Assembly: GCA_029260875.1 (NCBI GenBank)
Contig: JAJDCL010000027.1
Coordinates: 7,354 to 71,353, forward strand
DNA from: Candidatus Saccharimonadota bacterium
GTDB lineage: Bacteria; Patescibacteriota; Saccharimonadia; Saccharimonadales; OFTM59
DNA length: 64,000 bases
Reading direction: 5' to 3'
Shown: positions 1-64,000 of the stretch, piece by piece
Layout of the letters: each line of letters begins with the position of its first letter
How positions within the stretch are numbered: the stretch's first letter is position 1
Position numbers and translations under genes: made by a program
Notes under the pieces: model-generated
Seen by the model: only the letters and a program-made list of their open reading frames with translations
What the model was told of the DNA's origin: nothing
Database searches by the model: none

Positions 1-1164
1 AGCTTTTTTAGGGGCGGGCTTAGTTTTTGCATGGGTCATATCTAAATCAGCTCTGTGCTTATTCTTATCGTCAGCATCGCGCCGGAGTAAAGGCGTATCA
101 ACCGGTGGTAGGCTTAACGGATTTACGCTTCCAGCCGAGTCATCTGCCTGGCCACTTGCCGTCAAGGTTCCGCCCCTGGATGGTGGGTCCATTATAATTT
201 TTGGGGTATCTGGAACAGCAGTTTGGCTGTCTGGTTGTTTTGGTGGATTGTCTTGGGACTCGTACTGTGGTGGCGCGTCTTGACCAACACCTTGCCCACC
301 ATCGTTATCGGGATCCTTGTGGTCAATCTTAAGGGACCCGTCAGCACCAGAGTCATCATCGGGTGATTCGTCTGTCGTTTGCGTGCTACTTTCAGGACGT
401 GCTTCTGGCAGCATGTTGTCGGAGCTCTCCTGGAGCTTGGTCGCAACAAGCTGTTGGTTGGCGCCAGACGCCATTAGCTTTGCGCTAAGACTCATGGTAG
501 CCGAGGTAGTTTTTTGATTGCTAAACCTATCCGTCTCCGCCACGATACCTGTCAACAAGGCAGTAGACATTTGTGCGTCAAGGACATCGTTCTTAAGTGC
601 AAGCCCAAGGTCTGCAAGCATTTCTGACAAGCTGCTTGCCTGCGGGTCCACCCAGCCGATCGTACCAAGATTGCCATTTGGCTTGGTGTTGATCGTAATG
701 ATAGTGGCATCATGCAAGATACGGCCATGGGCGCTAATAGCCTGGTCCAAATCCTGCTGTTCGTGCACTCCAAGCGCGACTATGACATCTACATTAAAAT
801 CACCGAGGCTAAATTCCAAATCATCATGGCTTAGTGATGTATGGTAGGGCGTAATAAAAATTCTAACTAGTTTGTCCTCAACCTTATATCGCAGCTTGTC
901 GGCTTTGGATCTATCTAAAGAGATAATGAAATCACGGAGTGAATCAGTATTTCTTTCAATCGTCTCTTCAGGGCGCAAAAACTCTATTGTAGAGGGTATA
1001 TCACCGCTGAACACAGCAGTCGCATGCTTGCCAAGTTTATTCAAAAGCAGTGTCAGCCCAATTGCGCCGGCCAATTGGTCAACAGACGGGTTAGTACTAA
1101 CCGTCACGAGCACATTACTAGCTTCCTTGAGGCGTTGGACTGCCGACGCTTTGGGATTTTCCAT
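1..1164 (-). CDS. DHH/DHHA1-family phosphoesterase-like protein (NrnA-like); C-terminus runs off the window
   Basis: Hand translation: the ATG at 1164-1162 opens a stop-free frame of 388 codons down to base 1. It is absent from the ORF track because no stop lies in the window. The protein starts MENPKASAVQRLKEASNVLVTVSTNPSVDQLAGAIG. VDVIVALGVH and LLTGIVAETDRFSN resemble DHH motif III and the GIxxDTxxF motif. The tail is acidic/Pro-rich low complexity. Confidence 0.6.
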   Translation of the reverse strand, partial: MENPKASAVQRLKEASNVLVTVSTNPSVDQLAGAIGLTLLLNKLGKHATAVFSGDIPSTIEFLRPEETIERNTDSLRDFIISLDRSKADKLRYKVEDKLVRIFITPYHTSLSHDDLEFSLGDFNVDVIVALGVHEQQDLDQAISAHGRILHDATIITINTKPNGNLGTIGWVDPQASSLSEMLADLGLALKNDVLDAQMSTALLTGIVAETDRFSNQKTTSATMSLSAKLMASGANQQLVATKLQESSDNMLPEARPESSTQTTDESPDDDSGADGSLKIDHKDPDNDGGQGVGQDAPPQYESQDNPPKQPDSQTAVPDTPKIIMDPPSRGGTLTASGQADDSAGSVNPLSLPPVDTPLLRRDADDKNKHRADLDMTHAKTKPAPKKA

Positions 1165-1298
1165 ATTTTTTGTTTTTTGCTTAACCTCTGGTAGAAGCTT
1201 ATCATAAAACATAACCTTTGTCTATGCTTTTCAGGCACATTTTGGTCAACCTTTACAAAAGAGGTGGTTCAGTGGTACATTCCTTAGGACAATTTCAT

Positions 1299-1316
1299 AT
1301 TTAACAATTCACATTT
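1299..1316. repeat. 18-nt AT-rich intergenic motif ATTTAACAATTCACATTT (copy 1)
   Basis: Exact reverse complement of 36949..36966. Near-identical to 30442..30459, and related to 32954..32969. Flanked by two direct copies of TTCACATTTTTCA (1308-1320 and 1334-1346). Confidence 0.8.
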
Positions 1317-1406
1317 TTCATCAATTTAGTGATTTCACATTTTTCAATGAAAGATTATTGTGAAGCATAAATTGCAAAATGCTGGATACCTCTAAAGGAG
1401 AGCCCA

Positions 1407-1769
1407 ATGCCCATTATCAAATCAGCAAAAAAACGTGTCCGTGTTGCCAAGAAAGCGACCGTACGAAACGTAAAAACTAAGCGTGGCCTAAAGGCTGCCC
1501 TAAAATCATTCCAATCCGCAGTTACAGGCGGCAAAAAGACCGCAGCAAGCGCCCACGACAAAGTCCAAAGCAACCTTGATAAAGCTGGCAAAAAAGGCAT
1601 TATGCACAAAAACAAAGTCGCCCGCAAAAAACGCCAATTGGCCGCTGCACTTAAAGCCGGAGGAGTAAAAAACACCGTCGGCACCAAGAAAACAGTTTCT
1701 AAGAAGCCGGTCGCGAAGAAAGTAACCGCCAAAAAGGGTACCGCCAAGAAGACCCCTCGTAAGAAGTAG
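1407..1769 (+). CDS. rpsT: 30S ribosomal protein S20
   Basis: MPIIKSAKKRVRVAKKATVRNVKTKRGLK is the canonical S20 N-terminus. An AAGGAG Shine-Dalgarno lies 6 nt upstream. The C-terminus has a Lys-rich extension. Confidence 0.95.
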   Translation: MPIIKSAKKRVRVAKKATVRNVKTKRGLKAALKSFQSAVTGGKKTAASAHDKVQSNLDKAGKKGIMHKNKVARKKRQLAAALKAGGVKNTVGTKKTVSKKPVAKKVTAKKGTAKKTPRKK

Positions 1770-1857
1770 TTTTATCCCCGATATTCACCGACAGGCGGGA
1801 ATATGTCCAAGTAGCTGCCATGCCCCAATTATTTGTAGTTGCACATTATCAAGTTAA

Positions 1858-1886
1858 TAAACAGGCAGACGACTCACCTGTTTTTG
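1858..1886 (+). terminator. Putative intrinsic terminator after rpsT
   Basis: Stem AAACAGG/CCTGTTT with an 11-nt loop, followed by a T-run (tttttg). It lies about 90 nt after the rpsT stop. Confidence 0.4.
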
Positions 1887-2025
1887 ATTATCGTAGTTTG
1901 ACGGGGCTAAACCAGGTTTTTAATTTTGGTGAGACCCTTAAAAGTGCCTAATGAAGCTCTCTATCTAGAGGGACAAGTATTGGCTGAGGTGTCTTAGCGT
2001 ATAGTTGATTATCGCCTCTTTAGCG

Positions 2026-2655
2026 CTAGCCAGTTGTAGACAACCCCCTGTGATATTCTTCTACGGCTCCAACTAATAGCTCCCTGAGATCCTCCGGTAC
2101 TGCGAGCTTATTTACAGCTTTGCGGTCTTGAATATGGCCGTAGGTTCCACCTACGCTTAAATCGCCTAGGTGGGGTTCAAGCAGGATGATTTCTGTAGTA
2201 CGGCTTACAGGTATGCCCCAAGGATACTGATCTGGAGCCTCAACATCACGTAAGGTTCTCTCAAATAAAAATTCCTCGATTCGTGCTGGGCTTCCTGTGG
2301 GTCGCCTGTTGTCCCGGACCCAGGTAGCTATTCGTAGTACAGAAAACGCACCGCTCGGGCGCTCGCCCTCGGCTTCGGCATATAACAATCCATCAATCTG
2401 CGGATCTAGGCCCATCAAGCCTCTAGTGTACCCAAGCGCACTAAATAAGTATCTTGGAGGTTCTTGCTGGCCACTACTAGAATTGCTAAGGAAACCAGTA
2501 GTATAGTTTAGCCCCCCAATTAACCGTGTAAACCCGGAGGTTGTCTCCCGAATTATATCAACTACTACTGCTAATTCTGGTCGCATTTCTGTGTCAGGTC
2601 CTATTCCTGGATAATACTCACAGCTGACTGCCATACACTCAGTGTCCAGACCCAT
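2026..2655 (-). CDS. Hypothetical protein (209 aa)
   Basis: Long ORF with no recognisable motif. Flanked by unusually long non-coding stretches (256 and 144 nt). Confidence 0.5.
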   Translation of the reverse strand: MGLDTECMAVSCEYYPGIGPDTEMRPELAVVVDIIRETTSGFTRLIGGLNYTTGFLSNSSSGQQEPPRYLFSALGYTRGLMGLDPQIDGLLYAEAEGERPSGAFSVLRIATWVRDNRRPTGSPARIEEFLFERTLRDVEAPDQYPWGIPVSRTTEIILLEPHLGDLSVGGTYGHIQDRKAVNKLAVPEDLRELLVGAVEEYHRGLSTTG

Positions 2656-2799
2656 ATGAAGCTCCTTGATTTATCTGATTAACCATCATATCCCTTCTGC
2701 TGCGTTTTGCAAGCACAAGGAGTTTGTGAGAACAATTAGTTGATCGTAAAACTTTTTTGGCAAGACACAGGTCTGTAGTCTACGGTTCAAAAACTAAAC

Positions 2800-3720
2800 T
2801 TATGAAGGAATTGCGAATAAGTAGTATCGCAGGGCGTCACCAACATCAATTGGAGCGCTTTTAGACTGTACGTCTAGCTGGCTAAGGTCGTGAATTAATT
2901 TTCTTAGTTTGGTCATGGTCAGATTTCTGGCAATTGGCTGGCTTTTTTGAATTACGAATGGGCTTAGACCGGCTTCTTTAGAGATTTCTTCTGCAGATTT
3001 ATTGCCTGCGGCTTTAATAGTTGCCAGCACGTGTAATTGCCAGGCCAGCATAGCGATAATCTGAATCGGCTCAACTTTTAGCGCTCGCTGTTCTTCGTAT
3101 AGCTGAATGGTCTTTATTTTATTGCCCGTAAAAGCGGCATCTAGCAGCTGGAAGATTGTGCTTTGAGGAGCAGTATCTGTTAGAAGGTCAATTGTTTGGC
3201 GTGTTATTTTTGGGTCGTATGTTAGAAGTTTATCAAGCTCATTGGCAAGTAGCTGCTCGTTTGGCCCTATGCGTTCTGTCAAATAATTTGCGTCAGCAGT
3301 ACTTAGCGAACCGCCACGATGCTTTGCCTGCTCACTCAGCCAGCGCGGCAGCTCACGCGGACCAAGTTCGTCAAAATTTTTGAATTCCGTTTTCTTTTTT
3401 AAAAACTTGTAGTAGCTGCTGCGCTTGTCCGGTTTGGGCTCAACAATTATTAAGTCCGTTGAATCAGAAATTGATTCAATAAGCTGTTCAACATTATCTG
3501 CGAACTGCTTTTGAGTACCAGGACGGCTCAGTACAACCATTTTCTTGCTCGAAAGAAATGGCTGGCTCTGAAGCGCCTCCGTTATTTGCGTATACTCAGC
3601 CTCCTCACCATCAATTTTTTCGACCGACATCTTCCCGTGTTTAGTCGTAAAATCTCCGGCAATTTGGTCAAGTTCCGTCTTTAGCGCGTGAAAATTCTGA
3701 CCAGACAAGGTAGTAATCAT
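2800..3720 (-). CDS. holA: DNA polymerase III subunit delta
   Basis: Delta-subunit length and pattern (MITTLSGQNF..., LLANELDKLLTY, LAWQLHVL). I place the start at ATG 3720, which forms an ATGA overlap with the mutM stop. The ORF-track start at 3750 lies inside mutM. Confidence 0.8.
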   Translation of the reverse strand: MITTLSGQNFHALKTELDQIAGDFTTKHGKMSVEKIDGEEAEYTQITEALQSQPFLSSKKMVVLSRPGTQKQFADNVEQLIESISDSTDLIIVEPKPDKRSSYYKFLKKKTEFKNFDELGPRELPRWLSEQAKHRGGSLSTADANYLTERIGPNEQLLANELDKLLTYDPKITRQTIDLLTDTAPQSTIFQLLDAAFTGNKIKTIQLYEEQRALKVEPIQIIAMLAWQLHVLATIKAAGNKSAEEISKEAGLSPFVIQKSQPIARNLTMTKLRKLIHDLSQLDVQSKSAPIDVGDALRYYLFAIPS

Positions 3721-4679
3721 GGCGTCGCGACCTTCTGGCAATTCGGGCATAAATGAGTACCTCGGCCCGCTACCCGGACTTTAATTAGTAGAGTACTGCA
3801 ACGAGCGCAAGGCTGGCCTTCTCTCCTAAAGACATTGGCAAAAGATAGGTAACTTCCTTTTTTGCCCTCGGCGTTGACGTAATTTTTGTCCGTACTGCCG
3901 CCTTTTTCAATGCTGAGTCGGAGTACCGCTAAAAGTGCATCATAAAGCTTATTCAATTTTTGATCTGATAATGTGCCTACAATTGTTGATGGATGAATCT
4001 TGGCACCCCACAACGATTCATCGGCGTAGATGTTACCCACCCCAGCAAGTACCGTTTGATCCAGTAATACTGCCTTAACACTAGACTTGGCACGACGCCT
4101 AATACGGTTACGAAATATGCTTTGTGTAAAGTCGGCTTCAAGCGGCTCGGGCCCCACTTTTTTCATAAAATCTATATTTGGCACTTCTATAGTTGGCATT
4201 AATCTAGCCCAGCCGAATTTGCGCTGATCATTAAAAAATAGTTTACTGGCATCTTTGAACTCAATTATAGCTCTGGTAGATTTGTCTGGCAGCTTACCGA
4301 TTAGCGAGTCGCTCGGGTGCCCTGCGCCAAAACGGACTTCTGTTTTGGTAGTTAGTAGATGACGGTTAGTAGATGGCGGGTCGTTTTGCGTTTTGCTTTT
4401 TACGGTTTGCGGTTTTGGCGCAGTTCCCTGCACAAAAACAAGCTGCCCAGTCATCTTCAAATGTATAACTAATGTATAAACGCTGTCTAGGTCTATCAAT
4501 AAAACCTTTGCCCTACGTCTGACATCGGTGATTTTGGCTCCAATCAAAAACTCATCCACGTCTTTTGGTGCATTGGGAAAACTTCTGGCATTATCAGAGC
4601 ATACACTCTGGACTTGCTTGCCTGGCAAAAACCCAGACAAGCCAATACGAATAGTTTCTACCTCAGGTAACTCCGGCAT
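3717..4679 (-). CDS. mutM: Formamidopyrimidine-DNA glycosylase
   Basis: N-terminal MPELPEVETIR (catalytic Pro2/Glu3) and a C-terminal zinc finger CARC-x16-CPNC. There is a ~40-aa insertion (QGTAPKPQTVKSKTQNDPPSTNRH...). Confidence 0.92.
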   Translation of the reverse strand: MPELPEVETIRIGLSGFLPGKQVQSVCSDNARSFPNAPKDVDEFLIGAKITDVRRRAKVLLIDLDSVYTLVIHLKMTGQLVFVQGTAPKPQTVKSKTQNDPPSTNRHLLTTKTEVRFGAGHPSDSLIGKLPDKSTRAIIEFKDASKLFFNDQRKFGWARLMPTIEVPNIDFMKKVGPEPLEADFTQSIFRNRIRRRAKSSVKAVLLDQTVLAGVGNIYADESLWGAKIHPSTIVGTLSDQKLNKLYDALLAVLRLSIEKGGSTDKNYVNAEGKKGSYLSFANVFRREGQPCARCSTLLIKVRVAGRGTHLCPNCQKVATP

Positions 4680-4703
4680 GTACCCTATTCTACACGAGTG
4701 TGA

Positions 4704-5063
4704 CTAAGCCCCGTCCATTGCACAGTGGCTTAATGTCATTGCCAGTCTATAAATGTCCGTCCCTTCTAATGGCTTGTGTTGAACTAGAATATGAGCTGCT
4801 GAGGCTTGCTCCCATTGCTCGCCTGGTGTATTCGCCTCCCCAGACTGCATAGCATGTAAAGCTGTAATGAGTAGTGCACTTTCTTCACCTGTGAATAAGG
4901 GTGTTACGCTGCCGTCCCAATCTCGCTCCTTGATGGCCTGGCATAGTCTTGCGGATAGTTGGCCGTCAGGATCACAGCAGCGGTTTACCGCGCGATAAGC
5001 AGTAATAATCTCGGAAGTTCGTGTTAATTTTAGTCGTCCTAGATCACGTGTTCCTTGTGTCAT
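4704..5063 (-). CDS. Hypothetical protein (119 aa)
   Basis: ORF only; no recognisable motif. Confidence 0.45.
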   Translation of the reverse strand: MTQGTRDLGRLKLTRTSEIITAYRAVNRCCDPDGQLSARLCQAIKERDWDGSVTPLFTGEESALLITALHAMQSGEANTPGEQWEQASAAHILVQHKPLEGTDIYRLAMTLSHCAMDGA

Positions 5064-5153
5064 TTCCTAGCTACCTATAATCCAATATAAACCTTACGCT
5101 TCGCAAATGTCAAAAATGTACGTTACTGCTTTTTTGCGCATGCCTTGTAGAAT

Positions 5154-5402
5154 ATGGTTATGGCAGATAGTTTGGCAGATATTTTAGGCAAGCAGCGCTA
5201 TGACGCACCTGATGAAATCGGCATTATAAAAACGTTTGTTGAAAAACGGTTTCAGCACACACCTAATGTGGCAGTTAAGCAGTCACAAATTATTATAGTA
5301 GTGCCGAATTCCGCCCTGGCTGGCAGCTTGCGCATGTATTTGCATGAGCTCAAGACATTATGTAAAACCGATAAGCGCCTAGTTATACGGATCGGCCATT
5401 AA
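5154..5402 (+). CDS. DUF721/DciA-like small protein
   Basis: HTPNVAVKQSQIIIVVPNSALAGSLRMYLHELKTL...RLVIRIG fits the DUF721 pattern (strand, 'wa.eL', terminal 'i.i.vG'). Confidence 0.5.
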   Translation: MVMADSLADILGKQRYDAPDEIGIIKTFVEKRFQHTPNVAVKQSQIIIVVPNSALAGSLRMYLHELKTLCKTDKRLVIRIGH

Positions 5403-5420
5403 GTCATAGCGCTTAACACT

Positions 5421-5990
5421 TTAGGCAATGTATAAAAGTGCTTTTATTTCTTGTTTGAGCTGCGAGAAATTTTTATATACTAGTGCTTTCATGCCTTCGC
5501 GTTCTGCGGCAATGGCATAGCGGTCAATATCATCAATATATAAACATTCCTCTAGTAAAACACCCAGTCGCTCGGCTGCTATGTGATAAATGCGTGGGTT
5601 TGGCTTCGTTATCCCCTCTTCAAAGGACAAAATATAGGCGTCGAATAGTTTTTGCTCCTCTGCTGTAAGAAACTGATCTCTTATCCAGTTGCTCGCCACA
5701 TTGCTCAGCAAACCTATCTTGTATTTGGGTTTCAGTGTACGGATATAGTCTAGCAGTGCTTTGTTTTTAGACTGCTCAGTGTCAATTAATTGGCTTATTT
5801 CTTCCTCGGATTGGCTGGTCAGCTCAGAAACAGAACTTAAAAATTCTTCTTTACTAATCATGCCGGCGCCGTATTGGTGATTGAAGCCACTTGCCTCAGC
5901 CTGCTGATCTAGTGGTAAAGCCATACGAAACTCGTGCCAACTATCGGTCGTAAACACACCGAAACAATCAAAAATAAGCGCCTTTATCAT
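5421..5990 (-). CDS. HAD-superfamily hydrolase (subfamily IA-like)
   Basis: MIKALIFDCFGVF (DxD-type motif I region), LLSN (motif II) and YIDDID (motif IV). Confidence 0.85.
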   Translation of the reverse strand: MIKALIFDCFGVFTTDSWHEFRMALPLDQQAEASGFNHQYGAGMISKEEFLSSVSELTSQSEEEISQLIDTEQSKNKALLDYIRTLKPKYKIGLLSNVASNWIRDQFLTAEEQKLFDAYILSFEEGITKPNPRIYHIAAERLGVLLEECLYIDDIDRYAIAAEREGMKALVYKNFSQLKQEIKALLYIA

Positions 5991-6023
5991 CTGCTTATGA
6001 TAACAAGTTCTGCGCTAAAGCGA

Positions 6024-6590
6024 TTAGCTGGAATATAGCTTAACGTCACGCACAAATTCTCGGTACTCAGGAATCTGCTTTTGGAATAACCTTTGTACGA
6101 GGCTGGCATTGCCAGCGAATGATCCGTATTTCTTGCCGCAGCTGGTTGACCATAGCCGAATAAGATCATCGCCAAATTCTTCTATCTGATATACGTAGCG
6201 CTGACCTAGAGGACAAACACCTTTTTCGTCTGTTGCCTGTGCTTCCTTTCGGTGGTTGTAGCCAGCGTTCTTCAGGGCATGTAGAAACTCGTCGTAAGCT
6301 GCTTGGGTGTTGGGAAACTCCTGTGTCTTGCTAACCGCCTTGTTATAACCATTAAGGACTTCAACCCGACGAATGTTGCGATCTACGCTTATTCGGATAG
6401 TGCGGTGCAGCTCTTCTGCGTTTATTTCGCCCTCAATCTCGTACACAGCCCTGGCGCCAGTGTCCGCGTAGTCTGTCAAGTTAATTTGCCGATGATTTGG
6501 TTGGGTTGGCGTATCCGGACCATCAAATATCAGCATGATCACAGCGATCACGAGCACAATGATACCGATTACTGCCAAAACTGCTTTCAT
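6024..6590 (-). CDS. Membrane-anchored hypothetical protein
   Basis: N-terminal TM helix (AVLAVIGIIVLVIAVIMLIF) followed by a soluble domain; no family recognised. Confidence 0.55.
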   Translation of the reverse strand: MKAVLAVIGIIVLVIAVIMLIFDGPDTPTQPNHRQINLTDYADTGARAVYEIEGEINAEELHRTIRISVDRNIRRVEVLNGYNKAVSKTQEFPNTQAAYDEFLHALKNAGYNHRKEAQATDEKGVCPLGQRYVYQIEEFGDDLIRLWSTSCGKKYGSFAGNASLVQRLFQKQIPEYREFVRDVKLYSS

Positions 6591-6627
6591 ATGCGTATTA
6601 TAGCATATTCATTAATATTTTCAAGCG

Positions 6628-7155
6628 CTACGCGTTGAGAATTGCGGTTTGCACATCGCCCTCAGGCAAATCTTTAATCCATTCTGATATAAAAGTTTTA
6701 AGATTCTTCTGAGTTGTGGTGTCTTTTGCTCTATGAGCCATTTCATACATTTTAATCCTTATCATTTCCAGATTAGACTTTGTAAGCTGGTTAATATAGA
6801 ATTTGTAATGCGAGGGTTCAATATAGTCGGCAATTTTAGCAACAACCACCTCATCGGTGGAGCGATCACTCATTTCTTGGTGAAGTTCTAAAAAATTTTT
6901 GCCGTCATCATGAAATAATTTTGCCAAAAATTCTCTATTTTCCTCCTCAAACTTTTTGGCAAGTGTACGTGCCTTTGGGTTAGCTGTTGCGTAATGCATA
7001 GATATATCGCCACCTAGCAGCTCCCCAAGATCGTGTACTAGACAGTACTTAAGCACCTTGCCGATATCTAACTTGCTCCCTCGTTTGTTCAGCCATTCGG
7101 CTAGCTGCCACGCCATAAACGTCACCAAATAGTGATGTTCGGCTAGATTACTCAA
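6628..7155 (-). CDS. HD-domain phosphohydrolase (YfbR-like 5'-nucleotidase family); N-terminus possibly degraded
   Basis: AEHH...CLVHDLGELLGGD matches the H...HD...D metal-site pattern. The ORF starts at a TTG immediately after an in-frame TAG; see the finding on 7156-7248. Confidence 0.7.
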   Translation of the reverse strand: MSNLAEHHYLVTFMAWQLAEWLNKRGSKLDIGKVLKYCLVHDLGELLGGDISMHYATANPKARTLAKKFEEENREFLAKLFHDDGKNFLELHQEMSDRSTDEVVVAKIADYIEPSHYKFYINQLTKSNLEMIRIKMYEMAHRAKDTTTQKNLKTFISEWIKDLPEGDVQTAILNA

Positions 7156-7265
7156 CTATGCCTGAGACACGCCCGAGACCGCATACCCTGTTTACGGCAT
7201 AGATCAGGTTAGCTCCACTGTTTTAAACAAATCAGTAAGTTTTTTCATTTATCCAGTATTATAAC

Positions 7266-7571
7266 TTATTGCACGCTTTCCAGATATATCCGCTTTTTGA
7301 AGCGGCCGTTTTTGTCAGCTTTTGTACGGCGTATATCTTCTAATTCACCTGCGTCTGCACCAAGAGCTTCGCGGAGCGCAATCATCACTTCTTTAATGTC
7401 AGCAAGCTCCTCAACCGAAGGGTCCTGGGAAAATTCATCAACCTCTTCCCTTAGCTTCTTCACCAGTTCTTTAAAATACTCCTTGTCATCTAGTATCCGA
7501 GTAACAGGCTCCATGCCTTTAGCTCTAATAATCTCCGGAATCTTATCCCTAACTAGCTTCTTATAGCTCAT
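7266..7571 (-). CDS. MazG-like nucleoside triphosphate pyrophosphohydrolase (small all-alpha NTP-PPase)
   Basis: KLVRDKIPEII...EEVDEF...EELADIKEVM fits the EExxE/D helix pattern of the MazG/PRA-PH-like family. Confidence 0.75.
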   Translation of the reverse strand: MSYKKLVRDKIPEIIRAKGMEPVTRILDDKEYFKELVKKLREEVDEFSQDPSVEELADIKEVMIALREALGADAGELEDIRRTKADKNGRFKKRIYLESVQ

Positions 7572-8152
7572 AAGTTATTCTTACTACTATCTAAAATGAG
7601 TTTTAGTTCAGCTTTGCACTTCTCTAGGCTCTTGTAAAGAACACCTTTCATGCCGACAAACCACGCACCTTCAACATATTCTTGCCTATCATCTATAAAT
7701 ATACACTCGTCTATGCGTACTCCTAATTTGTCAGCCGTGATTTCATACGCTCTTGCTTCAGGCTTAGCAAACCCAATTTCACCGGATACAATAATTTGTT
7801 CGAAGTATTTTTCTAAAAACCCCGGTTCAAAAAATCTTTGCAATCCCCTCTTCCCAATATTAGACAGCATGGCAATTTTATAGCTTTTGCCTAGTTCTTG
7901 TATATATCTCAGTAGCCTTTTGTCTATACTGCCGTGACGGTTCATAGCTTCAGCCCATTGACTTTCGGTAATGCCTAAATGCGCCGCGATTATGGGCCGT
8001 GAGCTTGCAATCCTACCACTGTTTGATTCTTGCAATGTTCTTCTAATAAAATCACGGTCCTTATCTGGGTCTCCACCCATTGACTTGTACACATCGTCAA
8101 ATGAGTCTGTTCGTACTACGCCAAAACAGTCAAAAATAATTGCTTTGATCAC
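7568..8152 (-). CDS. HAD-superfamily hydrolase (paralog of 5421..5990)
   Basis: Begins (V)IKAIIFDCFGVV when started at GTG 8152, 2 nt after the polA stop. The ORF-track N-terminal Arg/His-rich 42 aa overlaps polA and is rejected. LSN and FIDD motifs are present. ATGA overlap with the downstream MazG-like gene. Confidence 0.8.
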   Translation of the reverse strand: MIKAIIFDCFGVVRTDSFDDVYKSMGGDPDKDRDFIRRTLQESNSGRIASSRPIIAAHLGITESQWAEAMNRHGSIDKRLLRYIQELGKSYKIAMLSNIGKRGLQRFFEPGFLEKYFEQIIVSGEIGFAKPEARAYEITADKLGVRIDECIFIDDRQEYVEGAWFVGMKGVLYKSLEKCKAELKLILDSSKNNL

Positions 8153-8154
8153 TA

Positions 8155-10806
8155 TTATAATTCGCCCCAGTTTTTGCCTATGCTGGTGTCTACGGTGAGC
8201 TTTACAGGAAGTTGATGAACGTTTTCCATGATTTCTTTTACTAACTTGGCGGTTTCCTTGGCGCTGTCTTCGGGGCATTCAATTAATATACTGTCGTGAA
8301 TCTGAAGGAGCATTTTACATGGGGTAGTTTTTAAATTGTCGTATATATGAACCATCGCAAGCTTCATTAAATCGGCAGCGCTACCCTGAAATGGCATGTT
8401 TACTGCAGCCCGCATAGCCGCCTCGCGCACCATAAAATTAGACGAATGCACATCAGGCGTCGGACGGCGTCGGCCAAAGATAGTCTCTACATACCCCTCA
8501 TCCTGAGCTTGCTTTTTAACTGACTCAATATAAGCTAGCAGCTTGGGCCGGACCTCAAAATATTTTTCTATAAAGCGCTTTGCAGCTTCGTATGCCATGC
8601 CGGTAGCCTGTACCAAGCCGTGTGTACTAAGTCCATACATAACACCGAAGTTTACAACCTTGGCGTCGCGACGCATGGTTTTTGTAACTTCTTCAGGTGT
8701 GCGACCGTGGATTTCTGCAGCCGTAGCCGTGTGCACATCTATGTCTTTATTAAACATCTCAATCAGGTTGTCGTCGTCACACAAATAAGCAGCTAAACGC
8801 AGCTCAAACTGCGAGTAATCAGCACTTATTAGTACATTCCCTGGCGCAGCCACAAATGCTGTTCGTATACCCTTACCCAACTCTGTACGCACAGGTATGT
8901 TTTGCAGGTTCGGATCAACCGAGCTTAAACGACCGGTTTGAGCAACAGTAAGGGCGTAGGTCGTGTGCAGACGTGATTTCTCATCTATCATTGTTGGCAG
9001 CGTATCAACATATGTGTTCTTTAGCTTTGCAACCTCACGGTATTTGGTAATCAGGTCAATAATGGGGTGAGTGGCCCTAAGCTTATCTAGCTCGCTTGCA
9101 GCGGTTGAGTACCCTGTTTTACCACGTTTAATCCCTGCGGTAGGCAAGTTAAGCTTAGTGAATAAAATCTCTGCAAGCTGCGAAGGCGAACTTATATTAA
9201 ACTCTTGGTCGGCATAACCATAAATCTGTTGTTCTAGGTCGCTAATTGTATCCTCAAGCTGCTCAGACATCTTCGCCAAGTGCTTAGTATCTAGCTCAAT
9301 GCCCTCGTATTCCATTGCAGCCAAAACAGCAATAACCGGCCATTCTATGATCTGAGCAAGTTTTTCAACCTTTGGCATTTCTGCTAAATCTTTAACTTGC
9401 TGGTCGTACAAAGATTTTATGATGTGCGTCATTTCACCAGCTCGCTCAATTAGCTCTTCATCAGATAAATCCTCAAATGATGAGCCGTCATAGCCCAGAT
9501 CGGCGCTAGCGAGTTCTGTCAACGTCTGCTCTCGGCGAAGCGAATTTAGCAAAAACGCTCCGATAAGCACGTCGTGCCTAACCTTGTTTAGGTCAACACC
9601 CAGGTTATACCCAATCTTTATGACAGATTTTACGTCGTGGCCAATTAATTCTAGTTTCTCAAGTTTCGCGCCTATTTTAGACCGTACTGCTTTGGCTGAT
9701 ATTTTTGTAAGGTCTAACGCATAGGCGGTTTTGCCGTCCGTGCTAAGTATTAAAACTTTGGGGCCCACGCCGTGTTTGCCGGATGAACGCCCATAAACAA
9801 ACACCTTGCCAGAATCTGGCAGCTTCAATTGTTCTAGGTCTTTTTCTGACTCAATCAGTATTGTTTTAGTCTTAGAATTTTGATCATAAACGTGCGGGGC
9901 ATCCCGGCTTTCTATGACCTGCATAGCCTCTGGCAATTGACGTACTAAAGTGCGAAACTCATATTTTTGCAGAGTGTCACGAACTAGCTCTGGGTTACAT
10001 TTGCTGCCGTCTACTTCTTCTAGGTTTAGTTTTATAGGGGCATCTGTCCAAATAGCCGCTAATTTCTTGCTCAGGTATGCCAGGTCTTTACCCGCCTCAA
10101 GCTTCTTACGAACACTATCTTTAAGCAGTGCTAAGTTTTCATATATGCCATCTAAAGTTTTGTACTGTTTTAGTAGGTCAATCGCACCTTTTTCACCGAT
10201 TCCTGGCACGCCCGGGATATTGTCTGATGAATCGCCTTTTAAGGCTTTTAAATCCAAAAATTGAGTTGGCAGGATCCCGTATTTTTCAGTAAAACTTTCC
10301 GGATTAAAGTGCTCGATATTACTTAGCCCTTTTTTGAGCGCATATATATTGACATGTAGGTTAATCAGTTGCAGCATGTCCAGGTCACTTGTTACCAGCA
10401 TAGTCTCAATATCTTGCTCGTTTGCCTGTAGCGCCAGCGTACCCATGATGTCGTCGGCCTCGTAGTCATCAAGCTCATAAAGCGGCCAGCCAAAGGCTTT
10501 TAGCAGCTCTTGTAATATCGGTATCTGAACAGCAAAATCCGCTGGCGCAGGCTTGCGGCCTGCTTTGTATTCCGGATACATTTCTAGACGCTTGCGAATA
10601 TTAGTCTTGGGTTTGTCCCACGCAACAGCGACGTAATCCGGTTTTAGGCGCTTAATTACCTCCAGTGCCATCACAGCAAAGCCATAAACACCCCCGGTTG
10701 GCGTGCCATCACGAGTCGACAAATTGGGCATAGCGTAATAACCACGGTAAAAAACACTCTTACCGTCAATTATTGCCAGTCGTTTACGTTCGCCGCTCAT
10801 ACTCAC
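8155..10806 (-). CDS. polA: DNA polymerase I
   Basis: 883 aa with a 5'-nuclease N-terminus. Pol motifs DYSQFELR (A), RRDAKVVNFGVMYG (B) and QIHDS (C). Confidence 0.97.
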   Translation of the reverse strand: MSMSGERKRLAIIDGKSVFYRGYYAMPNLSTRDGTPTGGVYGFAVMALEVIKRLKPDYVAVAWDKPKTNIRKRLEMYPEYKAGRKPAPADFAVQIPILQELLKAFGWPLYELDDYEADDIMGTLALQANEQDIETMLVTSDLDMLQLINLHVNIYALKKGLSNIEHFNPESFTEKYGILPTQFLDLKALKGDSSDNIPGVPGIGEKGAIDLLKQYKTLDGIYENLALLKDSVRKKLEAGKDLAYLSKKLAAIWTDAPIKLNLEEVDGSKCNPELVRDTLQKYEFRTLVRQLPEAMQVIESRDAPHVYDQNSKTKTILIESEKDLEQLKLPDSGKVFVYGRSSGKHGVGPKVLILSTDGKTAYALDLTKISAKAVRSKIGAKLEKLELIGHDVKSVIKIGYNLGVDLNKVRHDVLIGAFLLNSLRREQTLTELASADLGYDGSSFEDLSDEELIERAGEMTHIIKSLYDQQVKDLAEMPKVEKLAQIIEWPVIAVLAAMEYEGIELDTKHLAKMSEQLEDTISDLEQQIYGYADQEFNISSPSQLAEILFTKLNLPTAGIKRGKTGYSTAASELDKLRATHPIIDLITKYREVAKLKNTYVDTLPTMIDEKSRLHTTYALTVAQTGRLSSVDPNLQNIPVRTELGKGIRTAFVAAPGNVLISADYSQFELRLAAYLCDDDNLIEMFNKDIDVHTATAAEIHGRTPEEVTKTMRRDAKVVNFGVMYGLSTHGLVQATGMAYEAAKRFIEKYFEVRPKLLAYIESVKKQAQDEGYVETIFGRRRPTPDVHSSNFMVREAAMRAAVNMPFQGSAADLMKLAMVHIYDNLKTTPCKMLLQIHDSILIECPEDSAKETAKLVKEIMENVHQLPVKLTVDTSIGKNWGEL

Positions 10807-11142
10807 AGTATACCCTCATATGAGCAATAAATTATGCAGGCGCGTATACTTGGCACAAGAAAACTTCAGTATGAATAAAAATTTAGTCACTTCATCCGTA
10901 CATCACAAGCATTGACACTACATATATGAGCGACGTATTCGCTCGCTTAGGATTGATTCTAAACAGATGGCTTGGAGCCAAGTATTTTCACTGATGGGTT
11001 TAATAGTCGCTGGAATTTTACTAGAAAGCAACAAGGAAACTTTTGCTCGACTAGTGGGGTTTTTGTAATTTTGCTAGGAGTTTTTGATCTAGACGACACA
11101 TTCGGCGTCGTACTTCTATTTTAGCCAGAAAGGTCGTGCACC

Positions 11143-11730
11143 CTACTTTACTATATATACTTCAAGGGTTTTTTCGGCTTGGTCTTTGAATGCTTCGATG
11201 TCGTTGCCGTTGTTGAGTAGTGTCAAATCAGCGCGCTCTTTTACTGCGGTCATGTTCAGCGTTGCTTCATCTCCGCTGGAATTCATTTCGGCCATTTCAT
11301 CGGCAAGAAATTGTTCGAAAGTTTTCTCGTCCTCGCCTGAGCGTCCACGAGTGTGCTTATTGGCCTGAATCCTGTCATAACGGATATAGGAATCGGCATC
11401 TACCCAAATGACTTGCCCGCCGAGCTCGTGTACACGGTCGGCCTCACCTGGATTGCGCAATGAGGCGACTACCAGCCCCTCGTAGGGTGTTTGCTGGGCC
11501 TCATAATATTTCTTAGCCTTATCTACTAATACACCGAGGCCACTTTCGCGCCGCCATTCGGCACTGATTTCGCGCAGAGTCGCCCTTTCTACTGGCTGGT
11601 TACGACGCCTTGCTTCTTCGCGAAGCGTATCAGTAAGTGAAACGAACAAAAAATTATGTCGCTCGGCAAGCATATGCCCGACAGTATCTTTGCCCGACCC
11701 GTTGGTGCCCGATAATCCAATAATTTTCAT
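11143..11730 (-). CDS. P-loop nucleotide kinase (dephospho-CoA kinase / dNMP kinase-like)
   Basis: MKIIGLSGTNGSGKDT Walker A motif and ~195 aa kinase size. The exact substrate cannot be told from sequence. Confidence 0.6.
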   Translation of the reverse strand: MKIIGLSGTNGSGKDTVGHMLAERHNFLFVSLTDTLREEARRRNQPVERATLREISAEWRRESGLGVLVDKAKKYYEAQQTPYEGLVVASLRNPGEADRVHELGGQVIWVDADSYIRYDRIQANKHTRGRSGEDEKTFEQFLADEMAEMNSSGDEATLNMTAVKERADLTLLNNGNDIEAFKDQAEKTLEVYIVK

Positions 11731-11734
11731 ATTT

Positions 11735-12856
11735 TTATTTTATGTAGTCGTGCAGCTTCTTAGAATCTTTGTGCTTGCGTAACTTAGCAAGCGCCTTAGC
11801 TTCTATCTGACGGATACGTTCGCGGGTAACCGAAAATTCCTGCCCTACTTCTTCTAGCGTGTGGCTCTTACCGTCATCCAGGCCAAAGCGCAGACGCAAG
11901 ATTTTTTGTTCGCGGTCAGTCAGGCTGCCAAGCATATCTTTGACATGTTCTTTAAGCAACTGGCTAGTCGCTGATTCTTCCGGGCTTACAGTGTCTTCAT
12001 CTTCAATAAAATCACCAAGCACAGAATCTTCTTCGTCATCACGCACGCTGGCATCAAGCGAGCTTATGTCTTGTTTGATTTTCATGATGTGCTCAACCTT
12101 GTCCACATCTATTTCCATAGCTTCGGCAATTTCCTCATTAGTAGGTTCGCGGTTAAGTTCTTGGGTCAAACGGCGCTGAGTGCGGAGTAATTTGTTGATG
12201 GTTTCTACCATGTGCACCGGAATACGGATGGTACGGGCTTGGTCAGCAATGGCACGGGTAATGGCCTGGCGGATCCACCAGGTAGCGTAAGTTGAAAACT
12301 TAAAACCTTTGTCTGGATCAAACTTCTCAACAGCGCGCAGAAGGCCTGTGTTCCCTTCCTGAATAAGATCCAAAAGGTCTAGACCGCGGCCTACGTAGCG
12401 CTTCGCTATACTCACAACCAGACGCATATTTGCCTCTGCCATCTTGTCTTTGGCAACTTTATCGCCTGCAACAACCCTCTGGGCAAGCGCTAATTCTTCC
12501 TCGGCATTTAGCAGCGGAATCTTACCGATTTCACGCAAGTACAAGCGGACTGAGTCATCAGCGATATCGTCTAAATAGGCTGGCACCTCAATTACTTCCT
12601 CTTCCTCCTCTGAGATCCAAGGATCTGCCAACCCGCTAGCTGTACTTTCGCTTGTTACGTCAATACTTGAGTCTGCAAGTTCCGTGTACAATGCGTCTAA
12701 TATCTCAGCGTTCTCAGGCGTGTCGGGAATAGCCGACATTATTTCTTTTTGATCAATTTTGCCGTCTTTTTTGGCTTTATCAAACAGCTCTTGCTTGACC
12801 TGGTCTAGTGTCAGCTCCGCATTATCATCAGTCGCTGCCGTTTTATCATCTCCCAT
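11735..12856 (-). CDS. rpoD: RNA polymerase sigma factor RpoD (sigma-70)
   Basis: Region 2 [16 protein letters not shown]; region 4.2 [20 protein letters not shown]. Confidence 0.97.
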
Positions 12857-12875
12857 ATACTCTCTCCTTTATGAA

Positions 12876-14633
12876 CTACTGTCTTCGTAATAAATCAAGT
12901 GCCCGGACTTCTCCTAGCAATTGTTTTGTTCTGTTTTCATCCGCATCGCGTAGCTCTTCGGCTATAATCGCTTTTTTCGTTTTGACGTAATGTTCTATTA
13001 GCCTCGTTTGCAAGCGCGCTGCTTCGTATTGAAGTTCCAGCTCGTCAAGGTCTTGATAGAGTGTCTCGTATTGTAACTTGGTAATTTTGACATACTCGGC
13101 AATCTGTTGCAAGGCGCGAGCAAGTGAGTCTGCTTTACTATCCGATAGTTCATTGTCAGAATCCGGGTGTGATTTTATAAAGTTCAGTAGATATCTGGGA
13201 TTGTCTCCAATCAACATTTCTTCGGTAACTGGCTTCGCAAAACTCCTGAGCTTCGGCTTATACAACATAAGACCAAGCAAATGATCCTGTAGTTTTATGC
13301 GTTCTGTTTGGTCGGCGTCAGATAAGCGGGTAGACTTATTTTGCTTAAGGCGCTGTACTTCGTTTTTATTCAGTTTCAACTTGGACCTAAGAGCGTCAAC
13401 GCTAACACTTAACATATCTGCCAGCCTGCTCAGGTAATGATCCTGTTCTACCGGATCGTTCAGCCGATGAATAGTAGCTAAAATAGTGTCACTAAAGCGC
13501 CGCTTGCCTTCTGCGCTGTTAAGATCTGTGGTTTTTCTGTAACGGTTGATCAACCAGTCAAGCGCGTATTCTTGTTCGTTTATAACACTTTCCCATAACT
13601 TGGGGTCTTTTCTAATCAGCTCGTCCGGATCTTTGCCCTCAGGAATTGGAATAATGCTAAGCGATAGCCCTAATTTACTAGCCATTGGGATAACCCGTTC
13701 TGTGGCTGCCTGTCCAGCTTTATCTTCGTCAAAAGCTAGGCGAATGTCATCTGTAAAGCGGGCCAAAGTCTTTAGGTGCGACTCTGTCATGGCAGTGCCA
13801 GCGGTAGCCACGACTTGTTTTATGCCTGCTTGATAACTGGCAATTACATCCAGGTTGCCCTCACTCACTACTGCATATTGATTTTGCCTGATCGCTTCTT
13901 TGGCCAGGTGTAGGCCATAAACATGCCGGCCTTTGTCATATAGCAAAGTTTGGGGTGTATTAATATATTTTGGTGCTTCCGGATTATCTTCTAACAGCCT
14001 GGCCGTGAAACCTATCACCTGCCCTTGTGTGTCCATGAGCGGAATCATCAGGCGGCCTCGGAACATATCCCGCGCCTCACTGTAGCGCTTGGTAACCAAA
14101 CCCGCTTTTTGAGCCTCTTCCTCTGTTATTCCTTGCTTTTTTAAGTATTCCAGCAAAGCAGTGCCAGTATTGGGGGAGTACCCAATCCGAAACTCCAGTG
14201 CCACAGCTTTTGTAAATTTACGCTTATTAAAAACATATTCCCAGGCGTTCTTATTCTTAGAAAACTGCACCTGGTAAAACTTGGCTGCGAGCTCATTGGC
14301 ACGAGACAGTTTTTCCTTGAGCTTGCCCGTATCAGCACCACGACCTCCACGGTATTGGCTCAGATCAACTCCGGCCTTACGGGCCAAGAGCTCTAATGCG
14401 CCTTTGAAGTCCAGCCCTTCCATCTCCATAACAAAGCTAAACATATTTCCGCCCTTGCCAGAGGAAAAATCATGCCAAATCTGCTTTTCTGGGCTAACCA
14501 TAAAGCTTGGTGATTTTTCATTACCAAACGGGCTTAGGCCCTTGAAGTTCCGGCCGGCACGTTTAAGCTGGACGTATTCACTGATTACGTCCTCAATAGA
14601 CAGCCTAGCCTTAACCTCTTCAACCGCATCCAT
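12876..14633 (-). CDS. dnaG: DNA primase
   Basis: N-terminus aligns to the DnaG zinc-binding domain (PF.NEK.PSF), and a Toprim segment is present (VVSEGNLDVI...DEDKAGQ). The four zinc ligands are substituted; see finding. Confidence 0.93.
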   Translation of the reverse strand: MDAVEEVKARLSIEDVISEYVQLKRAGRNFKGLSPFGNEKSPSFMVSPEKQIWHDFSSGKGGNMFSFVMEMEGLDFKGALELLARKAGVDLSQYRGGRGADTGKLKEKLSRANELAAKFYQVQFSKNKNAWEYVFNKRKFTKAVALEFRIGYSPNTGTALLEYLKKQGITEEEAQKAGLVTKRYSEARDMFRGRLMIPLMDTQGQVIGFTARLLEDNPEAPKYINTPQTLLYDKGRHVYGLHLAKEAIRQNQYAVVSEGNLDVIASYQAGIKQVVATAGTAMTESHLKTLARFTDDIRLAFDEDKAGQAATERVIPMASKLGLSLSIIPIPEGKDPDELIRKDPKLWESVINEQEYALDWLINRYRKTTDLNSAEGKRRFSDTILATIHRLNDPVEQDHYLSRLADMLSVSVDALRSKLKLNKNEVQRLKQNKSTRLSDADQTERIKLQDHLLGLMLYKPKLRSFAKPVTEEMLIGDNPRYLLNFIKSHPDSDNELSDSKADSLARALQQIAEYVKITKLQYETLYQDLDELELQYEAARLQTRLIEHYVKTKKAIIAEELRDADENRTKQLLGEVRALDLLRRQ

Positions 14634-14671
14634 ATCAACATTGTACGCTACGAAGATTTTTATGCTTAAAT

Positions 14672-15274
14672 ATGGGCATGGAATCTAAGCAACCACCTTA
14701 TGACTTTATTATGAATTCAGGCGCTTCACCACAAAAAAGAGGCCTGCTGCCGAGCAATACCACTAAAAAGCAAAGGGTGCTCATGATGGCCGGGGCTGGG
14801 GTGGTGTTTTTAATTATCTTTGGTATTGTCTTGAGCTTGTTTTTTAACCGTCCCGACCCGGCACTCGGGGCGTCACTCAAGATGGCGCAACAGCACACCG
14901 AACTTTTGCGAGTTGCTGATATTGGCACAAGACAGGCCAAGAGCTCCACCACAAGACACCTGTCGGCTACAGTGAAATTAAGCCTTCAATCATCAGAAGA
15001 CAGCATACTATCTATAGCTAACAAGAATAGGAAGCTTACGCCCGCGCATCTCAACGCTGCAAAAAATCTGGGCACAGATGAAAACCTAACCAGCGCTAGC
15101 CAGAACAACCGTTTTGATGAAGAGTTTACATCAACAATTCATGCTCAAATTAGTGAGTATTTAAAACAAATTCAAGTTGTTAAGGATGCGACTAAATCCG
15201 ACCAAGACAAGAAGACTCTAGGAGAAATCCACGACCAACTTGCTAGAATATTGCCTTCCGACCCCAACCACTAG
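14672..15274 (+). CDS. Membrane-anchored hypothetical protein
   Basis: One TM helix (VLMMAGAGVVFLIIFGIVLSLFF) after a short cytoplasmic N-terminus. Confidence 0.55.
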   Translation: MGMESKQPPYDFIMNSGASPQKRGLLPSNTTKKQRVLMMAGAGVVFLIIFGIVLSLFFNRPDPALGASLKMAQQHTELLRVADIGTRQAKSSTTRHLSATVKLSLQSSEDSILSIANKNRKLTPAHLNAAKNLGTDENLTSASQNNRFDEEFTSTIHAQISEYLKQIQVVKDATKSDQDKKTLGEIHDQLARILPSDPNH

Positions 15275-15615
15275 TTAGGTGTTGGCACGGGCATACCATT
15301 GTTAGTTACCAGGTCGTAGCTGTGACGCACCAGGGCTTGGACCTCTTCCCACGGCAGCTCACCTGTTAAGACAAGGGTGTTCCAGTGCTTTTTGTTCAGA
15401 TGGTAGCCTTCTTGAACTTCTATATATTTTTCGCGCAGGACTTTGGCCAGCTCAGGGTCGCATTTCAGACTGATACGAACGGGGGTTTTGCCTTCCTCTA
15501 TCAACGCGAACATCTTGTCATCAACCTTATACACGGCCACCCCTTCGCCAAAGGGATAATCAAGCCGCGCATTGGGCATACTCAGCACATATTCTTCTAC
15601 AGTTTTATGATCCAT
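15271..15615 (-). CDS. MmcQ/YjbR family DNA-binding protein
   Basis: YVLSMPNARLDYPFGEGVAVYKVDDKMFALI...HLNKKHWNTL matches the YjbR-family pattern. Confidence 0.75.
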   Translation of the reverse strand: MDHKTVEEYVLSMPNARLDYPFGEGVAVYKVDDKMFALIEEGKTPVRISLKCDPELAKVLREKYIEVQEGYHLNKKHWNTLVLTGELPWEEVQALVRHSYDLVTNNGMPVPTPN

Positions 15616-16174
15616 CTTGGCTTTTCAACCAATCTAAGTAATATTGCAGCTCGGCTATAGATGCCTGAATGTCATCAAAGGCACGGTGGAGGCCTTGCTT
15701 TTCAAAGGCTACGCCGTATTTGCCCTGCATTAAAACTTTAAAGGCACTAACATCCAACATACGATAGTGCAGTTTTAGGTCCAGAGACGGCCACCATCGC
15801 TGGATAAATTTACGGTCATTATGGATTGAGTTACCCGCTAGCACCGCTGGCTCTGAACCAAAATGCTTGTTTACCAGTTCGATAAGTTCGTCTTCAACTA
15901 CGCCAAGCGGTTTTGCATCAGCTAACTTGTTCAAAAAGTCATCGCGGTTAGCAGGATACTCTTTCCACCAGATATTTGCCTGCATACGTGCTACCACCGT
16001 CTGTTGATTGCCGCCACGTACACGCGCCTCGTAACTTTCAAGCGTTTTGAAATTAAAGTCCGTAATCTCTACCGCCACTTCTAGGATTACGTCCTTGTCC
16101 GGGTCCAGCCCCGTCATCTCAATATCCAACCACATTAGCTTGGTTGGCGTCTCATCCTTATTTTGTTTTGTCAT
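15605..16174 (-). CDS. orn: Oligoribonuclease
   Basis: MWLDIEMTGLDPDKDVILE (DEDDh exo motif I) and SIHNDRKF (motif III region). ~180 aa. Confidence 0.9.
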   Translation of the reverse strand: MTKQNKDETPTKLMWLDIEMTGLDPDKDVILEVAVEITDFNFKTLESYEARVRGGNQQTVVARMQANIWWKEYPANRDDFLNKLADAKPLGVVEDELIELVNKHFGSEPAVLAGNSIHNDRKFIQRWWPSLDLKLHYRMLDVSAFKVLMQGKYGVAFEKQGLHRAFDDIQASIAELQYYLDWLKSQDGS

Positions 16175-16937
16175 TTAAAATCCCCTCAAACCATTGTACC
16201 GTTTCCTCAAATAGCTGCCTCATCACTTCGTCGGAGTCTTCAAACTGATGATGAGCCTCTGATATTTCAATAAACTCTTTTGGCTCATCGGCCACCTCAA
16301 AGTAGCGCATTCCGAGATGTGACATCGCCCCCTTACCTGCAGCAATTATTTTTAGGGGGTACCCCTTCTGAGCAGCCAGATTTGTAGTATCGCCCATAGC
16401 CATATCCTGCTCATTCATAGTTTTCGGCACAATATAACCATTTCCGGCAATGCCTACTATTATGTCATCATAAATTTTTTCCGGGAAATTCTGCTGCCAA
16501 TCACCTTCCTCGTGCCATATCAGCCCGTGTGTTGGATCCCACAAGACAGCCCCGTCTATCTTTGTTTTTGACTTAAGTATCGTTAAACCGCCATAGCTGT
16601 GGCCAATGGCAAAAATTTTAGGTACATTTTGCTTTTTCAAATAGTTTACAACCGTTTCAAAGTCTTCTGTATGAGTTTGAAGCGTACAACCCAACAAATT
16701 GCGAGCTGTTTCTTCAAAGTCATACATGAATAGTCTCAATACGCTGAAGCCTTTCTCGTGAAGATGTCTTGCGCCAAGGAATTGCAACAGCTCATTGCCA
16801 CTACCTGGCCGACCATGCATCATCACCACTAGCGGTTTTTTCAGGTTACCGCGAAGAATACCTTTTATCTTATGACCATCTGGCAAATCCACATAAACCG
16901 TGCTTTCCGGCACTACGGCATAGCTCATCCTCAGCAT
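16158..16937 (-). CDS. Alpha/beta hydrolase
   Basis: GHSYGG nucleophile elbow, with MHGRPGSG upstream. 259 aa. Confidence 0.75.
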   Translation of the reverse strand: MLRMSYAVVPESTVYVDLPDGHKIKGILRGNLKKPLVVMMHGRPGSGNELLQFLGARHLHEKGFSVLRLFMYDFEETARNLLGCTLQTHTEDFETVVNYLKKQNVPKIFAIGHSYGGLTILKSKTKIDGAVLWDPTHGLIWHEEGDWQQNFPEKIYDDIIVGIAGNGYIVPKTMNEQDMAMGDTTNLAAQKGYPLKIIAAGKGAMSHLGMRYFEVADEPKEFIEISEAHHQFEDSDEVMRQLFEETVQWFEGILNDKTK

Positions 16938-16952
16938 ACAAGAAAGTATACC

Positions 16953-18182
16953 CTACTGTTGGCCTAGTTCTCTAAGGGTCTTAGGCCAATTGGCGCGTTC
17001 TTCTACAGCTGCCTGCGTGGCGACATCAGCCTTTTGAGTGATTTCGCGGTAGCCAGTGGTGCTCGCTATGGCCTCGTAGCTCAGCTTCACGCTTACCTTT
17101 TTAAGCCCCTGCTCCTCGGCCATTTCTAGGCAATTATCATCGCGCGGACGGCACTTTTCGCCCAGTTCCAGCCATTTTTCTACATTATCGTCATACTGAA
17201 TTGTCATTGTTGTAGCGATGCTTAGGCCACGATTAGTTTCTTTATCTAGCTGGTCAAAAATAAAATTGCCGGTTGAGTAAACGATCAGTTTGCCTTTATA
17301 AACTTCGGTATTTTGTACCCAGTGCGGACTGTTGCCGATTAGAAATTCCGGGCCGCGGTCGACAATTTTATGCGCAATGTTCACTTGCTTAGTATCTGCG
17401 CGTGACTGGTATTCTGCCCCAACCTGCATGAATGCAAAAACCGGCATAATTTTAGCGTAGCGGTCCATAGCCTCTATTTCGCCTGGTTCGGGTTCGTATT
17501 CAAAATAGTGCCAAGCACAAAACGCCACCGGCAAAGTGCTTTTAACTTCGCTTTTATCCGGTTTTTGCAAGCGCACCGGCAGGGCTATAACCTCACAGAT
17601 ATCGTCCTTTTCGCGCGGGCTGTAGTTGCCCACGGTCTGCAGGCCACCTTTTTCTAACAGCTCAACTGTTTCTTCGTAACCGTCCTGGCCCATGTCACGT
17701 GTATGGTTGTTAGCGATATTGGCAATCGTTACCGGGAAGTGCTTGAGTATTGCTGGCAAGAATTCCGGACGGCAGTTGAAAATAGTGTTTGCTACCTGCT
17801 GACGGTACGGGATATTGTTCGTCGTCATCGGACATTCGTGGTCAAACTCCCAGGCATCATACTGTTCGGGGTTAAAAGTGCTGAACCTGCTAAGCGGCTG
17901 GTCGTAATCAATCGTGCCGTTCGCCCTTCGCGCCTCGTTTTCTACTGCCCTGGCTATTACTACGGTGCCACTAAATAAGTACTTACCGTTTACCTGCTCG
18001 TATTCCATGCCTTTTGGCTCAGAACCGCCTGCAAATGGATTAAGACCCCTCTCTGCTGCGCTATCCGGCCTAAGCACAATTATGCCGATACCTATGATTA
18101 CCAAAAGCAGCCCAATAATAAGCTTGCGCTTGGACTTTCGTTTTGGCGGCCTCATTCCTGGCCTATACGTGTCATACCTCAT
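16953..18182 (-). CDS. CapA-family metallophosphoesterase-like envelope protein (copy 1)
   Basis: N-terminal TM anchor, then the CapA-like segments ANIANNHTRDMG and GNSPHWVQ. An alternative start is the ATG at 18155. Confidence 0.7.
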   Translation of the reverse strand: MRYDTYRPGMRPPKRKSKRKLIIGLLLVIIGIGIIVLRPDSAAERGLNPFAGGSEPKGMEYEQVNGKYLFSGTVVIARAVENEARRANGTIDYDQPLSRFSTFNPEQYDAWEFDHECPMTTNNIPYRQQVANTIFNCRPEFLPAILKHFPVTIANIANNHTRDMGQDGYEETVELLEKGGLQTVGNYSPREKDDICEVIALPVRLQKPDKSEVKSTLPVAFCAWHYFEYEPEPGEIEAMDRYAKIMPVFAFMQVGAEYQSRADTKQVNIAHKIVDRGPEFLIGNSPHWVQNTEVYKGKLIVYSTGNFIFDQLDKETNRGLSIATTMTIQYDDNVEKWLELGEKCRPRDDNCLEMAEEQGLKKVSVKLSYEAIASTTGYREITQKADVATQAAVEERANWPKTLRELGQQ

Positions 18183-18197
18183 ATACTTGTACTAATT

Positions 18198-18941
18198 ATG
18201 TCACACAAGAAGTTAACTATTCCAGTAATCATTATCGCTGCAGCTGTTGGGGGAGCGTTTTTTATGCTGCGGAAACCTGTTTCTGCTCCGCCAACTAATA
18301 ATGAGCAACGAGCAATAACCACCCAACAGCAATCGTCCGATGGTTTTGATAAAAATAAGTATTCTACGGATGAACCAGGCAGTGTTTGGCAGATCGTGAA
18401 TAAAAAACGTGCCCTGCCTGCTAATTATGTGCCGGAGGATTTAATAGTCCCGGATGTACGCTTGCGCTTAGTCGCATCAGAACAACAGATGAAGTTCCGC
18501 CAAATTGCCGAAGCCGATCTAGTAGCCATGTTTAATGCGGCCAAAGAAGCTGGCGTGACGCTGGTGTTTGGCAGCGGCTATAGATCATACGAGCTGCAAA
18601 AGCAGTTTTATGATAGTTATGTGGCCCGTGACGGCCAAGCAGCGGCCGATCGCTACAGCGCCCGCCCAGGCACCAGCGAACACCAGACAGGTCTAAGCTT
18701 TGACGTCACCTCAATCAGCGGCAAATGCCATCTGGAAATTTGTTTTGAAGACTTGCCCGAGGGCCAGTGGATCAAGGCTCATGCCCATAAGTACGGTTTT
18801 ATAATCCGCTACCCTGACGGCAAAGAATCAATAACCGGCTACCAGTACGAACCCTGGCACCTCCGCTACATCGGCAAAGAACTAGCTAACGAATATCACA
18901 AAACCAACACTAAAACCCTGGAAGAATTTTTCGGATTATAA
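18198..18941 (+). CDS. D-alanyl-D-alanine carboxypeptidase (VanY / M15B peptidase)
   Basis: SGYRSYELQ, RPGTSEHQTGLSFDV and EPWHLRY are the characteristic VanY zinc-site motifs. An N-terminal TM helix is present. Confidence 0.88.
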   Translation: MSHKKLTIPVIIIAAAVGGAFFMLRKPVSAPPTNNEQRAITTQQQSSDGFDKNKYSTDEPGSVWQIVNKKRALPANYVPEDLIVPDVRLRLVASEQQMKFRQIAEADLVAMFNAAKEAGVTLVFGSGYRSYELQKQFYDSYVARDGQAAADRYSARPGTSEHQTGLSFDVTSISGKCHLEICFEDLPEGQWIKAHAHKYGFIIRYPDGKESITGYQYEPWHLRYIGKELANEYHKTNTKTLEEFFGL

Positions 18942-18960
18942 GTATTACTGTTACTAGGAG

Positions 18961-20049
18961 CTACTTTATAATCCCCAACGTCTTTAACTCTGAATCTTTA
19001 TAGCAATAACTGAGAGGATCTTCGTGGTCTGCTACTACTCGACCGGTTACGGATAGGTGAACTCCGGCATGAACTAAGCCTAACTGCCCGCAGGCGTAGC
19101 CTAGGTTATAAGCTGCGTCACTGAATTCGGCCGAATTGAGCAAATACCTTGATCCTGTAATAAATACATTGCGATCACGATCATCGCCTGTCGCTAACCC
19201 CTGGCTTACGCGGTCCCTCAATTCACCGATCCTTATGAGGCCTGCGGTAACGAGGACATGTTTAGTCGGTGCTTCACGGATCATATCGACGACAATATCC
19301 ATGTCTTCATTTGTCAGATTTCGACTGTCTTTTAGAATAGGCGGCATGGCACTAAATGGGGTCCTGGTCCGAACGTTATGCCTTAAAAATGAAGGTATGA
19401 ACGAGTTAGGGGCTGGCTCAACACCGTCTAGACCGTTAAAAACAAAATCTATCGTACCGCCAGCAGGTACAAGAGTGAAGCTATCATATCCAAGGAGATT
19501 ATCGCTCGGATCTAGATTTTCAAATGTGGCCGTTGTTAAATCTTTTTCCAGTTTATGTATCGGCGCAACCGCACCGTTGACCACACCAACTACTGGTTCT
19601 GTTACCCTGGGACTTTCCAGAACAGCCTGGGCCATGCCAAGATTAAAGCCGCCATCCGACATCGTAAAGCCTCTGAGGGGGATCAGTGAAGCAACCATGG
19701 CAACTTTTTTAAGAAAACGATTTTGCTGCATTGAGGGGTGATTCTGAATGCGCTTGCCAATTTCTGCCATGAGATATGTGCCACTTGTTACAACGGTTTT
19801 CTGCATTGCGGATTCTGCAACACGTTGTGCGATCTCGCCCTTGTCTCCGATGGTGATTTCACGGCTATCCTTGAGCATCAGTACATCAGACGAGATATGA
19901 GGGTAGCCGTGTTCTGTCAAAAATTGGTAGAAGAGCTGAACAATACTTATAGGGGGCGAAACAGCCGTATCTTCCTCTGGTGACCAGATCGATTCAACCG
20001 TTCCGCCACTAGCTATGTGTTCAATGCCACTTGGTTCGCCTAAAATCAT
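18961..20049 (-). CDS. Divergent asparaginase/glutaminase-family-like protein
   Basis: Spacing of SGGTV (aa 14-18), TSGT (88-91) and MVASLIPLRGFTMSDGGFNL (118-137) mirrors TGGTI / HGTDT / TGAxxP..SDGxxNL of L-asparaginases. A second GGTI...ITGS..SDAAYNL set occurs in the C-terminal half. Confidence 0.4.
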   Translation of the reverse strand: MILGEPSGIEHIASGGTVESIWSPEEDTAVSPPISIVQLFYQFLTEHGYPHISSDVLMLKDSREITIGDKGEIAQRVAESAMQKTVVTSGTYLMAEIGKRIQNHPSMQQNRFLKKVAMVASLIPLRGFTMSDGGFNLGMAQAVLESPRVTEPVVGVVNGAVAPIHKLEKDLTTATFENLDPSDNLLGYDSFTLVPAGGTIDFVFNGLDGVEPAPNSFIPSFLRHNVRTRTPFSAMPPILKDSRNLTNEDMDIVVDMIREAPTKHVLVTAGLIRIGELRDRVSQGLATGDDRDRNVFITGSRYLLNSAEFSDAAYNLGYACGQLGLVHAGVHLSVTGRVVADHEDPLSYCYKDSELKTLGIIK

Positions 20050-20210
20050 GATCTTACTCCTTGTCTCTTTAGCCTAGTCAAAGAATTGGTTTCGCTTACT
20101 CATCCTTATTGCTGTTAAAACCAACGCTTATGCCGGATTCCTTACCCTCATGCACAGCCACTTGCATGACCTCTTCCGGCTCACAGTAAAGCGGACGTCG
20201 GCCATCTAGA

Positions 20211-20672
20211 TTATCGTTGGGCGTCATAAAACCACCGTGTTAATTGCCATCCGTCAGATACAAGCTCTTTGGGTAACCCAGCTAATATTTCGGCTATTGC
20301 TGGTAACGGCCGCCCCGTCTCCTCGTCAAATTGGAAACTTGGAAAAATCGTGGTTGCGCGGTCATCAATCGCAAAAATACTACCACTCTGGCGTAATTCG
20401 TTTAACGTATCCGCGTAAGGCTCAGCTACTTCTGCCGCCGCATTAATAGTCAAAGCACCGAATTCTTGCAAAAGTCGGACGCGCGATAAAATGTCTTCTG
20501 CCCTTTTGTATGGATTGGGGATATAAAGCCCACTACGACCATCCTGTGCATCAGCAATCAAGGTATTAGCTATTGTATCTCTTAGTAGATTATCGCTTGT
20601 CAATTGGCCTAAAGCCTCAATTATTTCTGGAAATGCTCCTGGTTCGCGAAGTGGTGCTTTTGAAGCGCTCAC
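20211..20672 (-). CDS. Hypothetical protein (153 aa)
   Basis: ORF only. The C-terminal FPSFQFDEETGRPLPAIAEILAGL...W...WF loosely resembles Xre/MbcA/ParS-type antitoxin C-terminal domains (weak). Confidence 0.45.
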   Translation of the reverse strand: MSASKAPLREPGAFPEIIEALGQLTSDNLLRDTIANTLIADAQDGRSGLYIPNPYKRAEDILSRVRLLQEFGALTINAAAEVAEPYADTLNELRQSGSIFAIDDRATTIFPSFQFDEETGRPLPAIAEILAGLPKELVSDGWQLTRWFYDAQR

Positions 20673-20719
20673 AATATTTCTCCTGTAGTATTCAAAACAA
20701 GCTAATTAAAACACCGGGC

Positions 20720-20747
20720 TTGCGAAAAGTAAAAATACTGCTATAAT
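20720..20747 (+). promoter_or_regulatory. Sigma-70-type promoter for 20787 gene
   Basis: TTGCGA (20720-25), 16 nt spacer, TATAAT (20742-47); 40 nt before the ATG. Confidence 0.5.
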
Positions 20748-20786
20748 TGTTCAAAATTAGTATTTATTGTACAGTTTTAGACATTT

Positions 20787-21464
20787 ATGATTACTATTCC
20801 TGAAAAAGTTGGAGAATTGATTGGGCAATCGCCTTATCTACGCGAGGCGATCTCCAATAGACTTATTAATCTGTCCTCGCTGGCTCGCCAATTGCAGCCG
20901 CAAATTGAAACCGAACTAATGAAAGACATCAGTGAAAGCGCCGTGCTCATTGCCTTGCAGCGTTATTCGGCCACCCTCAAACCCTTTTACGCTGTCAACC
21001 CAGCCGATTACTTGGCTAACCTGACGCTCAGGAGCGAACTATTTGAACTGACCGTTAAAAACTCGCCTGCTCTGCTCGGCAAATTATCCCGCCTGGGCCA
21101 AACCATTCAGGAAAAGCACGCAGCACTGTTTGTTTTTACCCAAGGCCAGTATGAAACGACAATTATTACCAGCTCAACCCTTCGGGCTAACATTTTAAAA
21201 GAACTCTGTGACGAGACCATCACCAGTACGATTCCGGACCTCACCGGCATTGCTCTCCAGCGTACGCACGGCCAAATAGAAACAACCGGCGTGCTGCAAT
21301 ACCCGTTGCGTATTCTGGCCTGGGGAGGTATATCCGTGATAGAAATTATCACAACCCTGAACGAAATCATGATGGTGGTCCGTGATTTTGAGGTAGACCG
21401 AGCGGTCATCTCTATCCGTCACGGACTTCAAACCGCTGCTAAGCACCGAGAGACTGAAAATTAA
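20787..21464 (+). CDS. ACT-domain-like protein (aspartokinase C-terminal-like)
   Basis: Two tandem beta-alpha-beta-beta-alpha-beta-like segments (LFELTVKNSPALLGKL... and ISVIEIITTLNEIMMVV). The family call is tentative. Confidence 0.4.
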   Translation: MITIPEKVGELIGQSPYLREAISNRLINLSSLARQLQPQIETELMKDISESAVLIALQRYSATLKPFYAVNPADYLANLTLRSELFELTVKNSPALLGKLSRLGQTIQEKHAALFVFTQGQYETTIITSSTLRANILKELCDETITSTIPDLTGIALQRTHGQIETTGVLQYPLRILAWGGISVIEIITTLNEIMMVVRDFEVDRAVISIRHGLQTAAKHRETEN

Positions 21465-22669
21465 TACTGGGTAGAAGTGATGATCGGGACTTTGGTGAAT
21501 TTGTTAAGCAGCTGCTGAACACGTTGAGCCTGACCCTCAACGGTAGTTCTGTGCTGGGATTTAACTAAAAGGTCAGCCGCTTGATCAAGCGGTACCATCT
21601 GGAAGTTATTACGAGCTAATAGGTCAGCTTGATTGCCACGAGCCTTTTGTTGGGCGGTCCAGTCATAGTGTTGGTAGACCGGCATAAAACTGAGGTTGGT
21701 GATCTTTTTGGTGGCCACATCTATATCCATGACGGCGAAGCCGCCAATTAGGTTTTCTATTTCAGTCTGAGAATTTAAGAAATTACCGAGCGAAAACCAA
21801 ACTAGGACCTCCCGACCGTCCGCAGCCTGGACCCTTTTAACCGGCTGTAAGGTATGTGTTCCATGGCCGAAAATCACGTCCGCGCCGGCGTCTGCCAAAA
21901 CTTGCGCAATCCTATCCTGCGAGGCGTTTATGTCGTGCGAGTACTCCGTGCCCCAGCGCATGCTAACCATCACAAAGTCCGCCTGCTCCTTCGCCTCTGC
22001 AATATCGGCTTTGGCAGCCACTTCGTTATACATGTTTACGCCGTAGCCGTTGGTAACTGGCTTGTTAGTGTAGGTCGTATAAGAAAGAAAGGCGAACTTC
22101 ATGCCCTTGACCGAGAAAACGCGCAAGTTTTTCTGCTCCTCCATAGAACGGTTTGCGCCAGCGACCGACAGCACTCCTGGGCGGTTGTCCCAAGCAGCTA
22201 CGGCGTCATTAATCATAGTTTGACCTTTGTCGTTGGTGTGGTTGGTGCCCAGATTTATAACATTACACCCCACATCCTCAAGGCCGCGGGCAAACTCTAA
22301 GGGGGCATTGAAGCTGGGGTAGCCAGTTATGCCATGCTTTTCACCGGCTGCCATCGTAGCTTCGTTGCAAAAACTTATGTCTGAATCTTTGAAGTACTTT
22401 TTAACGCCATTCATAAGGCTAGCGTAGTCATAACTCCCGTCAGACATTTTAGCGTTCTGAGTTATGGAATCATGCCCGATCATATCGCCCGTTGCCACCA
22501 GACGGATAATGTTGTCCGGCCGCTTTTTGACCAGCTCGGCACTTTCACCCAACTCGCCTGCCCGTTGTTCCTGGCCTCGGCTTGTCAGATAATTAAATGC
22601 GCCGAATCCCAATAGAAATACGAGCAGTACCGCAAAAATTATGCGAAATTTGTGTAGTGTGGGTCTCAT
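21461..22669 (-). CDS. CapA-family metallophosphoesterase-like envelope protein (copy 2)
   Basis: N-terminal TM anchor, then [20 protein letters not shown] and [10 protein letters not shown]. Confidence 0.75.
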
Positions 22670-23067
22670 TTACCGGTATCTCGCTTTGGTTTGAATTCCA
22701 GTGAACATGAATTTATACAGTAACGCTTGCCTGTTGGCTGGTCTAGCGCATCATCAAAAACATGACCCAAGTGACCACCACATTTTGCACAAACAGCTTC
22801 CACCCGATGCATACCGTGGCTATTATCGTCCTGTAGTTTTACCGCGCCACTTTTTGCCACATCATAAAAGCTGGGCCACCCTGATCCTGAATCAAATTTG
22901 GCCTCACTAGAAAACAGTTCCGTGCTGCAAGCTGCGCATGTGTAAGTTCCTGCTTTTTTGTTATGCAGTAATTCTCCAGTAAATGGCACTTCTGTGCCTT
23001 TTGTACGCATTATCTGGTACTGCTCGGGTGTTAGCTTTTTCTTCCATTCTTCGTCACTGAGTTGCAC
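22666..23067 (-). CDS. msrB: Peptide-methionine (R)-S-oxide reductase
   Basis: Two CxxC zinc pairs (CAAC, CAKC), GWPSF, and the RYCINS catalytic Cys. Confidence 0.95.
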
Positions 23068-23070
23068 TGA

Positions 23071-23481
23071 CTATTCCTTCTTCTTATCAATCTTATCCAG
23101 CTTTAGGCCTTTAACTACGAAGTACACCACTGCGGCAACTGCCAAAAAGCTGATGAGAACAGATATAAATGCCCCGTACCCAAAATCTGCAGTCTTACTA
23201 AGAAATGTTAAGCTAAAAGTCTTTTGGGCAAGAGTGCCACTCCCAGGTAGAATTAGCCCAAGTAACGGATTTAAAAAGCTAGCTACAATTTGATCTACAA
23301 GGGTTTTAACTTGCGTCCCCAACACCAGTCCGACAGCCAAACCGACAACGCCCTGCTCGCGCACAAAAGTCATAAAACCGTTTAACTGATGCTTCATATT
23401 AGGCAGCGGAATTTTTTCAAGTTCCTCTCTTGCCACTTCCACACTTTTTAAGACTTCTGCCTTAGTTGGTTCTTTTACCAT
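23071..23481 (-). CDS. mscL: Large-conductance mechanosensitive channel
   Basis: FVREQGVVGLAVGLVLG...FLNPLLG and a second TM helix; 136 aa. Confidence 0.9.
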   Translation of the reverse strand: MVKEPTKAEVLKSVEVAREELEKIPLPNMKHQLNGFMTFVREQGVVGLAVGLVLGTQVKTLVDQIVASFLNPLLGLILPGSGTLAQKTFSLTFLSKTADFGYGAFISVLISFLAVAAVVYFVVKGLKLDKIDKKKE

Positions 23482-24707
23482 TATAATCTCCTTGAATTTC
23501 TGGCTTTTAGTATACGCTCAATAGCTATGCTAATAGCAGCTTCCTTGGGTGATATCTTATCAAGAACTGCTCTTTTAAATATGTTGCGGGTAGCTGCTGT
23601 CAAATACTGCTCAAGCTCCTGTGTAATCCGCTGTTCGGGCCAATGCTCCCTAGCTTTGTTTTGCAGCCACTCAAGGTAGCTGACCACAACTCCACCGGCG
23701 TTTGCTAATATGTCTGGAATAATTATTATCCCCTTTTTCGTCAGATAGTCATAAGCCTTTTCACTGATTGGCCCATTAGCCAGTTCCAGGACATAGCGAG
23801 CACGGACCGTATACATATTTTGTTCATTTATAACATCTCCCAATGCGGCTAACACTAACACGTCTACGTCGGTAGCTATAAGTTCGTCGTTGGTAATTGT
23901 ACCTGCATGTGCAGCGCCGTATTCAACCAAACGGCCGCCTTCGCGCTTAAATCTATGTGCACTTTTGGCGCTTAAGCCGTTTGGATTATAGACACCACCA
24001 CTACTGTCCGTCAATGCTACTAGTTGCCAGTTAGCATGGTCCTTCTCGGCAATTTCTGCGAAAAATATACCGACATTACCAAACCCTTGTATTGCAATCG
24101 TGGTTGGATTCTTATCATCTTTAAGCTCATCCAGAACCTCTCTTAGCACGATAATTCCGCCATGGCCAGTTGCCGCCTCTCGCCCCCGGCTACCGCCTCG
24201 TTCTAATGATTTGCCGGTAAAGCTGGCGTGGGACGTGTCACCTGTCAGCTTCTCGTATTCATCGACCATCCAATCCATAACCCGAGCATTAGTGTTCACG
24301 TCTGGAGCGGGGATATCTTTGTTGGGGCCTATGTACTCCTTTAAACCAGCCACATATTTGCGAGATAGTTCTTCTAGCTCATCTTGTGAAAGCTGACGAG
24401 GATCTACCGCCACGCCACCTTTCCCCCCGCCAAGTGGCAAACCAACGGCAGCAGTTTTTAGTGACATTAAGGTGGCCAATGCTCGTACTTCTTCAGCGTC
24501 AACCTCAGGGTGAAACCGTATACCACCCTTGTATGGCCCAAGTACGCTGTTATGCTGCGTCCTAAAGGCCTTAAAGCGCTCGCCGTTTGCAAGCTCTATA
24601 TCAAATTCATGCTCGGCTTCGGTCTTGAGCAAGTATTCTATATCGGCCTGGGTTATACCCAGCCTTTCCCCTGCCCGCTTAATCAGATCCTGTGCGGTCT
24701 TCAGCAT
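23481..24707 (-). CDS. gdh: Glu/Leu/Phe/Val dehydrogenase (glutamate dehydrogenase-like)
   Basis: GPYKGGIRFHP, LPLGGGKGG and GFGNVG (Rossmann) motifs. Confidence 0.93.
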   Translation of the reverse strand: MLKTAQDLIKRAGERLGITQADIEYLLKTEAEHEFDIELANGERFKAFRTQHNSVLGPYKGGIRFHPEVDAEEVRALATLMSLKTAAVGLPLGGGKGGVAVDPRQLSQDELEELSRKYVAGLKEYIGPNKDIPAPDVNTNARVMDWMVDEYEKLTGDTSHASFTGKSLERGGSRGREAATGHGGIIVLREVLDELKDDKNPTTIAIQGFGNVGIFFAEIAEKDHANWQLVALTDSSGGVYNPNGLSAKSAHRFKREGGRLVEYGAAHAGTITNDELIATDVDVLVLAALGDVINEQNMYTVRARYVLELANGPISEKAYDYLTKKGIIIIPDILANAGGVVVSYLEWLQNKAREHWPEQRITQELEQYLTAATRNIFKRAVLDKISPKEAAISIAIERILKARNSRRL

Positions 24708-24778
24708 GTATTAGCTCCCATTAGCTTATACAATTGTACGCCTTTGTAACGGCATAAAAAACTTAATGCCTACGGGGG

Positions 24779-26491
24779 TTATCCAACGCCAACCTTATTA
24801 CGGCCAGTGTCTAAAAGATCTATACGTTCTGCACCAACTGGGACGCCCCCCTTTCCCAGATTTAAGTCATCGGGTCTAAGACGATATTCCCCAGATCGCT
24901 GGTTTGCATTTAGCTCCCCCGTAATGGTGGTTAGTGCAGCGCCCTTGCCGCCCACCTGAATGAAGACCACTGTCATTGTCTGTGGGTTAAATATAATCCG
25001 CTCAACCATTGGCCTGCCGTCACTATTAGGCATGGCGCTAAAAAACTTTATATTATGAGCACTTGGGTAAGCCAGCTGTTCCCAGTCGTTGCCAGCGTAA
25101 CCCTCTACAACTGGATAATTAATTGTACGCGTATCACCAGGTCCCTTACCGTCACTCGCTAGTTGTTCAACAATCTTAACGCAGGCAAAGGTCAGGTCGC
25201 GTCCATTTTTGTGCTCAATATTATCAGCTATCTCTTGAACTGTGCGGGCTTCACCGTCTGTCGGGTACAGCTCTCCTGAGTTTTGCCCCTGGACAACCGC
25301 ATTGGATGGGTTGCTCCGAATTACCTCTAAGTACTCGGGGGGTACGTCTTGACTTATTGCTAAATTTTCCAAGCGAGCGATTACTGGATAAACGACTTCG
25401 TTGTGCTCTTTCTGCCATACATCATCATCTGGCGAGCCCGCCATCCTATGATACGAAGTAAGATTAGTGACAGCCACCGCGGCATGTATGATTTCATGAA
25501 GAACTGTAATGTTTTCAGCAGAAATTAGATTTTTCTTACCATTCACACGGCCTATTAAAATCAGTAGGTTGCGTTTCGCGGTTGTGTTTGAATCTTGAAC
25601 TTCCGAGCTATCTATCCCTAACCCAACTGCCTTGCAAACTTCTTCTTGCGTTACCCGACGCAGTACAAAAGTACCTTCTGCAGGCATAACACAAGAGTCA
25701 ATGTTATCGGCAATTATCATGTTAATCGCGACATTATCTAACTTACCCGCTCGCGCTAGGCTCTGTAGGCGTTGTATTTCTGCTTGTGGCAATACGCTTT
25801 GCTCTAGGTCGCCCAACCCTTCAATCAGTAAACTCGTAACTACATCAAGTGCTTTTGCGTTAATTCCAGGAGTGTCGTCATCGTCGTCAGTGCCAGCCTC
25901 GTATATGTTATAGATTATCCCTGAGCTAGTCCTAACTACGCCCAGAAAATTTGCGTTATTCGCCTCTAAAGTAGCTTCACGATTGTTAAGCTCAGCCACT
26001 GAACGGTCATACTGCAGTGGCCATTTGGCATAGTAAAATTCTATTTCGCTAGGCGTCAATACACCCTCATAGAAAGACTGAGCCTCACCAAGACTCGCAA
26101 ACCAGCTACCTTTATAACGCTCCTTCGCGTTAATCTTTTCCTCAATAGACTCTATACGTTTTTGTTCTTTCTTAGTCAGAGGATAATGAACAATCGGCTT
26201 GGATTTAGTGTCCAGGAAAGCTTCACTATTTTTATAAGCTGCCTCTATATCAGGAGATTCAGAAGCCTCCTCGTCGCTCATGTCTTTTTGAACCTCTGCC
26301 CCGCCATCCGGTACTTGGGAAGGCACATCAAACGCAGCATCATTATGGCCAACAAACATGCTACTACCAAACATTAAGGCAGAAATGGCTACCCGCGCTA
26401 ACCTAGACCTGTGGTGCTGAACATCCTGGGCTGGTTCCAGTAGTTCATCGCCCTGTTCGGGACCAGATGAGGATGCTTTTTGAGAATTCAT
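24779..26491 (-). CDS. Secreted or membrane-anchored hypothetical protein with HExxH motif
   Basis: Hydrophobic segment RVAISALMFGSSMFVG near the N-terminus. HEIIH at aa 332-336 (nt 25484-25498). An Asp run DDDDD is present. No family recognised. Confidence 0.5.
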   Translation of the reverse strand: MNSQKASSSGPEQGDELLEPAQDVQHHRSRLARVAISALMFGSSMFVGHNDAAFDVPSQVPDGGAEVQKDMSDEEASESPDIEAAYKNSEAFLDTKSKPIVHYPLTKKEQKRIESIEEKINAKERYKGSWFASLGEAQSFYEGVLTPSEIEFYYAKWPLQYDRSVAELNNREATLEANNANFLGVVRTSSGIIYNIYEAGTDDDDDTPGINAKALDVVTSLLIEGLGDLEQSVLPQAEIQRLQSLARAGKLDNVAINMIIADNIDSCVMPAEGTFVLRRVTQEEVCKAVGLGIDSSEVQDSNTTAKRNLLILIGRVNGKKNLISAENITVLHEIIHAAVAVTNLTSYHRMAGSPDDDVWQKEHNEVVYPVIARLENLAISQDVPPEYLEVIRSNPSNAVVQGQNSGELYPTDGEARTVQEIADNIEHKNGRDLTFACVKIVEQLASDGKGPGDTRTINYPVVEGYAGNDWEQLAYPSAHNIKFFSAMPNSDGRPMVERIIFNPQTMTVVFIQVGGKGAALTTITGELNANQRSGEYRLRPDDLNLGKGGVPVGAERIDLLDTGRNKVGVG

Positions 26492-26579
26492 AGTGTATAT
26501 TTGTTTTAAATAGGCCTAATTACTATAGCATGGACTTTACGTATTTGCAAGCATAAGCCCCTGTTGTGTTGGCCAAATG

Positions 26580-28259
26580 TTACATGCGTTTCGGTGTGGG
26601 GATATTTAGGAGCTGCAGGCCTTTTTGAAGCGTATCGGCATATGACTTAACTAATTTTAACCGCAGCGCTTGGCGCGGGTCATTGATTACCCTGTTGTGT
26701 TCATAAAAACTATTAAATGCCTGGGACAACTCATATAAGTATGTGCTGATGTTATGGGGCATAAGCTCCGCTACAGCTCTTTCTACTACCTCAGGATATT
26801 CACCAATCTTGCGTAGCAAACTTCTTTCACTCCCGTTTAGCTTTAAATCTTCTGCGGCTTCTGAAGAACCAACAACTTTTGCAAGGATAGAGCGTGCACG
26901 AGCGTGGGCATACTGTAGGTAAGGGCCGCTATTGCCCTCCAGACTGACCGACTCTTGGATATCAAAGATTATATCGCCACCAATCCTGTTCTTTAAGAAC
27001 GTGTATTTTAGCGCTGCAAGGTAAACATCCATTTGCACATCAGACTCAGGATAGGCTTCTTGGGCAGCTTTCTGAACCTCGGCCATAAGCGCTGCAGCGC
27101 TGTGAACCGACCCTGTCCGACTACTCATTTTGCCGGTTGTGAGACTTAAAAATCCGTGGGCTATATGCCTGGTCTTAGCGGCAAGCTCAGGCTTGATCTC
27201 ACCTAGGGCCGCGAGCATTACCTTAAAGTACTCTGACTGCTCGTGGGCGGTAATAATAATTGATTGAGATGCGTCCGGATAATCACGATTCTTAAGCTGG
27301 ACCAGGCCCAGGTCTTTTGCTTCGTACGTAGGCAAGCCACGCGAATTTATAAAGACCCTGGTATGCAAACCTACCTTTTCTCCACGATAAACAATTGCTC
27401 CGTCACTTGCTTCAAACACTTTGCCAATATTTTGTTTAACAATTTCTACACCCGCCTTAGTGGCTACACTCTCAAGATAGCGCCCGTTTGGTTCGTAAAT
27501 TATATTAAGCTCTTTAAATATTTGATCAAAATACCCAAAACTTACTTCCGTACCCCAGCTGTGCAAACTATTAATACGCTCGTCATCTCTTGTATAAATG
27601 TGTTCATTGACCTCTTTGATTGCATTCGCATCATCTTCGTTTTCTTCAAATGCTTTTGCGCCTCTGACGTAAAATGCCCCCAGGTTGGTGCGAAGCTTTG
27701 CGCCGAGACTGTTTAGATCAAGTTCTGGTTTGCTCCACTCACCGATTTCCTTTAAATGCTCAATAATCCCCCAAATAGCTTTTGCGACATGCATACCAAC
27801 GTCGCCATGATAGCTAAGCCTTCTTACAGTGGCGCCGTTTGCTTGCAACAAATTAGAAATAACATCGCCTACTATTGCTGTATATAGGTGCCCCAGGTGC
27901 ATTTCCTTGAACGGATTTGGGTCACCAAATTCTACCAGTATCTCCTGCCCAAGTAACTTTTGCGTCGGTGCTAGGCCAGCTAACCGCCATAAAGCTGAGT
28001 CTTTTAAATAGACATTAATAAACCCCGGGCCAGCAACCTCAGCCCGTTCAATGTACAAGGTTGAACCTTGTACAGATATGGTTTTGACAATTGCTTCGGC
28101 AATTTCTCGTGGATTCTTGCTCAGCTCTTTGCTAAGTTTTAGAGCCACATTGGTAGAATAATCACCGAATTGTTCGTCGGGTCTGGTCAGCTCGATGCTC
28201 AAATCTACATTGAACAATTTTTTGACGGCGCCCGCAATGGCTATCCTAATCTCATCCAT
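26580..28259 (-). CDS. argS: Arginine--tRNA ligase
   Basis: EMHLGHL (HIGH motif), and overall ArgRS length and pattern including the C-terminal anticodon-binding region ending ...PTPKRM. Confidence 0.95.
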   Translation of the reverse strand: MDEIRIAIAGAVKKLFNVDLSIELTRPDEQFGDYSTNVALKLSKELSKNPREIAEAIVKTISVQGSTLYIERAEVAGPGFINVYLKDSALWRLAGLAPTQKLLGQEILVEFGDPNPFKEMHLGHLYTAIVGDVISNLLQANGATVRRLSYHGDVGMHVAKAIWGIIEHLKEIGEWSKPELDLNSLGAKLRTNLGAFYVRGAKAFEENEDDANAIKEVNEHIYTRDDERINSLHSWGTEVSFGYFDQIFKELNIIYEPNGRYLESVATKAGVEIVKQNIGKVFEASDGAIVYRGEKVGLHTRVFINSRGLPTYEAKDLGLVQLKNRDYPDASQSIIITAHEQSEYFKVMLAALGEIKPELAAKTRHIAHGFLSLTTGKMSSRTGSVHSAAALMAEVQKAAQEAYPESDVQMDVYLAALKYTFLKNRIGGDIIFDIQESVSLEGNSGPYLQYAHARARSILAKVVGSSEAAEDLKLNGSERSLLRKIGEYPEVVERAVAELMPHNISTYLYELSQAFNSFYEHNRVINDPRQALRLKLVKSYADTLQKGLQLLNIPTPKRM

Positions 28260-28292
28260 ATGCGCCTAAGTATAACACCTTAAAACGCATAC

Positions 28293-28979
28293 TTAAGGGT
28301 GGTTATTCTTCGAGGCAGTTTGTACCAATTGCCAAGCTACTGCGTACATTGCTCCCAGCAACGCAAAGACCGTTATGGTCGTGACAAATACCTGGGGTTT
28401 TGCGGCAGGATTAATAATATGATCTGACACGTCAAACAAAATACCCGCAGGGTTCACCAATGCGTCCCATGTGTTCCAGCGCATAAAACGGCCCAGATAT
28501 ATTGCAAAGCTACAAACAAACAAAATACCAGTTACTATCATATGCGCATCCCGCTGTCCGATTCTTACAAGCAGCTCGCGGTGCACCATGTATAAGCTTA
28601 TAAAACCAACAACAATTCCATTAAAGATGAACGAACCAAGCATTACAATGTCATACAACAACCCCACCTCTCCTGTTGCATGCAAATGTATCAAGTCCGT
28701 GATCATGTAAAAACTGTTTGGCAAGAATGCCATCCACGCAAGAGTCAGCCCCAAACTGCGGGCAGTCAACCAAGATGCCAACCTTAAGCGTCTGACTAGA
28801 AGCCACGCAAAAAACAGAGGCAGCCACGCCAAAAACAGGTTCCATATTAAAAACCAGTACCTAGTATTATCAGCATTGATCGCGCGGGCCAGAAATAGTG
28901 CCACACTGAGCATATTTGACATCACAAGCGCCCAGAAGAGCCCTGAAAATCTGCTGCTGAGGCCCCTTACACCCTTCAT
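28293..28979 (-). CDS. DUF1361-like polytopic membrane protein
   Basis: WFLIWNLFLAWLPLFFAWLL and multiple TM helices. I place the start at ATG 28979; the ORF-track start at 29114 would overlap the divergent gene. Confidence 0.55.
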   Translation of the reverse strand: MKGVRGLSSRFSGLFWALVMSNMLSVALFLARAINADNTRYWFLIWNLFLAWLPLFFAWLLVRRLRLASWLTARSLGLTLAWMAFLPNSFYMITDLIHLHATGEVGLLYDIVMLGSFIFNGIVVGFISLYMVHRELLVRIGQRDAHMIVTGILFVCSFAIYLGRFMRWNTWDALVNPAGILFDVSDHIINPAAKPQVFVTTITVFALLGAMYAVAWQLVQTASKNNHP

Positions 28980-29044
28980 ACAAGCCAGTATATCACCAAT
29001 GTTCGTTACACATTTTGCGCGAATTGGCGATATACTAGATGTAA

Positions 29045-29674
29045 ATGAACCTAACCAATACAGTTTTAGACGCTTGTAGATCCCTGGCGCGGGCAGGAAT
29101 GCGGCGTGTCGCAATAATACTGAACAACGTTTCTGGTGGTCATATTACGGCCAATGCCGTGACGCTTACTAGTCTCTTGGGCCACGTTCTTGTAGCGTAC
29201 CTGATTGCAACACGTCACCCGATTTGGGCGGGCACATTGCTAATAATTTTTGGGCTTATGGACACACTGGATGGTGAATTAGCACGTTTGCAGAAAAAAG
29301 CGTCTTCAGCCGGTATGCTACTCGATGCTTCAACTGATCGCGTTAAAGAGGTGTTGTTGTTTGTCGGGGCAGCTGCCTTTTATGTTGAGCTAGGATATCC
29401 GCATATTGCCATCTGGGCGGTAGCGGCTTGCGGATCTTCCCTGCTAGTGCCTTTTATCAAGGCAAAGGGCGAAACGGCCGTCAAAGACACAAACCTGACA
29501 CCAAACGAAATTAATCGCCTCTTCGGTGGTGGCATTGCAAGCTATGAAGTCCGGGTTTCTTTATTTATTGCTGGGCTGTTCACAAGCTTGCTGCCAGAAA
29601 TGCTGGTCATTATTACGGTGCTGTCGTCATTTACTGCCGCAAGCCGACTGATCAGCATCTCACGAAAGTTATAA
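29045..29674 (+). CDS. CDP-alcohol phosphatidyltransferase family protein
   Basis: DTLDGELAR-x8-G-x3-D-x3-D signature (MDTLDGELARLQKKASSAGMLLDASTDRV). An alternative start is the ATG at 29099. Confidence 0.8.
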   Translation: MNLTNTVLDACRSLARAGMRRVAIILNNVSGGHITANAVTLTSLLGHVLVAYLIATRHPIWAGTLLIIFGLMDTLDGELARLQKKASSAGMLLDASTDRVKEVLLFVGAAAFYVELGYPHIAIWAVAACGSSLLVPFIKAKGETAVKDTNLTPNEINRLFGGGIASYEVRVSLFIAGLFTSLLPEMLVIITVLSSFTAASRLISISRKL

Positions 29675-30328
29675 ATGTATAAAATAGATCTACACACCCA
29701 TTCAACCGCCTCTCCTGACGGTGGGATCTCGCCAAGCCAGTACGAAAAAGCCATAGCTGCTAGCTTGGTTGACTATATCGCCATAACCGATCATAACCAC
29801 ATAGATATGGCAGTCGCCATGCATCAGCAACTTGGCGATAAGATTATTGTCGGCGAAGAAATCATGACCACAGTTGGTGAGGTTATTGGCCTATTCTTAA
29901 CCTCCGTCGTTGCACCCAACCAATCCATAGAAGGGACAATTCGCGCGATCAAAGCCCAAAACGGTATAGTGTATATCCCCCACCCATTTGAAACCTTCCG
30001 GCACGGCATACACCCAGCAATATTGGAAGAGATTGTGCATGAAATTGACATTATTGAGGTTTGTAATGGGCGGGCTTTTCTTCAAGACCGTAGCGCGCAG
30101 GCCGTAGTCTGGGCACGATTAAATCAAATACCGGGAGCATCCAGTAGTGATGCGCATGGATATTTGGGGCTAGGCAAAACCTTTGTCAGCACAGATAAAC
30201 AACCAACGCGTGAGAATCTAGTCCAACAAATCGCGAACGGAAAATTATTAACCGACCGGCCAGCGTTACGAACCCTCCTATACCCTAAGTACCACCGTAT
30301 TAGAAAGAAAATTAGGAAGCATTCATGA
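29675..30328 (+). CDS. PHP-domain metal-dependent phosphoesterase
   Basis: MYKIDLHTHSTASPDG...ITDHN...PHPF...SDAH matches the PHP His/Asp motifs. The start abuts the upstream stop. Confidence 0.85.
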   Translation: MYKIDLHTHSTASPDGGISPSQYEKAIAASLVDYIAITDHNHIDMAVAMHQQLGDKIIVGEEIMTTVGEVIGLFLTSVVAPNQSIEGTIRAIKAQNGIVYIPHPFETFRHGIHPAILEEIVHEIDIIEVCNGRAFLQDRSAQAVVWARLNQIPGASSSDAHGYLGLGKTFVSTDKQPTRENLVQQIANGKLLTDRPALRTLLYPKYHRIRKKIRKHS

Positions 30329-30441
30329 AACTCTCTAAATGCCAGGATAATTTTTCACCGCATAATTCACACTTCACAGCAATTTCGCATGTTTCATTAC
30401 AGGAATGGCAAATGCAAAATGACAAATTGATGAAAAGTGTT

Positions 30442-30459
30442 AAATGTAAATTGTTAAAT
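30442..30459. repeat. AT-rich intergenic motif, copy 2 (AAATGTAAATTGTTAAAT)
   Basis: 17 of 18 identical to 36949..36966. The larger block 30424-30460 aligns with the reverse complement of 1296-1327 (AAATTGATGAAAA...ATGTGAATTGTTAAATA). Confidence 0.75.
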
Positions 30460-30479
30460 ACGCCTTCAAGGAGGTCTCT

Positions 30480-31004
30480 GTGAATGATTTGTGGGAGGCT
30501 TTTTGGTTCTTTTTGCCAGCTGGCTTTGCCAATATGGCCCCCGTACTTGCAGCCAGAATGCCAGGTTTAAAGGGGTGGAATGCGCCACTAGATTTAGGCA
30601 GGTCTTGGCAAGGAGCACGAATATTCGGCGACCATAAAACTTGGCGGGGACTTATTTCCGGCACTATTTTTGCAGCTTTTATAGGCTGGGTTCAGTACCG
30701 ATTTATAGCTACAAGTCCGGAGCCTTTGTGGTTTATACTCCTGGCGACGGGCGCTATGGGCTTTGGCGCGCTCCTGGGTGACGCTATAAAAAGCTTTATA
30801 AAGCGGCGCCGAGGGATAGCCTCTGGCAATGCCTGGGTTCCTTTTGACCAGATCGACTATATTGTCGGTGGCCTAATCTTTGCCGGGCTTTTTATAAGAC
30901 TCGGGGTCAGCCAGATAATCTTGATTTTTATAATTTATTTTGGCCTGCACCTGATTGTCAGCTACGCGGGCTATCTAACCGGATTTAAAAAGAAACCAAT
31001 CTAA
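30480..31004 (+). CDS. CDP-archaeol synthase (CarS/DUF46)-like membrane protein
   Basis: GTG start with AGGAGG 7 nt upstream. FLPAGFANMAPVL...PLDLG...GDHKTWRGLISG...GDAIKSFIKRRRGI matches the CarS family pattern. Confidence 0.7.
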   Translation: MNDLWEAFWFFLPAGFANMAPVLAARMPGLKGWNAPLDLGRSWQGARIFGDHKTWRGLISGTIFAAFIGWVQYRFIATSPEPLWFILLATGAMGFGALLGDAIKSFIKRRRGIASGNAWVPFDQIDYIVGGLIFAGLFIRLGVSQIILIFIIYFGLHLIVSYAGYLTGFKKKPI

Positions 31005-31125
31005 GCCAACGCGATGCCCCGACCTGCTTAGTGGCTCTGCTGCTAATTTCGTCAGCGCTCTTGGACTCTAGTATTGTCGCAAGCTCCAGTGCTCCTTCAA
31101 AATATACGGCTCAGTCCGTGCTTCG

Positions 31126-31896
31126 CTAATGCCTAGCGCGAGTCTTGAGTACGCTCACCTGGTCATATGGGGCTTTGACAAAGGTTTCGCTAGAATAAGC
31201 CTGGTCAAACTTATCGTCACCAAGATATGTAAACATAATCTCGGTTTGAGATGGCATAGCTTTTAACGCCCGGCGCTTCTTTCGTTGTATATCTTTAGGC
31301 AAGTCGACACAAATGTCGCATTCGGATTCTAACTTTAAGGGCGGATGATCGGTTTTAAAGAATATATTGAAAACTTCGTCTAGTTTTTTTAGATGTTGTT
31401 CGTAGGCTCTCTTTAACACCACCACATGATAGACATTGATGTGACGGTCAACGAGGCTCAGGGCCTCATCTACCCATCTAGAAACCGTCTGGTGGTCTGG
31501 ATGGCCGGTCATACCGTCAGGCCCAAACGTCAGTATAGTGTCCGGTTTGATTCTATCAATGTGCTCTATTATTTTAGCTGCTGCCTCTGAGCTATCTACC
31601 TCTCGGCACGTTCCGTCGTTATAACCCAACCAATGGTGTTCTTTAATACCAAGAATGTCTAAAGCGCGCGCTAGCTCCGCTGTCCTGATTTCTCCTAAAC
31701 GTTCTCTTGGCCACCTTTTTGGGTCTTGTACACCTGCCTCGCCTTTTGTGGCCGTTATACAAGCAACCCGCTGCCCATTCCGAACCGCTGCGGCCAATAT
31801 GCCGCCGCAAGTAAATGACTCGTCATCCGGATGCGCCCAGACACCCAAAATCGTCCCTAGCTGTTTAATGTCGCTAAGCTGGGTCAGACGTTTCAT
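31126..31896 (-). CDS. PIG-L/LmbE-family deacetylase
   Basis: VWAHPDDESFTCGG and GHPDHQ motifs. Confidence 0.85.
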   Translation of the reverse strand: MKRLTQLSDIKQLGTILGVWAHPDDESFTCGGILAAAVRNGQRVACITATKGEAGVQDPKRWPRERLGEIRTAELARALDILGIKEHHWLGYNDGTCREVDSSEAAAKIIEHIDRIKPDTILTFGPDGMTGHPDHQTVSRWVDEALSLVDRHINVYHVVVLKRAYEQHLKKLDEVFNIFFKTDHPPLKLESECDICVDLPKDIQRKKRRALKAMPSQTEIMFTYLGDDKFDQAYSSETFVKAPYDQVSVLKTRARH

Positions 31897-31902
31897 AGTT
31901 GT

Positions 31903-32931
31903 TTATTTAAGTTCTGTTTTTAGCTTCTCAACCAAATCAACTGGCGTAGGATTAATACCATTTAAGAGAGCCAGGTAAATACTTACGAAGTCGCCGAACA
32001 TACTTGTCCAAAATAGCTGTTTTGCTACTGTATCGCCTTCAGGCACCACTACTTGAGGCATAGGCCGCATACCCGAGAGCAATCGCTCGCTGACCGTAAA
32101 ACGCTTTTGCACACGCTCGTGCTCTAGACTAGACCGGATTTCTACGACACCAAAAGGCTTGTCTGTGGGCTTCCCTGTCCAGCCAATAAATTCATTGTGG
32201 TTAAATTCCGGGTATTCATTCCACCAAGCTAGGTTCTTGGCGCTTTCATTGATACAGATTTTCCATTTGCGTGCAGCTGGAGCCATAAGCGGTCCGCTAT
32301 AAATAATCACAGTCTTGCCCATAAGTTCTAATGCGAGCTGTTTAGCCGGATTCTTGGACGAGGGCACTTCCGGGCGCCAGCTCTCGGTCTGCGACTTAAG
32401 CCACTCCGATATAGTCTTCCGCTCATCTAAGCTTTCCTGGTCAACAATTCCGAGTGGAGCAAGCAGCTCCAATAAAGCCGCAATAAAGTAAAAAGATGAC
32501 ATGCGCGGCTGAGTCCCGCTTGGTAATACATAAAGGGGCAGCCCCTTTTCTTCGGCTAACTGCTGCAGTTGACCGCCAGACGCCATCACTACAATCTGCG
32601 CGCCCTTAGACTCAGCCTCGTGCATTGAGGCGATAGTTTCTTCTGTGTTACCGGAATAACTAGAAGCAATAAAAAGAGTGTTCTCACTGACGTGATCTGG
32701 AATTTTGTAGCCACCGCTTACTGTTAATGGCACCTTTACCCTCGGCCATGTAAGTAAATAAAAGGCCGGCCAGCGCGACCCGCCCATACCTGCAAAAACT
32801 ACATTAGTTATCTCGGCCTTTGAGGTAAACGATATACCATGGCTGTATACAAGTTGCTGCCATTGTCTCTCTGCGATTCCGAGCGCATCTTGTGCATCAC
32901 GTTCATGAATATATTTAAGGTCGTCTAGCAT
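31903..32931 (-). CDS. SIS-domain bifunctional phosphoglucose/phosphomannose isomerase-like protein
   Basis: FAGMGGSRW, IASSYSGNTEET, and a 342-aa two-SIS layout. Confidence 0.75.
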   Translation of the reverse strand: MLDDLKYIHERDAQDALGIAERQWQQLVYSHGISFTSKAEITNVVFAGMGGSRWPAFYLLTWPRVKVPLTVSGGYKIPDHVSENTLFIASSYSGNTEETIASMHEAESKGAQIVVMASGGQLQQLAEEKGLPLYVLPSGTQPRMSSFYFIAALLELLAPLGIVDQESLDERKTISEWLKSQTESWRPEVPSSKNPAKQLALELMGKTVIIYSGPLMAPAARKWKICINESAKNLAWWNEYPEFNHNEFIGWTGKPTDKPFGVVEIRSSLEHERVQKRFTVSERLLSGMRPMPQVVVPEGDTVAKQLFWTSMFGDFVSIYLALLNGINPTPVDLVEKLKTELK

Positions 32932-32937
32932 AGAGCT

Positions 32938-32987
32938 ATTTTACATTTATCAGTTCACAATTCACATTTATTTTACATTTATCAGTT
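32938..32987. repeat. Two perfect 18-nt direct repeats ATTTTACATTTATCAGTT flanking a TTCACAATTCACATTT core
   Basis: Copies at 32938-32955 and 32970-32987 (32-nt period). The spacer contains the ACAATTCACATTT motif shared with 1304-1316. Confidence 0.85.
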
Positions 32988-33083
32988 AATCGGTGGGTTT
33001 ATGCTGGTTATGATTAGTAATAAATGGTAAATTGGTAATTGAAAAATGATAAATCCGCCGATAGGCGGGCATGGGGGTGGAAA

Positions 33084-33557
33084 ATGTTTGGTAGCGATAA
33101 CCAAGATAACCAGCAACAAGACCACACAATAAGTGATTTTGGGGCAACAAAGCCGATAAGCCAAGTCGCAGACGGCTCGCTAAGTAGCGATGACGCCAAC
33201 GGTTCTATGGTTTCAAAAGAAACAAGTGGGCTTACACAAGTTCCGGCGCACCCGGCCACACAGCCAATGTCTTCACCTCTGCCTGATGATATTTTAGATG
33301 ATGGCAAAAACGATGATCTATTAAACATCAAACGAAGTGCCTTGCAGGATTTATCGCCTCTTGTAAGCCACATTGATCAAACACCTGAAGAAAAATTCCG
33401 CACCACCATGATGATGATCCAGGCATCTGACGACCAAAGCCTTATTAAAGCAGCCTATGAGACCGCGCAAAAGATTAGTGATGACAAAACCCGCGCCCAA
33501 GCACTCCTAGACGTCATAAACGAGATAAACTACTTCACCCAACAACACAATTCTTAA
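33084..33557 (+). CDS. Hypothetical acidic protein
   Basis: Start placed at ATG 33084, after a GGGGGTGGA SD-like tract. Low-complexity N-terminus and a helical C-terminus. Confidence 0.5.
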   Translation: MFGSDNQDNQQQDHTISDFGATKPISQVADGSLSSDDANGSMVSKETSGLTQVPAHPATQPMSSPLPDDILDDGKNDDLLNIKRSALQDLSPLVSHIDQTPEEKFRTTMMMIQASDDQSLIKAAYETAQKISDDKTRAQALLDVINEINYFTQQHNS

Positions 33558-33604
33558 GCAGGCAGATGTAACCACGAAGTGGTGGCGAGATCCGAGACCT
33601 TTAC

Positions 33605-34177
33605 TTATGCTCGTTTTTTGCGTGCTGTGGTGGCGTAGTGTAGGACTGTGGCGATGACGGTTGTGGCTAAGAAAATAGCCGTGGTTTCGGCTGGGCCAGT
33701 TGAGGGAAGCGGCTCGTCGTTTGCCCCAGTTCTAGGCGTTCCCTGCCCAACAGTAGAACTACCTGACGCTGAACCTGGCTGAGATGGCGCAGGCGCCACA
33801 GAGCCGTTAGGTGCGGGTGCCGGAGAGCCAGGCGACTCAGGAGCAGGGGATCCAGGAGCTTCAGGCGAACTCGGCTGATCATCGCTACCATCAGATGTTT
33901 GCGAAGAATTTGTAGATGAAGAAGAATCAGAATTTTCAGAATCGTGCTGTGTAGCTGTCGGCCGGTTTTGCTCATCATTGTTTTGAAACACATTGCGATA
34001 TATCCAGCGACCGCCAAAGAATAAGGCAGCAGCCAGTAAGACTGTTACAACGAGCGTCACCAGAGCAAGCAACCAGGCAACACCGGTGCGCTCACGTTTT
34101 TCAGCCTGATAATACTCCTGTATTTCTGCCGGAACTTCTTCTGTAGTCTCTTGATTCTTGCGTCTAAAAAATGCCAC
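33605..34177 (-). CDS. LPXTG-motif cell-surface protein
   Basis: GTG start. An N-terminal TM/signal anchor and a Ser/Pro-rich stalk. The C-terminus has LPSTG, a hydrophobic helix and an RKKRA tail, which is a classic sortase sorting signal. Confidence 0.65.
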   Translation of the reverse strand: MAFFRRKNQETTEEVPAEIQEYYQAEKRERTGVAWLLALVTLVVTVLLAAALFFGGRWIYRNVFQNNDEQNRPTATQHDSENSDSSSSTNSSQTSDGSDDQPSSPEAPGSPAPESPGSPAPAPNGSVAPAPSQPGSASGSSTVGQGTPRTGANDEPLPSTGPAETTAIFLATTVIATVLHYATTARKKRA

Positions 34178-34258
34178 TTAGTGCTTCTCCCAATCTGTAT
34201 AGAACTATCATACTACATAATGGTAATTACTGCAACATTTTCGTAGAGCTGCCCCTGC

Positions 34259-34300
34259 CATGTTAACAAATATCTACGATCGTGAGTATTTGTTAACATG
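34259..34300. promoter_or_regulatory. 42-nt palindrome CATGTTAACAAATA-N14-TATTTGTTAACATG (operator-like)
   Basis: Perfect 14-bp arms around a CGATCG-centred spacer, about 80 nt upstream of the LPXTG gene start. Same architecture as 41249-41286 and 41776-41813. Confidence 0.6.
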
Positions 34301-34377
34301 ATCGGTGTTGTTGGGCGAGGGGGCTGGATTGTGGTTTGTTTAGTTGGTTAGGCTAATTGGGTAGGTTGGTTGGGTAG

Positions 34378-34956
34378 CTAATTGGGCTGGGTTGTCCAGG
34401 TAAAGAAGTTTTCTGGGTCAACGACTTGAAAATCGGCATCAGGGTAGACTTTTTGGAAGTGCTCTGGGGGCTTGGACGAAGATCCGGACCAGGCAAAATC
34501 AAATGCTTGCCACTTATCATTTTGTTCTTCCACCAGATCGACTTTGCCGGAAAGCCCGCGCCAGTAATACCGCTGCGCTGAACTGGGCTGAGCCTGCCAC
34601 CATTTCAAGCGCTCGTTCATGCAAAAGTTTTCCCACAGCCCATCCACATCGTTGCGCAGACTCAGCGGCTGCAGGCTTTGGATCAGGGCGTTGCGGATGC
34701 CCAGGTCATAAAAATACACTTTGCGTTTTCTGTTGCTCAGCTCGCCACGCGTACCGCCGCGTAAAGCCGGCAAACGGTAAACAATAAAGGCCGACTCCAG
34801 CAGCGTAATGTAACGCTCTATAGTTTCGAGCTTAACACCGAACTGAGCGCCCAGTTCGTGATAAGACACCTCCTGCCCTATCTGTAGCGCCAAGGCTTGT
34901 AAAAGTTTGGGCAACAGTTGGCGTTGTCGTGTTATACTTTTGGCATGAAGAAACAA
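34378..34956 (-). pseudogene. Remnant of a DUF4143/AAA+ ATPase (COG1373-like) gene; C-terminal half only
   Basis: LLQALALQIGQEVSYHELGAQFGVKLETIERYITLLESAFIVYRLPA is the DUF4143 winged-helix region. The N-terminal P-loop half is absent, and the frame opens at a TTG just after a stop. Confidence 0.6.
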
Positions 34957-35154
34957 AACACTTGGTTATTGCTAGTTTTGAGTATTTTATTGGGTCCTGT
35001 CATGATTTTCTATTGGGCTTTTGAATATTTGAGGGGCCTACTAGAACCAGGCGCACATAAATCTATCCGTATAGTGGGCATAGCAGACATTGGCATAGGA
35101 TTGTCTATCGCCAGTTGCGCTATGTGGTTCATAATGCTTACCAATATAGCTTAG
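34945..35154 (+). CDS. Small two-TM hypothetical membrane protein
   Basis: MKKQNTWLLLVLSILLGPVMIF...IGIGLSIASCAMWFIML. Coding status is uncertain. Confidence 0.3.
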   Translation: MKKQNTWLLLVLSILLGPVMIFYWAFEYLRGLLEPGAHKSIRIVGIADIGIGLSIASCAMWFIMLTNIA

Positions 35155-35193
35155 GGTTCAGGCCCTTAATTAAGCAGCCAGGCGCTCATAGCT

Positions 35194-36852
35194 CTACATG
35201 CCCATCATGCCACCGCCCATGCCGCCCATATCTGGGGCGCCGCTGGCTGGGGCTTTTGGTTCAGGCACATCTACTACTAGCGCGCCCATTGTCATGCTGG
35301 TTCCGGCAATAGAAACTGCGTTTTGGATAGCTTCTTTTGTAACACGGGTTGGGTCAACCACGCCGGCAGACTTAAGGTCTACTAGTTTGCCAGCCTCATT
35401 CACGTCAACACCCTGTCCAGGCTTAGCAGCTTTTACAAGCGGTAGCCATTCATCAGGGTTAAGCCCGGCATTAGTCAGAAGGATTCTAAACGGCTGCTCA
35501 AGAGCACTACGCAAAATCTGCGCGCCGGCTGATTCTGAATCATTACCAACAACCTTGACGTCTTTTGCCAGGTTGATCAGCGTTACGCCACCACCGGGTA
35601 CGATACCTTCGTCCAGCGCAGCTTTTACGGCAGCAACCGCATCATCAACGCGGAATTTCTTTTCTTCTATCTCGGTCTCTGTCGCGCCACCGACTTTGAT
35701 GACGGCAACTTTGCCCTGAAGTGCTGCGCGTCGCTTCTCAAGATTTTCCTTTTCGTATTCACTAGTTGCAGCAGCAACTTGCTGATTGATCTGCACAATA
35801 CGGTCCTTGATGGCCACAGCAGTACTGCCACCTTCAATTATCGTAGTTTCATCCTTGGTAACTATGACTTTACGAGCAGTCCCGACTACGTCCAGCTCAA
35901 CGTTTTCAAACGTCATGCCACGGTCATCAGTAATGACTTGGCCACCAGTCAAAATCGCAATGTCTTCTAGCACTTCCTTTCGGCGGTCACCAAAAGCCGG
36001 AGCCTTGATAGCAATGGTATTAAACACACCTTTTAGGCGGTTCAAGATCAGAGTCCCAAGCGCCTCACCTTCTACATCCTCAGCAATAAGTACTAGTTCC
36101 TTTTTGCCACCTTGGGCTAACTTCTCTAGCAGAGGCAAAAATTCTTGGATAGAACTAATTTTCTTATCAGTAATTACAATCGCCGGCTTATCATATACAG
36201 CCTCCATGCGGGCTGGGTCAGTCACCATGTACGGGCTGACAAAGCCGCGGTCAAAGGTAAAGCCTTCTACGACTTCGCTTTCAAGCGCCAAGCCCTGGCC
36301 TTCTTCTACAGTCACCACGCCGTCTTTGCCGACTTTATCAATCACGTCTGCTATCAAGTTGCCGATAACTGCGTCCCCGGCAGAGATAGTTGCCACTTCA
36401 GCTACACGCTGCTTGTTGGCTTTGATGTCTTCAGTAAACTTGCCCAAGCCCTGGATTACGTCCTGCGCGGCCGCTTCAAGACCTTTACGCAACTGCATGG
36501 GGTTGTGTCCAGCAGCAATTAGCTTGTTTGCTTCGTTCAAAATGTGATAAGTCAAAACCGTCACGGTTGTCGTACCGTCACCAGCCATGTCGTTCATCTT
36601 GCTGGCAGCTTGTTTGATTAGCTCTGCCCCGACTTTGTAGCCCAAAGTTTCGTCGTCTAGGTCAGCCAGTTCCATACCCTTGGCCACAGTCACACCGTCG
36701 TGCGTTACGGTTGGGTTGCCGTAGCTTTTGCTTATAACTACGTTACGGCCCTTCGGACCCATAGTTGTCTTAACCGCGTCATAAAGCACCTTTGCGCCAC
36801 CCAGCACTCTGCGCCGAGCGTCATCATCATAAAAAACTTTCTTAGACATCAT
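35194..36852 (-). CDS. groL: Chaperonin GroEL
   Basis: AKVLYDAVKTTMGPKGRNV, the GDGTTT motif, and a C-terminal GGM repeat tail. Confidence 0.98.
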   Translation of the reverse strand: MMSKKVFYDDDARRRVLGGAKVLYDAVKTTMGPKGRNVVISKSYGNPTVTHDGVTVAKGMELADLDDETLGYKVGAELIKQAASKMNDMAGDGTTTVTVLTYHILNEANKLIAAGHNPMQLRKGLEAAAQDVIQGLGKFTEDIKANKQRVAEVATISAGDAVIGNLIADVIDKVGKDGVVTVEEGQGLALESEVVEGFTFDRGFVSPYMVTDPARMEAVYDKPAIVITDKKISSIQEFLPLLEKLAQGGKKELVLIAEDVEGEALGTLILNRLKGVFNTIAIKAPAFGDRRKEVLEDIAILTGGQVITDDRGMTFENVELDVVGTARKVIVTKDETTIIEGGSTAVAIKDRIVQINQQVAAATSEYEKENLEKRRAALQGKVAVIKVGGATETEIEEKKFRVDDAVAAVKAALDEGIVPGGGVTLINLAKDVKVVGNDSESAGAQILRSALEQPFRILLTNAGLNPDEWLPLVKAAKPGQGVDVNEAGKLVDLKSAGVVDPTRVTKEAIQNAVSIAGTSMTMGALVVDVPEPKAPASGAPDMGGMGGGMMGM

Positions 36853-36948
36853 TGTTCTCCTTTAGAAAAATTTACTATTTATCAAATATCATTTTCCAAT
36901 AATTTGTCATTTCTCATTTAAAAAATGGCTAATGGAAAATAATTTGTT

Positions 36949-36966
36949 AAATGTGAATTGTTAAAT
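36949..36966. repeat. AT-rich intergenic motif, copy 3 (AAATGTGAATTGTTAAAT) inside the groES-groEL spacer
   Basis: Exact reverse complement of 1299..1316. Embedded in a tandem TTGTTAAATG x2 (36944-53 and 36958-67). Confidence 0.8.
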
Positions 36967-36980
36967 GAAAAATCGTACTG

Positions 36981-37247
36981 CTACTTAACCGTTGCGAGTA
37001 TGTCCTCTTCTTTAATGAGCATATACTCATCGGCTCCGACCTTAACTTCTGTGGTGCTATAAGTTTTGTACACTATACGGTCGCCCACTTTGATCTCTTG
37101 GACGTTTTTACCCACTGCAACCACTTTGGCTACTTTTGGCTTTTCCTGTGCCTTGTCGGGCAAATACAGGCCGCTAGCAGTCTTGCTTTCAGCTTCTTCC
37201 TGACGAGCAACGACATAGTCGGCAAGAGGTTGGATATTTACACTCAT
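36981..37247 (-). CDS. groS: Co-chaperonin GroES
   Basis: 88 aa; IQPLADYVVARQEE...GLYLPD...GDRIVY is the typical Cpn10 pattern. Confidence 0.95.
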   Translation of the reverse strand: MSVNIQPLADYVVARQEEAESKTASGLYLPDKAQEKPKVAKVVAVGKNVQEIKVGDRIVYKTYSTTEVKVGADEYMLIKEEDILATVK

Positions 37248-37309
37248 AGAATTCCTCCGTATTTTAAATTTCTTGACGAATGAGAGCCCCTCGCATCAGC
37301 CCCCATTCA

Positions 37310-37336
37310 TTAGCACTCATAATAGCCGAGTGCCAA
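37310..37336. promoter_or_regulatory. CIRCE operator (HrcA-binding inverted repeat)
   Basis: TTAGCACTC-N9-GAGTGCCAA versus the consensus TTAGCACTC-N9-GAGTGCTAA (1 mismatch), 63-89 nt upstream of groES. Confidence 0.85.
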
Positions 37337-37348
37337 ATCCCCTGTCAA
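37319..37348 (-). promoter_or_regulatory. groESL sigma-70-type promoter
   Basis: On the minus strand: TTGACA (37348-43), 18 nt spacer, TATTAT (37324-19). The -10 lies inside the CIRCE spacer. Confidence 0.6.
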
Positions 37349-37372
37349 GGATTATGGCTGACCATTCTTAGA

Positions 37373-37909
37373 TTAAGCCGCTGGTGTTCCAACTTTTTTC
37401 TCATAGACATTTAAACAAATGTCCATGAAGGCCCTGAGTTCGTGATCTTTGATTCCTGTAAGGGGGCCTATTGTGCCGTTAGATTTTTCTGCCATCATGG
37501 CACCTAAACCACCTTCATCCATAAAAGCTGATATAGCCAGGATACCTACATCATGAGAAAGCGGATCCCCATAAAAACCGTTTGCATTGGCTTTACTGCA
37601 ATACCCAAGCACTGGTCTTCCAAATGGTTTTTCATGCTCATCACCAACCCTCCAAAGCTCAACATCCAGTAATGTGCTTGCCATGTAGCGACACCGTAGT
37701 TGAAACGGTTCTATGGAGCAAGGAGCTGCATTGACTATGCTAACTCTTTCCACACCTAGGTGCTCCACCACTGGGACGCGGACAGTTACTGGCCGCGAAT
37801 CGGAAGGGAATTTTTGCCCTAATCTACGAAAATGAAAGAAAACAGGACGGCTTAACCGTACTTTATCAGCTTCAGGCATAGATTCTAGGTTGAATTCTGC
37901 GGTCCACAT
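37373..37909 (-). CDS. Hypothetical protein (178 aa from ATG 37909)
   Basis: The ORF-track start at 37933 is a TTG overlapping the upstream gene; ATG 37909 (MWTAEFNLE...) lies 14 nt after the upstream stop. No family recognised. Confidence 0.5.
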   Translation of the reverse strand: MWTAEFNLESMPEADKVRLSRPVFFHFRRLGQKFPSDSRPVTVRVPVVEHLGVERVSIVNAAPCSIEPFQLRCRYMASTLLDVELWRVGDEHEKPFGRPVLGYCSKANANGFYGDPLSHDVGILAISAFMDEGGLGAMMAEKSNGTIGPLTGIKDHELRAFMDICLNVYEKKVGTPAA

Positions 37910-37922
37910 ACTCTTGTCTACT

Positions 37923-38627
37923 TTATTGATCAATTACGGACATGCGGAATGAGCTGCCGTCCAAGGGCTCTGCGAGACGCTCAACAAGCACATTCGGCTC
38001 CCACCAATCAGTCAGGAACTTGGTTGGGACCAAACCATGATCAGCCAACGCCTGATGTAATATCTGCTCCATATCCGCGTAACGCTGAGATACTTCTTTC
38101 TTATCGGTTTCAGTCACTGGGCCGAACTGCTTGTTCAGGCCGGCACGTTCCAGCTCGTTATAGTCATCAGTGTTCAGAATGTGGTCTACGTTCACTCCAG
38201 AATCTATACGTTGCATGAAAACATACTGGTTGGGTAAGTCTGGACCGGTAATCATTCCGTAATAATCAGGTACGTGTATCCACCTCGGGACTTTTGACTG
38301 CTCGGCTTTTACGACCTCGTATATACGGTCCATTCGAAATAATGCATCTTTCATAGAATGGGCGTTAGTCTCCTTGACTAAAATGTCATCGGTCAAATGA
38401 TATACATAACTATTAGAACCGTGCATGAAAAAAGTACGTACATCAGCAGATTTACAAGCTTGGTCGCCAAGGGCTTTCCCCAGATAAAGGTGCACCCGCT
38501 CCTCTAATTCCGGCTGCTCAGCGAATACCTCTCGGCCACGGCTAGTCAAAATCACATTACAGTGATTGACATCAAATGAATGCCACTCTGCGCCGTCCGG
38601 TCTTGTAATTACTTCTATATTTCTCAT
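37923..38627 (-). CDS. Minimal protein-kinase-like-fold protein (Kdo/YrbL/RIO-like size)
   Basis: HGSNSYVYHL (G-loop-like), ILVKE (beta3 Lys), YVFMQRIDG (hinge), TDWWEPNVLVE (D-x4-N catalytic loop) and SVIDQ (metal Asp) occur in the canonical order. Confidence 0.45.
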   Translation of the reverse strand: MRNIEVITRPDGAEWHSFDVNHCNVILTSRGREVFAEQPELEERVHLYLGKALGDQACKSADVRTFFMHGSNSYVYHLTDDILVKETNAHSMKDALFRMDRIYEVVKAEQSKVPRWIHVPDYYGMITGPDLPNQYVFMQRIDSGVNVDHILNTDDYNELERAGLNKQFGPVTETDKKEVSQRYADMEQILHQALADHGLVPTKFLTDWWEPNVLVERLAEPLDGSSFRMSVIDQ

Positions 38628-38759
38628 AAGGGAACTTAGGTTTGGGTATATTAAACCTTAATAAGTATGGTTTTGCAATAGGAGTGTTAGTATCCTCTCA
38701 AAACATAGGAACTATATTCAAACCCCGCCATTTTATGCATTCAGAGATTGACCCTGGAT

Positions 38760-39431
38760 TTATAGGCCGTAAATAAGCTGCTGCTGTTCGTCGTGTGTGC
38801 ATACTGAAGCCAGATAATAAACTGGTTCGTCCCTATTACTACCATCTTCTAAGATCAAAGCTCGTATACCGTCGTCATTATTTATACTTAAATTATCGTC
38901 CTTATAAGGATTGAAGCTGGTGTGTTCCCGAGTAGCCGAAGGTTCAAGCGGGCGCAAGTCCCGGGCGCGTCTGTCTGGAGCGTCAATCTTGCTACCTATG
39001 TGACGGACTATGGCTTCTTCAATACCTACCATAACGGGCTCCGGGAATACCTGTTCATTGACCCGGGTGCGCTTACTGGCCTCGGTGACCCTGCCAAAGA
39101 GGAACGTCTTTCCGTTCGGACTGAACCTTTGCTCCAGCGGGACATCTATTTTTTTCTCGCTTAACCAGCCGACTTGACCCTGACTTATCTCACGGCTCTT
39201 GTTGGCCTGCGCTGCCTCAACCGCTTGCTGGACCAGTGTAACACCCATCTGCTGGGCAAGTTGCCAATATTTATCAGCTTCATTCTGCATGGCCTCGGCT
39301 CGCTCAAGTTCGGCTGCTTGCTCCGCAATGTATGCGCGGTCTTGATCATCTTGAGCTAATTGGGCAAGTTCATCCAGCGTCATGCGACGCTCCGCAAATA
39401 TATCCGGATTTTCTAATGTTTGTTTTGACAT
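38760..39431 (-). CDS. Hypothetical protein (223 aa)
   Basis: ORF only. The N-terminal half is helical and acidic; no motif recognised. Confidence 0.5.
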   Translation of the reverse strand: MSKQTLENPDIFAERRMTLDELAQLAQDDQDRAYIAEQAAELERAEAMQNEADKYWQLAQQMGVTLVQQAVEAAQANKSREISQGQVGWLSEKKIDVPLEQRFSPNGKTFLFGRVTEASKRTRVNEQVFPEPVMVGIEEAIVRHIGSKIDAPDRRARDLRPLEPSATREHTSFNPYKDDNLSINNDDGIRALILEDGSNRDEPVYYLASVCTHDEQQQLIYGL

Positions 39432-39465
39432 ACCATTACTATGGTAGCAGATTATAGCCTTATTG

Positions 39466-39711
39466 TCAATTTGCTGTCGGGGTGTTGTTTTGGAGTTCTG
39501 TAGTTAATTCTTGCAATAGCTCGAGCTTCCCTAACGCACTGGCAATACTGCCTAGGTATTGAGCATGCTCATCTGAGGTCGCCCACCTTTCAGGTCTCCG
39601 TTGATTAATCTCATTGGCCTCACCAATAAGATTTGCCTTCTTCTTCGCAAGCATTTCAACAAAAACTCCCCTGCACTCCGTACAAATATTAGGTTCTTGT
39701 CTACCTTCCAT
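39466..39711 (-). CDS. Hypothetical protein (81 aa)
   Basis: ORF preceded by a good promoter (see 39723-39751). Contains a single CxxC (CTEC). Confidence 0.45.
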   Translation of the reverse strand: MEGRQEPNICTECRGVFVEMLAKKKANLIGEANEINQRRPERWATSDEHAQYLGSIASALGKLELLQELTTELQNNTPTAN

Positions 39712-39722
39712 AAATTTAACCT

Positions 39723-39751
39723 ATAATAACATTATGCTCATACATTTGCAA
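39723..39751 (-). promoter_or_regulatory. Sigma-70-type promoter for the 39711 gene block
   Basis: Minus strand: TTGCAA (39751-46), 17 nt spacer, TATTAT (39728-23). Only 11 nt separate the -10 from the ATG, implying a very short leader. Confidence 0.5.
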
Positions 39752-39812
39752 AGTTATTGTACTGAACCGCACACTTTCTGAATCGGCAGGCTTATTGCCA
39801 AGTGCAGCCGGT

Positions 39813-39853
39813 GTTTTATCTGTTTGTGCGTGGGGAGCACAAACAGATAAAAC
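39813..39853 (-). terminator. Perfect 17-bp hairpin downstream of murE (terminator-like, no U-tract)
   Basis: GTTTTATCTGTTTGTGC-gtgggga-GCACAAACAGATAAAAC, 45 nt after the murE stop. Confidence 0.4.
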
Positions 39854-39898
39854 CCGCGCGTAACGGCCTAAAGAGGCAGGAAGTGTGGGTGATTCAGG

Positions 39899-41194
39899 TT
39901 ATTGTAATTTTAGTAGTTCTTGGGCGATTTGGTGTTCGTCCCAGGGGAGTTTTTTGTCGCCCATGTTGCGGTAATTTTGGTGGCCTATGCCGGCCAACAG
40001 GACCACATCGCCCTTTTTGGCCTCTTTGAAAGCAGCCTTAATCGCCTCTTTGCGATCCGCGATTTCAACAGTTTTGCTCTGCCCTTTCGCTTTTTTAATG
40101 CCCGCCATTATTTCTTGGCGTATAGAGGCAGGGTCTTCGGTATAGGTCTCGTCGTCGGTTAAAAAGATACGGTCAGCATTTTTGGCAGCAACCTCGCCCA
40201 TCATGGGTCGTTTAATTTTATCGCGGTCACCAGTGGCGCCAAAAACTACTAAAATTCTTCCTTTGCTAGTATCCCTTAGAGTTTTGAGAGCATTTTCGAG
40301 TGCGTCAGGCGTATAAGCGTAATCAACTATTACCGAAAAGTTCTGGCCAGCTAACACATTTTCCATTCGGCCGGGTACTGATTGTAAAGTTGCAAGTCCT
40401 TTTGCTATCTTTTCAGGTGTTATGCCCAACACGCTCACGGCAGCTGCCGCACATGCCGCGTTATAAGCGTTAAATTCGCCTGGTAACTGTATGTTCACAG
40501 GTATTTTATTGCCATCTAAATCAAGTTCAAAGTCGGTGCCCCTAGACGACAGCTTTATCTTACGCATAGTCACGTCACTGCCGCCCTTCTGGCCATAAAT
40601 GCTACAAGCCCCTACGCTCTGCTTGGCGAAGTAGTCAAACCACTTATCATCGTGATTTAGCACACAGTAAGTTGGCTGCATATAAAGGTTGAATAAGCGA
40701 GCTTTAGCCTCTGCGTAACGCTCCATAGTACCGTGGTAGTCCAGGTGTTCTTGGGTTAGATTAGTCATCACGGCTACCTCTATGGGAATACCACGAAGCT
40801 TGTGCTGATGCAGAGCATGGCTGGTCACTTCTAAAATAATAAAGTCTACTTCTGCCCGCTTGGCTTTGCGAAAGAAGTTTAATAAATCCGCTGTTAACGG
40901 CACCGTTGTATGGCGCAGATTGGGCTCCGCCTTGCCCGCCACCTCCACCACAGCAGTAGTAAACATCGCTGTCTTAAAACCGGCAGACTTTAAGGTCGCA
41001 TTAATAAACATGCAGGTGGTGGTCTTGCCGTTGGTGCCAGTTACAGCAATTACCCTAGCATTACGGGCCGGAAACCCGTAGCGAGCATGCGTTATAACCC
41101 TACGGCTTCGGCGGTAGCCTTCCTCCGCAAGTCGCGTAGCGCCCTTCGGCAGGACCTTGCGCACAATTTTCTTTGGGTTCATGCCTGCTGCCAT
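39899..41194 (-). CDS. murE: Mur ligase, UDP-N-acetylmuramoyl-tripeptide synthetase (MurE-like)
   Basis: VTGTNGKTTT P-loop, GEFNAYNAACAAA and PGRME. At 431 aa it has a short N-terminal domain. Confidence 0.75.
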   Translation of the reverse strand: MAAGMNPKKIVRKVLPKGATRLAEEGYRRSRRVITHARYGFPARNARVIAVTGTNGKTTTCMFINATLKSAGFKTAMFTTAVVEVAGKAEPNLRHTTVPLTADLLNFFRKAKRAEVDFIILEVTSHALHQHKLRGIPIEVAVMTNLTQEHLDYHGTMERYAEAKARLFNLYMQPTYCVLNHDDKWFDYFAKQSVGACSIYGQKGGSDVTMRKIKLSSRGTDFELDLDGNKIPVNIQLPGEFNAYNAACAAAAVSVLGITPEKIAKGLATLQSVPGRMENVLAGQNFSVIVDYAYTPDALENALKTLRDTSKGRILVVFGATGDRDKIKRPMMGEVAAKNADRIFLTDDETYTEDPASIRQEIMAGIKKAKGQSKTVEIADRKEAIKAAFKEAKKGDVVLLAGIGHQNYRNMGDKKLPWDEHQIAQELLKLQ

Positions 41195-41248
41195 ACTTCT
41201 AATGATACATCACCCTCTAAAAGAACGCTCAAAAATTCCTAAACCCAA

Positions 41249-41286
41249 CTTAACAAATGTGGTCCGATCGGACACATTATGTTAAG
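41249..41286. promoter_or_regulatory. Palindromic operator-like site, copy B (CTTAACAAATGTGGTCCGATCGGACACATTATGTTAAG)
   Basis: Two-fold symmetric around CGATCG. The right arm TGTTAAGAT reads as an extended -10 (TGnTAAGAT) 6 nt before the ATG of the PaaX-like gene. Confidence 0.6.
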
Positions 41287-41294
41287 ATATTGTC

Positions 41295-41774
41295 ATGTCT
41301 AGGAAGAAGTATTCTACGCTGGAATATGTGCTGATTTCGTTAATTCCTTATTCCAGACCAAATATGCTACTAAGTTTTAAGCCTCATGAGTACTTTAATG
41401 AACTGGAACGTATAAGCAGGGCTAAACGGTCTACACTCCAGAGCACCTTGGCCCGCGCACAAAATAAAGGCCTAGTGCAAAGACACAAAGGGGTGCCCAG
41501 GCTGACCGCAGAAGGGAAAATCCGGGTCAGGCCATATACCGCACAAATTTTAAACAAAGACGTGGTACTTATGGTGATATTTGATATCCCCGAAGAGATT
41601 AAATATCGCCGGAGACAATTTCGGCGATTGCTGCGGCAACTTGACTTTAACCAAACACAAAAAAGCGTGTGGACAACCCGTTTTGATTATCGTAAGGAAG
41701 TCATTGAAGCCGCTAAAATTCTCGGTATCCGCGAGTACGTGCAAATTTTTGAGTCGGCCAGAATTTCTCTGTGA
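41295..41774 (+). CDS. PaaX-like transcriptional regulator (wHTH + Cas2-like ferredoxin-fold C-terminal domain)
   Basis: DVVLMVIFDIPEEIKYRRRQFRRLLRQLDFNQTQKSVWTT fits the PaaX-family 'w.lv.fdiPe..r..R..lr..L...gF..l..svW' pattern. The N-terminus is wHTH-like (TLQSTLARAQNKGLV). Confidence 0.5.
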   Translation: MSRKKYSTLEYVLISLIPYSRPNMLLSFKPHEYFNELERISRAKRSTLQSTLARAQNKGLVQRHKGVPRLTAEGKIRVRPYTAQILNKDVVLMVIFDIPEEIKYRRRQFRRLLRQLDFNQTQKSVWTTRFDYRKEVIEAAKILGIREYVQIFESARISL

Positions 41775-41775
41775 T

Positions 41776-41813
41776 ATTAACAAAACAAGTCCTATCGGAC
41801 ATATTATGTTAAG
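41776..41813. promoter_or_regulatory. Palindromic operator-like site, copy C (ATTAACAAAACAAGTCCTATCGGACATATTATGTTAAG)
   Basis: 32 of 38 positions identical to copy B. Lies 2 nt after the regulator stop and 47 nt before tsaD. Confidence 0.55.
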
Positions 41814-41859
41814 TGTTGGTAGTAGGTGGTTGAGTGGATTTCGCTTATCATAGCTGTGA

Positions 41860-42933
41860 ATGAAAATACTTGGAATTGAGACGAGCTGTGATGAGACTGC
41901 TGCGGCTATCGTAGAGTTCACTGACCAACGAAAACTGCGACTTTTATCTAATGAGATTTTAAGCAGTATGGACTTGCACGCTATGTACGGCGGAGTGGTA
42001 CCAGAGATTGCAGCGCGCTCGCATATCGAGGCCATTATGCCTGTAATTGAACGAGCCTTAGCGGATGCTAACTGTACATGGGACGGCATTGATGGGGTCG
42101 CAGTAACTTACGGTGCGGGTCTTGGGGGCTCTCTGTTAATCGGCGTTTTAACTGCCCGGACTTTGGCAATAATCAAAAACAAACCGCTCTATAGAATTAA
42201 CCATGTTGAGGGACATATTTACGCTAACTTTTTAACTGAGACTCCCCTGCCCGGTTACGTCTTGCCCAAAAACCAGCCGGAGTTTCCGCTGCTTGGCTTA
42301 ATTGTCTCTGGGGGGCATAGCCAATTAGTGCTTTGGAAAGATCATTTTGACTATACCCTGCTCGGCCAGACTCAGGACGATGCTATCGGCGAGGCGTTTG
42401 ATAAGGTGGCCAAGGTTCTTGGTCTACCCTACCCCGGTGGCCCAAACCTTGGCAAAAAGGCACATGACGGAAACCCGCTCGCCTTTGACCTGCCCAAATC
42501 TAAAATGCCCGGCAAATATGACTTTAGTTTTTCTGGCATAAAAACGGCCGTTTTAAGGCTTGCGCAGGCTCAGATTGGGGAAGATTACAGCTTTCCCTCT
42601 TTCAGGCTGGCAGAGAGGCTATCTGAAGCCCAGAAAGCAGACATTGCCGCCAGCTTCCAGCGAGTAGCCATAGAAACAATCGTGGACAAAACCATTCAGG
42701 CGTATGAAGAGTTTCAGCCAAAGACGGTTGTTGTGGGCGGAGGCGTTGCAGCCAGCCTTGAGCTACGCCAACAGTTATCACGACGACTCCCCTTGCCTAT
42801 TGAATACACCGACCCCAAACTTTGCACAGATAACGGCGCTATGATTGCTGCATTAGGATGCTACAAATCAGTCCTTAACCAAGCACGGGCTGACCCGTAC
42901 ACCCTGGATATCCATCCTAACCTGAGCATGTAG
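41860..42933 (+). CDS. tsaD: tRNA N6-adenosine threonylcarbamoyltransferase
   Basis: MKILGIETSCDETAAAIV, SHIEA, VSGGHSQL and GGGVAAS motifs of TsaD/Kae1. Confidence 0.95.
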   Translation: MKILGIETSCDETAAAIVEFTDQRKLRLLSNEILSSMDLHAMYGGVVPEIAARSHIEAIMPVIERALADANCTWDGIDGVAVTYGAGLGGSLLIGVLTARTLAIIKNKPLYRINHVEGHIYANFLTETPLPGYVLPKNQPEFPLLGLIVSGGHSQLVLWKDHFDYTLLGQTQDDAIGEAFDKVAKVLGLPYPGGPNLGKKAHDGNPLAFDLPKSKMPGKYDFSFSGIKTAVLRLAQAQIGEDYSFPSFRLAERLSEAQKADIAASFQRVAIETIVDKTIQAYEEFQPKTVVVGGGVAASLELRQQLSRRLPLPIEYTDPKLCTDNGAMIAALGCYKSVLNQARADPYTLDIHPNLSM

Positions 42934-43476
42934 CTAATCTATAAACCGCCAGCGTGGTTGCCCTTCTTCAGTGTATTCTGCAGCTAAGCCCTGTAGAACA
43001 GCGCGTCGCCACATCGCCCGCACCCATTCGCTCCTGTTGTTCACGGCAGGACCAGAGTCTAAGGGTTCGCCAAAAATTAATTTGCTGATGCTGTTCATGG
43101 CTAGTAGACGACGGCGCCCATACCCTTTCTCCCTAAAGCCCTCAGTAGTTTCTATGTAAGCGACAAATGGTGCTTGGCCTGAGCCCTGGGGTCGCCTGAT
43201 GCCCCCATGACCCGTCCTCTTATTGGAATTGTTAAACTCTACTACGTACACCATGGCGTCATAACCTTCCCCGGTAATTTTAATGCCCTGTCTCTGGTAA
43301 GGCAGCCCGTAGAGCCTGGCATCATCATACTTTATTACAAGAGGCTCCCCCACCCCTTCAACCACCGTAATATCCGGCAACACTAAAGTACTAAAAAAAC
43401 TGCGTGCACCCTGTGGCAAATCTTCTAATTTCAGCATTTCAATCGGTGGTGGGTTTTTTTCAAACTGCTCTGACAT
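42934..43476 (-). CDS. Hypothetical protein, possibly GNAT-like acetyltransferase
   Basis: VAYIETTEGFREKGYGRRRLLAM resembles GNAT motif A (R/Q-x-x-G-x-G/A). Weak. Confidence 0.35.
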   Translation of the reverse strand: MSEQFEKNPPPIEMLKLEDLPQGARSFFSTLVLPDITVVEGVGEPLVIKYDDARLYGLPYQRQGIKITGEGYDAMVYVVEFNNSNKRTGHGGIRRPQGSGQAPFVAYIETTEGFREKGYGRRRLLAMNSISKLIFGEPLDSGPAVNNRSEWVRAMWRRAVLQGLAAEYTEEGQPRWRFID

Positions 43477-43515
43477 CTTCTTTTATTTAACAATCAGATA
43501 ATTGACTGTCAATGC

Positions 43516-43544
43516 TTGACCCCTGTAGAAGTGATTGCTATACT
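43516..43544 (+). promoter_or_regulatory. Sigma-70-type promoter for valS
   Basis: TTGACC (43516-21), 17 nt spacer, TATACT (43539-44). This leaves a leader of about 180 nt. Confidence 0.5.
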
Positions 43545-43733
43545 GCTTATGCAAAACAAACATGTGCGACATCATTGCCCGGGCGGGCATGTACCTTGGA
43601 AACAAAAGGGTGAGAAAATTTAGCAGATATAGCGAGAGGTTTCATGTGAAAACCTTTGATTTTATTTGCTAATTTCATGTGAAAATGCACCTCTGTTGAA
43701 AGAGGATCTCTTAGGTGTTATGATAAAAGCTAT

Positions 43734-46307
43734 ATGAAGCTACCGAAGGTGTATGAACCAAATGAATATGAGTCTGATATTTACGCCCTCTGGGAAAAGA
43801 GCGAGGCGTTTGTACCGGCAAATCGCGGTTCTGGAAGCAGCTACTGTATCGTAATGCCCCCACCAAACGCGAATGCGAACCTACACATAGGCTATGAACT
43901 GACAGCTGCGCTAGAGGATATCCCTAGCCGCTATCATCGGATGAAAGGGGATGCAACGCTTCTTTTACCAGGGGCGGACCACGCCGGGTTTGAGACGCAA
44001 GTGGTCTACGAGAAACATTTAGCAAAGGAGGGGAAGAGTCGGTTTGACTTCACCCGAGAGGAGCTTTATCGGCAAATATGGGATTTCGTTGCCCTGAACC
44101 GCACCAAGTTTGGAACACAGCTCCGCAAGATGGGCGTAAGCTGCGATTGGGCACATTACACGTACACCCTTGACGACAAGGTAGTCAAACTTGCCTACCA
44201 AACCTTTAAGAAAATGTGGGACGAGAAGTTAATTTACAGAGGTGAACGCTTGGTGAACTTTTGCACCTTTCACGGGACTGGCTTTGCTGACATTGAAGTT
44301 GAGTATAAGGAAGTGAAGGGGCACTTGTGGCACATCCGTTATCCGTTAACTGACGGAAGCGGTGAACTTATTGTAGCTACCACCAGGCCAGAAACTATGC
44401 TGGGCGATGTAGCTGTAGCGGTCCATCCCAAGGACGACCGCTATAAAGGATTTGTGGGCAAGACCGTCAAACTGCCACTTACACAAAGGGAGATACCAGT
44501 AATTGCCGATGCTTTTGTGGAGCGCGGATTCGGCACCGGAGCGGTAAAGATAACGCCAGCTCACGACATAAATGACTTTGACGCTGCCCAAAGGCACGAC
44601 TTGCCGAAGATTACAGTGATTGATCATGAGGGCAAGATGACGCACGACGTTCCTGCCCCATACCAGAGCTTGGCGGTTGAGCAGGCCAGGGAAGCGATTG
44701 TGACAGATCTGAATGATTTAGGGCTGCTCGCGGAGGTCAATGATCACCTCCATAACGTTGGACACTGTTATAAGTGTGGCACCATCATACAACCACTCCT
44801 GCGAGAACAATGGTTTGTAGACATGAAACCTCTGGCCACCAAGGCCATTAAGGTTCTTCGTACCGACAAGATTCGCTTTTATCCGGACAGCAAGAAGAAT
44901 CAGCTTATAACTTACCTCAAGGGCCTTCGCGACTGGAACATATCACGGCAGATTGCTTGGGGTATACCAATCCCCGCCTTCCAAAACCTAGAAGACCCCG
45001 AAGATTGGATTTTTGACGAGAGGGTAGGTGAGGAAATCATTGAGGTGGACGGCAAGAAATACCGACGCGATCCTGACGTTTTTGACACCTGGTTCAGCAG
45101 TTCATCCTGGCCGTACGCCACACTCGATTATCCAGAAGGAGAGGATTTTAAACAATTTTATCCAACTGACCTAATGGATACAGGTGGCGAAATCCTCTAC
45201 CCCTGGGTTTCGCGTATGATTATGCTCGGCTTGTATGTGACCGGAGATATTCCGTTCAAAGACGTCTATATACACGGATATGTAATGGCCGAAGACGGTT
45301 CTAAAATGAGCAAGTCTATCGGCAACGTAGTCGACCCTATACCGGTAATTGAGAAGTACGGCTCAGACGCGCTGCGCATGGGCATAATCGCTGGCAGGTC
45401 TCCGGCGGTCAACAGGGGCTATGACCCGCGCAGAGTAGAGGAAGCAAGAAATTTATGCAACAAACTATGGAATGTTGCACGGTTTATAGAGGATAAGATT
45501 GGGGACGACTTCACTACGCGACACGATCCAAAGGCGACAAACAGTGCCGACAATTGGATACTTAATAAGATGAACTATTTAAATAAATCAATGTCTTCGC
45601 ATTTAGAGAATTACCGTTTCAGTGAGGCGTATGAGCTAATTTATCACTTTGTATGGGATGATTTTGCTGATTGGTACATCGAAGCGTCCAAGGTCAATCT
45701 GAATAAGGATGTATTGGCGTATGTTCTTGACGCGACACTGCGCATTGCACACCCGTTTGCGCCATTTGTGACAGAAACTATCTGGCAAACACTCAAATGG
45801 GAAGGTGACACAATGCTCATAACCAGTAGCTGGCCAAAGGCAGTTCATGCATCCAAAGACGAAGCTGCAGTTTTTGAAGAACTGCAGACTATCATCAGCG
45901 AAATCCGCTACATAAAAGCCGAATTACATCTGAAAAACCTCCGTTTATACCACACAGGTGAAGAATTTCTAAAGAAGCATACGGAGCTTATCAAAGGTCT
46001 TGCAGGACTTGCCAGCATAGAAGAGGTTCGTGATGGTCACGGCTTGCATTTGACCCAGACCAACTACCGTTGCTGGCTGGACCTGGACCAAGAAACGGCT
46101 ATACACTTCCTAAAGCAACTAGAATCTAAAAGGGAAGGGTACGCCAAAACAATTGAGCAGCTTGAAGCCCGCCTATCCAACAAGAATTACGTCAAAAACG
46201 CTCCCCGAAAAATAGTGGACGAGACTAAACAACAGTTAGAAGAAACCAAAACTCTTCTAGCCAAAGTCACCGAAGAACACTCCCGCTTCGCCACCGCCCA
46301 AAGATAG
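43734..46307 (+). CDS. valS: Valine--tRNA ligase
   Basis: PPPNANANLHIGY (HIGH region, with Tyr in place of the last His), TRPETMLGD editing domain, KMSKS, and a C-terminal coiled coil. Confidence 0.97.
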   Translation: MKLPKVYEPNEYESDIYALWEKSEAFVPANRGSGSSYCIVMPPPNANANLHIGYELTAALEDIPSRYHRMKGDATLLLPGADHAGFETQVVYEKHLAKEGKSRFDFTREELYRQIWDFVALNRTKFGTQLRKMGVSCDWAHYTYTLDDKVVKLAYQTFKKMWDEKLIYRGERLVNFCTFHGTGFADIEVEYKEVKGHLWHIRYPLTDGSGELIVATTRPETMLGDVAVAVHPKDDRYKGFVGKTVKLPLTQREIPVIADAFVERGFGTGAVKITPAHDINDFDAAQRHDLPKITVIDHEGKMTHDVPAPYQSLAVEQAREAIVTDLNDLGLLAEVNDHLHNVGHCYKCGTIIQPLLREQWFVDMKPLATKAIKVLRTDKIRFYPDSKKNQLITYLKGLRDWNISRQIAWGIPIPAFQNLEDPEDWIFDERVGEEIIEVDGKKYRRDPDVFDTWFSSSSWPYATLDYPEGEDFKQFYPTDLMDTGGEILYPWVSRMIMLGLYVTGDIPFKDVYIHGYVMAEDGSKMSKSIGNVVDPIPVIEKYGSDALRMGIIAGRSPAVNRGYDPRRVEEARNLCNKLWNVARFIEDKIGDDFTTRHDPKATNSADNWILNKMNYLNKSMSSHLENYRFSEAYELIYHFVWDDFADWYIEASKVNLNKDVLAYVLDATLRIAHPFAPFVTETIWQTLKWEGDTMLITSSWPKAVHASKDEAAVFEELQTIISEIRYIKAELHLKNLRLYHTGEEFLKKHTELIKGLAGLASIEEVRDGHGLHLTQTNYRCWLDLDQETAIHFLKQLESKREGYAKTIEQLEARLSNKNYVKNAPRKIVDETKQQLEETKTLLAKVTEEHSRFATAQR

Positions 46308-46354
46308 GGGTTATCTCATTTACAATATGATATAATTATAGTATAGTGGTTATT

Positions 46355-46645
46355 ATGACTAAATTTATTGTTGAAAGTCCTTCTAATTTAGAAGAAAAGC
46401 AAGTTTTGATTCATTTCCCAGAGGAGGATCATAGAAGAGTCAAGATCTTTTCCGCCGCGTCAGGTTTGTCAATCAGGCGCTATGCGGAAGAGGCAGTATC
46501 TGTAGCTATTGCTACAGGCTTAGAAGAGAACGAGCACTTAAGGGGTATGGTAGAGCACATGCTTGCCTACAAAGGCAGCGAACTCATAGTAAATGAAGCT
46601 GGCGACTTTGTAGTTAGAGACGCAACAGAAAAAATCACTACTTAA
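46355..46645 (+). CDS. Ribbon-helix-helix (CopG/Arc-like) domain protein
   Basis: VLIHFPEEDHRRVKIFSAASGLSIRRYAEEAV fits a beta-strand plus two-helix RHH pattern. ATG 46355 is preferred over GTG 46346. Confidence 0.4.
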   Translation: MTKFIVESPSNLEEKQVLIHFPEEDHRRVKIFSAASGLSIRRYAEEAVSVAIATGLEENEHLRGMVEHMLAYKGSELIVNEAGDFVVRDATEKITT

Positions 46646-46697
46646 AATAAGTTTAGACTTTAGAGGGTCTAACACAAGTGATTTTTAGAGAAGATAT

Positions 46698-47546
46698 TTA
46701 ATCGTCGGGTTCGAGGGCGGCACGGACACGAGCGACACTTTCGTCTGGGCGGTAATCGTCAAACCACATGACTTTCCAGCCTAAGCGCTCGGCGGCCATT
46801 ACGTTAGCGCGCGAGTCGTCTACAAAAAGGATTTCCTCGGGCTGTACACCGGATTTTGCCAAGGCAATTTCAAAAATTTTGGGCTCGGGCTTGATGGCCT
46901 TGACCTCTGAAGAGTCTACAATTGCAGCATACTCAATGCGGGGCAGGGTGCCTTGTTCTAGCATGGTTTTAATAAGCCCCGGCATTATATTGCTAAGAAG
47001 CCCCACATGATAATGTTGGCTAGCCCAGTTAAGGAGTTCGCGCATTTCTTCTATGGGCTCAATCGCAGCGAGGTAATAATCACGCCAATCAAAGGTTTGC
47101 AGCTCAAGGCGTTCGCCTAAAATACCGTTAAATTCAGCCATGGAGATTTCTCCACGACACACAGCGTCGTTATAGTGCCAATATGTTGTTTCAATTGTGT
47201 CGGCTTGCTGCCCGCTCTCTTCCGCTATGCGGGTGAATGCCTGGTGATAAAACCGCACCAGGCAGCCGTTGATGTCAAAGTAGACGAATCGTACGCCGCT
47301 TTTAGAGCGCTTCTTGGCCGCTTCAGGCACCTTCGGGATAATGTCACCTAAAAGATCGTTAAGATTCGTACCGAGAGCTGCTGCGATGCTCTGGATCGTA
47401 AAGATTGACGGCGCTTTGATAGCGCCACGTTCAATCTTGGCTAATGTCGAATAACTCAAACCTGCTTTGTGACACAAATCCTGTTGTGTCAGGCCTGCGT
47501 TCTTACGTGCTTCTTGCAGCAGTTTGCCTAAACCCACCTCATCCAT
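46698..47546 (-). CDS. XRE-family HTH domain fused to a HAD-like hydrolase domain
   Basis: N-terminus LGKLLQEARKNAGLTQQDLCHKAGLSYSTLAKIERG (Cro/C1 HTH). C-terminus YFDINGCLV...LLSNIMPG...FVDDSRANV (HAD motifs). Confidence 0.75.
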   Translation of the reverse strand: MDEVGLGKLLQEARKNAGLTQQDLCHKAGLSYSTLAKIERGAIKAPSIFTIQSIAAALGTNLNDLLGDIIPKVPEAAKKRSKSGVRFVYFDINGCLVRFYHQAFTRIAEESGQQADTIETTYWHYNDAVCRGEISMAEFNGILGERLELQTFDWRDYYLAAIEPIEEMRELLNWASQHYHVGLLSNIMPGLIKTMLEQGTLPRIEYAAIVDSSEVKAIKPEPKIFEIALAKSGVQPEEILFVDDSRANVMAAERLGWKVMWFDDYRPDESVARVRAALEPDD

Positions 47547-47607
47547 TGAGTACTATGGTACTAGTTTTAGTGACTAATACCAAGAGAAAATAGTACTAAA
47601 TGGCTAG

Positions 47608-47778
47608 TTATACAACGAAGCCGAGGAAGGTGAGCATAGCAAGAAACGCCAAAAGTCCGATAAGACCAGCCACTATAAGAGCATTTTGCGTGTTGCCACC
47701 TGTTCGGCGCTGAGTTTTGTTGAAGACCCATGCTGCCACACCGAGAGCGAACATAAGACCGATTACCGCATTAGACAT
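47608..47778 (-). CDS. Small two-TM membrane protein (56 aa), not in the ORF track
   Basis: Hand translation: MSNAVIGLMFALGVAAWVFNKTQRRTGGNTQNALIVAGLIGLLAFLAMLTFLGFVV*. It fills an otherwise empty 250-nt gap. Confidence 0.45.
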   Translation of the reverse strand: MSNAVIGLMFALGVAAWVFNKTQRRTGGNTQNALIVAGLIGLLAFLAMLTFLGFVV

Positions 47779-47796
47779 GGTTTACATTTTAGCACG

Positions 47797-48198
47797 TTAG
47801 AAGGCAAGTTTTTTGGCCATTTCGGCTAGTGCCGTATGGTCGGGCTCTTGATCGCCCTGCAGGATGTGAGCCTCAATGGTTCTCTCTAAGGTCTGCTCAA
47901 GCGCAAATACATGGATATGGGCATGGGGAACACCAAAACCTTCAACCGCCATTCCGACACGTTCCGGATTTAAGACTTCCCGTATCCGTAACGCGACTTT
48001 TTTAGATACCATCATAAGATACTGATAAAGGTCATCTTCTATGTCCCAAAGGTGGTCTATCTGCTGCTTAGGGACGACGAGCGTATGGCCCGGGGTTAAT
48101 GGGTCAATGGTTAGAAAGGCGATGGTCCGCTCATCTTCATATACCTTGTGGCAGGGGATTTCGCCCTTGATGATTTTGGTAAAAATACTATCTTCCAT
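47797..48198 (-). CDS. HIT-family (histidine triad) protein
   Basis: IFTKIIKGEIP and the HAHIHVF histidine triad. Confidence 0.92.
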   Translation of the reverse strand: MEDSIFTKIIKGEIPCHKVYEDERTIAFLTIDPLTPGHTLVVPKQQIDHLWDIEDDLYQYLMMVSKKVALRIREVLNPERVGMAVEGFGVPHAHIHVFALEQTLERTIEAHILQGDQEPDHTALAEMAKKLAF

Positions 48199-48368
48199 AT
48201 ATTAAATTGTACACTGACAAACAAGTATCCCCACACCCACTTAGTTTCAATTTTTGAACGGCCGTCTCAAAATTGGAACTAATTTATACGGTGTTTGGAG
48301 GGGGCTGGAGGGAAATAAAGGTTAGAAGTTCAGGCCGACATTATAGATAATTAAGATACAATGACTGC

Positions 48369-49406
48369 ATGAATTTTTTTAAAAAGCTGGGCTGCGGTAT
48401 ATGTTCGCTCGTTTTAAAACTTAGTTTGTTGATCTTTGCGTTAACATTTGCTCTGGTAGGTGTGTTGGGCGCTCCTGATCATCTTAAGCGAGCGCTGAAT
48501 GAGAGCGGGACATATGACAATGTGGTTAAAGTAGCACTGGATGCCACGACAAATGATTTAGCAAAACAACCCCAACAAATAGATCTTAATACTCCCGAGG
48601 TCAAACAGGCGGCAATAGAGGCCTTTCCGGCGGATACTATAGCGTCCTGGAGTGAGCAATTTATTGACGGTATTTATGGCTGGATGGATGGCAGCACCAA
48701 AGAGCCGGAGTTCCGGATAGACACTTCCGCTCAGCAAGATGTTTTTGCCCAAAATATTGCTAATTTAGCAGTCCAAAAAGCTGAAAGCTTACGGCCGTGT
48801 TCGCGCCAAGAGAGTCTGGAGCTTTCCCGCCAAGAAATAGATTTGTTTGATCTGCCCTGCAGGCCGCCAATAGATTTATCTGGCGAAAGGGAACGTTTAA
48901 CGGCGCAGATCAAAGACAATAACAATATATTTGGTAGCGACAATGTCATAAACGCAAAGGATATAACTGCGAATACTGAGGGGCAGGACCAGTTTAAGGC
49001 TAGCCCGATCCCGACCGCCTTTCAGTGGTCAAAACGATTGCCGGTTATCGCAGCTGGCGTTATGGCAATTTCTAGCGCCACACTAGTTTGGTTAAGCAGT
49101 GATAAGCGCCGAGGTTTTAAAAAAGTTGGCCTGTCTTCACTTGGGGCTGCAATATTTTTACTAGTCACCGTAGCTCTGTTCGGTTCCTTGTTTAACCGCG
49201 TAAACGGATCTATAAGCAAGCTCCCAGCCACTGCAGGTGAAGCTCTTAATGGCCCGTTAACAAAGGTGGCGGAGTCTTTATTCGGCACCTTTAATACCCA
49301 AGTTATCCTGATCTCTTTAATATATCTAACAATAGCCGTGGTAATACTACTAACCTTACGATTCACCAGGCATCCAAAAGGGGCAGTGCCAAAACGTTTT
49401 CAGTAA
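48369..49406 (+). CDS. Polytopic hypothetical membrane protein
   Basis: N-terminal TM helix, a large external domain, and three C-terminal TM helices. Confidence 0.55.
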   Translation: MNFFKKLGCGICSLVLKLSLLIFALTFALVGVLGAPDHLKRALNESGTYDNVVKVALDATTNDLAKQPQQIDLNTPEVKQAAIEAFPADTIASWSEQFIDGIYGWMDGSTKEPEFRIDTSAQQDVFAQNIANLAVQKAESLRPCSRQESLELSRQEIDLFDLPCRPPIDLSGERERLTAQIKDNNNIFGSDNVINAKDITANTEGQDQFKASPIPTAFQWSKRLPVIAAGVMAISSATLVWLSSDKRRGFKKVGLSSLGAAIFLLVTVALFGSLFNRVNGSISKLPATAGEALNGPLTKVAESLFGTFNTQVILISLIYLTIAVVILLTLRFTRHPKGAVPKRFQ

Positions 49407-49432
49407 TGCTTTGTAAGGGCAAAATTAAAATA

Positions 49433-49470
49433 TTGACCTACTATACCTTTAGTACTATACTGATAGTATA
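49433..49470 (+). promoter_or_regulatory. Promoter with overlapping palindrome for the membrane-protein/padR operon
   Basis: TTGACC (49433-38), 17 nt spacer, TATACT (49456-61). The -10 is the left arm of TATACT-GAT-AGTATA (49456-70). A direct ACTATAC copy lies at 49440-46. Confidence 0.55.
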
Positions 49471-49489
49471 ATAAGAAGGGTTAAGACTA

Positions 49490-50035
49490 ATGGTACGCAC
49501 ATCAAGCAAAGAACATCTGGCGAGTATTATATTGGGGGGTACAATTGTATGGCTCGGGTCGGCTTATATTCTACAACGGAGCACCTTTACTTGGACTAGT
49601 TACGGAGGTTTTGATTGGGCGGGCCTAGTATATATTGTCATATCTATAATAGTAGCGGCATATGGGCTGCATACTATACGCGCTGCCCGTGGGCTACTAC
49701 GCCAACATTACCTATGGTACGCAGCAGCCTGGATTATATTCATAGCCCTGTTGAGCATAGGGGCAGGAGAGACACGCAGGGGATATAGCGCACAACAAGC
49801 TTCATTACCCCAGAACCAATGTGTAGATAAAATTTTTCCCAGTATCTGTCGTAACCAGTCTACGGCTACGATTGTAACATCTGTAGATAACAGCTCTGCG
49901 ACCATCCCTCCTGGAAAGATCATTCAGGCGGGTAATGTAGCGCTATACATACTTTATGTACATCTTTTCATGATTGTATATGGTGCGATGAAAAAACGAG
50001 TAAAGGGGTACAGACATGAAGAGCTCTTTCAATAG
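49490..50035 (+). CDS. Hypothetical membrane protein
   Basis: At least four hydrophobic helices; no family recognised. Confidence 0.5.
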   Translation: MVRTSSKEHLASIILGGTIVWLGSAYILQRSTFTWTSYGGFDWAGLVYIVISIIVAAYGLHTIRAARGLLRQHYLWYAAAWIIFIALLSIGAGETRRGYSAQQASLPQNQCVDKIFPSICRNQSTATIVTSVDNSSATIPPGKIIQAGNVALYILYVHLFMIVYGAMKKRVKGYRHEELFQ

Positions 50036-50402
50036 GATGAGCCATTACGAGCAGAAATTGCTTGCTGGCTGGGAGGAGGTCTTTAAAAAAGGACAGCTAA
50101 CTCTATGGATATTGTTGGCACTTAGAGACTGCCCAAAGCATATGGCTGAGATTAAAAACTTCATTCATTCGGCAACAGGGGGAGTATTAAGCGTGGACGA
50201 CCAAAGCATGTATCGTGCTCTTAGGCGTTACCACGATGTTGAGATGGTCGGTTTTACCACCGAACCAGGGGATAACGGGCCGGATCGTAAAGTTTATGCA
50301 TTAACTGGCGTAGGAGCTAAAGTCTTGGATCAATTTCTAGACAGAAATATTGTTTCTGTGTTTTACAGAAAAGATATAAAAGACTTAGTAATGAATGCCT
50401 AA
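50016..50402 (+). CDS. PadR-family transcriptional regulator
   Basis: LWILLALRDCPKHMAEIKNFI...SVDDQSMYRALRRYHDVEMV...RKVYALTGVG matches the PadR wHTH pattern. An alternative start is ATG 50037. Confidence 0.7.
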   Translation: MKSSFNRMSHYEQKLLAGWEEVFKKGQLTLWILLALRDCPKHMAEIKNFIHSATGGVLSVDDQSMYRALRRYHDVEMVGFTTEPGDNGPDRKVYALTGVGAKVLDQFLDRNIVSVFYRKDIKDLVMNA

Positions 50403-51061
50403 TTATGAGGTGTTGGTAGGGTTTTCGCCAATGCGGCTTGCGCATAAGTGTAAGTGGCTGCAGCCCCAAAACACAATGAAGTGATAGCTACAATAGATGC
50501 AGATATATACAAAATTTGTGGCATAAAGCCAGAGCTATTAGTAAATACGCCCCCCCTTAACAAGTACATCCCCATAGCTCCCCACTGAAACATTGTACTT
50601 ATTTTGCCGTATTTAGATGGATGTATTTCGTTCCCGCGTTTTTTTGCGATAAATGCCAAAACTACATTTGTGATGTTTTGTAGAGCAATGGCAAGACCGA
50701 CCAACAAAGGAAGGATACCTGCCCAAACTAATACGGGCAGGGCAATCGCTAGCTCTAGCTTATCAACCGAAGCATCGGTAGCTTCGCCGAGCGGGCTCTT
50801 GGTGGCGGTCTTATGAGCTACGGCACCATCTAGTAGATCCATAATCCGACCTGCCACAATCTTAAGTAGCCCGCTAGTAGGGCTGCCGTCAACAATATCT
50901 GCCAACCCCCAAAGCACCAGCACTAAACCCAGCACGCTTACCGCATTACCGGGTGTTACGACGCCCTGGGTCTTGTTAGCTATACTTTGCCACCGCGACC
51001 AGTCTTTAGGGGCTATCGTATCCCAGTCTGGGGCGAGACCTGTGTGGTGCAACTTAACCAT
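50399..51061 (-). CDS. CDP-alcohol phosphatidyltransferase family protein (second copy)
   Basis: MDLLDGAVAHKTATKSPLGEATDASVDKL matches D-x2-DG-x2-A-x8-G-x3-D-x3-D. Confidence 0.7.
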   Translation of the reverse strand: MVKLHHTGLAPDWDTIAPKDWSRWQSIANKTQGVVTPGNAVSVLGLVLVLWGLADIVDGSPTSGLLKIVAGRIMDLLDGAVAHKTATKSPLGEATDASVDKLELAIALPVLVWAGILPLLVGLAIALQNITNVVLAFIAKKRGNEIHPSKYGKISTMFQWGAMGMYLLRGGVFTNSSGFMPQILYISASIVAITSLCFGAAATYTYAQAALAKTLPTPHN

Positions 51062-51076
51062 TCAGTCATATTAACA

Positions 51077-51168
51077 TGGCGGAGAGGGAGGGATTCGAAC
51101 CCTCGATACCCGTTGCCAGGCATAGCACTTTTCGAGAGTGCCCAGATCAACCACTCCTGCACCTCTCC
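51077..51168 (-). tRNA. tRNA-Ser (anticodon CGA)
   Basis: Hand fold: acceptor GGAGAGG/CCTCTCC, anticodon stem GCACT/AGTGC with loop CTCGAAA, a long variable arm, T-arm GAGGG-TTCGAAT-CCCTC, and an encoded CCA. Confidence 0.9.
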
Positions 51169-51201
51169 GGATTTGACTTAAATATTATTGTACTAGCAAT
51201 C

Positions 51202-52719
51202 TTATCTAACGGATACGAGGGGCAGCATTTTTTTACTGTGCGGATTATAGCCTTCCAGCTCTGTGGGATATTCTCCGTTAAAACATGCTCCGCAAGTTTC
51301 CTCGCCGTATGCCGATTGCATGCCTTCTTCCGACAAATACGCCAATGAGTCCAGTCCGTGGCTACGGGCTAATTCATCGGGGTTCTTGTAGTTTGCAATT
51401 AACTCTTCGGGCTTTGCGATATCCACACCGTAGAAACAGGGGTGCTTGACCGGTGAAGAGGCAGAACGGAAATGTACCATTGAAGCCACGCCTACAACCT
51501 TTTGGGCAATGACTTCCGCCGTGGTGTTGCGCACAATCGAATCATCGATAACTGCGATTTTTTTGCCTCTTATTAAATCTCGGTTTAGCACATAGCTAGT
51601 CTTTGCCTTGCGGCGGCGTTCTTCGCCTTGGGCCATAAAAGTACGAGGGACTCGACCTGTCTTTTTATCTACCAACTTCTCAATTGCCATTACCAGCGGC
51701 ACGCCGAGTTCATCGGCATAGCCCTGAGCAGCATCATTCGCCGAACGAGGGATGGAAATAACCATATCAATATCGGCGGGAGCTTCACGAGCCAGGATGC
51801 GTCCGGCTTCGTAGCGCATTTTACGCACCCGTGGATCTTCCGGGTTTCTGAGGTAAACGTTTTCCATTCTGCAAAAACGTAGGGCTGCTTGGGCGTATTT
51901 AATACTCGTAAGACCATCCTTGTCATTAATTACTACTATTTCGCCCGCGGCTACTTTGCGGACATAATTCGCTCCGACCGCTTCAAGTGTCGGCCGTTCC
52001 GAAGCCAGCATCCAACCGTGTTCGCCGAAGTCCCCTAGGACTAACGGTCTAAAACCGTTCGGGTCCCGCATACCAACCATGTCGCCGTTATGAAAACCGA
52101 CCAACGAAAAGGCACCCCGGGCTATCTTGGTCGCCCGCACTAGAGCGGCTGCGAGACGCGGAGTAGTCATAGCCTCATGGTTTATTTCCTGGGCGACTAA
52201 TTCACTGAACAACCAGGTGTCGCTTGGTTGTTCGCGCCGCGACGCTGGCAGCTGTTGTTGTATAGCCATACGGTTAACAAATTGGCCATTGTGATTAAGC
52301 GCGAAATCGCCCGAACGAGTTTTATGCCAGGTCGGCAGAGCGCCGTCATCACCTCCTATAGTGGTGTAACGATTTTCCCCACCGACCTGACGCGCCCTAT
52401 CCGGCAAAGCGTCAAGTAAATTACCGTTTACAAAAGCTTTTTCAGGGCCTCCGGGTCCCCTTAAGGGAATTATGTTTCGGCCGTCTACGCTGGCGTTCAT
52501 GCCGGTATTCTGTTGACCGCGGTGCACTTGAGCAATCAGCCCCTTGTAAGCCAGCTCTTTTACCGAAATACCTTGGTTGTAAAAGTGCTGCTCACCGGAC
52601 TCTGTCAAATAAATACCAAGAACGCCGCACTCCTCTCCTGGCGGATCCGGTAATTCAAAATGTACAAAATCCCTGTCAACGGCAAGCATAGCCTCGGTGG
52701 AGGTGAGAACATCGGGCAT
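51202..52719 (-). CDS. purF: Amidophosphoribosyltransferase (PurF-type Ntn glutamine amidotransferase)
   Basis: CGVLGIY follows a ~30-aa propeptide. PRTase motif KIAVIDDSIVRNTT. C-terminal Cys cluster (CFYGVD, CGACFNGEYP). Confidence 0.85.
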   Translation of the reverse strand: MPDVLTSTEAMLAVDRDFVHFELPDPPGEECGVLGIYLTESGEQHFYNQGISVKELAYKGLIAQVHRGQQNTGMNASVDGRNIIPLRGPGGPEKAFVNGNLLDALPDRARQVGGENRYTTIGGDDGALPTWHKTRSGDFALNHNGQFVNRMAIQQQLPASRREQPSDTWLFSELVAQEINHEAMTTPRLAAALVRATKIARGAFSLVGFHNGDMVGMRDPNGFRPLVLGDFGEHGWMLASERPTLEAVGANYVRKVAAGEIVVINDKDGLTSIKYAQAALRFCRMENVYLRNPEDPRVRKMRYEAGRILAREAPADIDMVISIPRSANDAAQGYADELGVPLVMAIEKLVDKKTGRVPRTFMAQGEERRRKAKTSYVLNRDLIRGKKIAVIDDSIVRNTTAEVIAQKVVGVASMVHFRSASSPVKHPCFYGVDIAKPEELIANYKNPDELARSHGLDSLAYLSEEGMQSAYGEETCGACFNGEYPTELEGYNPHSKKMLPLVSVR

Positions 52720-52875
52720 TTCTTTCAGTGTAACAACTCTAAATCAAAACGTCATGCTTTTTTTCAAAAAACTCTTCGTAGTCTGCCGGAAAACTCACAT
52801 TAAAAGCAAAAACCACTGCGCAACTACTATATTTTTTGAAAAATTTCTGTCACAAATTCGGATTAAGTAGGGTTA

Positions 52876-52907
52876 TAAAAAATCAGGCGCAAAGCCTGAC
52901 TTTTTTC
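52876..52907. terminator. Bidirectional intrinsic terminator next to tRNA-Arg
   Basis: aaaaaa-TCAGGC-gcaaa-GCCTGA-cttttttc: a GC-rich 6-bp stem with A and T runs on both sides. Confidence 0.6.
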
Positions 52908-52908
52908 A

Positions 52909-52985
52909 TGGTACACCCGATAGGATTCGAACCTACGACCTCCTGTACCGCAAACAGACGCTCTATCCAGCTGAGCTACGGGTGC
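52909..52985 (-). tRNA. tRNA-Arg (anticodon GCG)
   Basis: Hand fold aligned to the E. coli tRNA-Arg layout: D-arm GCTC-AGCTGGATA-GAGC, anticodon stem TCTGT/ACAGG with loop TTGCGGT, T-arm GTAGG-TTCGAAT-CCTAT, and an encoded CCA. There is a G1-U72 wobble in the acceptor stem. Confidence 0.85.
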
Positions 52986-53143
52986 TCGATAATGAGACAA
53001 ACCCTGGTAGGGTTTTTCTCATCGCGCCAGCAAAATGGAATACATTTTGTTGGGCTGCTCTTTTCCGTTAAGCACTAAAGCAAAACACAATAGTGCTCGT
53101 GGACAGGGGAGAGTTTAGCATAAAACAGGGGTATATACCAGGT

Positions 53144-53707
53144 TCAGAACCGGATGTGGCGCATGAGACGATCAATCGGGTCCGGCTTGCGCTCTTCGTG
53201 TGGTAAATAGTTACTTAGGGCATTTATAATTTTTTCTTCTTGGTCTGGCGGATAATAAACCGAGATGGCTGGCATGAACCGCTTTAAGGGAATCAGCTGC
53301 AAAGAGCTGAAGCCCTTTTCGGGCTGGATTGAGAATGTGCGCAAAATACTATAAGGATAAAGTTTATCGCCTATGACAATGCCGCGTCTTTCTATTGCAT
53401 AGTCCAGTGTCCGGGGCGGGCGCGATGCAAAGAACCCAAAACTAATAGCTACTAATACTATAGCCACAACCGTAAGCACATCTCGTCCGATAAGATAAAT
53501 AACGCCTGAGACAACTATGGTGGCAACAGCAAGAACAACGTACCATAAAACTGATTTTTGATGGTCTATGTATTCGGATGCGGTCCAATGAACCTCGGGT
53601 ACCGTCGCAAAGTCTGGATTAGCAGCAACTGGTTCGTCATCCTCGCGATAAAAGGAGGGTTCTGGCGCCCCAGCAGGCCCAAGATTAGATGTTGTTTCAT
53701 CCTGCAT
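53144..53707 (-). CDS. Hypothetical two-TM membrane protein
   Basis: Central hairpin of two TM helices (VLWYVVLAVATIVVSGVIYLI and LTVVAIVLVAISFGFFA) followed by a soluble beta-rich domain. Confidence 0.55.
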   Translation of the reverse strand: MQDETTSNLGPAGAPEPSFYREDDEPVAANPDFATVPEVHWTASEYIDHQKSVLWYVVLAVATIVVSGVIYLIGRDVLTVVAIVLVAISFGFFASRPPRTLDYAIERRGIVIGDKLYPYSILRTFSIQPEKGFSSLQLIPLKRFMPAISVYYPPDQEEKIINALSNYLPHEERKPDPIDRLMRHIRF

Positions 53708-53796
53708 AAGCGTATTGTACCATCCAGTGCCACTAGTAGAGCCACAAATTAGAAGTGGAACGCGCCGTCTTATCTGTTATAATTGCAAATTGTTGT

Positions 53797-53846
53797 GGAG
53801 AGGTACCCAAGTCATATTATGCGTTTGCTCGGGTAAACCCTCCGCA
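53797..53846 (+). pseudogene. Decayed tRNA-Ser(GCU) fragment
   Basis: The first 15 nt GGAGAGGTACCCAAG are identical to 53980-53994. Downstream, TTTGCT (anticodon-loop-like) and GGGTAAACCCTCCGCA parallel GGGTTCAAATCCCTCC...GCCA with deletions. It cannot fold as a tRNA. Confidence 0.5.
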
Positions 53847-53979
53847 AACGGCCAAGCAAGGAAAACGTAAACTGCCACAGGCTATTTACGGACATGAAGG
53901 TCTATCCATCAGTCAGTTTTGACTATATATTTTTGACCAATAGTGGCACGAAAATCGCGCCACTATCAGCCAAAAATAT

Positions 53980-54072
53980 GGAGAGGTACCCAAGAGGCTG
54001 AAGGGGTCGGTTTGCTAAATCGATAGGGGGGAGCAATCCCCCGCGAGGGTTCAAATCCCTCCCTCTCCGCCA
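53980..54072 (+). tRNA. tRNA-Ser (anticodon GCT)
   Basis: Acceptor GGAGAGG/CCTCTCC, anticodon loop TTGCTAA, long GC-rich variable arm, T-arm GAGGG-TTCAAAT-CCCTC, and an encoded CCA. Confidence 0.9.
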
Positions 54073-54202
54073 GTACAAATTTTTAAACCAAGGCTATGCA
54101 TGTTTAAAAATTTTAGAGGAAGGGCACTGCTAATCACGCAAGGCAAAATGAGCAAACTTGTTTTGTCATTTAGTCGGCGAGATTTATAAGTCGCCGCGAG
54201 AA

Positions 54203-54294
<92 letters not shown>

Positions 54295-54309
54295 GATATA
54301 GTTCTAAAG

Positions 54310-54358
54310 AGACCCGTCCACCTAAGTACGTATTAGAGGTGAGGTGGGTCTTTTAATT
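54310..54358 (+). terminator. Imperfect hairpin plus T-rich tract after tRNA-Ser(UGA)
   Basis: AGACCC...CACCT / AGGTG...GGGTCT, followed by tttaattt. Confidence 0.4.
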
Positions 54359-54419
54359 TAGCTTAAAATGTTATGAAACACCTATTGCCGTTCACTAGGA
54401 GGATGCGATTCGAACTGGC

Positions 54420-55760
54420 TTAGTTAAACTTTTTAGACCTTCGTTTTCGCTCAATATAGACCTTTTTACTTTTAAGGAGGATCTCGCCTTTCACATAGCG
54501 TAGAATCTCACGTTTTTCTTCTTTGGTTCCATTTTCTAGGACATACTTGGCATAAGCTTTGAGATCAATCGCTGGTTTAGTCGATTTGGTCTCACCGCTT
54601 CCAATCACATCGTTGAATTTATGGTAGCGTTCTAGCTCCTCCTTGAATTGTTCCTGTGCACCGATCTCATCGAGCTCAAGTTTATCAATCAGTCCGAGAA
54701 GTTCATCCATGAGATCAGCTTCACGTATGTACGGCTCGATGCAGTCTAGATCATTAGCTCGACCACAGTGATAGTAGATATAACGTCTAATCTCGCCAGT
54801 TGCTTTGATCTTTTTGACATGTTCTTCGGCGGTGACGCCAGTTTTGCAGGCTCCGCACTTGAGTATTCGAGTAAAGCCGAACTCTTTACTGCCATACGGT
54901 GCTCTAGGAGCTGCAGCCATCTGAACCTGTACTTGGTCAAATAGTTCCTTAGATATGAGTGGTTGGTGCTTGCCTTTGTGCATAGTGGGATTGGTTTTTG
55001 GGTATTTGAATTCACCGTAGAAGAATGGGTTTTGTAATGTTCGGTATATGTGACTTAAACCAAGTTTATTGCCATGTTTAGACTCAAAGCCTATGTCTTC
55101 TAGCCACCTTCTAATGTCTCGTCCTGTATAGGCTTGGTGAGCTACTTTCTCAAACATCTCAATAATGACTGGTGACCTGTCTGGGTCAACAACTATCTTC
55201 TCCTCGCCAATACCATTATTAAGGTAACCAACTGGTGCCACGCCTGGTCGCCAGCCATTGGCAGCTTTGTTATGTAGCCCCCTGATGACATTGACACCTC
55301 TGTTGTCGTTTTCTAGTTTGGCTTGAGAACCGAGAATCATCAGTAAGAATTTCTCGTTTGGTGAGTTGGTAAAGGTCTGTCCATGAGTACGAATCTCCAT
55401 GAGTTTACCCTGATCCATGAGGTCGACGAGAATTCCTAAATCTCCTGCCGATCTGCTTAGACGATCCGGAGCCCAACAGACTAGACCGTTGAAGTAACCT
55501 AGTTCGATATCTTTCATTAGTCGATTGTAGATAGGCCTACTACCAGCTACTTTTGAGGAATGGCTTTCTTGACGAACCTCAGTAATCTCGATACCCCAAT
55601 GATCGGCTAGAAGCTCCATTTCTTTGATTTGTTGTTCAATAGATAGAGCTTGTCGTTCATCTTGCTCACTCGATTTACGAGCATAGAGACAATATCTAAT
55701 CTGGGTTGTTTTGGACGTACTATGTATCTGTTGGGGTGAAGTTAATTCCATCAAGGACAA
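54420..55760 (-). CDS. Large serine recombinase (resolvase/invertase N-terminal domain, recombinase domain, zinc ribbon)
   Basis: CLYARKSSEQD (catalytic Ser context), VCWAPDRLSR, the recombinase-domain segment GVAPVGY, and CGACKTG...YYHCG as the zinc ribbon. Confidence 0.9.
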   Translation of the reverse strand: MSLMELTSPQQIHSTSKTTQIRYCLYARKSSEQDERQALSIEQQIKEMELLADHWGIEITEVRQESHSSKVAGSRPIYNRLMKDIELGYFNGLVCWAPDRLSRSAGDLGILVDLMDQGKLMEIRTHGQTFTNSPNEKFLLMILGSQAKLENDNRGVNVIRGLHNKAANGWRPGVAPVGYLNNGIGEEKIVVDPDRSPVIIEMFEKVAHQAYTGRDIRRWLEDIGFESKHGNKLGLSHIYRTLQNPFFYGEFKYPKTNPTMHKGKHQPLISKELFDQVQVQMAAAPRAPYGSKEFGFTRILKCGACKTGVTAEEHVKKIKATGEIRRYIYYHCGRANDLDCIEPYIREADLMDELLGLIDKLELDEIGAQEQFKEELERYHKFNDVIGSGETKSTKPAIDLKAYAKYVLENGTKEEKREILRYVKGEILLKSKKVYIERKRRSKKFN

Positions 55761-55831
55761 GGTACCGCTGGTGGTGGTGGAAGTCCAGGGTTTGGCTAAT
55801 AGGATTATTCTGCCTAAACCAGAGCCACATA

Positions 55832-58045
55832 TTACGCATCTAAGAAGCCGGCTTCAGCCAATTGTGCTCCGCGTTGAAGAGAGTCGACCGTCCGAGCAGA
55901 TCGAGTATCAAAACCCTTACCCTCTAACACTTTGGCTACATATGGAAGAGTCAATGCGCTAGGCCGGTAATGACCGGAGCCATTATTGAGTTCAGTTACT
56001 TGCCAGGTGCCATCTATTTTTGTAAATATCAATTCACCAGCTCCATAAACATTCCGTCCACCAGACAACTCTGAGTGGGCAGCCCGTCCAGTTACTTTAC
56101 CTCTAAACTTCTCCTCATCAACCCTAATGGTACCATCAGCGTCAACTGTATAAATAAACTTAATAAGGTTCTGGGCTTTGTCTTCAATAACCTGTTGGGC
56201 AAGTTTATCCCATTCACCCTTACCACCTACGACAGGAATCAATATATCTTGTAATAATGCGTAATTACTGTTAATTTGAGCATCGTAACGCTCTCTAATA
56301 ACACCTTTTGTACTATTCTCTGCAACCTTGATTTCTGCAACTTTTGTTTGTTCAAGTTCTGCGATTGCTGCTTCAATTCTTGTTATTTTCTCACTTTGCT
56401 GCGCCAGACCGCGAGCAGGTGCACCTAGACGTAGTAACTCTGCTTCTTCCTCAGTGGTTCGAGTTGGTTGAGATGAGAGTTCGCTATGACGGGCAGAGAC
56501 ATACCCCAGAACTTCCATCGCCCTAGTGATGTTTGTTTTTAACAATGCAGTTTGCTTCTTCTCGTATCCTTGCTCACTGACATCTTTAAGGACTTCTGTT
56601 TTGCCGGAAGCAGGATCATAGACTGAAACTTCACGATAGGTTCTATCCAGGGTAGGTGTGAGGTACTCGTGTAGTTCTTCTACGGTAGCAAATCTCTCGG
56701 GTTTATCATATATACGGCTCTCATCACCCTTTTTAACGCTTTGAATGGAATCCATAATGACGTGTTCAACATTAAGAGCAGTTCCTTCGGCTGGCAAATT
56801 AGCTGCATAGCCCATAGCAGAGCGTGCTTCGTGCCTAGAATGTTCCTGCTGCGATCCTATTCGACCCACTTCTTGAGACCGAATCATCTCAATACGTTGC
56901 ATTACCTCAGCTAACACGATCGAAATTTCTTCTTCAGAGAGTAGGTAGCCTTTTTGAGCTTTTGTAGCATCAGGGTTTTGCCTGAGGTAGTCTTGTACCT
57001 CCCGCAATGTCTGTTCAACAAAAGTCGGGGTCGCCTCTTCACTGTAAGATGCCAACTCATTAGATATATTGACCACTTGGTCCGCTTTTTCATCCAAACG
57101 CTGATACAAAGTTTGCTTGTAAAAGTTATCAAACTCGTCATATACTTCGGGTGAATTAATACTCGTAGGGTTATCAATGTAGGGTTGTAGGGCTTCAGGA
57201 GCACCCTGTGGTTTCGTAGTCAACACACTTACAATGCTCCTATCAAGGATGGCCTTATGAACGCCCTTAATAACTTGATGGTCCCTTGGATCTTCGAACT
57301 GAGGATTTTCGAACTGCAATCCATTGTTGCCCGAACCTCTCTTAAGTACAAAACGATATTCGCCACCGCTCGGTAAAGGTAGTGTGTATACTATTTCGAC
57401 ATTTGGTATTGGACCGAGATCATCAATGCCATCACCTGTTGCCCAAGTCAGAAACTCCGTGTCAATAATGCCATTTAATTCAACGGTGGCTCCTTTTATT
57501 TGCCCAGCTTCTGTGGCAGTTTGATATTTAAGTAACTGGTTCCTTTGTTCGGGAAGAGCTCCATAACTTCGACGGGAAGAACTTTTTGCTTCATAAACAT
57601 ATAGCTCTCCCCCACGCGATATGGGTACATCAATATCTATTGAGCTAGTAAGTTCTTTGTGAGGAGGCAAGGACATGTCAGCACCTTTTTTGGGAAATCC
57701 TAGATAGGTAACCTTTGGCGGTTCTTTCAATAATCCAAAATCTACTGTCTCTTTACCCTCATTAATAACTTTGTAGATCCGTGAGACCTCAAATAGTAGA
57801 CCTTTGACTTTAGTGATACCCGAAACCGCATCTGGGTTAGCGATTGCGTCTTCATAACGCTTTAGGTAGCCGCCATGCAAGTGGTCCGGTAGCATACCAA
57901 GATAGGTATTAAGTTGTTCGCCTGGTGTTAATGCTTGAGCTGCTTGTTCTACAGGTACTTCTAGTTGTGCCTCCGGCATGATCTGCGACTGTTCGACTTG
58001 AGGCTGTGTAATTTCGGTGGGAATTGGCGAAGGATCACGTTTCAT
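55832..58045 (-). CDS. Large hypothetical protein: PD-(D/E)xK-like nuclease core, coiled-coil middle, conserved C-terminal module
   Basis: LLFEVSRIY (helix Glu), SIDIDV (Asp), ELYVYEAKSS (ExK) and EQRNQLLKYQ occur in canonical order at aa 83-176. The C-terminus reads GRAAHSELSGGRNVYGAGELIF...ELNNGSGHYRPS. Confidence 0.55.
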   Translation of the reverse strand: MKRDPSPIPTEITQPQVEQSQIMPEAQLEVPVEQAAQALTPGEQLNTYLGMLPDHLHGGYLKRYEDAIANPDAVSGITKVKGLLFEVSRIYKVINEGKETVDFGLLKEPPKVTYLGFPKKGADMSLPPHKELTSSIDIDVPISRGGELYVYEAKSSSRRSYGALPEQRNQLLKYQTATEAGQIKGATVELNGIIDTEFLTWATGDGIDDLGPIPNVEIVYTLPLPSGGEYRFVLKRGSGNNGLQFENPQFEDPRDHQVIKGVHKAILDRSIVSVLTTKPQGAPEALQPYIDNPTSINSPEVYDEFDNFYKQTLYQRLDEKADQVVNISNELASYSEEATPTFVEQTLREVQDYLRQNPDATKAQKGYLLSEEEISIVLAEVMQRIEMIRSQEVGRIGSQQEHSRHEARSAMGYAANLPAEGTALNVEHVIMDSIQSVKKGDESRIYDKPERFATVEELHEYLTPTLDRTYREVSVYDPASGKTEVLKDVSEQGYEKKQTALLKTNITRAMEVLGYVSARHSELSSQPTRTTEEEAELLRLGAPARGLAQQSEKITRIEAAIAELEQTKVAEIKVAENSTKGVIRERYDAQINSNYALLQDILIPVVGGKGEWDKLAQQVIEDKAQNLIKFIYTVDADGTIRVDEEKFRGKVTGRAAHSELSGGRNVYGAGELIFTKIDGTWQVTELNNGSGHYRPSALTLPYVAKVLEGKGFDTRSARTVDSLQRGAQLAEAGFLDA

Positions 58046-58049
58046 GGCG

Positions 58050-59462
58050 TTAGCTTACCCGTTCACCTAGTTCTATAATTTCCTGGGCGGTAGTAATCCC
58101 AATCCCTTGCGGGTTGCCTTTAGTTAATAGCGTGACGTGGTGAGGTTGTTCTTGTAACTCCAACCCAGTCAGTTCATTGATGCTCGCCAAGAACTTTTCT
58201 GCGCCTGGGCACTGCAGCATCTCAATAATTGATTCGCGAGGAGTCTCTTCGCCTTCATAAGGTTTTTTGAGTTTATATCTTTCACCTGTAGGCTGAATAC
58301 CCCAATCTGCTTTAGCCGCTAATTCCTCTATGCTGGTAGCAAGCTCCGGATTTGCCTTTATTGCAGCCTTAAGTAGCTTGCCCTGCTTAAAACCAAGGAT
58401 AGTTAAGTGCAATTCATCTTTTGGCTTAAATCCTTCTGACTCAGTTGCCTCTATAACGTCCGGGTCAATTAATTCTTGACCGCCTAGACCAAGTAACAGA
58501 GTGCCTGTCTTAGCATCAAACCGTACCTCAAGGGGCTTAATAGTCTCATTGTCTTCCGGCGTTTCATTAGCTTCAGTCAAAGCACGATCTTGTAGTTCTT
58601 CTACATGCTCAATTGGTTTACCCGTTAGCATTACTGTATTGAACCAAGCATTAGCAGATTCTGAGAATGTTGATTCATTAATAGCACCTGTTTCATCACG
58701 ATGTTGATTAGGATTTGGGTGCTTGGGCATAAATCGGCCTGGAGCAGCAGTGTACATAGTTTTTCCGCTCTGGCCTGGTCCAAAGACCACAAATAACTCA
58801 GTAGTATCGCGCTTTGGTGCGTCAACAATTGGGACTATAACTCCGCCACGAATTAACTGAAATTGAATTTTTGCATCTGGGTGTGCTTTTCGATACTCCT
58901 CAACAAATGCTGTCTTTTCTTCTTCTGTGCCACTGTGATTGAGTTCAAAAACACCCTCCTTGAGGTCCATTACTGTTTCAACGTCGCCCCCCTCAAGTAC
59001 ACCATCTGCAACTAATTCATCCATAGTAGCTATACCTTCTTGACCCATGTGTTTGCCCATATCCATTGAGAAAGCGGATACTTCGTCTTGGCTCGTTGCC
59101 ACTTCAGCAGGAATCTTGGGTGCCATATCCGCAAATAAGCCGTCCAGACTATCGTAATCAAACTTACTTCCCGCTTCGGTGCCTTTTATATGCAAGGAGT
59201 CAATATGTCCTGCAGTTGCAATTGAGACGCTCAGATCGTTATCTGATTGATCTTTAAATGCGTATATAGGCGTAGCAGCATCAACTCCTTCTGCTACACG
59301 CCCATCTGGTAGCGTCACTGATACTTCGACAGGAGGATTCCAAGGGAGCTCGTCATTAACTTTTGTAATGTCGACTTGGGAAAAAGCAGCCATTTCTGAA
59401 TTAACAACTTCGAGCGATAAGTTGTGGGGGTTGGTTAATTCTGGGCTTAGTTGTTTTGTCAT
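58050..59462 (-). CDS. Hypothetical protein with C-terminal 2H-phosphoesterase (LigT/CPDase-like) domain
   Basis: Two HxT motifs 90 aa apart in hydrophobic contexts: ELHLTILGF (H352/T354) and PHHVTLLTKG (H442/T444). The N-terminal ~330 aa are unassigned and contain a Walker-A-like GPGQSGKT. Confidence 0.6.
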   Translation of the reverse strand: MTKQLSPELTNPHNLSLEVVNSEMAAFSQVDITKVNDELPWNPPVEVSVTLPDGRVAEGVDAATPIYAFKDQSDNDLSVSIATAGHIDSLHIKGTEAGSKFDYDSLDGLFADMAPKIPAEVATSQDEVSAFSMDMGKHMGQEGIATMDELVADGVLEGGDVETVMDLKEGVFELNHSGTEEEKTAFVEEYRKAHPDAKIQFQLIRGGVIVPIVDAPKRDTTELFVVFGPGQSGKTMYTAAPGRFMPKHPNPNQHRDETGAINESTFSESANAWFNTVMLTGKPIEHVEELQDRALTEANETPEDNETIKPLEVRFDAKTGTLLLGLGGQELIDPDVIEATESEGFKPKDELHLTILGFKQGKLLKAAIKANPELATSIEELAAKADWGIQPTGERYKLKKPYEGEETPRESIIEMLQCPGAEKFLASINELTGLELQEQPHHVTLLTKGNPQGIGITTAQEIIELGERVS

Positions 59463-59721
59463 TTTTGTTTTTCGATATTTAACAAGTATACAATAGCACA
59501 GATTAGATAATAATGCAAGTGATTGATGCTCTGTTACACCTCTTTTTTATAGTGTCCGATTTTGTCCCATTAACTAGCTGGAATAATGAGACACGGTGCA
59601 TATAGGCTTTCTGTGTCCCATTTGTCTCGTTTTTATCTGTAAAGTCTTAAAATATGAGACAATGGTATAGTTCCAGACCCGTGTGTTCCGCCATAAAGAC
59701 TGATGCAATATGCGTCAGTTT

Positions 59722-60393
59722 TTATAATTTTTGGGCGAATACGGCTGCTGTTATATGTTTTGCTTTGGCTTGCTTTAATACTTGAGCTGCCGCGCCTAGG
59801 GTTGCGCCGGTGGTTACGATGTCGTCTACTAAAAGAATAGAGGAGCCTTCGATATCAGTAAGGTTGCGTGGCCTAAACACATTAGTCAACTGCTGTCTGC
59901 GCCTAGTTCTATCTGCCCCCACCTGGCGCGTTTGACCTTGACGTAAAAGCAGCGGTTTAAACCTGCGCTCAAGCAGCTTAGCTAGACGCTTAGCAATCAG
60001 CTCGGACTGGTCGTAGCCACGCATACGACGGCGACTAGTGGCTGTCGGTACAAATGTAATAATTGTTTCTGGTGGCAAATAAGGCAGGGGCGTCTTTATT
60101 AGTTCAGCTGCTTCGTCGGCAACACTCATGGCCCGCTCAAACTTCAGCCGGCTAATAAGTTCTTTAGCTATCCCTTCGTATTCGCTCGCCACCCAGACGT
60201 TCTTAAGAAGACTTTTGCGGCGACATCTTTTGCAAGTTGCAAAATCCAAGCTTTGTCCTCTACAGAGATAGCAACGCGGTGGAACGGGAGAAATTGCGTC
60301 AATTTTACACCAGTTGCAAAGTAGCCGGCCCTCAGCGTTGCAAGAAAGGCAATTATAAGGGGCAAAAAGTCGTAATAAGCCTGTAATTAACAT
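59722..60393 (-). CDS. comFC: ComF-family protein (ComFC-type phosphoribosyltransferase-like)
   Basis: N-terminal double CxxC zinc-finger region (CLSC..C..C, CYLC..C..C) and the C-terminal PRTase motif ILLVDDIVTTGATL. Confidence 0.85.
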   Translation of the reverse strand: MLITGLLRLFAPYNCLSCNAEGRLLCNWCKIDAISPVPPRCYLCRGQSLDFATCKRCRRKSLLKNVWVASEYEGIAKELISRLKFERAMSVADEAAELIKTPLPYLPPETIITFVPTATSRRRMRGYDQSELIAKRLAKLLERRFKPLLLRQGQTRQVGADRTRRRQQLTNVFRPRNLTDIEGSSILLVDDIVTTGATLGAAAQVLKQAKAKHITAAVFAQKL

Positions 60394-60426
60394 TGTGTTG
60401 TGATTAATGTGTTGTAAATATAGGGG

Positions 60427-60469
60427 CTAGCAGTTGCACCCCCATTTACATCTAAGCTATACTTGCTAG
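60427..60469 (+). promoter_or_regulatory. hsp20 promoter bracketed by an inverted repeat
   Basis: TTGCAC (60434-39), 18 nt spacer, TATACT (60458-63). It is enclosed by CTAGCAGT (60427-34) and ACTTGCTAG (60461-69). Confidence 0.5.
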
Positions 60470-60540
60470 TAACAAAAATTGCAAGCAAACATCTGAAGAA
60501 TAAACTAAAGTTTCGCGCTAGAAAGTGGAGGGTAACACTT

Positions 60541-61023
60541 ATGGCTCGTAGAAGCCGCGACGAAGATTTACTGATGGAGGACGAACTGACTGCTGCCTTT
60601 TTGGGTGACGATGATATGCCGCAGGCAGTCGCTCCTGTCGACGACCCACAACCTGCAGGCAATGCTCCAGCAGACGAATGGGATGAAGATGATGCTGTAC
60701 CAGGGCAGTTAGCTGTTGATGTCTATGAAACTAAGGAAAAGCTAGTGGTCAAGGCTCGCACAGCTGGCGTCAACAAGCACGATCTAGATGTGAGCATTGC
60801 TGACAACACTCTTAGTATTCGTGGCACGCTTTCAGCTGGCAACGAAGAAGATGTTGAAAACTACTTCGTACAAGAATGTTATTGGGGCGAGTTTAGCCGT
60901 AGCATTGCACTTCCGGTGCCAGTTAAAGAAGATGAGATTGAGGCCGTTTTAAAAGATGGAGTCCTGACAATTTCATTTACCAAACTCAAGCAAGACACCG
61001 TAAAGAAAATCCAGATTCTTTAA
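60541..61023 (+). CDS. Hsp20/alpha-crystallin family small heat-shock protein
   Basis: Start at ATG 60541, after a GGAGGG SD. LAVDVYETKEKLVVKARTAGVNKHDLDVSI...FSRSIALP...DGVLTISF is the alpha-crystallin domain. Confidence 0.9.
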   Translation: MARRSRDEDLLMEDELTAAFLGDDDMPQAVAPVDDPQPAGNAPADEWDEDDAVPGQLAVDVYETKEKLVVKARTAGVNKHDLDVSIADNTLSIRGTLSAGNEEDVENYFVQECYWGEFSRSIALPVPVKEDEIEAVLKDGVLTISFTKLKQDTVKKIQIL

Positions 61024-61040
61024 TACGGGTCTTAATCGCC

Positions 61041-61078
61041 AAACAATACACCCGCCAATTCTTGCGGGTGTATTGTTT
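61041..61078. terminator. Perfect 15-bp hairpin after hsp20
   Basis: AAACAATACACCCGC-caattctt-GCGGGTGTATTGTTT, followed by tat/aact. Confidence 0.6.
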
Positions 61079-61094
61079 ATAACTCGGGCAAAAT

Positions 61095-61125
61095 TAAAAA
61101 ATCCGGTTAAGTGCCGGATGTTTTA
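61095..61125 (-). terminator. Intrinsic terminator of the pilin-like gene array
   Basis: On the minus strand: ATCCGG-cacttaa-CCGGAT followed by TTTTTT, 17 nt after the last pilin-like stop. Confidence 0.6.
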
Positions 61126-61141
61126 ATGGGCAGTCTCTCTG

Positions 61142-61549
61142 TTATTCGGCTGCGCGTTGTAGTACGAACCGCACAACAACCTGAGCTAGCACAACAACAA
61201 TCAAACCCACGATAGCGTAGAGGATTGTGTTCTTTGCGCTTGTGATATTACCTGAGTCACCCCCAGAGGTGATGTACTTGAGGCCACCGATGATAATCAT
61301 AATAACAGCTACGATACCGACAACTACAGAGAAGATATCTACAACTCGTTTTATTATGGTATCCACACGACTGGCTGCGTCTTCACCGGTACCCTCGTCG
61401 GTTGATTGAGCACCGGCATCAAGACAGTTTGCGATTGTGTCGTTACAGTTAAGGCTTTGTGCTGATGCTGTTCCGAGAGCCACAAAGGGCAGTACGAGCA
61501 GGCTTAAGAGTGCTGAGCTTAATATTATTCTTTTAATTGTTTTAATCAC
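61142..61549 (-). CDS. T4SS-type (VirB2/TrbC-like) pilin-like protein, paralog 6
   Basis: Signal peptide (...GTASAQS), a Cys pair (NCNDTIANC), then helix, GGLKYITSGGDSGNITSAKNTILYAIVG, and a second helix. Confidence 0.6.
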   Translation of the reverse strand: MIKTIKRIILSSALLSLLVLPFVALGTASAQSLNCNDTIANCLDAGAQSTDEGTGEDAASRVDTIIKRVVDIFSVVVGIVAVIMIIIGGLKYITSGGDSGNITSAKNTILYAIVGLIVVVLAQVVVRFVLQRAAE

Positions 61550-61617
61550 GGTAGTGTTACCTTTCTTATTTCTTGATTAGTTATACCATACGAGCTTTTG
61601 TTACTACAAGGCAAAAT

Positions 61618-61980
61618 TCAAAGCTTGCCAAGCACAAACCGGACAACTGACTGCGCGATAGCAACGACAACAATACCGATAAGCGCGTAAATAATCGTGT
61701 TTTTGGCGCTACTAATGGAATTACTATCGCCATTAGATGTAACGTATTTCAGCCCACCTATAATAACCATGATAACAGCTATAACACCTACTACAACGCT
61801 CAGAATATCTATAGCCGATTTTACCGCTTTATCGACTGATGTGCTTTCGGTGCCAGTTATATCCACGCCCTGCTTAATGTCCTCTTTGGATTGCGCTAAA
61901 GCCAGGGTGGGTATCCCAACGGCAATAATCATACTCAACGAAACAACCCCAGTGATTATTTTTTTGATTAGTGAATTCAT
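61618..61980 (-). CDS. T4SS-type pilin-like protein, paralog 5
   Basis: Signal peptide (...TLALAQS), then helix, GGLKYVTSNGDSNSISSAKNTIIYALIG, and a second helix. Confidence 0.6.
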   Translation of the reverse strand: MNSLIKKIITGVVSLSMIIAVGIPTLALAQSKEDIKQGVDITGTESTSVDKAVKSAIDILSVVVGVIAVIMVIIGGLKYVTSNGDSNSISSAKNTIIYALIGIVVVAIAQSVVRFVLGKL

Positions 61981-62008
61981 TCTTACGCCCCTTGTTCTTT
62001 AAATTCTA

Positions 62009-62413
62009 TTATAGTTTATTAAGCACAAAAATCACGATTCCTTGCGCTGCTGCAGCCACTGCCATGCCAATCAGAGCATATGTGATGGTGTTTCTGGCCT
62101 TACTAACATTGGCAGGGTCACCACTTGCCAGCGCATATCTTAACCCTGCAACTATAAGAACAATTATTGCGGCCACCCCGACGAGCATGCTGATAATACC
62201 AGTAGCTTTTGTGATTATGCCGTTTGGCCCATAGATTGAATTGTTTTCATGACTCTGTTGGACGGAGTTATCTTTGCAAAGCGTAGCCCCAGAGGACTCC
62301 TTGCAAGCTTGCTCAAGAGGGTTTACCGCCCCCAGAACTGGTGTTGGCAGCGATAACATCAGGATCAAGCTCATAAATGCGGCTGCTCTTTTTATGATTG
62401 ATGTTAGGTTCAT
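62009..62413 (-). CDS. T4SS-type pilin-like protein, paralog 4
   Basis: Signal peptide (...PVLGA), a Cys pair (CKESSGATLC), and AGLRYALASGDPANVSKARNTITYALIG between two helices. Confidence 0.6.
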   Translation of the reverse strand: MNLTSIIKRAAAFMSLILMLSLPTPVLGAVNPLEQACKESSGATLCKDNSVQQSHENNSIYGPNGIITKATGIISMLVGVAAIIVLIVAGLRYALASGDPANVSKARNTITYALIGMAVAAAAQGIVIFVLNKL

Positions 62414-62697
62414 AGCCTATCCAAAAGTAAATTCACAATACCAAAGGACACTAAACAGACCAGGAGACCAACAAGCGCGTAGATAATAGCGTTCTTGGCC
62501 TTGGCTGCTTGTTCAGGGTTACCCATAGACACGACATACTTAAAGCCCGCTATCGCGATCACTAGCATAGCAATCCCGCCAGCAACCCCAAGGGCCAGCT
62601 TAAACGCGCTAGCTACCGTCGCATCAGTAAGCTCGGGTTTTGGGATAGTAACCTGATCCTTAGTAAGCTGAGCCAGTGTCTGTAGTGCTGCTTTCAT
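62410..62697 (-). CDS. T4SS-type pilin-like protein, paralog 3 (short, no obvious signal peptide)
   Basis: AGFKYVVSMGNPEQAAKAKNAIIYALVG between two helices. ATGA-type 4-nt overlaps with both neighbouring genes. Confidence 0.55.
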   Translation of the reverse strand: MKAALQTLAQLTKDQVTIPKPELTDATVASAFKLALGVAGGIAMLVIAIAGFKYVVSMGNPEQAAKAKNAIIYALVGLLVCLVSFGIVNLLLDRL

Positions 62698-63209
62698 CCT
62701 AAGCTCCGTCCAATAAGATTAACTATGGCTACGGCAGAAACTGTTATAGCGATGCCGATCAATGCATTTACTATTGTAGAACGAGCGTTCTTAGTCTTTT
62801 CTGGGTCCCCTTGACTTGTTTGATATTGAAATGCGCCCCAGATAACAAAGGCCACCGCTGCCAACCCGCCAGCCCGAATGATAATCTCAAAAATGGCTAG
62901 TAAAATCTTTGTTATATCGTCTGGGAAAGTCACAATAGGGGAGCATCTGCCAGCTATAATCTCAGCATTATCCAGGTATTTATACCATGTAGGGAAGCCC
63001 AAAAACCCGCCCCCGGACGCTGGTTGACATCCCAAACTGACCGGTTCAGGGGTGGGTGTTGACCCGTCTGGGCAGAGTACTCCTGGTGCAGCAGGACCAG
63101 CTGGCCCTCCGGGACAGCCGGGCGGTATAGATTGAGCTCGTGTAGGCACCGAAAAATACAACAAACCAATCAGCGACAGTGAAGTAATATATAAAATTAG
63201 TTTTTTCAT
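62694..63209 (-). CDS. T4SS-type pilin-like protein, paralog 2 (Pro/Gly/Cys-rich ectodomain)
   Basis: Start at ATG 63209 (MKKLILYITSLSLIGLLYFSVPTRAQS). Four Cys in the ectodomain. GAFQYQTSQGDPEKTKNARSTIVNALIG between two helices. Confidence 0.6.
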   Translation of the reverse strand: MKKLILYITSLSLIGLLYFSVPTRAQSIPPGCPGGPAGPAAPGVLCPDGSTPTPEPVSLGCQPASGGGFLGFPTWYKYLDNAEIIAGRCSPIVTFPDDITKILLAIFEIIIRAGGLAAVAFVIWGAFQYQTSQGDPEKTKNARSTIVNALIGIAITVSAVAIVNLIGRSLG

Positions 63210-63213
63210 ATAC

Positions 63214-63651
63214 TTAGACCACGCCCCCCGGAACAATCCATTGCAAGAACGCAAATGTAAATAAATATAGAATTAAAGCCATAATTGCATTAAGTATGCC
63301 GATACGTGCGTTGTGAACAATCTGCGGATTTTCGCGCGCCGCCGTATACTGAATGCCCCTAACAGCTATCATAATCACAATCACCACACCCACTGCCGCA
63401 GATAAGAATCTAATGAAAAGCTGTAGGTATGCCACCACACTGCAGTTTTCGGCATTGATGCCGGTTTTGCTCTGGCATCCGCAAGCATCTCTATAGGCTT
63501 TGCCTGTTAAGTTGGAGGTCGTACAGTTAGTCTCGGCAGCAGATACGGTGGCCCCCAAAACAACGTTATACAAAAAAACAGAACACACAACGAACAGACC
63601 GCTCAGTATCAACCTTATTAGCTTTGTGTTTTGCAATTTGAACATTTTCAC
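63214..63651 (-). CDS. T4SS-type pilin-like protein, paralog 1 (Cys-rich ectodomain)
   Basis: Signal/TM segment, five Cys (CTTS..C.C....C), and RGIQYTAARENPQIVHNARIGILNAIMA between two helices. Confidence 0.55.
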   Translation of the reverse strand: MKMFKLQNTKLIRLILSGLFVVCSVFLYNVVLGATVSAAETNCTTSNLTGKAYRDACGCQSKTGINAENCSVVAYLQLFIRFLSAAVGVVIVIMIAVRGIQYTAARENPQIVHNARIGILNAIMALILYLFTFAFLQWIVPGGVV

Positions 63652-63762
63652 TAATTATATTCTCCATGAGCCCAGCGCACAAGTTTTTGATGCTGTAGGG
63701 TACAATAACAATAAATCGCTTATGGCTGATGTGTGTCTGTTATAATTTATCCAGAGTCGCTC

Positions 63763-64000
63763 ATGAAAAAAAATATCTTTATTGGTTTAATGCTGACAGT
63801 GTTTGGCGCGTCGATGATAATGACGCTGTTCCCCCAGAGGTCACTTGCAGCGCGGGGCGAGGTTAGCGGCACCTGGGAAAGCAGTGCTCAAATTTATCTG
63901 ACCGATGACCATGTGACGGATGAAGACAAAGTCATATACCAAACTTTTGTTGATCCTAGCCCCGGCAATCCTGATCGTCATTTTTATATACGGGGCGAAA
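63763..64000 (+). CDS. Secreted hypothetical protein, N-terminal fragment (runs off window end)
   Basis: Hand translation: MKKNIFIGLMLTVFGASMIMTLFPQRSLAARGEVSG..., i.e. a signal-peptide-like start. No stop occurs before base 64000, and it is not in the ORF track. Confidence 0.5.
   Translation, partial: MKKNIFIGLMLTVFGASMIMTLFPQRSLAARGEVSGTWESSAQIYLTDDHVTDEDKVIYQTFVDPSPGNPDRHFYIRGE

Follow-up and report, generated by a model that had tools for sequence, protein, structure and literature searches.

The segment 41249-41813 of the window (the whole 64-kb stretch of Candidatus Saccharimonadota DNA that was analysed) is probably a self-contained, self-repressing cassette, in which a minimal PaaX-type protein would act on two palindromes bracketing its own gene. 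The upstream palindrome (O1) would occlude the promoter and the downstream one (O2) would serve as an auxiliary operator. Since the same layout was observed in about 50-60 related genes, whatever their neighbours, the module is most likely self-contained and not a dedicated regulator of the adjacent tsaD gene. The observations behind this reading comprise the sites themselves, their geometry and family-wide conservation, the co-variation between protein and site, and the presence or absence of the cassette as a block.

The palindromes and the promoter

The features considered are the following.

41202..41207, minus strand: -10-like TATCAT (ATGATA on the plus strand) of the divergent Mur ligase gene, outside the module
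41249..41286, no strand: O1, 38-bp palindromic predicted operator CTTAACAAATGTGGTCCGATCGGACACATTATGTTAAG, position kept in the relatives L001 and L002 and in the family
41262..41273, no strand: perfect 12-bp core of O1, GTCCGATCGGAC, with CGATCG centre
41280..41288, plus strand: extended -10-like TGTTAAGAT in the outer right arm of O1 (hexamer TAAGAT, 41283-41288)
41295..41774, plus strand: gene of the 159-aa minimal PaaX-type protein, assigned by Pfam match and fold
about 41382-41528: winged helix of the regulator, about residues 30-78
41562-41759: Cas2-like domain of the regulator, residues 90-155
41613-41615: R107 codon
41661-41663: K123 codon
41776..41813, no strand: O2, second predicted operator ATTAACAAAACAAGTCCTATCGGACATATTATGTTAAG
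41846..41851, plus strand: -10-like TATCAT of tsaD itself, outside the module, kept in L001

Both palindromes were found exactly where, and with exactly the letters that, a previous sequence-only reading had given them, and the two are indeed alike, although they share 31/38 positions and not the 32/38 claimed there (31/37 over TTAAC..TTAAG). The two-fold symmetry of O1 around CGATCG was likewise borne out by its perfect central 12-mer and its perfect outer arms (CTTAACA/TGTTAAG), with self-complementarity at 28/38 positions in each of the two sites. The centre of O2 carries one mismatch (GTCCTATCGGAC), and with it O2 may be the weaker site in the window. Regarding their placement, the O1 dyad lies between 41267 and 41268, 27 nt 5' of the regulator ATG, and the site covers about -47..-9 relative to the presumed leaderless start. 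O2 starts 1 nt past the TGA stop of the regulator gene (41772-41774), and 46 nt separate its end from the tsaD ATG (41860), which places its dyad 20 nt past the stop and 65 nt 5' of that ATG. A chance origin of the pair was excluded by the match counts in the 64-kb window, in which a 36-nt degenerate pattern gave two matches (0.00 expected), GTCCGATCGGAC with at most one mismatch also two (0.05 expected), and the 19-nt right half two again (0.02 expected). Neither a third copy nor an orphan half-site was found in the window with the full-length, degenerate, core and half-site patterns.

The extended -10 proposed in the right arm of O1 is present as described, the TAAGAT hexamer being followed by 6 nt and then by the ATG at 41295. 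This -10/ATG geometry, from which alone the start is presumed, implies a leaderless mRNA. The proposal of a leaderless transcript with O1 lying over its promoter gained support from the family, in which a -10-like hexamer occupies -12..-7 from the start codon in 42/49 loci; TAnnnT at the matching position was seen with 42/49 upstream copies vs 15/49 downstream copies. The leaderless layout itself is not special to the regulator gene, since the same -10/start geometry was found in 24/63 genes of the window. Both neighbours have -10-like elements of their own. That of tsaD lies downstream of O2, 8 nt 5' of the tsaD ATG, and that of the Mur ligase gene lies 42 nt left of O1, 7 nt before the ATG of that gene (41194, minus strand).

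The encoded protein

The gene had been proposed to encode a PaaX-like winged helix-turn-helix regulator, and this assignment stood as far as the PaaX_M domain and the PaaX fold are concerned, whereas the PaaX effector domain is absent. Pfam PaaX_M (PF20803) matched residues 93-155 (E 5.7e-14, 52.4 bits vs a cut-off of 24) and is annotated in 65/65 homologues in precomputed data, and weak Pfam winged-helix matches covered residues 35-69. The AF2 model (pLDDT 89) contains helices at 30-41 and 45-57 and a wing at 61-70. Its best whole-length Foldseek match was PaaX (8a39), with Rv0674 (3kfw) also matched. No PaaX_C match was obtained in the regulator, and the chain ends at residue 159, directly after the Cas2-like domain. 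Since the PDB sequence search returned weak Cas2 matches only and no PaaX, the PaaX kinship is visible through Pfam and fold only. Pfam CRISPR_Cas2 scored 24.3 bits vs a cut-off of 23.8, over residues 92-131 only, and NCBIfam TIGR01573 scored 21.1 bits vs a cut-off of 24.5. PADLOC gave only weak Cas2 and Csa3-wHTH matches, and the PHROGs search nothing useful. The family forms about 84 clusters at 50% identity, beyond which lie about 2,000 short proteins of more distant kinship; there are one to three paralogues per genome, and some database entries label its members Cas2.

Conservation of the bracket across the family

The comparison covered 80 related loci from Saccharibacteria and other Patescibacteria, with start codons set by a heuristic. 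The bracket of two palindromes was found in about 50-60 of these 80 homologous loci; the geometry counts are based on the 49/80 with two clear palindromes, and the about 20-30/80 lacking two clear sites include some at contig ends and some distant relatives. Both positions are kept in two syntenic relatives, L001 and L002, the latter carrying a variant core of its own, GTCCGACCGGGCAC, in both copies. The upstream palindrome spans 30-40 bp and is centred mostly at -26..-30 from the start codon, and the downstream one begins at the stop codon and is centred mostly at +14..+25 past it. The spacing between the two ranges from 501 to 694 bp across loci, with no evident helical phasing.

Upstream and downstream copies match within a locus (median identity 32/40), with some differences in the arms, but not between loci (18/40, 95th percentile 26). 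When the two copies were matched in direct and in inverted orientation, the values were equivalent (31.3 vs 31.6 of 40, p = 0.31), indicating that both keep to a single symmetric consensus and did not arise by recent duplication. An origin as direct repeats, through target-site or repeat duplication, was rejected on the same lack of any excess of direct over inverted identity. Paralogues in one genome carry different sites, and no extra palindrome copy was found within +-4 kb in any of the 49 loci. A repressor whose detectable targets lie only beside its own gene is of no obvious benefit to the cell, and this counts against the self-repressing cassette preferred here. The search took in the 64-kb window and +-4 kb around the other loci, and more distant targets may exist.

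Separately, the locus L042 harbours a third palindrome, sharing the GACGGCCGTC core but having other arms, located after an ndk gene that does not belong to the family.

The compactness of the cassette, with palindromes tight on both gene ends, raises the question of whether it is a selfish mobile element, analogous to the IS200/IS605 or REP/RAYT elements with terminal hairpins, whose ends would be recognised, and perhaps cut, by the wHTH-Cas2-like protein. The varied insertion contexts among housekeeping genes, the one to three paralogues per genome, the presence or absence of the cassette as a clean block with empty sites devoid of palindrome, and a Cas2-like domain in which the Cas2 Asp position is invariant, within an FDIPE motif, are all consistent with such an element. 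However, no HUH/Y1 transposase or other recombinase domain was detected between the palindromes with Pfam, NCBIfam, PADLOC or PHROGs, extra copies of the palindrome were found in 0/49 loci, and the different sites of within-genome paralogues indicate no recent proliferation. Genomes keep their synteny even where the regulators are only 59-71% identical, direct identity shows no excess over inverted identity, no flanking or target-site duplication is visible at the window junctions of the cassette, and no relatives of the regulator were found on IMG/VR viral contigs. Moreover, D-I-P-E is also compatible with a helix N-capping box, so that a catalytic role does not follow from the invariance of the acidic residues. 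Altogether, a selfish cassette is decidedly unlikely. The loci L022 and L023, which belong to one MAG and have identical sites, were discarded as evidence of transposition because the 100%-identical segment continues for about 280 nt past the downstream palindrome and reaches a contig end.

A related proposal is that of an autonomous element, in which the Cas2-like domain recognises the palindrome centres and the palindromes are the ends used for excision, insertion or copying. This is considered highly unlikely. If true, it would represent a new class of mobile element in Patescibacteria and a free-living Cas2-type protein specifically bound to palindromic repeats, and would bear on the origin of the association between Cas2 and CRISPR repeats.

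Co-variation between protein and site

The palindromes were found to change with the protein that they enclose. Residue 123 is Lys or Arg where the centre is CGATCG (32 loci) and Gln where it is CGGCCG (21 loci), with no exceptions in either group. Arg107 accompanies C at half-site position 4 in 29/29 loci, vs 4/20 for other residues, and the winged-helix residues S50, R54 and R77 couple with the outer site positions 13-17. The window conforms on both counts, combining Lys123 with a CGATCG centre and Arg107 with C at half-site position 4. About 18-21 switches of residue 123 and centre were counted on the tree, a co-variation that is statistical, as the tree is a poorly resolved one of short proteins, and that does not in itself prove residue-base contacts. 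Together with the family-wide bracket, this co-variation supports the view of the palindromes as operator-type sites of the encoded protein, and the conserved bracket with a site over the promoter supports the autoregulation that the sequence-only reading had proposed.

The same data bear on the possibility that the palindromes operate at the RNA level, with the preceding gene terminated at the upstream copy and the downstream copy acting as a 3' hairpin, whether terminator, stabiliser or RNase III target. Beginning at the stop codon, the downstream palindromes would fold into long hairpins (median -17 kcal/mol), and at the P0055 locus TTTTT follows the hairpin directly. Nevertheless, T-runs follow only 5/49 downstream copies vs 7/49 upstream controls, and O2 of the window folds weakly (-9.8 kcal/mol). 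The palindrome centre is itself palindromic (CGATCG or CGGCCG), leaving no free loop, and is kept in sequence and not merely in pairing. In addition, the distance from the upstream copy to the start codon is fixed regardless of which way the preceding gene points (divergent in 40/73 loci), and a hairpin would have no reason to follow residues 107 and 123. No Rfam match was found in 41000-42000 at E <= 1. An RNA-level element is thus very improbable. An intrinsic terminator at O2 was rejected, with no terminator-like site in 40900-42100 and T-runs no commoner than in controls.

It is extremely improbable that the palindromes serve another factor with the gene as a passenger, be it a host nucleoid protein or a restriction-modification or methylation system directed at CGATCG/CGGCCG. 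The centres do coincide with common type II recognition sequences. Yet the sites are paired around this gene family only, with none elsewhere in about 400 kb examined; each locus has arms of its own, and the centres change along with residues of the protein encoded between the sites.

Neighbouring genes and the role of tsaD

The location of O2 between the regulator gene and tsaD had led to the proposal that O2 is the tsaD operator and the protein a dedicated repressor of itself and of this t6A enzyme gene. O2 does lie between the regulator and a co-directional tsaD, also in L001 and L002. In 5/23 loci with a co-directional downstream gene, the site stands about 22-31 nt before the next start, a spacing equal to the geometry at the regulator's own promoter, and protein bound to O2 could stop read-through into tsaD. 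Against this, the placement of O2 follows the regulator stop codon in all contexts, including the 41/77 loci in which the next gene is convergent (co-directional in 36). O2 of the window occupies -84..-47 relative to tsaD and lies upstream of the conserved TATCAT -10 that tsaD has of its own.

The identity of the neighbours points in the same direction. The 147 flanking proteins belong to 115 different Pfam families, with TsaD accounting for 3/147 and restricted to this clade, and the upstream neighbour is divergent in 40/73 loci. These neighbours are unrelated housekeeping genes in random orientation, and no paa families appeared among the 25 most frequent Pfam families of the flanking proteins. 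A common regulated neighbour was ruled out by the 115 families, the random orientation and the scattered distances.

Moreover, in three relatives (L085, L086 and L089), whose TsaD is 61-71% identical, the Mur ligase gene and tsaD are about 10-40 nt apart, and neither regulator gene nor palindrome was found between them. On the TsaD tree, these empty-site loci are interleaved with cassette-bearing ones. Dedicated control of tsaD is accordingly unsupported: O2 is set by the regulator stop codon and not by the next gene, and tsaD as the target fits poorly with relatives in which it directly adjoins the Mur ligase gene and has no such site. The tsaD-operator model is unlikely, although a side effect on tsaD, such as stopping read-through, may occur.

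Comparison with known systems

The closest counterparts are the PaaX proteins of E. coli and Pseudomonas (8a39, 3l09), in which, as in the regulator, a Cas2-like dimerisation domain comes after an N-terminal winged helix. The E. coli PaaX operator, TGATTC(N27)GAATCA, consists of inverted half-sites spanning 39 bp, and at its own promoter PaaX acts as a repressor that sterically excludes RNA polymerase (PMC9493321). The predicted operators of the family are PaaX-like in this respect, being palindromes of 36-40 bp centred about 27-30 nt before the start, over the gene's own promoter. In contrast, PaaX carries a C-terminal phenylacetyl-CoA-binding domain that the regulator lacks (305 residues in 8a39 vs 159 aa) and is linked to paa genes, whereas the neighbours of the regulator are a Mur ligase gene and tsaD. 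Also unlike PaaX, the regulator has a site centre that is conserved and apparently read by the Cas2-like domain, and a second site at the stop codon, with no other visible target. The regulator retains the Cas2 hallmark motifs FDI and Q-x-S-V-W, which the E. coli PaaX sequence is not known to have.

As for Cas2 itself, it shares a ferredoxin-like fold with the C-terminal domain of the regulator (TM about 0.5-0.6, normalised to Cas2 chains), and its sequence motifs align with the regulator. Both systems link a Cas2-type dimer, a predicted one for the regulator, to partly palindromic repeats of about 30-40 bp. In the regulator, unlike Cas2, the domain is fused to a winged helix and the 'repeats' are two sites around its own gene; no cas1 and no CRISPR array (no regularly spaced direct repeats) were found in the window, and the flanking genes are housekeeping ones. 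To our knowledge, sequence-specific DNA reading has not been described for Cas2; for the Cas2-like domain of the regulator it would be a predicted property.

Members of the Lrp/AsnC family, many of which are autoregulated, resemble the regulator in size (about 150-160 aa) and in the combination of an N-terminal wHTH with a C-terminal ferredoxin-like oligomerisation domain. They appeared among its structural matches, with a poor superposition (TM about 0.25-0.3). However, their C-terminal domain is the amino-acid-binding RAM and not a Cas2-like domain, and their genes lack the paired long flanking palindromes.

The controller (C) proteins of restriction-modification (R-M) systems are small autoregulatory HTH proteins with a palindromic C-box over a leaderless promoter, and their operators are family-specific and predictable by comparative genomics (PMC2632904). 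The regulator is similarly small and predicted to be autoregulatory, with a palindrome over a presumed leaderless promoter and family-specific sites. It differs in that C proteins have an Xre-type HTH, are always R-M-linked and have operators upstream only. Regarding the second site, a downstream auxiliary site strengthens repression by looping or elongation block at lac O2, gal OI and the intragenic CcpA, CodY and PurR sites. O2 can be likened to lac O2-type auxiliary sites, as a second site for the same repressor a few hundred bp downstream of the promoter, but, unlike lac O2 and gal OI, it is fixed at the regulator's own stop codon, family-wide.

A model for a probable self-repressing cassette

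In the preferred explanation, the protein would be a minimal PaaX-type repressor, composed of an N-terminal winged helix and a Cas2-like domain and devoid of an effector domain, whose dimer would bind the roughly 38-bp two-fold symmetric operator. The winged helices would read the variable outer arms, and the Cas2-like dimer the conserved centre CCG-R-Y-CGG, probably through helix alpha1 (Arg107) and the beta2-beta3 hairpin (Lys123). Since O1 lies over the whole core promoter of the presumed leaderless mRNA, bound protein would exclude RNA polymerase, and, by analogy with E. coli PaaX at the Px promoter, we infer negative autoregulation of the classical type.

O2, abutting the stop codon, would be an auxiliary operator of the same protein, a role suggested only by its fixed position there. 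It would most likely act as a roadblock, at which the elongating polymerase would stall before the stop codon is transcribed, and/or form a loop of about 530 bp together with O1.

Implications

Saccharibacteria and other Patescibacteria have tiny genomes with few recognisable regulators, and their gene control is almost undescribed. A literature search on Patescibacteria regulators returned nothing relevant, and another found no paper joining PaaX with Cas2 or with Saccharibacteria. The present analysis defines a family of predicted repressors of about 160 residues together with their predicted operators, and offers a simple recognition rule, in which Lys/Arg123 accompanies CGATCG, Gln123 accompanies CGGCCG, and Arg107 accompanies C at half-site position 4. 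It suggests that long operators can be read at their dyad, in a sequence-specific manner, by a Cas2-like domain, which, if true, would explain the great length of PaaX-type operators. The second operator, fixed on the repressor's own stop codon, is an unusual design, and its placement raises the possibility of a dual lock, combining a block of initiation with a block of elongation, and of loop-based autoregulation. Finally, the regulator probably does not exist for the sake of the essential tsaD gene, a result that corrects an inference drawn at the level of annotation.

The palindrome pair in its neighbourhood

The regulator gene and the two palindromes that enclose it, hereafter the cassette, lie between a Mur ligase gene and tsaD.

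Features of the cassette and its neighbours
39899-41194, minus strand, Mur ligase gene, to the left of the cassette and divergent
41249-41286, copy B (O1), upstream palindrome, CTTAACAAATGTGGTCCGATCGGACACATTATGTTAAG
41295-41774, regulator ORF, 159 aa, between copies B and C
41776-41813, copy C (O2), downstream palindrome, ATTAACAAAACAAGTCCTATCGGACATATTATGTTAAG
41860-42933, tsaD, to the right of the cassette

Both palindromes were located exactly where the sequence-only reading had placed them, and its figure of 32/38 identical positions between them was corrected to 31/38 upon recounting. Each copy is self-complementary at 28/38 positions. In scans of the window, copies B and C were the two matches of a 36-nt degenerate pattern (0.00 expected), and two matches were also obtained for the 12-mer core with one mismatch (0.05 expected) and for the 19-nt right half (0.02 expected); no further copy or half-site was found across the 64 kb. 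Chance does not explain the pair. Copy C starts one base past the regulator stop codon and ends 46 nt ahead of the tsaD ATG (41860).

Other features of the window were recorded. A 180-aa ORF (42934-43476, minus strand) is convergent to tsaD, its stop codon immediately following that of tsaD (42933/42934); searches of Pfam, NCBIfam, PADLOC and PHROGs returned nothing for it, and the related loci contain no homologue. Three tRNA-Ser genes (CGA, GCT, TGA; 51077-51168, 53980-54072, 54203-54292) and a tRNA-Arg gene lie inside 3.2 kb, and these tRNA-Ser genes correspond to the long repeats D12, I2 and I4 of the window repeat scan. An AT-rich repeat family (1286-1328, 30410-30459, 32938-33054, 36870-36979), intergenic and in either orientation, carries phased TTCACA / TGTTAAAT / AAATGTRAATTGTTAAAT motifs; one copy is found upstream of a groEL-like gene (35194-36852, minus strand) and another ahead of the gene at 30480, and the family may represent the sites of another regulator or curved promoter DNA.

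A bracket common to the regulator family

The order Mur ligase gene, regulator, tsaD was observed only in the two closest relatives, L001 (protein 71% identical) and L002 (59%), both of which present an operator-type site at each position, with the variant core GTCCGACCGGGCAC common to the two copies of L002. The palindrome scan covered 80 loci of homologues, and in most of them, amid wholly different neighbouring genes, the arrangement recurred: directly 5′ of the start codon stands a palindrome of 30-40 bp, in many cases perfect, and another begins at the stop codon. Among the 49 loci in which both sites were clear, and from which the geometry and identity statistics were drawn, the upstream dyad was mostly placed 26-30 nt 5′ of the start codon and the downstream dyad 14-25 nt 3′ of the stop codon, which therefore falls within the outer arm in many loci. 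The family consensus is CA-n-TTTTTGTCCG-R|Y-CGGACAAAAA-n-TG, with outer arms specific to each locus; the median identity of the two copies within a locus was 32/40, against 18/40 between loci (95th percentile 26). Whether aligned directly or inverted, the copies matched each other equally (31.3 vs 31.6 of 40, p = 0.31), as predicted by selection to one symmetric consensus and not by recent duplication, and an additional copy within ±4 kb was found in 0 of 49 loci. The bracket is thus a property of the regulator family, not of the tsaD locus.

Some loci displayed particularities. At L042 (about 5203-5253), a third palindrome, CGAAATAGATTGGACGGCCGTCAAATCTATTTCG, has its dyad about 766 nt past the regulator's stop and shares with the O2 of that locus the core GACGGCCGTC but not the arms; it lies immediately 3′ of ndk, leaving this gene between two family-type palindromes, and NDK was among the flanking genes in 5 loci. 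The contigs of L015, L032, L035, L068, L008 and L050 (some of 35-164 kb) stop at or a few tens of nt from the upstream palindrome; the probable cause is assembly interrupted by long perfect palindromes rather than by multi-copy elements. Two contigs of MAG CAYZCZ01 (L022 and L023) have in common a 100%-identical segment, about -120 to about +680 counted from the regulator start; their upstream flanks are 90-97% identical, and past about +850 they are unrelated. Strain variation, a repeat in the assembly or recombination of the segment could explain this. At L081, on a 1-Mb contig, palindromes at 9950-10003 and 10478-10530 surround the homologue P0055, which was found on 16 contigs. Its promoter geometry is standard (TAGTAT, 6 nt, start codon), the called start is GTG, unusual in leaderless mRNA, and TTTTT stands 3′ of its downstream palindrome, contrary to most loci.

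Promoter geometry and predicted autoregulation

As the sequence-only reading had noticed, an extended -10-like element (TGTTAAGAT, 41280-41288) is separated by 6 nt from the regulator ATG at 41295. Across the family, TAnnnT was found 3′ of the right arm in 42/49 upstream copies vs 15/49 downstream copies, and in the upstream copies this hexamer occupies -12 to -7 from the start codon, for which reason the regulator mRNA is most likely leaderless. Given such a start, O1 spans about -47 to -9, that is, the entire core promoter, and the protein placed on O1 would exclude RNA polymerase; PaaX excludes RNA polymerase from its own Px promoter (PMC9493321). The leaderless geometry is not special to the regulator gene: TAnnnT was found to begin 11-15 nt 5′ of the start codon in 24/63 window genes (15% expected from shuffles), a Shine-Dalgarno-like motif in only 15/63, and TATCAT 7-8 nt 5′ of the ATG in both the Mur ligase gene and tsaD. 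In this genome, starts of the leaderless type seem to be the rule (e.g., 6590, 28259, 41194, 41860, 53707).

The 159-aa protein and its proposed reading of the site

The protein matched Pfam PaaX_M, the Cas2-like central domain of PaaX (5.7e-14), and barely cleared the Pfam Cas2 cut-off, with weak winged-helix matches in its N-terminal half. An AlphaFold2 model built from 30 homologues (pLDDT 89) presented a winged helix (helices 30-41 and 45-57, wing 61-70) followed by a beta-alpha-beta-beta-alpha-beta domain (residues 90-155). In Foldseek searches against the PDB, the top whole-length match was E. coli PaaX (8a39), M. tuberculosis Rv0674 likewise matched over the whole length, many Cas2 structures matched the C-terminal domain, and Lrp/AsnC regulators appeared as architectural look-alikes; a PDB sequence search returned weak Cas2 matches only. 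Since the protein ends straight after the Cas2-like domain, the C-terminal effector domain, through which PaaX responds to phenylacetyl-CoA, is absent. Conservation is strong, the FDIPE and Q-x-S-V-W motifs being invariant, and the family comprises 65 close clusters in a 90%-identity collection; among 1.84 billion 50%-identity representatives, 84 clusters were found at E <= 1e-30 and about 2,000 at E <= 1e-10. Genomic matches came almost all from MAGs of Saccharibacteria or other Patescibacteria, several carrying two or three paralogues, and no relatives were found on viral contigs.

When each protein column was compared with each half-site position, the top coupling by far (z = 16) linked the central base pair to residue 123, which occupies the x position of Q-x-S-V-W and lies in the beta2-beta3 hairpin of the Cas2-like domain. 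Among all usable loci, a CGATCG centre accompanied Lys/Arg123 in 32 and a CGGCCG centre accompanied Gln123 in 21, with zero K/R-GC or Q-AT combinations. On a neighbour-joining tree computed without the residue-123 column, the two states were interleaved (about 18 residue changes and 21 centre changes, with several sister-pair contrasts), so that shared ancestry does not account for the correlation. Second-ranked couplings involved Arg107, in helix alpha1: half-site position 4, the C of a GTCC motif with G on the opposite strand, was C in 29/29 loci with Arg107 vs 4/20 with other residues, and positions 4 and 3 were CC in 26/29. S50, R54 and R77, in the recognition helix and wing, coupled to outer half-site positions 13-17. 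These couplings suggest a dimer lying along the ~38-bp site, in which the Cas2-like dimer would cover the dyad and one winged helix would contact each outer arm. This arrangement agrees with the published PaaX operator, TGATTC(N27)GAATCA, whose two half-sites span 39 bp (PMC9493321).

Role of the downstream palindrome

A role for O2 as a general operator of the next gene was rejected, this gene being convergent in 41 loci and co-directional in 36. Flanking proteins belonged to 115 Pfam families, CBS being the most frequent (11/147) and TsaD accounting for only 3/147. For co-directional neighbours, the O2 dyad lay from -517 to +41 relative to the next start, near -22 to -31 in only 5/23, and at -65 in the window and L001. 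A classical terminator was also rejected: T-runs followed 5/49 downstream copies vs 7/49 upstream controls. In the window, copy C folds with only -9.8 kcal/mol, and neither a terminator-like site nor an Rfam family was found in the O2 region.

Because the two copies are constrained towards a single protein-specific consensus, O2 most likely serves the same protein as a second binding site. Nothing but the stop codon of the regulator gene anchors the position of O2. Protein bound to O2 would stall the elongating polymerase ~15-20 nt ahead of the site, inside the last codons; whichever promoter a transcript came from, it would end without the stop codon, and functional protein would not be made, which would account for O2 having to abut the stop codon. 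Alternatively or additionally, O1 and O2 may be bridged, closing a DNA loop of about 530 bp in the manner of lac or gal auxiliary operators.

Gain and loss of the cassette

A metagenome search with the window's TsaD retrieved five relatives (61-71% identity). In three of them (L085, L086 and L089), tsaD is the immediate divergent neighbour of the Mur ligase gene at a distance of about 10-40 nt, with neither a PaaX-like gene nor a palindrome between the two. A single palindromic -10 (AGTATACT) in L085 (1050-1074) and L089 (2180-2208) is positioned right for both leaderless genes; the two starts are only about 20 nt apart in these loci, and the intergenic region would constitute an extremely compact bidirectional leaderless promoter. 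In the TsaD tree, L085, which is empty, branches among the cassette carriers (the window, L001 and L002), and the loci on deeper branches, L086 and L089, are empty too; this placement indicates that the O1-gene-O2 unit was gained as a block in this promoter region and then lost or regained at least once. It follows from the empty loci that both palindromes belong to the regulator gene and that tsaD and the Mur ligase gene manage without the regulator in close relatives. The emphasis of the sequence-only reading on tsaD as a regulated target is probably wrong.

This coming and going as a block between the Mur ligase gene and tsaD keeps alive the reading of the cassette as a mobile element. However, active mobility is opposed by the absence of a transposase or recombinase domain from the encoded protein (Pfam, NCBIfam, PADLOC, PHROGs), of dispersed copies (±4 kb of 49 loci; 64-kb window), of a direct-repeat bias between the two copies and of a visible target duplication. 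In addition, the sites differ between paralogues, and synteny is maintained though the regulators are only 59-71% identical. The invariant D-I-P-E motif is no evidence of catalysis, since it is also compatible with a helix N-capping box.

Comparison with known systems

The fold and the PaaX_M domain make the 159-aa protein a relative of PaaX, with which it would share the mode of autorepression and a long symmetric operator; unlike PaaX proper, it has neither the effector domain nor linkage to paa genes. It retains the sequence hallmarks of Cas2 but is not a CRISPR Cas2, since cas1 and an array are absent from the window. A description of such a system was not found in the searchable literature.

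Of the sequence-only reading, the palindrome pair proved real, and its assignment as predicted operators of the enclosed regulator, with a gene probably autoregulated and leaderless, is supported by the family-wide bracket, the co-variation and the promoter geometry; the weight given to tsaD is probably misplaced. What is new is a two-domain, effector-less form of PaaX, a Cas2-like domain apparently reading the operator centre by a simple residue-to-base rule, a second operator fixed on the stop codon, and the block-wise gain and loss of the cassette, in which the regulator appears to control only itself.
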